Source: Escherichia coli (GTDB lineage: Bacteria > Pseudomonadota > Gammaproteobacteria > Enterobacterales > Enterobacteriaceae). Taken from it: a DNA stretch of 440 nucleotides. Every line of letters begins with the position of its first letter. Positions within the stretch are counted from its first letter, which is position 1. A program made the translations under genes and the position numbers. Location of the stretch: the NCBI RefSeq assembly GCF_003334385.1, contig NZ_QOWN01000181.1; one strand, 5' to 3'. Positions 1-440 of the stretch are shown here, piece by piece. Below the pieces are notes generated by a model. It ran no database searches, had not been told where the DNA came from, and saw only the letters and a program-made list of their open reading frames with translations.

Positions 1-440
1 GCCGTGGTGTGGACGCCCGTCAGCCTTCCCGTGTCGCTGTAACGGTACTCCCGGCTCTCCTGCGGGCCGCTGATGCGGATTAGCTGTCCGTTGTCGTTCC
101 AGTCGTAGTCACGGTCAAGCTGCGGAAGGTTCAGGTGCCTGCTCCGGAGCTGGCCGCTGGTATTCCAGGCGGTGGCAAGTTCATATGCCTCCCCGCCGAA
201 GCTGCGGGCCGTCTCACGGTGCAGCCTGTCCCGCGTGTACTCGACCAGCGGTGTTCCGCCCAGCTTCATCCCCGCAAGATAACCGCTGCCATACGTCAGC
301 CACTCCACCGGCGGCAGACCGTCCGGCTCCTGACGGGTCGCCAGCCCCTGTTCGCTGTACGCATGCCCCGTCTCATGCTCCCACAGCATCTCCCCCGTCT
401 CCGGGTTCTCCACCGTCTGCCGTTCGCCCGTCAGGCGGCC
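1..440 (-). CDS. rhs: Rhs family protein, internal fragment of the conserved YD-repeat core (partial at both ends; N-terminus toward higher coordinates, C-terminus toward lower coordinates)
   Basis: Seen in sequence: the minus-strand frame starting at base 440 is open for 146 codons (bases 3-440 in frame, bases 1-2 a partial codon), and all five other frames contain stops. Third-position GC is about 83% (121 of 146 codons end in G or C). The translation contains YD-repeat motifs (EYRYSDTGRLTGV, DRDYDWNDNGQLIRIS, GRLTGE) and the block VEWLTYGSGYLAGMKLGGTPLVEYTRDRLHRET, which I recognise from memory as part of the E. coli Rhs core. The family call is established knowledge plus recall, not a database search. 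Which paralogue (rhsA, B, C, D or another) cannot be decided from this fragment. Confidence 0.92.

Follow-up and report, generated by a model that had tools for sequence, protein, structure and literature searches.

A YD-repeat segment of a T6SS-linked Escherichia coli Rhs shell, with a probable YkuD-type tip and lipoprotein-like immunity candidate beyond its low-coordinate edge

The window (the whole 440-nt stretch of DNA analysed here) is traversed on the minus strand by a single open frame (frame 0), which runs from base 440 to base 3 and comprises 146 codons without a stop; the five other frames are all interrupted by stops. The frame has neither its start nor its stop codon inside bases 1–440 and stays open in only 1.9% of composition-matched (mononucleotide) shuffles. 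The G+C content of the window is 66.6%, rising to 83% at third codon positions. We rejected the possibility of a non-coding or plus-strand feature, because an Rfam scan of both strands with permissive E-values matched no family and the plus strand holds only ORFs of 36 amino acids or fewer.

The window peptide matches the NCBIfam profile NF041261 (RHS_core, 'RHS element core protein') with an E-value of 3.5e-78 at profile positions 756–905 of 1261. Pfam RHS_repeat (PF05593) was matched with an E-value of 1.5e-5 by residues 114–145, which form the best-kept repeat pair (Table 1), and TIGR01643 (YD_repeat_2x) gave 13.9 bits over residues 114–146 of the window alone, just below the 15.8-bit cut-off. 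The whole-protein cut-off of RHS_core (2000 bits) is out of reach for a fragment of 146 residues. A phmmer search against PDB sequences aligned the peptide with Tse5 (PDB code 8cp6, residues 673–802), RhsA (PDB code 7q97, residues 887–1026) and PDB entry 8qja, with E-values from 3.5e-7 to 6.1e-7. At the DNA level, a match to the window is present in 3,708 of 5,426 complete genomes, with 550 records at least 99% identical, and chromosomal genes that are 100% identical carry the annotation 'RHS element core protein' or 'RHS repeat-associated core domain-containing protein'. The window corresponds to residues 761–906 of the 1,410-residue Rhs protein WP_066008979.1 of E. coli NCTC86. It is practically certain that the window is part of a conserved GC-rich Rhs core. 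An earlier note, made from the letters of this DNA, had placed it on the minus strand in the middle-to-late part of such a core and looked to Rhs or YD-repeat matches for confirmation; the profile positions, the open minus frame and the strong matches bear it out.

Table 1. Features of the window and of the corresponding locus of E. coli NCTC86 (L003)
Feature	Sequence	Coordinates	Strand	Basis
Internal fragment of rhs core (YD-repeat shell) ORF	window	1..440	-	Open frame, RHS_core profile, 100% identity to annotated rhs genes
Best-kept YD (RHS) repeat pair, YDWNDNGQLIRI and YRYSDTGRLTGV	window	6..101	-	Pfam RHS_repeat PF05593
Degenerate repeats of the shell, with the conserved PPVEWLTYGSGYL segment among them; alignable to the shell wall in Rhs cocoons of solved structure	window	102..440	-	phmmer against PDB
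rhs gene	L003	6721-10953	+	
Counterpart of the window	L003	9001-9440		
Core-end motif PIRYTDPLGL	L003	10462-10491		
130-aa ORF	L003	10931-11323		
Poly-G run in 130-aa ORF	L003	11137-11144		
Direct repeat of ~40 nt, first copy (acgtgatgctgattttttgcactaaataattcgc)	L003	about 11366-11410		Seen by eye
Direct repeat of ~40 nt, second copy (acgtaacgctgattttttgtactaaataattcgc)	L003	about 11618-11660		Seen by eye

For everything outside bases 1–440 we infer from public genomes in which the window is identical or near-identical. The gene order in the NCTC86 locus is tssB, hcp, vgrG, rhs, the 130-aa ORF, an ISAs1 transposase, yafV, ivy and fadE, and the other flank, read in strain CFSAN061761, carries dnaQ, tRNA-Asp and yafT. 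The rhs gene of the window sits directly after hcp and vgrG in a T6SS cluster between tRNA-Asp/yafT and yafV-ivy-fadE. The vgrG gene is bona fide, its product scoring 629.8 bits against TIGR03361, and vgrG also lies upstream of rhs in the loci L004–L006. The suggestion that vgrG or hcp would be found on the high-coordinate side of the window thus agrees with NCTC86, where both directly precede rhs. The label 'T6SS-1' for this cluster was dropped because E. coli rhs genes have been placed in T6SS-2-type clusters (PMC10711316), and no assignment to a historical Rhs subfamily (RhsG, RhsH or RhsI) was made; one in silico study of EHEC uses those names differently. In the spacer between the 130-aa ORF and the ISAs1 transposase, the direct repeat listed in Table 1 possibly represents ISAs1/H-rpt boundary sequence.

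The full-length NCTC86 protein scores 2487.6 bits against RHS_core over residues 4–1257 and 159.7 bits against YD_repeat_2x in six stretches. The Rhs-associated core domain (TIGR03696) covers residues 1180–1257 with 80.9 bits (cut-off 32.5 bits), and Pfam RHS (PF03527) is matched with an E-value of 2.1e-13. A Pfam scan of residues 1–420 gave DUF6531 and RHS repeats only, with no PAAR domain. By eye alone, the first ~45 residues appear PAAR-like.

The conserved core ends with the motif PIRYTDPLGL (residues 1248–1257), the last codon of which lies 1,051 nt beyond window base 1, and both the RHS_core and the Rhs_assc_core profiles terminate exactly at residue 1257. G+C content is 0.628 in the core; it drops to 0.435 over the codons of the 153-aa tip and to 0.328 in the ORF downstream. 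A query consisting of the window and all downstream sequence through the 130-aa ORF was searched against all E. coli genomes and was matched over at least 80% of its length in 778 of them. In the other genomes among the matches listed, the core match stops at about query position 1420–1458 (in most rows 1454–1458), and position 1458, equivalent to L003 10458, immediately precedes the PxxxxDPxGL codons. The earlier note had anticipated a core-to-tip junction 0.5–1.5 kb to the left of base 1, an abrupt fall in G+C content and similarity after it and a small ORF right after rhs as the immunity candidate. Each has its counterpart in the matching genomes: the motif at 1,051 nt, the stepwise loss of G+C with similarity ending at L003 10454–10458, and the 130-aa ORF, which shares its first 23 nt with the end of rhs, stop codon included. 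Nor does the frame close soon after leaving the window, an outcome that would have told against the Rhs reading; it continues for 504 further codons in eight of the nine genomes examined that contain the exact 440 bases, and in the ninth (L001) it is frameshifted in the tip. A core fragment of 440 bases is therefore sufficient to locate the toxin junction precisely. Between alleles with different tips, similarity is lost ~33–37 nt short of where the PxxxxDPxGL codons end (L003 10454–10491), and G+C content is already dropping within L003 10401–10500. It would thus seem that the codons of the motif move together with the tip cassette and not with the core.

The tip in the exact-window genomes is a 153-residue domain with an L,D-transpeptidase fold (YkuD; PF03734). 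It carries a conserved His…Gly-Cys-Thr-Arg motif and so has the catalytic histidine and Gly-Cys-x-Arg motif expected of the YkuD fold. The Pfam match is weak. When PDB sequences were searched with the tip, by phmmer and by profile, the matches were Rhs core-end segments of relatives and chance matches only, with no toxin domain, and the fold was therefore established through a predicted structure, which is of moderate confidence (block pLDDT of 58–72 around the catalytic loop). The best fold matches of the model are L,D-transpeptidases and L,D-carboxypeptidases acting on stem peptides, and the His, Cys and Arg of the catalytic site are conserved. Two marks of the Tlde1/DUF2778 group (PF10908), a DUF2778 profile match and the short His–Cys spacing typical of Tlde1a, are both absent from the tip, and an NCBIfam search assigned no family to the tip or to the 130-aa ORF. 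The same tip was found in Shigella sonnei records. The earlier note had put any novel toxin beyond the low-coordinate edge; a tip is indeed found there, but it is not novel, since NCBI already has a name for this L,D-transpeptidase-fold domain and its occurrence on Rhs proteins was predicted in 2012.

Distant relatives of the tip (43–53% identity across the set) include some stand-alone proteins of ~196 residues in metagenome contigs (L013, 2940–5190; L016, 3991–5243). In L013, the relative consists of a Sec-like signal peptide fused to an Rhs core-end segment (…DPIGL…DPxGL) and a YkuD domain, with no YD shell, and its gene comes after a Transglut_core2 gene. Each stand-alone relative is followed by an ORF of 197–202 residues with a signal peptide, and these ORFs are related to one another (E-value of 1e-11). 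A BLASTP comparison of the E. coli immunity candidate with the ORFs after the distant tip relatives gave no similarity.

The 130-aa ORF begins with MNVLRHVNAINMGVCILIWVIG|C, a lipoprotein signal with a lipobox-like …LIWVIG|C as judged by eye, and its only family match is a weak one to DUF4367. It is likely to encode a periplasm-facing immunity lipoprotein. A poly-G run within it, ~1.7 kb past window base 1, differs in length between genomes. Among ~1,015 E. coli genomes with this segment, 719 have G8, which leaves the ORF intact, and 184 and 14 have G7 and G6, respectively, both of which are frameshifted, with the ORF annotated as two pieces. A frameshift at this run affects the immunity candidate in no fewer than about 20% of genomes. 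A G10 run occurs in the O157:H16 strain 98-3133. The variation may represent either homopolymer sequencing error or real slipped-strand variation. Strain EC2 (L012; NZ_CP058571.1, positions 1–4322) has an apparently intact rhs gene (WP_000508723.1) beside an immunity ORF split by G7. With a functional toxin and no immunity gene, this strain would harm itself, unless the homopolymer is misassembled or the T6SS is silent.

Taken as a whole, it is very probable that the window is a piece of a T6SS-linked Rhs shell, with a YkuD tip and a lipoprotein immunity ORF beyond its low-coordinate edge. The 146 residues encoded by the window are YD-repeat strands of a toxin-enclosing shell, structural in role and with no toxic activity. 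By analogy with Rhs and Tc-toxin shells, they would form part of a closed shell around the C-terminal toxin; as in other such systems, the Rhs protein would be mounted on the VgrG spike, to be injected by the T6SS into an adjacent cell, and an aspartyl autoprotease region at the core end (…DPIGL…PIRYTDPLGL) would cut the tip free. In the periplasm of the target cell, the tip would most likely act as an L,D-carboxypeptidase or exchange enzyme that trims or exchanges the fourth residue of peptidoglycan stem peptides; the lipoprotein from the 130-aa ORF would block it in sibling cells. [quoted passage not shown]

How far a tip can be named from a fragment of core depends on the closeness of the match. 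In all nine genomes examined that contain the exact window, the DPxGL end lies at 1,051 nt and is followed by the same YkuD tip, which differs by at most one residue in eight of them (in the one pair listed, E28 in NCTC86 against G28 in ML35) and is frameshifted internally in L001. At the same vgrG-rhs locus, windows that are 95.5% (PEC1011), 97.5% (EC21Z-144) or 98.2% (O157:H7 JEONG-1266) identical lead to other ends: a 240-aa tip in PEC1011 and, in JEONG-1266, a tip of 157 residues with an ankyrin-repeat gene after it. The tips of L004 and L006 are unrelated to that of NCTC86. Naming the tip from this window is possible because the match is exact, alleles only 2–5% apart having unrelated tips, and we consider it highly likely that the YkuD tip lies beyond this particular window. 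These alleles are also an argument for the alternative that the window derives from a mosaic allele of the locus with a different, non-YkuD C-terminal toxin, as is the finding that the cores themselves are mosaic: L001 and L002 equal NCTC86 from about L003 8803 onward and diverge upstream. Given the nine concordant genomes, such an allele is very unlikely; among the matches listed, core-only matches begin at 93.9% identity, and at most ~60 other records could pair an identical core with another tip. In the mosaic cores, L001 and L002 show many clustered differences from L003 at about 7425–8800 and are identical to it from there through the tip, a pattern consistent with recombination inside the core. 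The orphan tip/immunity cassettes mentioned in the earlier note are not present after rhs in NCTC86 but do occur in a different allele, L006 (5072–7420; JEONG-1266), where the allelic rhs and its ankyrin-repeat gene are followed by an N-terminally truncated rhs fragment. L001 (2076–6881; strain 300709) has a tandem module upstream of its window-bearing rhs, made up of hcp, a partial rhs followed by a 125-aa ORF of its own, ISEc1 and 'RHS element protein dsORF-h1'; this module is displaced or orphan and lies on the upstream and not the downstream side.

A further question is whether the gene is still in working order. The exact-window rhs copies are annotated as pseudogenes in six of nine cases, so that the source copy may make no toxin. 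Four lack the N-terminus (4,089 nt remain in L002, L007 and L009, and 3,663 nt in L008) and two, L001 and L010, are frameshifted; the two remnant lengths suggest at least two independent deletions. In both of the upstream flanks read, L002 (5549–10953) and L008 (1–3953), the truncated rhs abuts a truncated tssM/IcmF, and a 21-kb rhsG-tssM deletion, which these remnants resemble, is reported to be fixed in E. coli ST410-B/H24 (PMC10711316). However, rhs is intact in the remaining three genomes (NCTC86, BUCT2930 and EC2), and the window itself shows no stop or indel relative to intact copies. The chances that the window comes from a decayed remnant, left by T6SS deletion or frameshift and without a deliverable toxin, therefore seem evenly balanced; such a relic would concern the state of the same gene and not a different identity. 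As to what an intact tip would do, a peptidoglycan mechanism is modestly favoured. It is unlikely, though less so than a mosaic allele, that the YkuD tip departs from Tlde1-like action on stem peptides and attacks another L,D bond, such as the Lpp–peptidoglycan link cut by DpaA, or a target other than peptidoglycan, since its best fold matches are stem-peptide enzymes and its catalytic His, Cys and Arg residues are conserved. More doubtful is the proposal that these tips form a clade of peptidoglycan-directed, periplasmic Rhs toxins as yet untouched by experiment, with canonical YkuD spacing distinct from that of Tlde1a/DUF2778 and with immunity switched by slipped-strand mispairing of the poly-G run (G6/7/8/10).

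The feature in the window is already known and annotated. RefSeq carries annotation for the core and, in broken copies of the gene, for the tip as well, and an L,D-peptidase toxin class on Rhs proteins was predicted in 2012 (PMC3482391). As a textbook piece of E. coli Rhs shell, the window has little discovery value in itself; interest at the locus would lie in its YkuD-type Rhs tip, so far uncharacterised, in the lipoprotein partner of the tip and in the poly-G run of variable length that the partner carries. The literature searched yielded no paper in which this E. coli Rhs-YkuD tip had been studied experimentally.

The NCTC86 gene shares with E. coli Rhs elements (NF041261) a common architecture of a DUF6531 N-terminal plug, a YD-repeat shell, an Rhs-associated core ending in PxxxxDPxGL and an AT-rich variable tip, together with a small overlapping ORF downstream and an ISAs1 (H-rpt) element. 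The best match listed in K-12 genomes is rhsD, with only ~82% DNA identity over the last 1.45 kb of the core, and the K-12 rhs copies do not lie inside a T6SS cluster, whereas the gene of the window does, directly after hcp and vgrG. A gene in such an arrangement, the vgrG-linked gene of the chromosomal T6SS of ST410, has been named rhsG in one paper (PMC10711316), and its deletion leaves rhs and tssM remnants like those of L002 and L008; the likeness is one of gene order only, and identity of the locus is inferred from it. Zhang et al. (2012; PMC3482391) described polymorphic toxins in which RHS repeats bear an L,D-peptidase tip; these resemble the NCTC86 gene in combining an Rhs shell and a tip with the thiol L,D-peptidase fold with a linked immunity gene, for which the 130-aa ORF is the candidate here. 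The Tlde1/DUF2778 superfamily also has Rhs-fused members, such as WP_052983304.1 of Shigella sonnei, and of the genomes with one Tlde1 subfamily, 11% are reported to have a member joined to an Rhs protein (preprint 10.1101/2020.02.18.954545). Among solved Rhs cocoons, namely RhsA of Pseudomonas protegens (PDB code 7q97), Tse5 of P. aeruginosa (PDB code 8cp6), Tse15 of Acinetobacter baumannii (PDB code 8uy4) and an Rhs protein of Salmonella bongori (PDB code 8qjc), the tips differ from that of NCTC86 and sequence identity is low (E-value of about 1e-7 for the window). Nevertheless, these structures can be aligned with the window peptide as well as with the core end, which supports a shell that is closed and cleaves itself at its C-terminal end.

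Follow-up and report, generated by a model that had tools for sequence, protein, structure and literature searches.

The window, that is, the whole 440-nt stretch of DNA analysed here, is almost certainly an internal segment of a type VI secretion system (T6SS)-linked, rhsG-type Rhs core gene of Escherichia coli, encoding approximately seven YD-repeat β-hairpins of the shell wall. This identity explains its open reading frame, its unusual base composition and the multiple near-copies found per genome. The gene family is known, as are its fold and mechanism, and the fragment contains nothing new; its significance goes little beyond correct annotation and does not extend to new biology. The polymorphic toxins of the Rhs family, which bacteria use in competition, have been studied well, and their GC-rich, repeated cores are classically known in E. 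coli as substrates of recombination.

Six-frame translation of the 440 nt revealed a single open frame. Minus-strand frame 1, read from base 440, comprises 146 codons without a stop codon, and each of the five remaining frames is interrupted by one to six stops. The G+C content of the fragment is 66.6%, and it reaches 83% at third codon positions (GC3) in minus-strand frame 1. Because of this signature, we consider this frame to be the real coding frame. Plus-strand ORFs of 24-36 aa were rejected as antisense by-products of a GC3-rich gene, all frames other than minus-strand frame 1 containing stops. The coding feature is the following:

Positions 3 to 440, minus strand: internal coding fragment of an Rhs element core gene, without start or stop codon, as judged from the only open frame, DNA identity and the RHS_core match.

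No direct repeats were found at the DNA level in the window, and therefore the periodicity described below exists only at the protein level. The sole DNA-level repeat in the window is a weak, overlapping 18-nt palindrome at positions 132-159 (83% complementary), which falls within the coding frame and probably arose by chance. The window gave no Rfam match at the gathering threshold. The Chi site (GCTGGTGG), considered for a possible link to the name "rearrangement hot spot", is absent from it.

In order to identify the gene, we compared the window with 5426 complete E. coli genomes by megablast. In many of them, the chromosome contains all 440 nt at 100% identity, and these identical matches always fall within genes annotated as "RHS element core protein" or "RHS repeat-associated core domain-containing protein". 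A related copy of the window is present in 3708 of the 5426 genomes, at a median of two and a maximum of five places per genome. The gene context was inspected in three genomes with the identical sequence, namely NCTC86, CFSAN061761 and strain 300709. In NCTC86, the rhs gene is intact (4233 nt, 1410 aa, WP_066008979.1), and the window corresponds to residues 761-906 of its product. The identity is to annotated E. coli RHS core genes (NF041261) of the T6SS-linked, rhsG-type lineage, at the locus between T6SS/yafT and yafV. Compared to the K-12 paralogues, the window shows 75% DNA identity to RhsA and 78% to RhsD, with 72-73% identity at the protein level for both, indicating that it belongs to a distinct core subfamily. 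Over the core, the full proteins are 67.5% (RhsA) and 73.5% (RhsD) identical.

It was previously claimed, in an earlier note made from the letters of the window, that the minus strand encodes YD/RHS repeats. The profile search of the minus-strand translation that the note had asked for bore this out. The NCBIfam model RHS_core (NF041261) matched the fragment with an E-value of 3.5e-78 and 263.6 bits, and residues 1-146 are colinear with profile positions 756-905. NF041261 is an equivalog model of 1261 positions, and its whole-protein cut-off of 2000 bits is out of reach for a 146-aa piece. Pfam RHS_repeat (PF05593) matched aa 114-145 with an i-E-value of 1.5e-5. To score single units, we built a repeat-unit HMM; a first version, seeded from the protein itself, was partly circular and was redone leaving out everything near the window. 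With units from outside the window, the fragment scored 11.5 bits, whereas none of 300 shuffles exceeded 8.4 bits. Only the strongest unit of the window rose above 5 bits in this leave-out HMM, yet the fragment outscored every shuffle.

YD-like motifs could also arise by chance in a GC-rich open frame that is not part of an Rhs gene. In favour of this, the PF05593 match is the only Pfam repeat match in the fragment, and TIGR01643 (YD_repeat_2x), run on the fragment alone, stayed slightly under its cut-off (13.9 versus 15.8 bits). However, the probability of this explanation is practically nil, given the RHS_core match along all 146 residues, the 100% DNA identity to annotated Rhs genes, a repeat score that shuffled controls never reached, and a predicted structure that matches Rhs shells. 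We therefore regard chance as refuted by the DNA identity, the RHS_core match and the Foldseek matches presented below.

As part of an Rhs core, the window contains approximately seven hairpin units, of which five are complete and the two outermost are cut by its ends:

Positions 423 to 440, minus strand: end of YD unit 0, GRLTGE, supported by a Pfam RHS_repeat match at protein residues 733-767 and a model strand at q34-42.

Positions 327 to 389, minus strand: degenerate YD hairpin unit 1, aa 18-38, with the core HAYSEQGLATR; consensus HxYxxLGxR, predicted strands q49-59 and q65-69.

Positions 261 to 308, minus strand: degenerate hairpin unit 2, WLTYGSGYLAGMKL, aa 45-60; motif WLTYGSGHLHG, predicted strands q76-81 and q85-91.

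Positions 198 to 254, minus strand: degenerate hairpin unit 3, LVEYTRDRLHRETARS, aa 63-81; motif FERDxLHRE, predicted strands q94-101 and q107-112.

Positions 132 to 185, minus strand: YD unit 4, LATAWNTSGQLRSRHL, aa 86-103; YDxxGRL column block, predicted strands q117-123 and q129-134.

Positions 69 to 116, minus strand: YD unit 5, DRDYDWNDNGQLIRIS; Pfam RHS_repeat match at aa 114-145, motif YxYDxxGQL, predicted strands q141-145 and q151-155.

Positions 3 to 59, minus strand: YD unit 6, REYRYSDTGRLTGVHTT, with its core at 12-47, running off the end of the window; Pfam RHS_repeat match at aa 114-145, predicted strands q159-165 and q171-178.

The earlier note had listed two clear units and the end of a third. 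All three are real and lie exactly where it had placed them: YRYSDTGRLTGV at bases 12-47 is aa 132-143, DRDYDWNDNGQLIRIS at bases 69-116 is aa 109-124, and GRLTGE at bases 423-440 is aa 1-6. The last of these ends a unit that starts upstream of the window, reads VHYGYDDKGRLTGE in the full gene, and is matched by Pfam RHS_repeat with an E-value of 3.6e-4. The count was too low, as the window holds about seven units and not three, and unit 4 (AWNTSGQLRSR), which has the canonical W-N-x-x-G-Q-L spacing, was absent from the list. Likewise, DRDYDWNDNGQL is indeed a YD unit, but the fit to YDxxGxL that had been proposed for it is two residues out of register. In the alignment with homologues, W114-N115 falls on "YD", with Y112 as the first tyrosine of YxYD. 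In the leave-out HMM, unit 6 scored 9.1 bits. The score of unit 4 in the unit HMM, 7.7 bits, is partly circular, as this unit was in the seed.

The distances between the anchors of successive units are 31, 22, 18, 24, 22 and 20 residues, with a mean of approximately 23; they follow the listed peptide positions, two anchors being shifted by one residue accordingly. The clear units (22 and 20) thus show the expected spacing of 20-25 residues, which the four degenerate units between them follow only approximately (18-31). Pfam left protein residues 768-873, corresponding to aa 8-113 of the window, without a repeat match, a stretch that might be taken for an interruption of the periodicity, and unit 1 gave no Pfam repeat match on either the NCTC86 protein or the fragment.

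To analyze the degenerate units, residues 730-929 of the NCTC86 protein were used as query against 1.84 billion representative proteins. This search yielded 344 matches at E ≤ 0.001, and an alignment of 33 homologous sequences, down to 28% identity, was evaluated. The consensus of the homologues has a YD-type motif at every unit across residues 730-929, in the order YDxxGxL, YDxxGRL, HxYxxLGxR, WLTYGSGHLHG, FERDxLHRE, YDxxGRL, YxYDxxGQL, YxYDxxGRL and YxxDPAGNRL. The middle units are degenerate in this particular protein (HAYSEQGLATR, WLTYGSGYLAGM and EYTRDRLHRE) and recognisable in the homologues. At the position of unit 1, homologues carry a canonical H-x-YDxLGNR. Unit 2 is aligned in Tse5, 7q97 and 8qja, and conservation of its residues Y81, G82, G84 and G88 (numbered along the 200-aa query) reaches 90% or more across the aligned Rhs cores. 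In unit 3, R101 and R106 are invariant in the same numbering, and D102, L104, H105, E107 and R110 likewise reach 90% or more.

When Rhs cores are compared down to 28% identity, no part of the region is better conserved than the non-canonical units WLTYGSGYLAGM and EYTRDRLHRE (window positions 198-308, aa 45-81). Indeed, the conservation of aa ~45-81 (WLTYGSGYLAGMKLGGTPLVEYTRDRLHRE) across distant Rhs cores is much above that of ordinary YD units. It is conceivable, though rather doubtful, that this conservation marks a functional site of the shell, such as a contact with the toxin or a point at which the shell opens, beyond a mere role in the wall. Even if true, this would add no more than a detail to a system already known.

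We then considered the fold. An AlphaFold2 model of residues 730-929 (mean pLDDT 93.7) consists entirely of β-hairpins, with 17 strands in 200 residues. Thirteen of these strands are within the window, where they are paired as hairpins with tight turns on the YD-type motifs. Each repeat of the window is accordingly predicted by the model to form a β-hairpin. When the model was compared with the PDB using Foldseek, the top 12 matches were all T6SS Rhs effectors (Tse5 8cp6, 7q97, Tse15, 8qja-d and 7pq5), with E-values from 3e-11 to 4e-08. These were followed by the BC components of Tc toxins, among which RhsP (8h8a/8h8b) took ranks 15-16, and then by teneurins. The TM-scores are moderate (0.55-0.57), which is to be expected when the query is an isolated strip of a closed shell. 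In the published Tse5 structure, the shell spans residues 48-1168, of which 48-124 and 1092-1168 are plug domains (PMC10684867). The fragment aligns to Tse5 residues 673-802, inside the shell, and the window therefore maps to the barrel wall. For Tse5, the tyrosine of the YD unit is described as facing the cavity, and the glycine as permitting the turn (PMC10684867). The proposal in the earlier note of a β-shell of the Rhs/teneurin type is therefore well supported by the identity of the gene, the alignment to solved shells and a hairpin model that matches Rhs, Tc and teneurin structures.

The shared fold raises the question of whether the window could come from another class of YD-repeat protein, such as a Tc-toxin TcB/TcC component, a WapA-like wall-associated protein or a teneurin-like protein, rather than from a T6SS Rhs effector. 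The Tc toxin BC components (YenB/YenC2 4igl, TcdB2-TccC3) and the teneurins have the same YD-repeat spiral β-sheet shell and appear both among the fold matches (ranks 13-39) and among weak sequence matches; TcC also has the Rhs-associated core motif in common with this Rhs protein. However, their identity is only 9-16%, and their domain architectures, secretion routes and roles differ. The full NCTC86 protein matches Pseudomonas aeruginosa Tse5 (PDB 8cp6), which has a homologous shell, with an E-value of 1e-112, compared to approximately 3e-06 for YenC2 (2.7e-06 and 3.7e-06), and the YenC2 match runs via the C-terminal core motif only. Further solved relatives matched by the full protein are 7q97, 8qja and Tse15. 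The solved T6SS Rhs effectors (Tse5 8cp6, 7q97, 7pq5, 8qja-d, Tse15 8uy4 and RhsP 8h8a) share the motifs WLTYG(S/P)GHL and RDxLHRE with the window, although identity is only about 26% in the aligned structural region. The Tc and teneurin families have architectures of their own, namely the β-propeller gate of TcB with its TcC partner and the EGF, NHL and FN-plug domains of teneurins. With these families, the Rhs protein has in common only the fold and the generic core motif; sequence matches to them are weak (E-values from 1e-25 to 1e-4) and local, and the gene context is that of a T6SS.

The full NCTC86 protein, by contrast, passed the equivalog model for the E. coli Rhs core, scoring 2487.6 bits against NF041261 (curated cut-off 2000) over profile positions 3-1261. 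TIGR03696, the Rhs-associated core, matched residues 1180-1257 with 80.9 bits (cut-off 32.5), and TIGR01643 reached 159.7 bits on the full protein. The 1410 aa were scanned against Pfam in pieces, which gave 11 RHS_repeat (PF05593) matches at E ≤ 0.001, an RHS match (PF03527) with an E-value of 1.1e-12, and DUF6531 at residues 50-127. The Rhs-associated core ends in the DPxGL motif and is followed by a variable tip; its end, which lies outside the window, reads ...YYDPLQGRYITQDPIGL...DPLGL (also ...QDPIGL...DPLGL) and precedes a tip of 153 aa. In the first 340 residues, Pfam found no PAAR domain and only DUF6531. The first ~35 residues (MGGGKPAARQGD...) resemble a PAAR domain on visual inspection only.

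In NCTC86, hcp and vgrG of a type VI secretion cluster immediately precede the rhs gene. The gene order is hcp, vgrG, rhs, a small ORF that overlaps rhs, and the gene for a transposase of the ISAs1 family, and the group lies between the T6SS genes and yafV. Both the linkage to vgrG/hcp and a small downstream ORF, a putative immunity gene, are thus present. E. coli Rhs elements share this organization: the core is GC-rich and ends in DPxGL, the variable tip is AT-rich, and a small ORF and an ISAs1/H-repeat element follow. It is highly improbable that the window derives from another YD-repeat class, and the Tse5 match, the equivalog model and the position directly after hcp and vgrG refute this for the genomes carrying the identical sequence. 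In E. coli T6SS loci, the rhs gene downstream of vgrG has been named rhsG and is regarded as a probable effector (PMC10711316).

The G+C content of the window is very high for E. coli, and values of approximately 58-66% are found along the NCTC86 core (L003:8000-11500). At the boundary between core and tip it falls sharply, and values of 34-43% are found across the tip and the gene presumed to confer immunity. A GC-rich core followed by an AT-rich tip is the pattern of classical Rhs elements. High G+C is known for Rhs cores and is usually taken as a sign of foreign origin.

The C-terminal tip of the NCTC86 protein after DPLGL (L003:11480-11950) matches the YkuD/L,D-transpeptidase catalytic domain of Pfam with an E-value of 2.5e-5. 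This suggests a toxin directed at peptidoglycan, similar in kind to Tlde1, a T6SS effector; one paper on Tlde1 (PMC9638812) contains no discussion of Rhs-fused versions. The tip differs from that of Tse5, whose C-terminal toxin (Tse5-CT) is a pore former (PMC10684867). The small ORF (130 aa, L003:11931-12323) overlaps the end of rhs, encodes a hydrophobic N-terminus and lies in the region of 34-43% G+C. It has no match to an NCBIfam family and is presumed to be the immunity gene; a periplasmic location of its product would fit a cell-wall toxin. A match to the UPF0257/YnfC lipoprotein family (Pfam/NCBIfam, E-values 0.15 and 0.0054) was far below the cut-off and was discarded as noise.

Considering that toxin encapsulation, self-cleavage and T6SS-dependent delivery are known for homologues (PMC10684867, PMC8765631), the window can be placed within a likely mechanism. 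Its approximately seven consecutive YD hairpins would form part of the wall of the spiral β-sheet shell, or "cocoon", of the Rhs protein. By homology with the solved Rhs effectors, this shell would enclose the variable C-terminal toxin. The N-terminal part of homologous proteins mounts on the VgrG spike and thereby allows delivery by the T6SS, and the appearance of the N-terminal sequence, together with the example of Tse5, suggests a PAAR-like N-terminus as a putative means of attachment here. At the end of the core, the aspartyl-protease motif DPxGL would cut the toxin free inside the shell, as in homologues, and the product of the small downstream gene would protect the producer, being the presumed immunity protein. 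Encapsulation, autoproteolysis, secretion and toxicity of this protein are all proposed by analogy with the literature on these homologues.

Finally, the window might come from a decayed Rhs remnant, that is, a core that has been truncated or frameshifted, or an orphan piece that recombination or IS activity has left behind. Such a remnant would still read as YD repeats but would form no functional shell. In two of the three genomes inspected (CFSAN061761 and strain 300709), the gene carrying the identical 440 nt is an annotated pseudogene. In CFSAN061761 (L001:5549-10953), the rhs core is truncated at its N-terminus and borders immediately on a truncated tssM/IcmF pseudogene, and the locus lacks vgrG as well as most T6SS genes. 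This junction looks like the rhsG-tssM deletion of E. coli ST410-B/H24 (PMC10711316), and loss of the T6SS through such a deletion is documented in ST410 (PMC10711316). In strain 300709, the rhs gene with the identical stretch is frameshifted and lies behind a second, truncated rhs core. On the other hand, the frame of the window is fully open with a GC3 of 83%, and intact genes with the identical sequence exist, e.g., in NCTC86. Origin from a remnant is therefore the less likely case, albeit one with appreciable weight. It bears on the state of the gene and not on the identity of the sequence, and both states occur among genomes with the identical sequence.

Strain 300709 (L002:3076-11952) carries its two rhs cores in tandem, with an ISEc1 (H-repeat) transposase gene and a "dsORF-h1" gene between them. 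The copy of the window in the upstream, truncated core is 90.9% identical and has 12 extra bases in two gaps. This arrangement illustrates Rhs cores as substrates for recombination.

Follow-up and report, generated by a model that had tools for sequence, protein, structure and literature searches.

The Rhs cores of Escherichia coli fall into the three subfamilies of Hill, namely rhsABCF, rhsDE, and rhsGH, and in a survey of 20 genomes the cores were found to cluster by position, with Clade I cores from separate loci judged to recombine 'infrequent (if any)' (Jackson et al. 2009, PMC2935791). The same work documents displacement of the rhs tip by homologous recombination, for which the conserved core serves as homology. 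Counterparts with solved structures are found among T6SS Rhs effectors, including Tse5 (8cp6), P. protegens RhsA (7q97), Tse15 (8uxt), and Rhs-Vgr (8qja), which possess a YD-repeat core homologous to that of the gene studied here (E = 1e-112 to 1e-61) but differ from it in having distinct N-terminal adaptor and C-terminal toxin domains, and in being only ~30-40% identical over the region analysed. By homology to these effectors, the core would fold as a YD-repeat shell around a C-terminal toxin of variable type, with delivery through VgrG. RhsG was reportedly placed at minute 5.3 in a 1998 abstract, which we take to be the position of the hcp-vgrG-rhs-ISAs1-yafV locus described below, and Hill reportedly found in 1998 that the DNA of the RhsG-H core differs by ~22-29% from the cores of RhsA-B-C-F and RhsD-E.

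The window, that is, the whole 440-nucleotide stretch of E. coli DNA analysed here, is a single open frame (146 aa) when the minus strand is read from base 440, and all peptides quoted in a preliminary description of the sequence lie within this frame; the ORF listing for the plus strand of the window contains ORFs of at most 36 aa only. The GC content is 66.6%, with a GC3 of 83%. The window is 100% identical to positions 9001-9440 of the NCTC86 locus (L001; the K-12 counterpart is L016), within CDS 6721-10953, annotated "RHS element core protein", and window coordinates are obtained as 2721 minus gene nt. Against the NCBIfam RHS_core profile the window aligns with positions 756-905 (E = 3.5e-78). 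The parent protein (L001:6721-10950) scores 2487.6 bits against NCBIfam NF041261 RHS_core (equivalog; profile positions 3-1261), above the curated cutoff of 2000, and carries DUF6531 close to its N-terminus, YD repeats in 6 stretches (TIGR01643, E = 5.3e-48), and, outside the window, the Rhs-associated core domain TIGR03696 at aa 1180-1257 (E = 7.2e-23). It is homologous to the solved T6SS Rhs effectors, with E = 1e-112 for Tse5 and 8e-81 for P. protegens RhsA.

Annotated Rhs genes identical to the window at 100% are present in hundreds of complete E. coli genomes. Some match was obtained in 3,708 of 5,426 complete genomes, and a match of at least 99% in 550 records. At the same level, the left half together with the central block is matched in 825 records and the right half in 1,187, counts that are suggestive only, given that a 99% threshold permits different numbers of mismatches at different query lengths. 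Of the matching places among E. coli genomes, 11-12 are on plasmids, not chromosomes, indicating that the Rhs core is occasionally plasmid-borne.

In NCTC86, tssB/C/E/F, hcp, and vgrG are found immediately upstream of the Rhs gene, and the window's gene therefore shows the linkage to vgrG/hcp and a T6SS cluster by which T6SS effectors are recognised. A vgrG gene upstream of the Rhs core was also found in L007, L008, L010, L011, L012, L014, and L015. On its downstream side the NCTC86 Rhs gene overlaps a small ORF, after which come an ISAs1 transposase and yafV-ivy-fadE. The upstream tssC (L001:797-2271) is annotated as frameshifted in NCTC86, and the T6SS expected to deliver the NCTC86 Rhs may be inactive in that strain. 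The variable C-terminal tip (L001:10321-10950) gives a weak Pfam match to the YkuD L,D-transpeptidase catalytic domain (E = 6.2e-5), which hints at a putative peptidoglycan-targeting toxin. The downstream ORF (L001:10931-11323, 130 aa), which overlaps the Rhs gene and matched no NCBIfam family, is a likely candidate for the immunity gene. The entire T6SS-vgrG-rhs region is absent from K-12, where the counterpart order is aspV-yafT-yafU-yafF-yafV. Homology between NCTC86 and K-12 begins again within the 3' part of ISAs1, corresponding to the yafF pseudogene beside yafV, and K-12 keeps only the last ~280 bp of ISAs1 (H-repeat; L016:5099-5379 versus L001:12610-12890); this arrangement is consistent with deletion of the Rhs element in the K-12 lineage.

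DNA identity of the window is 73-75% to RhsA/B/C and 78% to RhsD/E, in agreement with the divergence figure for RhsG-H, and divergence from the K-12 cores is strongly heterogeneous along the whole core. On the basis of map position and of the subfamily statement in PMC2935791, we identify the window's gene as Hill's RhsG (RhsG-H). With RhsG/RhsG-H ('position 1', Clade I, in PMC2935791) it shares adjacency to yafV/ivy/fadE, a location directly downstream of vgrG, a GC-rich core, 22-27% DNA divergence from RhsA-C and RhsD-E over the window, and loss in K-12; there is no demonstrable difference between the two, the likeness being one of locus and divergence rather than of the ECOR-11 sequence. 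The preliminary description had proposed either a different core subfamily or another enterobacterial lineage. The former is correct (69-73% protein and 73-78% DNA identity to all K-12 cores) and already known, and the latter is not needed, the sequence being E. coli. Gene, family, and subfamily (recognised since 1998) are all previously known, and, because the window is identical at 100% to a known Rhs core over its full length, above the 95% that the preliminary description had named as refuting its proposal, nothing new is implied by it.

The same description had drawn attention to a block of 33 residues (bases 210-308; window residues 45-77, VEWLTYGSGYLAGMKLGGTPLVEYTRDRLHRET) as a near-exact match to the K-12 cores and flanked by more divergent sequence. 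Identities computed per segment bear out both points, with 30-33 of 33 residues identical across RhsA-E in the block and 58-84% protein identity in the flanks (Table 1). When the match/mismatch vector was shuffled, the best 33-aa window proved better than chance for both RhsA (p = 0.003) and RhsD (p = 0.0004), as did the uninterrupted identity over 36 residues shared with RhsD (p = 0.0001). At the DNA level, 93 of the 99 nt in the block are identical to RhsD (94%, the highest of the segments), with identical runs of up to ~38 nt. The gene has other peaks of this kind: windows that begin at aa 903 and aa 1200 of the full-length core are at least as conserved against RhsA.

Table 1. Features of the window, their identity to K-12 Rhs proteins, and junctions in related mosaic alleles (positions in window bases; C- and N-terminal refer to the encoded protein).
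Feature	Window bases	Strand	Protein identity to K-12 cores	Characteristics
Internal Rhs core fragment, aa 761-906 of 1,410	3-440	-		Part of the YD-repeat shell (by homology) of a T6SS-linked Rhs toxin; RhsG-type allele, vgrG-rhs-yafV locus
C-terminal flank	1-209	-	Bases 3-209: RhsA/B 67%; RhsC 67%; RhsD 58%; RhsE 58%	Variable, indel-prone, RhsG-specific type; 70-73% DNA identity to all K-12 cores; indel site between 192 and 193
Conserved motif W-L-x-Y-G-S-G-x-L...Y-x-R-D-x-L-H-R-E	210-308	-	RhsD 33/33; RhsA/RhsB 32/33; RhsE 31/33; RhsC 30/33	Strong purifying selection; zone of homology with crossovers between diverged Rhs cores
N-terminal flank	309-440	-	RhsA/B 66%; RhsC 59%; RhsD 80%; RhsE 84%	RhsD/E-like (83-86% DNA versus 70-73% for RhsA/C); window-specific patch at ~318-339 (ATRQEPDG versus ANRVTPDS)
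Junction in L014 (strain hubt-sl, vgrG-yafV locus)	237-255			Window-like down to base 255, RhsD-like from 252/237 on
Junction in L011 (strain 124611, vgrG-yafV locus)	208-237			Window-like to base 237; RhsD-like patch from 208 to ~140 with 15-nt insertion; then window-like
Junction in L010 (strain 3CM, pptA/yddH locus, fits RhsH)	279-318			RhsD-like to base 318, window-like from 279

Taken together, we hold it to be probable that the window is an ordinary piece of the RhsG core in which the block is a constrained motif, crossovers occur in or beside that block, and affinity to other cores switches at ~209/210. Of this reading, the identity of the gene, the pattern of selection, the switch, and the junctions in other alleles are shown by the data. 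Near-invariance relative to K-12 reflects selection against changes in the protein, with synonymous sites left free to diverge. Constraint on the block would keep its DNA similar and thereby provide homology between diverged Rhs cores, and homologous recombination or gene conversion between these cores would be resolved in the block and at its edges. Bases 1-209 are a poorly constrained and indel-prone stretch that exists in several types, of which the window has the RhsG-specific one, joined at ~209/210 to a tract closer to RhsD/E. That exchanges are resolved in or beside the block is suggested by the DNA similarity of the block in combination with the occurrence of several types of post-block segment.

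Evidence for the switch is provided by three-taxon site patterns, expressed as the numbers of sites at which the window agrees with RhsD, the window agrees with RhsA, and RhsD agrees with RhsA. The ratio is 138:34:55 in the adjoining tracts (block included) versus 12:19:29 in bases 1-209 (gene nt 2512-2720; chi-square versus the adjoining tracts, p = 1.3e-7), and the change of affinity at ~209/210 yields p = 1.2e-4 using window data alone. The position is therefore a genuine switch, the sequence being RhsD/E-like upstream and approximately equidistant from RhsD/E and RhsA/C downstream. A K-12 RhsD/RhsE core is like the window in the block and throughout bases 210-440 (83-94% DNA identity, the window grouping with RhsD/E here), but carries a 15-nt insertion that is absent from the window and is only 70% identical over bases 1-209. 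The N-terminal flank gives 17, 5, and 13 sites for the three patterns, respectively, and no affinity switch was seen at 308/309 by this measure. The idea that the window itself once recombined at 308/309 was considered and is unsupported, as this flank still groups with RhsD/E. Of the two breakpoints that had been suspected near the block boundaries, only that at 209/210 is thus retained (p ~1e-7 to 1e-4), with no change being found at 308/309.

Synonymous divergence from RhsD follows the same layout. Of the three segments the block has the lowest dS (0.28), the N-terminal flank stands at 0.40, and bases 1-209 reach 0.67 (dN 0.32), compared to 0.40-0.47 in the upstream tracts and 0.34 further downstream; the contrast inside the short window alone is modest (16/58 versus 21.5/48 synonymous differences to RhsD). 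Along the full-length core, RhsD/E-like tracts extend over aa ~672-837 (nt identity 0.80-0.94) and aa ~914-1056 (0.85-0.95; third positions at most 0.94), separated by a trough at aa ~837-903 (0.65-0.77), and divergence from RhsD is much greater over the first 660 aa of the protein (dS 1.09).

It is conceivable, though in our opinion unlikely, that the window's history includes no recombination and that the step at 209/210 reflects heterogeneity of constraint, with the motif lying beside a fast-evolving loop and both having evolved in place after the subfamilies separated. The dN/dS ratio of 0.03-0.09 in the block versus 0.36-0.56 in bases 1-209 agrees with such a reading, as does the fact that the post-motif region is variable and indel-rich across the family, and the raised ratio does indicate that the identity step is partly due to selection that is relaxed or diversifying, and not to a difference in ancestry. 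A change in rate alone, however, cannot reverse the balance between RhsD-like and RhsA-like sites from 138:34 to 12:19, nor does it explain the doubling of dS to RhsD, and the segment corresponding to bases 1-209 demonstrably moves between backgrounds in other alleles.

These alleles were identified by aligning nine further E. coli cores that span the range of identities, and by scoring sites at which the window and RhsD differ as either window-like or RhsD-like. Three of the cores, L014, L011, and L010, show junctions in or near the block (Table 1), each with a maximum chi-square permutation p <= 0.002. Two others, L012 and L013, have a third type of post-block segment, and at least four types of the segment at bases 1-209 are found among the E. 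coli cores, in differing combinations of flanks. Two-parent maximum chi-square results for HCP30 and WP2 are weak (p = 0.016 and 0.12, respectively) because what these alleles contain is not RhsD sequence but a third type. When bases 210-440 and bases 1-209 are placed in separate neighbour-joining trees, the two are discordant: the distance of L014 to the window is 0.013 in the former and 0.287 in the latter, whereas that of L010 is 0.121 and 0.010, respectively. The 3CM core (L010) resembles RhsD everywhere but at gene nt ~2400-2900, where it has a patch of window type. A mosaic core, one of the possibilities raised in the preliminary description, is hence upheld by the switch at 209/210 and by the junctions in other alleles; the block as the exchanged tract is not, its dS to RhsA (1.25) exceeding that of the flanks. 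All cores in the site-pattern and tree analyses are from E. coli, and the direction and age of the exchanges can be inferred only.

Differences elsewhere in the gene are also confined to patches. L012 (HCP30S3_I2) is 100% identical to L001 over most of the gene, an identity that extends to the toxin tip and to the immunity gene (WP_001101839.1), and differs at 6-15% of positions in a single ~600-nt patch (gene nt ~2050-2650) that overlaps the window, which looks like a clean example of internal conversion. At gene nt ~1426-1650 (L001:8146-8370), L007, L011, L013, and L014, which are alleles of the same vgrG-yafV locus, are only 55-74% identical to NCTC86, and 90-100% identical on either side, so that a further internal patch of much greater divergence is present here.

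While the window itself is ordinary, a known E. coli Rhs core whose conserved block is accounted for as a family-wide motif, comparison across thousands of complete genomes makes visible an exchange of internal Rhs core patches between loci and subfamilies, with junctions that cluster at the motif. Like the tip displacement described by Jackson et al. 2009 (PMC2935791), this uses the conserved core as homology; the exchanged pieces here are, by contrast, internal core patches of ~100-600 nt, moving between loci and subfamilies. Exchange between loci qualifies the conclusion of rare recombination drawn from 20 genomes (PMC2935791) and fits the known role of core homology in rhs recombination. 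A literature search for core mosaicism in E. coli rhs returned Jackson 2009 as the sole relevant paper. Typing markers and core phylogenies based on rhs are affected, as exchange of internal patches makes a single tree per gene misleading.

A more elaborate reading, to which we give little credence, is that the motif and the indel-bearing segment (~140-209) form a cassette system, in which the four or more segment types would be shuffled among the RhsG, RhsH, and RhsD/E loci with the motif acting as an anchor. If true, this would imply that a functional surface is under diversifying selection, perhaps for compatibility with a particular VgrG, chaperone, or enclosed toxin, and Rhs polymorphism would reach from the C-terminal tip into the core, in contradiction to the view that between-locus core recombination is nearly absent.

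Returning to the reading of a constrained motif in an ordinary RhsG core, conservation of the block can be traced to the protein. Relative to RhsA (Nei-Gojobori), the block has a dS of 1.25 with a dN of 0.035 (dN/dS 0.03), versus dS of 0.79 and 0.69 and dN of 0.22 and 0.25 in the flanks; relative to RhsD, dS is 0.28 and dN is 0. Identity at third positions to RhsA/B/C is ~0.5 in the block, not above that of the flanks. The combination of high dS and low dN points to purifying selection on the protein rather than recent sharing of DNA. The pattern extends well beyond E. coli: among 38 homologs with under 45% identity to the window, the block retains 51% identity versus 25% for either flank, the residues YGSG and RD-x-L-x-RE hardly vary in distant homologs, and family-wide conservation is low directly after the block. 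In the solved effectors, which include Pseudomonas and Acinetobacter proteins, YGSG...RD-x-LHRE aligns with the block, reading WLTYGPGHL...FERDALHRE in Tse5, LYYGSGHL...FQRDRLHRE in P. protegens RhsA, and LVYGSGHI...FQRDDLHRET in Tse15, and the motif also aligns in PDB entry 8qja. The block is thus a family-wide motif, conserved across Proteobacterial Rhs proteins, under purifying selection and not recently shared DNA, and its conservation suggests a structural role in the YD-repeat shell.

These data bear directly on the notion that the block is a recent gene-conversion tract from a K-12-type core (RhsA/B/C or RhsD) with breakpoints at 209/210 and 308/309, which we regard as very improbable. 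Protein identity does step from 59-84% to 91-100% and back, and DNA identity to RhsD does peak in the block (94%), as would be expected of such a tract. Nevertheless, 47% of the identical block codons differ synonymously from RhsA/B/C, and the dS to RhsA exceeds that of the flanks; this synonymous divergence rules out that the block arose by recent exchange with RhsA/B/C. With respect to RhsD, the block dS is not distinct from that of the upstream tracts or the sequence further downstream, and the high-identity tract spans aa ~672-837, beyond the block. Retention of the motif in distant genera likewise argues against a tract of recent origin and for the constrained motif.

Finally, the suggestion that the mosaics are assembly chimeras from collapsed 3.7-kb Rhs repeats, prompted by the fact that a genome holds several Rhs cores (a median of 2-5 places), which are similar enough to mislead short-read assemblers, can be practically dismissed, since each mosaic type recurs at 99-100% identity in independent complete genomes from differing laboratories and hosts (273 records for the L011 type, 47 for the L014 type, and 13 for the L010 type, at >=99%), and the window type itself recurs in 550 records. 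One record matching the L014-type mosaic at 100% is NZ_CP026085.1 (positions 3804972-3805426), a sequence of 4,833,062 bp with five Rhs places that is labelled 'Escherichia coli strain DH5alpha'. True K-12 records match the window only via rhsD, at ~80%, and NZ_CP026085.1 may be mislabelled or not a K-12 derivative.

Follow-up and report, generated by a model that had tools for sequence, protein, structure and literature searches.

A length-variable loop in the Rhs cocoon wall of Escherichia coli and its probable place in a short recombined tract

Rhs cores and the toxin cocoon

The core genes of the E. coli rhs elements were grouped into the subfamilies rhsABCF, rhsDE and rhsGH, the last of which was adopted after Hill and co-workers (PMC2935791), and both the existence of divergent subfamilies and the mosaicism and recombination of rhs cores were already established in that work, which also described the cores as G+C-rich. 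The rhs locus extending from dnaQ to fadE was designated position 1 (Jackson et al. 2009, PMC2935791). At the protein level, the Rhs cocoon was reported to encapsulate the autoproteolytically released C-terminal toxin (PMC8765631). Solved cocoons comprise those of P. aeruginosa Tse5 (8cp6), P. protegens RhsA (7q97), A. baumannii Tse15 (8uxt) and the Advenella VgrG-Rhs protein (8qja).

Here, a stretch of 440 nt of E. coli DNA (the window) was compared with these systems, for which a preliminary description had proposed a possible short deletion, relative to the K-12 cores, in the segment following the conserved RDRLHRET block. Taken as a whole, the segment is probably to be read as carrying a length-variable loop of the cocoon wall, whose allele lies within a short, recombined mosaic tract. 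The features of the window are collected in Table 1.

Table 1. Features of the 440-nt window, with strand and basis of assignment
Feature	Position	Strand	Basis and remarks
ORF fragment of E. coli RHS element core gene	1..440	-	146 codons, no stop
Mosaic patch of high divergence, ~64 nt	145..208	-	Comparison with alleles L007 and L008
Flagged segment RSFGGEAYELATAWNTSGQL	147..206	-	Exact peptide mapping to the window
Turn NTSGQ of the YD-type repeat WNTSGQL	150..164	-	Model
Beta-strand YELATAW	165..185	-	Alignment and model; ends in W, in most Rhs proteins Y
GGEA codons, four-residue non-strand link between the strands ETARSF and YELATAW	186..197	-	Alignments and model
Conserved RDRLHRET block	210..233	-	53 aligned Rhs proteins and model

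The host gene and its nearest relatives

Frame 1 of the minus strand is open over the entire window, and no alternative coding frame was found in it, as the ORFs in its remaining frames are 36 aa long at most. The GC content of the window (66.6%, GC3 83%) is consistent with the G+C richness described for rhs cores (PMC2935791). Its DNA is 100% identical to genes annotated as 'RHS element core protein' in many complete E. coli genomes, and 1,356 database records were found to match it at 95% identity or more (550 at 99% or more, 806 at 95-99%); the exact sequence is hence already known and annotated in hundreds of genomes. In E. coli NCTC86, the window corresponds to residues 761-906 of the 1410-aa Rhs protein WP_066008979.1. 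With 2487.6 bits against the NCBIfam equivalog profile NF041261 (RHS_core), this host protein exceeds the curated cutoff (2000 bits), which refers to the whole protein and is out of reach for a fragment. The 146-aa fragment alone was aligned to profile positions 756-905 with 263.6 bits, whereby the profile spends 150 positions on the 146 residues and is therefore net 4 positions longer. Tandem YD repeats were identified in six stretches of the host protein (TIGR01643), and three YD-type motifs (WNTSGQL, WNDNGQL and YSDTGRL) locate to the window itself. The Rhs-associated core domain (TIGR03696, host residues 1180-1257) and the PxxxxDPxGL motif at the core end (PIRYTDPLGL, host residue 1248) both lie outside the window. 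On all criteria tested, the fragment is that of an RHS element core protein.

The NCTC86 gene is part of the order Hcp-VgrG-Rhs-small ORF, which adjoins a type VI secretion cluster and has yafV-ivy-fadE downstream of it, so that the locus corresponds to position 1. The gene linkage of a T6SS-delivered PAAR-Rhs effector is seen at position 1 (Hcp-VgrG-Rhs-small ORF) as well as at position 6 (VgrG-Rhs). Judged by this gene context, the window gene would be a T6SS-linked Rhs effector of the PAAR type, the delivery of which is predicted.

The core nearest to that of the window is of the RhsH type, which precedes the annotated 'dsORF-h1' and shares 89.9% DNA identity with the window over 440 nt. 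The reference cores for RhsG and RhsH are reportedly those of Wang, Zhao and Hill (1998). Going by its nearest core, which is the one followed by 'dsORF-h1', and by its locus, which is position 1, the window core probably belongs to the rhsGH subfamily; it falls outside rhsABCF (DNA identity 73-75%, loop of 13 residues against 15 in the window) and outside rhsDE (DNA identity ~78%, loop of 20 residues against 15). The RhsH-type core and the window have near-identical flanks, the segment start ARSFGG and the downstream sequence RHLNLPQLD in common, but the RhsH-type loop (GGAGSTAG) is 4 residues longer and the strand and turn following it read YEQATAYTLTGQL as compared to YELATAWNTSGQL in the window. 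K-12 RhsD and RhsE share the core architecture, ~78% of the DNA, ~72% of the protein sequence over the fragment and the AYEL anchor, but possess the loop GSMAGSNAA, which exceeds that of the window by 5 residues (15 nt). K-12 RhsA, RhsB and RhsC likewise share the core architecture (69-73% protein identity over the fragment), and their YELTTA resembles the YELATA of the window, yet they carry the two-residue turn GR, so that here the window is 2 residues (6 nt) longer.

Length of the loop in K-12 and in the Rhs family

The position of the flagged segment directly after the RDRLHRET block, as given in the preliminary description, was confirmed. The residues R, D, L, H, R and E of this block vary little, if at all, among the 53 aligned Rhs proteins, and in the structural model the block runs from the last part of one strand through a turn into the following strand. 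A Ser/Gly/Ala-rich insert between RSFG and AYEL had been ascribed to the RhsA-type cores of K-12, which holds true for RhsD and RhsE (RSFG-SMAGSNA-AYEL or -AYKL) but not for RhsA, RhsB and RhsC (RSFG-R-YEL). The belief that RhsA-type cores are the longer ones turned out to be the reverse of what the alignments document, and the shorter loop ascribed to the window is shorter with respect to RhsD/E (by 5 aa) and the RhsH type (by 4 aa) but not with respect to RhsA/B/C. When the fragment was compared by BLASTP with the five K-12 Rhs proteins, every alignment was gapped, with none running gap-free to a reference core, and the gaps were of opposite sign (-5 for the window against RhsD/E, +2 against RhsA/B/C); at the DNA level, these differences are in frame (-15 nt against rhsD/E, +6 nt against rhsA/B/C). 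The direction of the length difference depends on the reference chosen. The 15-nt gap against RhsD/E stood, but its description as a deletion was not established; what had been noted is a trivial polymorphism in loop length, correctly described but assigned in part to the wrong cores. The site of this polymorphism reads GGEA in the window, GR in RhsA/B/C, GGAGSTAG in the RhsH type and GSMAGSNAA in RhsD/E.

To place the window among more distant relatives, loop length was counted in a 53-sequence alignment as the number of residues from the E of HRE to the aromatic residue of the next YD-type motif, whereby distant homologues were taken from a representative-library search (<50% identity, n=33). 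Thirteen residues were found in 18 of the 33 distant Rhs proteins, including those of Serratia and Buttiauxella, 14 residues in 9, and 18-22 residues in the remaining 6. RhsA/B/C have 13 residues, the window 15, the Salmonella enterica relatives 17 or 19, the RhsH-type cores followed by the annotated 'dsORF-h1' 19, and RhsD/E 20. With respect to the ground state of 13-14 residues, to which 27 of the 33 distant proteins belong by alignment count, the window loop is longer by 2. A further search with the 146-aa fragment yielded mostly fragmentary E. coli entries and served as a catalogue of loop variants, not as a guide to the direction of change. Among these fragmentary entries, 13-residue forms were found in Enterobacter, Citrobacter, Lelliottia and Salmonella, next to a second 15-residue allele of E. 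coli (RSFG-NNA-YEL, GNNA). The GNNA allele (L013, 1-675) sits in an RhsD/E-like background, its cluster (P0018) counts 400 member sequences, and it likewise is not obtainable from rhsD by a simple 15-nt deletion. The length of the connection is poorly constrained in the Rhs family, ranging from 2 residues in RhsA/B/C up to ~9 in RhsD/E, and the window represents one of at least five length alleles of the loop in E. coli.

Structure of the loop region

An AlphaFold2 model was computed for host residues 621-1000 with the 53-sequence alignment as input. The model (mean pLDDT 89) consists entirely of beta-hairpins, and its elements follow each other as strand ETARSF, loop GGEA, strand YELATAW, turn NTSGQ and strand LRSRHL. 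The local pLDDT minimum was found in the 10-residue block containing the loop (84 as compared to 90-94 in its neighbourhood). Foldseek identified solved T6SS Rhs cocoons as top matches, i.e., Tse5 (8cp6), 8qja, Tse15 (8uxt, TMq 0.80) and RhsA (7q97), next to which the BC components of Tc toxins (TcB-TcC) and teneurins were retrieved, so that the all-beta model matches Rhs, Tc and teneurin shells as is characteristic of the Rhs/YD beta-cocoon fold. In detail, the model of the window gene superposes on the solved Rhs cocoons with E-values of 1e-21 to 5e-24 and TMq of 0.71-0.80, and the WLxYGxGH…RDxLHRE motif aligns between them, but sequence identity is 23-28% and the length of the loop after the HRE strand differs in each. 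According to the model, the indel would alter the length of the link that joins two antiparallel strands in the cocoon wall; RhsA/B/C possess a tight two-residue turn at this site and RhsD/E a loop of about nine residues.

As a side observation, the W92 codon at window positions 165-167 (AWNTSGQL) locates to the aromatic column of the YD-type motif, in which the 53-sequence alignment has Y in 42 and W in 4 sequences; the next repeat of the window (DWNDNGQL) likewise carries W-N.

A mosaic patch around the loop

Two alleles from other strains (L007 and L008), which occupy the same locus (position 1) and are near-identical to the window over the 440-nt region except around the loop, were used for comparison. 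L007, which carries a form longer by 15 nt, differs from the window by 26 substitutions, 22 of which lie inside positions 145-208 and 4 in the remaining 376 nt (~1%). For L008, which carries a form longer by 12 nt, 18 of the 32 substitutions fall within window positions 153-192. The patch of ~64 nt diverges by 34-45% from alleles which are nearly identical to the window elsewhere. When the whole gene was considered, L006, which is of the window type, and L008 showed no difference for more than 1 kb in each direction, the toxin end included, except for a few blocks, and the densest block of differences in the central core is the one that comprises the flagged segment. Between L006 (9721-13953) and L008 (4730-8965), difference blocks were located at CDS nt 91-900, 2071-2250 and 2521-2685. 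Because several discrete blocks separate these two genes, mosaicism is not confined to the flagged patch.

Substitution rates were estimated according to Nei and Gojobori for the 30-codon patch and its flanks, which were compared by Fisher test. Against L007, L008 and RhsH, dS was 0.49-0.60 in the patch and 0.095-0.20 in the flanks, so that the patch exceeds its flanks about fivefold (p=0.001 for L008, p=0.02 for RhsH) and about equals the dS towards rhsD (0.64). Since synonymous divergence within the patch lies far above that of the flanks, the allele was reasoned to be an old, recombined one and not the result of a recent deletion. The history of the patch thus appears to be deeper than that of its surroundings, and the pattern of substitutions would be the signature of short-tract recombination between rhs cores. 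The ratio dN/dS amounts to 0.3-0.7 in the patch and 0.14-0.22 in the flanks, i.e., it is raised two- to threefold, which is compatible with relaxed constraint and leaves room for selection.

The same patch alleles were identified at more than one locus. The window-type patch is also present at position 6 (yncGH-VgrG-Rhs-pptA) in strain W619, and the RhsH-type patch was seen at positions 1 and 6. Strain 300709 has two rhs copies in tandem, 7 kb apart, of which one is truncated and carries GGAGSTAG and the other carries GGEA and is 100% identical to the window. Both the occurrence of the same patch alleles at two loci and the tandem arrangement of different alleles agree with short-tract recombination. 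Since alleles of the same locus with near-identical flanks carry the forms longer by 15 and 12 nt, and since the window form is present at two different loci, loop length is not diagnostic of lineage. The divergent core lineage suggested in the preliminary description is borne out by the DNA identities of the window (~78% to rhsD/E, 75% to rhsA/B and 73% to rhsC), which set it apart from all K-12 copies.

Some further details of these loci were noted. The upstream copy of E. coli 300709 (L014, 5076-7379), which is truncated at its N-terminus, is followed by an element of the ISAs1 family (ISEc1) and by dsORF-h1, and the downstream copy with the GGEA loop (L014, 9958-13952) is frameshifted; decay is also evident in the T6SS genes of the strain, among which tssJ and tagH are partial and an IS1 element has inserted. 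In E. coli 2013C-3250, position 1 (L011, 4733-9437) holds an RhsE-like core and then ydcD, which in K-12 is the gene downstream of the rhsE pseudogene; a core-plus-downstream module located at position 6 in K-12 is here found at the T6SS locus.

Origin of the 15-residue form

One account of the gap would be that a long-loop core of the RhsD/E or RhsH type recently lost 4-5 codons in a simple in-frame deletion, for which speak that the closest relatives by overall identity all have 19-20 residues, that the …EA-YEL of the window resembles the C-terminal end of longer loops (…NAA-YEL, …TEA-YEQ) and that the RHS_core profile is longer over the fragment. This account is nevertheless improbable, as none of the sampled long alleles becomes the window sequence when 12 or 15 nt are taken out of it, 18-22 further substitutions being left around the gap in 40-64 nt (34-45%) against ~1% in the flanks, and as the patch is too divergent from every long allele sampled at synonymous sites too, where its distance to RhsH, L007 and L008 is as high as that to rhsD. 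Moreover, slippage at the GCGGG direct repeat, the copies of which are 12 nt apart in the RhsH allele, would lead to GGAGYEQ and not to GGEAYEL. If, on the other hand, the 13-residue ground state is taken as the starting point, an independent insertion of 2 residues, unrelated to the long loops of RhsD/E/H, would suffice; 13-14 residues are indeed found in 27 of 33 distant Rhs proteins and in RhsA/B/C, and the YELATA of the window is near to the YELTTA of RhsA, with partial similarity also of the DNA (ACCACCGC as compared to GCCACCGC). Outside the patch, however, the window sides with the long-loop cores (80-96% as compared to 72-75% for RhsA/B/C), and the EA-YE motif is shared with the 17-residue Salmonella forms, so that an insertion of this kind was considered unlikely.

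A functional reading would regard the loop as an adaptive hot spot, i.e., as a surface loop of the cocoon which is under diversifying selection by a partner, a chaperone or recognition and whose cassettes are kept and shuffled. The presence of five or more length alleles at appreciable frequency in E. coli, the two- to threefold raised dN/dS of the patch and its being the densest difference block between otherwise identical genes would fit such a scenario. Yet dN/dS stays below 1, synonymous divergence is raised as well, which points to age and recombination and not to amino-acid selection, other mosaic blocks exist in the same genes, and loop length varies across distant Rhs families as is expected of an unconstrained loop; adaptive diversification is hence regarded as very unlikely. 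The same low probability is assigned to the more specific proposal that the ~64-nt patch, which comprises the loop and the strand and turn after it, is a specificity cassette on the cocoon surface, maintained by balancing or diversifying selection for an interaction partner and moved from one rhs locus to another by gene conversion. An artefact of sequencing or assembly is refuted, since 1,375 of 5,426 complete E. coli genomes, which come from many laboratories, contain the exact patch, in frame and inside intact genes of 1,402-1,411 aa.

The favoured reading of a length-variable loop in a recombined tract assumes that the segment contributes a single strand-loop-strand-turn unit to the wall of the YD-repeat beta-cocoon in a PAAR-type Rhs effector, whereby the residues seemingly missing would belong to the GGEA connection between two antiparallel strands. 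The tract of ~64 nt would have arisen by gene conversion, in which short tracts recombine between rhs cores that are paralogous or in tandem, and, as the substitution pattern suggests, recombination rather than point mutation would have made the patch. The variation of the loop may be functionally near-neutral, in that the cocoon presumably still closes and still carries its toxin. The residues EA-YE next to the downstream strand recur in the 17-residue loops of Salmonella (GAGTEA-YEQ, GSGAEA-YEQ), and the long-loop cores are the group nearest to the window outside the patch, with 80-96% protein identity as compared to 72-75% for RhsA/B/C; taken together, these two observations mildly favour an old trimming of a longer loop, and the 15-residue form may thus more likely have been trimmed from a loop of 17-20 residues than have gained 2 residues anew. 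Slippage between short direct repeats of the RhsH and RhsD alleles was also considered, but the predicted products (GGAGYEQ and GNAAYEL, respectively) both differ from the window.

That a loop joining two strands of a repeat shell differs in length is to be expected and matters little. Loop length offers a convenient way to type rhs core alleles (classes of 13, 15, 19 and 20 residues), but lineage should not be deduced from it, because the patch appears to recombine between cores and between loci. What the present comparison adds is solely that the flagged interval coincides with a small patch of apparently recombinant origin.

Distribution of the loop alleles in E. coli

To determine the frequencies of the loop forms, 5,426 complete E. 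coli genomes were queried with short sequences of the patch. The RhsA/B/C form was found in 3,849 genomes (11,297 places), the RhsD/E form in 3,246 (6,382 places), the window form in 1,375 (~25%; 1,850 places) and, counted by genomes, the RhsH form in 1,284. By copy number, the commonest form in E. coli is thus the shortest one, that of RhsA/B/C. Carriers of the window form include O157:H7 strains.

A donor of the GEA patch was sought in a set of representative genomes, one for each bacterial species, which was scanned for DNA that encodes FGGEAYELATAWN; none was found outside E. coli, and the sole match was a contig labelled as belonging to a Collinsella sp. MAG that is 99.96% identical to E. 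coli. This contig (L012, JAIJJM010000460.1, 1-2619; 'MAG: Collinsella sp. isolate Map_57_008') shows its 99.96% identity over its entire 2,619 nt to the NCTC86 rhs locus and, judged from this identity, almost certainly derives from E. coli and was mis-binned into the MAG of an actinobacterium. Because the species-representative scan yielded nothing but this mis-binned contig, the allele would seem to be restricted to E. coli. In E. coli 504237 (L016, 4506-8738), a subvariant of this allele was noted that has C instead of Y at the start of the strand (RSFGGEACELATAWNTSGQLQS); its class has a patch identity of 92.3% and is present in ~170 genomes.

Follow-up and report, generated by a model that had tools for sequence, protein, structure and literature searches.

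The GC richness of Rhs cores and the drop of GC at the core/tip junction are already published and have been textbook knowledge since the 1990s. In the description of Jackson et al. 2009 (PMC2935791), a GC-rich core is followed by an AT-rich core extension, and the tips evolve in a manner decoupled from the core. The end of the core was defined there as DPXG-(18)-DPXG, the GC contents of core and tip were plotted (for Serratia, 67.7% versus 46.4%, with reference to Wang et al. 1998), and the GC peak was used to delimit dissociated tips. Among the oldest of the clade I loci in that work is position 1, which is common to E. coli and E. albertii and corresponds to the dnaQ–fadE interval, at about 240.5 kb on the K-12 map (PMC2935791). 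Solved structures come from Tse5 (8cp6), P. protegens RhsA (7q97), Salmonella and Photorhabdus Rhs proteins (8qja and 7pq5) and, more remotely, the TcB/TcC component of the Tc toxin (4igl).

The window, by which we mean the whole 440-nt stretch of DNA analysed here, was found over 440 of 440 nt without a difference in many complete E. coli chromosomes, under genes annotated as "RHS element core protein". It was matched in 3,708 of 5,426 genomes, in every case within a gene annotated as Rhs, and 550 records were at least 99% identical. The context of the locus was read from strains possessing a 100% identical window (NCTC86 and three others). In E. coli NCTC86 the window corresponded to residues 761–906 of the 1,411-aa protein WP_066008979.1. 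The full NCTC86 gene matched the NCBIfam equivalog NF041261 (RHS_core) over aa 4–1257, with 2487.6 bits for a cut-off of 2000, and TIGR01643 (YD_repeat) was matched in six stretches of the full protein (E 5e-48). DUF6531 and further RHS_repeat matches occupied the N-terminus, and the Rhs-associated core domain TIGR03696 was located at aa 1180–1257, outside the window. The 3' end of the core was marked by the DPxGL-(18)-DPxGL pair, the first motif reading DPIGL (aa 1231) and the second DPLGL (aa 1253). An earlier note, made from the letters of the window, had assigned it to an Rhs core, and both the Pfam RHS_repeat match inside the window and the RHS_core score of the full gene agree with this assignment. 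The coordinates of the features are collected in Table 1.

Among the PDB relatives, Tse5 (1e-112) and RhsA aligned across the region of the window; the solved relatives further comprised teneurins, the TcC plug and additional Rhs effectors of T6SS. For Tse5, P. protegens RhsA and the Salmonella and Photorhabdus proteins, the homology concerned the shell, including the window (E 1e-112 to 6e-39). For the Tc toxin it was limited to E 3.7e-6 and to the C-terminal plug of YenC2. The solved Rhs effectors and the Tc toxin differ from the E. coli gene in that they come from other species and possess other N-terminal loading domains and other toxin tips. The window codes for a part of the YD-repeat shell, which, by homology with them, would form the wall of a beta-cocoon enclosing the C-terminal toxin. 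Encapsulation of the toxin, autoproteolysis by the aspartyl protease at DPxGL, and T6SS delivery with a cognate immunity protein may similarly be expected from the solved Rhs effectors and from the presence of hcp–vgrG immediately upstream.

Table 1. Coordinates of the features of the window and of the rhs loci with which it was compared.
Feature	Sequence	Position	Strand	Basis or remark
Internal coding segment, Rhs element core protein	window	3..440	-	stop-free frame, identity to annotated genes, RHS_core match, PDB relatives aligned
Single recognisable RHS/YD repeat unit (…DYDWNDNGQLIRISGPQESREYRYSDTGRLTGV…)	window	6..101	-	Pfam PF05593 RHS_repeat, E = 1.5e-5, window-translation residues 114–145
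Compositional anomaly, 66.6% GC / 82.9% GC3	window	1..440	.	host genes ~50% GC, ~54% GC3
Segment variable among same-core alleles	window	~30–170 (alignment codons 851–900)		70–100% identity, 4–6 codon indels
Mosaic patches of the Rhs core	L001 Rhs core	alignment codons 151–200, 501–550, also 601–650, 1101–1200		alleles 95–100% identical over most of the core fall to 56–67%
Region of the two DPxGL motifs	NCTC86 locus (L001)	~10950–11027 (codons 1231–1257)		17 residues between the motifs
C-terminal tip	NCTC86 locus (L001)	10491–10949	-	1,052–1,510 nt left of window position 1
Immunity-type ORF, 130 aa	L001	10118–10510	-	1,491–1,883 nt left of window; overlaps tip
Decayed rhs gene	L011	2489–6483		frameshifted
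Decayed rhs gene	L012	2488–4716		5'-truncated
Decayed rhs gene	L013	2488–6576		5'-truncated

On recount, the composition given in the earlier note proved exact, with 293 G+C among the 440 nt and G or C at the third position of 121 of the 146 codons. A single one of the six frames was free of stops, on the minus strand from position 440 to position 3 of the window, and its 146 codons had GC1, GC2 and GC3 values of 66.4, 50.0 and 82.9%. Frame 0 of the plus strand shares the third positions and the GC3 count of this frame, but it contains four stops and is non-coding. The other ORFs of the window, on the plus strand and in other frames (24–36 aa), were discarded as the usual by-product of GC-rich DNA. 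The GC skew of the plus strand passed from approximately 0 in the left half of the window to −0.33 in the right half, so that on the coding (minus) strand G is in marked excess over the 5' part of the segment. A scan of the window against Rfam (E <= 1) gave no match, and the window was devoid of Chi sites and of promoter-like or terminator-like sites. Its repeats were limited to a single weak direct repeat of 23 nt and a short palindrome, nothing meaningful.

The composition of the host was sampled in four 50-kb stretches of the NCTC86 chromosome, in which the window is present without a difference. In this sample, not one of the 198,244 overlapping 440-nt windows reached 66.6% GC (mean 48.5%, sd 6.6, maximum 64.3%). 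Similarly, a GC3 of 82.9% or more was reached in none of the 30,163 windows of 146 codons taken from the ORFs of at least 250 aa in the same sample (mean 54.6%, maximum 77.4%). The 20 kb around the NCTC86 rhs gene, the gene itself being excluded, had a GC content of 50.4%, and a T6SS preprint gives 50.83% for an E. coli chromosome; a T6SS review offers no more than general remarks on GC. The window is a real compositional outlier for its host, as the earlier note had predicted for a host genome of around 50% GC. Within the core, whose overall values in the NCTC86 gene are lower (62.8% GC and 74.3% GC3), the window falls in the GC-richest half.

In NCTC86, the gene order was hcp, vgrG, rhs, the 130-aa ORF, ISAs1, yafV, ivy and fadE. 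The rhs gene is a clade I Rhs gene at the aspV/T6SS–yafV locus, the position 1 of Jackson, on the minus strand and 3' of hcp–vgrG. The equivalent K-12 location was at 239–240 kb, approximately 5.2 min, where a 332-nt remnant (the end of yafV and a fragment of an H-repeat) was found and the core was absent. Assignment of the window to one of the K-12 rhs genes was rejected, the nucleotide identity of the window being merely 78.5% with rhsE, 78.3% with rhsD and 73–75% with rhsA/B/C. Over the whole core, the identities were 76.1% with rhsD, 71.0% with rhsA and 70.9% with rhsC (about 71% for rhsA/B/C). The RhsG/H cores reportedly differ by 22–29% from the RhsA-B-C-F and RhsD-E subfamilies, and the core described here, with a divergence of 24% from rhsD and 29% from rhsA/B/C, falls within this range. 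The RhsG element, which reportedly maps at min 5.3 and is largely deleted from K-12, also fits the locus of the window. The element is probably RhsG, as described by Wang, Zhao & Hill 1998 (J Bacteriol 180:4102). The flanks are the same as at position 1 of Jackson et al., with T6SS/vgrG on one side and yafV-ivy-fadE on the other, as is the association of a GC-rich core with an AT-rich tip. No substantive difference was seen, the comparison being based on locus, divergence and composition.

Compared with RhsA–E of K-12, the architecture was the same: an N-terminal region precedes a YD-repeat core of about 1,250 aa, which is closed by DPxGL-(18)-DPxGL and continued by a tip of 130–170 aa. So was the composition, the K-12 genes having a core GC of 61–63% and GC3 of 0.72–0.78, and a tip GC of 37–41% and GC3 of 0.18–0.31. 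Apart from the low identity, two differences were noted. The gene containing the window is linked to vgrG and to a T6SS cluster, whereas the K-12 rhs copies are orphan, and the tip of the NCTC86 gene is YkuD-like, unlike the K-12 tips. Some alleles of the same core type bear the K-12 rhsE tip with YdcD.

The GC drop expected by the earlier note to the left of the window was searched for along the NCTC86 copy, and a discontinuity was present at the core/tip boundary; its being on the left follows from the minus-strand orientation of the gene. In windows of 50 codons, GC3 was 0.54–0.88 through the core and fell to 0.10–0.20 at codons 1251–1350. When the gene was split at the second DPxGL, the core values given above contrasted with 43.5% GC and 22.1% GC3 in the 462-nt tip. 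The 130-aa ORF downstream of the tip was poorer still in GC (32.8%, with a GC3 of 24%), and the AT-rich tip and immunity gene described in the earlier note are thus both found here. A single change-point fitted by maximum likelihood was placed after codon 1237 (GC3 of 0.750 before and 0.231 after, LLR 88). This point comes shortly after the first DPxGL (aa 1231), and the formal end of the core (aa 1257) follows 20 codons later. Counted leftward from position 1 of the window, the change-point was at approximately 990 nt, the end of the core (second DPxGL) at 1,051 nt and the stop codon at 1,513 nt. As a compositional marker of the junction, the window thus supplies the high-GC side, the junction itself lying 990–1,051 nt outside.

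The other three strains in which the window is 100% identical had the same tip at the same distance (99.87% identity over 2,323 nt). The step was also observed in K-12 rhsA–E, where the change-point fell at either the first or the second DPxGL. Another eight complete genes of the core type, with windows 84–98% identical, showed it as well (in one of these eight, TW10690, the tip is incomplete at the 3' end). In the nine complete genes of the core type, NCTC86 included, core GC3 was 0.74–0.77 and tip GC3 0.22–0.31. These nine genes contained three unrelated tips, and the downstream ORF varied with the tip: the YkuD-like tip was accompanied by the 130-aa hypothetical protein, the "ALDLNYY…" tip by a Sel1-repeat protein, and the "DAIENM…" tip of K-12 rhsE by YdcD. 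Between the two DPxGL motifs lie 17 residues whose sequence followed the tip type rather than the core subfamily (in NCTC86, L002–L006 and L027–L034); K-12 rhsE and four alleles of the position 1 type shared the same inter-motif segment in addition to the DAIENM… tip. Since these residues track the tip, the swapped cassette starts inside the hyperconserved region of the core, which fits the published displacement of tips by homologous recombination.

We propose, with considerable confidence, that the window is a 438-nt internal piece of a GC-rich Rhs core, that its synonymous G/C excess is a decaying legacy, and that the tips have a separate history. In this model, the core would have evolved in a GC-rich background, leaving a synonymous G/C excess that would now be slowly decaying towards the composition of E. 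coli. The AT-rich cassettes made of a tip and an immunity gene would have a history of their own and would be swapped onto the core by recombination within the hyperconserved DPxGL-(18)-DPxGL region, and such swapping would produce the GC step approximately 1 kb to the left of the window. Already in use for this purpose, the step dependably locates the Rhs core/tip boundary and downstream orphan tips, and in this gene it places the putative toxin module about 1 kb left of the window. It is also a classic example of how polymorphic-toxin genes are assembled from parts that differ in history. Our additions to the published picture are small: the division of the GC excess into an amino-acid and a synonymous part, an excess of GC→AT changes consistent with slow amelioration, and the location of the break just after the first DPxGL, with an inter-motif segment that moves with the tip. 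The importance beyond annotation is little.

Wang, Zhao & Hill 1998 reportedly concluded that the cores evolved in a more GC-rich background than that of E. coli. Between subfamilies, the synonymous third-position differences comprised 63–90 G<->C against 5–9 A<->T, a surplus consistent with divergence in a GC-rich setting. Within the clade of the position 1 type, synonymous changes were polarised using rhsA/C/D or E. albertii as outgroups. By parsimony on 8–9 mosaic recombining alleles, with polymorphism and fixed changes mixed, 85–97 GC→AT (S→W) changes were counted against 20–28 AT→GC (W→S), a 3–5-fold excess. The window alone contained 11 GC→AT and 2 AT→GC changes. Bacterial polymorphism is always enriched in GC→AT changes. 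The equilibrium GC3 implied by the polarised changes was 0.54–0.62, close to that of host genes, which points to a core GC slowly decaying towards the host composition and not actively maintained.

The opposite view, in which the high GC3 would be actively maintained in enterobacteria of ~50% GC by GC-biased gene conversion among the multi-copy, recombining cores or by selection on DNA or mRNA, and would not be a donor relic, appears improbable. It draws on the relatives detected in one scan of species-representative genomes. The close ones within Enterobacteriaceae were E. albertii, Citrobacter, Pseudocitrobacter, Atlantibacter and an Enterobacter MAG. The segments homologous to the window had a GC3 of 0.70–0.84 in E. 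albertii, Citrobacter, Pseudocitrobacter and the Enterobacter MAG, and the flanks, where measurable, had 52–56% GC, except for one MAG contig at 63%. A GC3 this high across relatives that share 51–85% aa identity, in hosts of 52–56% GC, is what maintenance would give. The locus is moreover older than the split between E. coli and E. albertii; position 1 being old and common to E. albertii, the high GC3 must be long-lasting. The visibly mosaic cores imply frequent recombination. Maintenance is nevertheless at odds with the direction of the synonymous changes and with their near-host equilibrium, and lower GC tends to go with the divergent patches of the mosaic NCTC86 core. If it were true, the GC step would reflect a boundary between conversion-prone and non-converting DNA and not two origins.

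Returning to the legacy reading, we infer a foreign GC-rich origin of the core. The same scan of species-representative genomes revealed no GC-rich donor lineage, the relatives being enterobacterial with the addition of three MAG contigs. Rhs core segments 71–100% identical at the aa level were present in contigs of 2.6–3.6 kb from Collinsella, Akkermansia muciniphila and Lentisphaerae MAGs (L015, L019 and L022); these are probably mis-binned enterobacterial DNA, from E. coli, and not cases of transfer.

The core was strongly mosaic, and the discrete patches in which the identity of the alleles collapses are listed in Table 1. Some of the patches of NCTC86 had the lowest GC3 of its core (0.54–0.58). 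Apart from the variable segment listed in the table, the remainder of the window was 92–99% conserved among alleles of the core type.

A second alternative holds that the high GC is a by-product of the amino acids of the YD repeats (Gly, Arg, Pro, Ala and Asp) and is uninformative on origin. The GC1 and GC2 of the window (66.4 and 50.0%) indeed exceeded those of host genes (57.3 and 39.9%). The peptide of the window was recoded using codon frequencies from 43,793 codons of host ORFs. The recoded sequence had GC1, GC2 and GC3 values of 64.4, 50.0 and 55.6% and an overall GC of 56.7%, compared to 50.5% in host genes; the value observed was 66.4%. About 6 points of the 16-point excess (about 40%) are thus due to amino-acid composition, i.e., to a repeat protein rich in Gly, Arg, Pro and Ala and not to the choice of codons; the other ~10 points (about 60%) are due to synonymous choice. 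The largest deviation was synonymous, with a GC3 of 82.9% for an expected 55.6%: host codon usage predicted 81.2 ± 5.7 codons ending in G or C and 121 were observed (z = 7.0). Asp was encoded by GAC in 7 of 7 cases, Ser by AGC in 8 of 8, Pro by CCG in 7 of 7, Gln by CAG in 7 of 7 and Glu by GAG in 12 of 15. The amino-acid explanation is refuted as a complete one, a role in which we regard it as very improbable, slightly more so than active maintenance, and survives as a partial contribution. Finally, an origin of the window in a GC-rich organism or in a non-Rhs gene, which would leave no compositional anomaly, is hardly conceivable, given the full-length identity in E. coli chromosomes, the constant location under Rhs genes, and nearest non-E. 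coli relatives that are other enterics.

In the tip of the NCTC86 locus, the catalytic domain of the Pfam family YkuD (L,D-transpeptidase) was matched with E 2.8e-5 and the motif …HGGGS…GCTR…. This match suggests that the tip may be a Tlde1-type toxin directed against peptidoglycan and fused to Rhs. A sequence search of the PDB gave no relative of the tip, NCBIfam gave no match for the tip or for the immunity-type ORF, and in the Tlde1 literature checked there was no statement on Rhs-fused L,D-transpeptidase tips. The downstream ORF showed at most a weak match to DUF4367. Tip and 130-aa ORF were present together in 1,026 of the 5,426 E. coli genomes.

A decayed rhs gene was present in several of the strains whose window was 100% identical. 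In L011 the frameshifted gene was located between IS66 and ISAs1 elements. In L012 and L013, deletions fused the truncated gene to T6SS remnants (tagH or tssM), and hcp and vgrG were gone. In these strains, the immunity-type ORF was split in two.

Follow-up and report, generated by a model that had tools for sequence, protein, structure and literature searches.

The window, by which we mean the whole 440-bp stretch of Escherichia coli DNA analysed here, lies with high confidence in the middle of rhsG, the Rhs effector gene located immediately 3′ of vgrG in the aspV-linked T6SS island, and is effectively single-copy in most of the genomes that carry it. It had been expected to be one of several near-identical repeats. 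The identity of the window as Rhs core was upheld, and the expectation of a dispersed repeat was borne out only in a minority of carriers, in which a second gene of the same type is present.

The window and the rhsG locus

Frame 1 of the minus strand is the sole frame open over all 440 bases (146 codons), with stops in the other five frames. All of the window (1..440, minus strand) is coding: in strain NCTC86 it corresponds to nt 2281-2720 of a 4233-nt gene, codons 761-906 of the 1410-residue Rhs core protein. The window peptide matched the NCBIfam model NF041261, 'RHS element core protein' (E=3.5e-78, 263.6 bits), over profile positions 756-905 of 1261, and a single recognisable RHS/YD repeat unit was found by Pfam RHS_repeat PF05593 (E=1.5e-5) at peptide residues 114-145 (window 6..101, minus strand). 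A megablast search of 5,426 complete E. coli genomes with the window gave 100% DNA identity to annotated RHS core genes in many complete chromosomes. The G+C content of the window is 62-69%, above the ~60% of whole Rhs core genes. These results confirm that the window is Rhs core from end to end, as the original prediction had held, and the match is far beyond chance.

The NCTC86 gene that contains the exact window scored 2487.6 bits against NF041261 over residues 4-1257, exceeding the curated cutoff of 2000. Six stretches of the full protein matched TIGR01643 (YD_repeat_2x), and the Rhs-associated core domain TIGR03696, which marks the core-tip boundary, was located at residues 1180-1257, outside the window. 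The locus lies between yafV and tRNA-Asp in the order hcp, vgrG, rhs and a 130-aa ORF, with a full tss cluster (tssB-tssA) on the other side. vgrG is directly upstream of the rhs gene, and the hcp-vgrG-rhs order is also found in S51 and WP7-S17-ESBL-04 (WP7). The gene is thus genetically linked to vgrG/hcp and to the T6SS cluster in the manner of a T6SS-delivered Rhs effector. A gene in this position, downstream of vgrG, was named rhsG by Cummins et al. 2023 (PMC10711316). Locus and gene order are the same as for that vgrG-linked effector gene of the rhsG/H type in the aspV T6SS island; the window is 100% identical in nucleotide sequence to annotated RHS core genes at the aspV locus, and no substantive difference was found. 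The name rhsG as used here rests on the locus and on this published usage, not on the ECOR-50 RhsG/RhsH reference sequences.

Sequence homology links the NCTC86 protein, the shell region of the window included, to T6SS Rhs effectors of solved structure (Tse5, 8cp6, E=1e-112; Rhs, 7q97; Tse15). The YD-repeat shell is the part in which it resembles P. aeruginosa Tse5 (8cp6), Photorhabdus Rhs (7q97) and P. protegens RhsA (7pq5), although these effectors come from other species and differ in their N-terminal domains and toxins, and the likeness is one of sequence. By homology to them, the YD repeats of the window would form part of a β-sheet shell (cocoon), which would encapsulate the variable C-terminal toxin until its delivery by the secretion spike. 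The residues encoded by the window are therefore best regarded as a probable part of the toxin-enclosing shell. Past nt 3721 the alleles drop to 29-40% identity, and the cores stay similar. The 153-residue tip of NCTC86 (L002 18491-18949) weakly matched the Pfam YkuD L,D-transpeptidase catalytic domain (E=2.8e-5), a hint that the putative toxin may target the cell wall. The 130-aa ORF overlaps the 3′ end of the rhsG gene. A PADLOC search of the tip and of this downstream ORF returned no match, and neither did an NCBIfam search of the ORF.

It is possible, though on the whole unlikely, that the window in its source belongs to a dead gene remnant, a 5′-truncated rhsG left without protein function after loss of much of the T6SS island. 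Such a remnant exists in CFSAN061772, where the exact window is found in a 2229-bp 3′ piece of rhsG fused to a partial tagH, a 5′-truncated pseudogene. Relative to NCTC86, ~11.96 kb is missing from this genome, a deletion that takes out vgrG, hcp and tssB-G. At the junction (L001 20712-20718) the two segments that match have 7 bp in common, which points to a microhomology deletion and not to Rhs-Rhs recombination. A partial 'RHS repeat-associated core domain' protein is annotated in 20 of 60 exact-match genomes, CFSAN061772 being the one inspected, and for ST410 there are published deletions that take in both rhsG and tss genes (PMC10711316). Against this, an intact 'RHS element core protein' is annotated in the other 40, the frame is intact within the window, and the truncation has been followed in the single case of CFSAN061772. 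In the source, the window may belong to a gene without a functional product.

Divergence from other Rhs cores and copy number

The original prediction had described Rhs cores as several near-identical multi-kb copies per genome, and the window as one of them, prone to collapse in assemblies and a substrate for RecA-mediated duplication and inversion. For the window this reading is improbable. The description fits rhsA/B/C and rhsD/E; it fails for the rhsG-type core, whose identity to those genes is 73-78%. [quoted passage not shown] 2009, PMC2935791). The segment homologous to the window was aligned from all five rhs loci of K-12, identities being taken both from a MAFFT matrix and from BLAST. 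The segment falls into three groups. Within rhsA/B/C identity is 96-100%, with 73-74% MAFFT identity to the window; within rhsD/E it is 94-96%, with 76-77% to the window; and within the type of the window (rhsG) it is 88-100%. By BLAST, the window is 73-75% identical to K-12 rhsA/B/C and 78% identical to rhsD/E. A core of the rhsG/H subfamily would be expected to differ from rhsABCF and rhsDE at about a fifth of its nucleotides or more, and the 73-77% identity of the window to K-12 rhsA-E agrees with this. On these identities the window can be assigned to the third core subfamily (rhsG/H), 22-27% diverged from the rhsA/B/C and rhsD/E cores.

The K-12 rhsA/rhsB/rhsC and rhsD/rhsE cores belong to the same family as rhsG, with the same architecture, the same NCBIfam model and ~60% G+C, but at 73-78% identity to the window (BLAST) their longest exact runs with it are 15 bp (A/B/C) and 38 bp (D/E). 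Paralogous Rhs cores elsewhere in the same genomes had been predicted and were found. In NCTC86 the comparison covered the rhsD, rhsC and rhsE loci, placed by synteny, and not rhsA and rhsB; identity to the window is 78% for the genes at the rhsD and rhsE loci and 75% for rhsC. The longest exact run with another of the NCTC86 cores found is 38 bp in the window (280..317, minus strand; shared with the rhsD and rhsE-locus genes) and 70 bp in the whole gene, and the best identity over 150 columns is 88%. The rhsE locus of this strain (L014 8815-15213) holds an intact vgrG and a full-length D/E-type rhs gene where K-12 has only the rhsE pseudogene, and the NCTC86 rhsD gene is annotated as frameshifted.

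Members of the other subfamilies do behave as repeats: K-12 rhsA and rhsB do not differ over the homologous segment (100% identity) and share an exact run of 1811 bp, and the rhsD and rhsE-locus genes of NCTC86 share one of 2776 bp. The near-identity behind rhsA-rhsB recombination does not reach as far as the rhsG subfamily. With short exact runs and >20% divergence, reads of at least 100 bp should map uniquely here, assembly graphs with k above about 40 should not tangle at the window, and RecA-dependent exchange between rhsG-type and other cores should be rare. The view of Rhs cores as 'classic substrates for RecA-mediated duplication' traces to a selected duplication between rhsA and rhsB in K-12. 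That historic recA-dependent duplication is cited by Jackson et al. 2009 (PMC2935791), according to whom the original rearrangement phenotype was an artefact of the selection used and no natural chromosomal rearrangement via rhs elements had been reported.

Copies were counted by megablast of the window against the 5,426 complete E. coli genomes, with E-value cutoffs standing in for identity thresholds. At E<=1e-150 (~95% or better, ungapped) 1,385 places were found in 1,376 genomes, and at E<=1e-95 (~85% or better) 2,865 places in 2,313 genomes; at both cutoffs the median per genome was one and the maximum three. Among 60 sampled exact-match genomes, 52 had one place and eight had two (E<=1e-95), three of the latter coming from one study and hence not being independent. 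The median of two places per genome given by megablast before the cutoff was tightened is due mostly to rhsD/E-type cores at ~80%, rhsA/B/C at 75% being undetected by it. The cutoff of E<=1e-150 was rejected as a proxy for >=90% identity since it dropped gapped alleles of 90-92%; it was kept as a filter for ~95% ungapped matches and E<=1e-95 was added. The full-length 90-92% alleles with a 12-15-bp indel were lost at this cutoff though their reported E-values were 1e-161 to 1e-180. A tight E-value cutoff is no clean identity threshold for gapped alignments. With the whole 4.2-kb gene as query, E<=1e-150 was uninformative, as 80%-identical paralogs pass on length alone.

The count at >=90% identity, which had been proposed as the check, gave one copy in most carriers among the complete E. 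coli genomes. Two or more copies at this identity occur in a minority, for example in WP7 (90.9%), and exact runs above k-mer or read length are likewise present in WP7 (616 and 648 bp) and absent from NCTC86. The expected lack of uniqueness thus holds for the minority of carriers (8/60, second copy at ~85% or better) and fails for most. From the complete genomes we infer the copy number of the window itself: the 22-27% divergence of the rhsG-type core from rhsA/B/C and rhsD/E would make it effectively single-copy in most carriers. In these it should map and assemble uniquely and would be a poor RecA substrate against other cores; it turns into a genuine repeat only where another rhsG-type gene is present.

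Tandem rhsG-type genes and recombination within the locus

NCTC86 and WP7 were the two genomes dissected in detail. At the aspV locus of WP7 two full-length rhsG-type genes are present in the same orientation, ~14 kb apart, in the order hcp, vgrG, proximal rhs, immunity, several IS66-family elements, dsORF-h1, distal rhs, immunity. The exact window sits in the distal gene. Over the window the proximal and distal genes are 90.9% identical; the 648-bp exact run common to both starts within it (1..77, minus strand) and continues past it toward the 3′ end of the gene. In such two-gene genomes short-read collapse, mis-joining of tips and deletion between direct repeats appear realistic. Chimeric assembly, which had been feared for the copy-specific parts of Rhs genes, is thus a realistic concern with a tandem second gene, as in WP7, but not in NCTC86, where exact runs within the window do not exceed 38 bp.

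The second WP7 copy was also considered for the rhsE locus, as in GCEC19; this was rejected, as the rhsE-locus gene of WP7 is of the D/E type (78%) and the second copy is the tandem one at aspV. An rhsG-type core of 88-90% identity is found at the rhsE locus of other strains such as GCEC19, and the GCEC19 variant is matched by 786 records at >=99%. GCEC19 itself has two tandem Rhs core genes at its rhsE locus (L009 7197-11729 and 14804-18452), one of them rhsG-type. The last ~750 nt of the latter (3′ core end and tip) are 100% identical to the proximal aspV-locus gene of WP7 in every 120-nt bin; one core-tip unit is therefore present at two chromosomal loci in different strains.

To follow the relation between the single NCTC86 gene and the two WP7 genes, the NCTC86 allele (L002 18488-22720) was scored at each of 939 alignment columns where the WP7 genes (WP7-S17-ESBL-04 L016 18488-22717 and 32231-36751) differ. 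Up to nt 2073 it agrees with the proximal gene at 283 of 284 sites; from nt 2109 on, 654 of 655 sites agree with the distal gene. This confines the crossover to a 35-bp interval, gene nt 2074-2108, which is 173-207 bp from the window edge. On this pattern, the single NCTC86 gene is a clean chimera of the WP7 pair. It is most simply explained by a deletion through homologous recombination across a tandem pair, with the direction inferred from the comparison. Such a deletion would have joined the 5′ half linked to vgrG with the 3′ half of the distal gene, its tip and its immunity gene, and past recombination of this kind would have given rise to the common single-gene allele that carries the exact window.

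A chimera of rhs-main and rhs-orphan has been proposed and engineered in Salmonella Typhimurium (Koskiniemi et al. 2014, PMC3967940). There, adjacent sequences in the same orientation recombine in the shared core and the 5′ part of the main gene gains the other tip, and the NCTC86 gene has the same structure. Unlike the Salmonella pair, both E. coli partners are full-length and IS elements lie between them, and the event is deduced from genome comparison. The NCTC86 structure also fits the C-terminal displacement model of Jackson et al. (PMC2935791), which has a homologous-recombination step. Recombination between Rhs cores, as the prediction had supposed, is thus real in the form of the NCTC86 chimera of tandem genes; the part that did not stand is the window as a substrate for exchange with other cores, at 73-78% identity. 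These observations agree with Jackson et al.: recombination is local, within the locus, and swaps tips, and there is no sign that the window is a dispersed near-identical repeat.

Within the window, a hypervariable core patch of ~130 bp was delimited from the alignment, a patch identity matrix and binned identities (window 78..208, minus strand; gene nt about 2513-2643). Other rhsG-type alleles match the window at 70-72% over gene nt 2525-2640 and have, relative to it, an insertion of 12 or 15 bp, yet their identity on both flanks of the patch is 97-100%. In the S51 allele (L008), whose core is rhsG-type elsewhere, approximately the first 60 bp of the patch (window 156-208; gene nt 2513-2565) are of the D/E type, and the 15-bp insertion is part of this tract. 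This tract suggests a short gene conversion between subfamilies. That the patch, with its in-frame indels, is a site of recurrent gene conversion or of diversifying selection, for instance a loop touching the toxin or a partner, as opposed to neutral mosaicism, is a very doubtful proposition.

The idea that the window is some other feature (a plus-strand gene, a structured RNA or an internal repeat) and not plain coding sequence can practically be dismissed, as stops occur in all plus-strand frames and the longest plus-strand ORF is 36 aa, an Rfam scan of the window returned no family at E<=1, a repeat scan of the window returned no internal direct repeats, and no evidence in favour of such a feature was found. 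The sole inverted repeat in the window is a weak, overlapping 18-nt imperfect palindrome at 132-159 (83% complementary), which falls within coding sequence and is not supported as a feature.

Significance for annotation and for Rhs biology

The gene to which the window belongs, its family and their behaviour were all known beforehand, and none of the findings departs from known biology; they matter little outside annotation and assembly quality control. For these purposes the "Rhs" label should not automatically be read as "collapsed repeat": the rhsG-type core acts as unique sequence in most genomes, and long-read confirmation is needed only for assemblies with a second rhsG-type gene. The recombinant common allele, for its part, is a clear-cut natural case of tip swapping, a mechanism that had been proposed for Rhs genes before.
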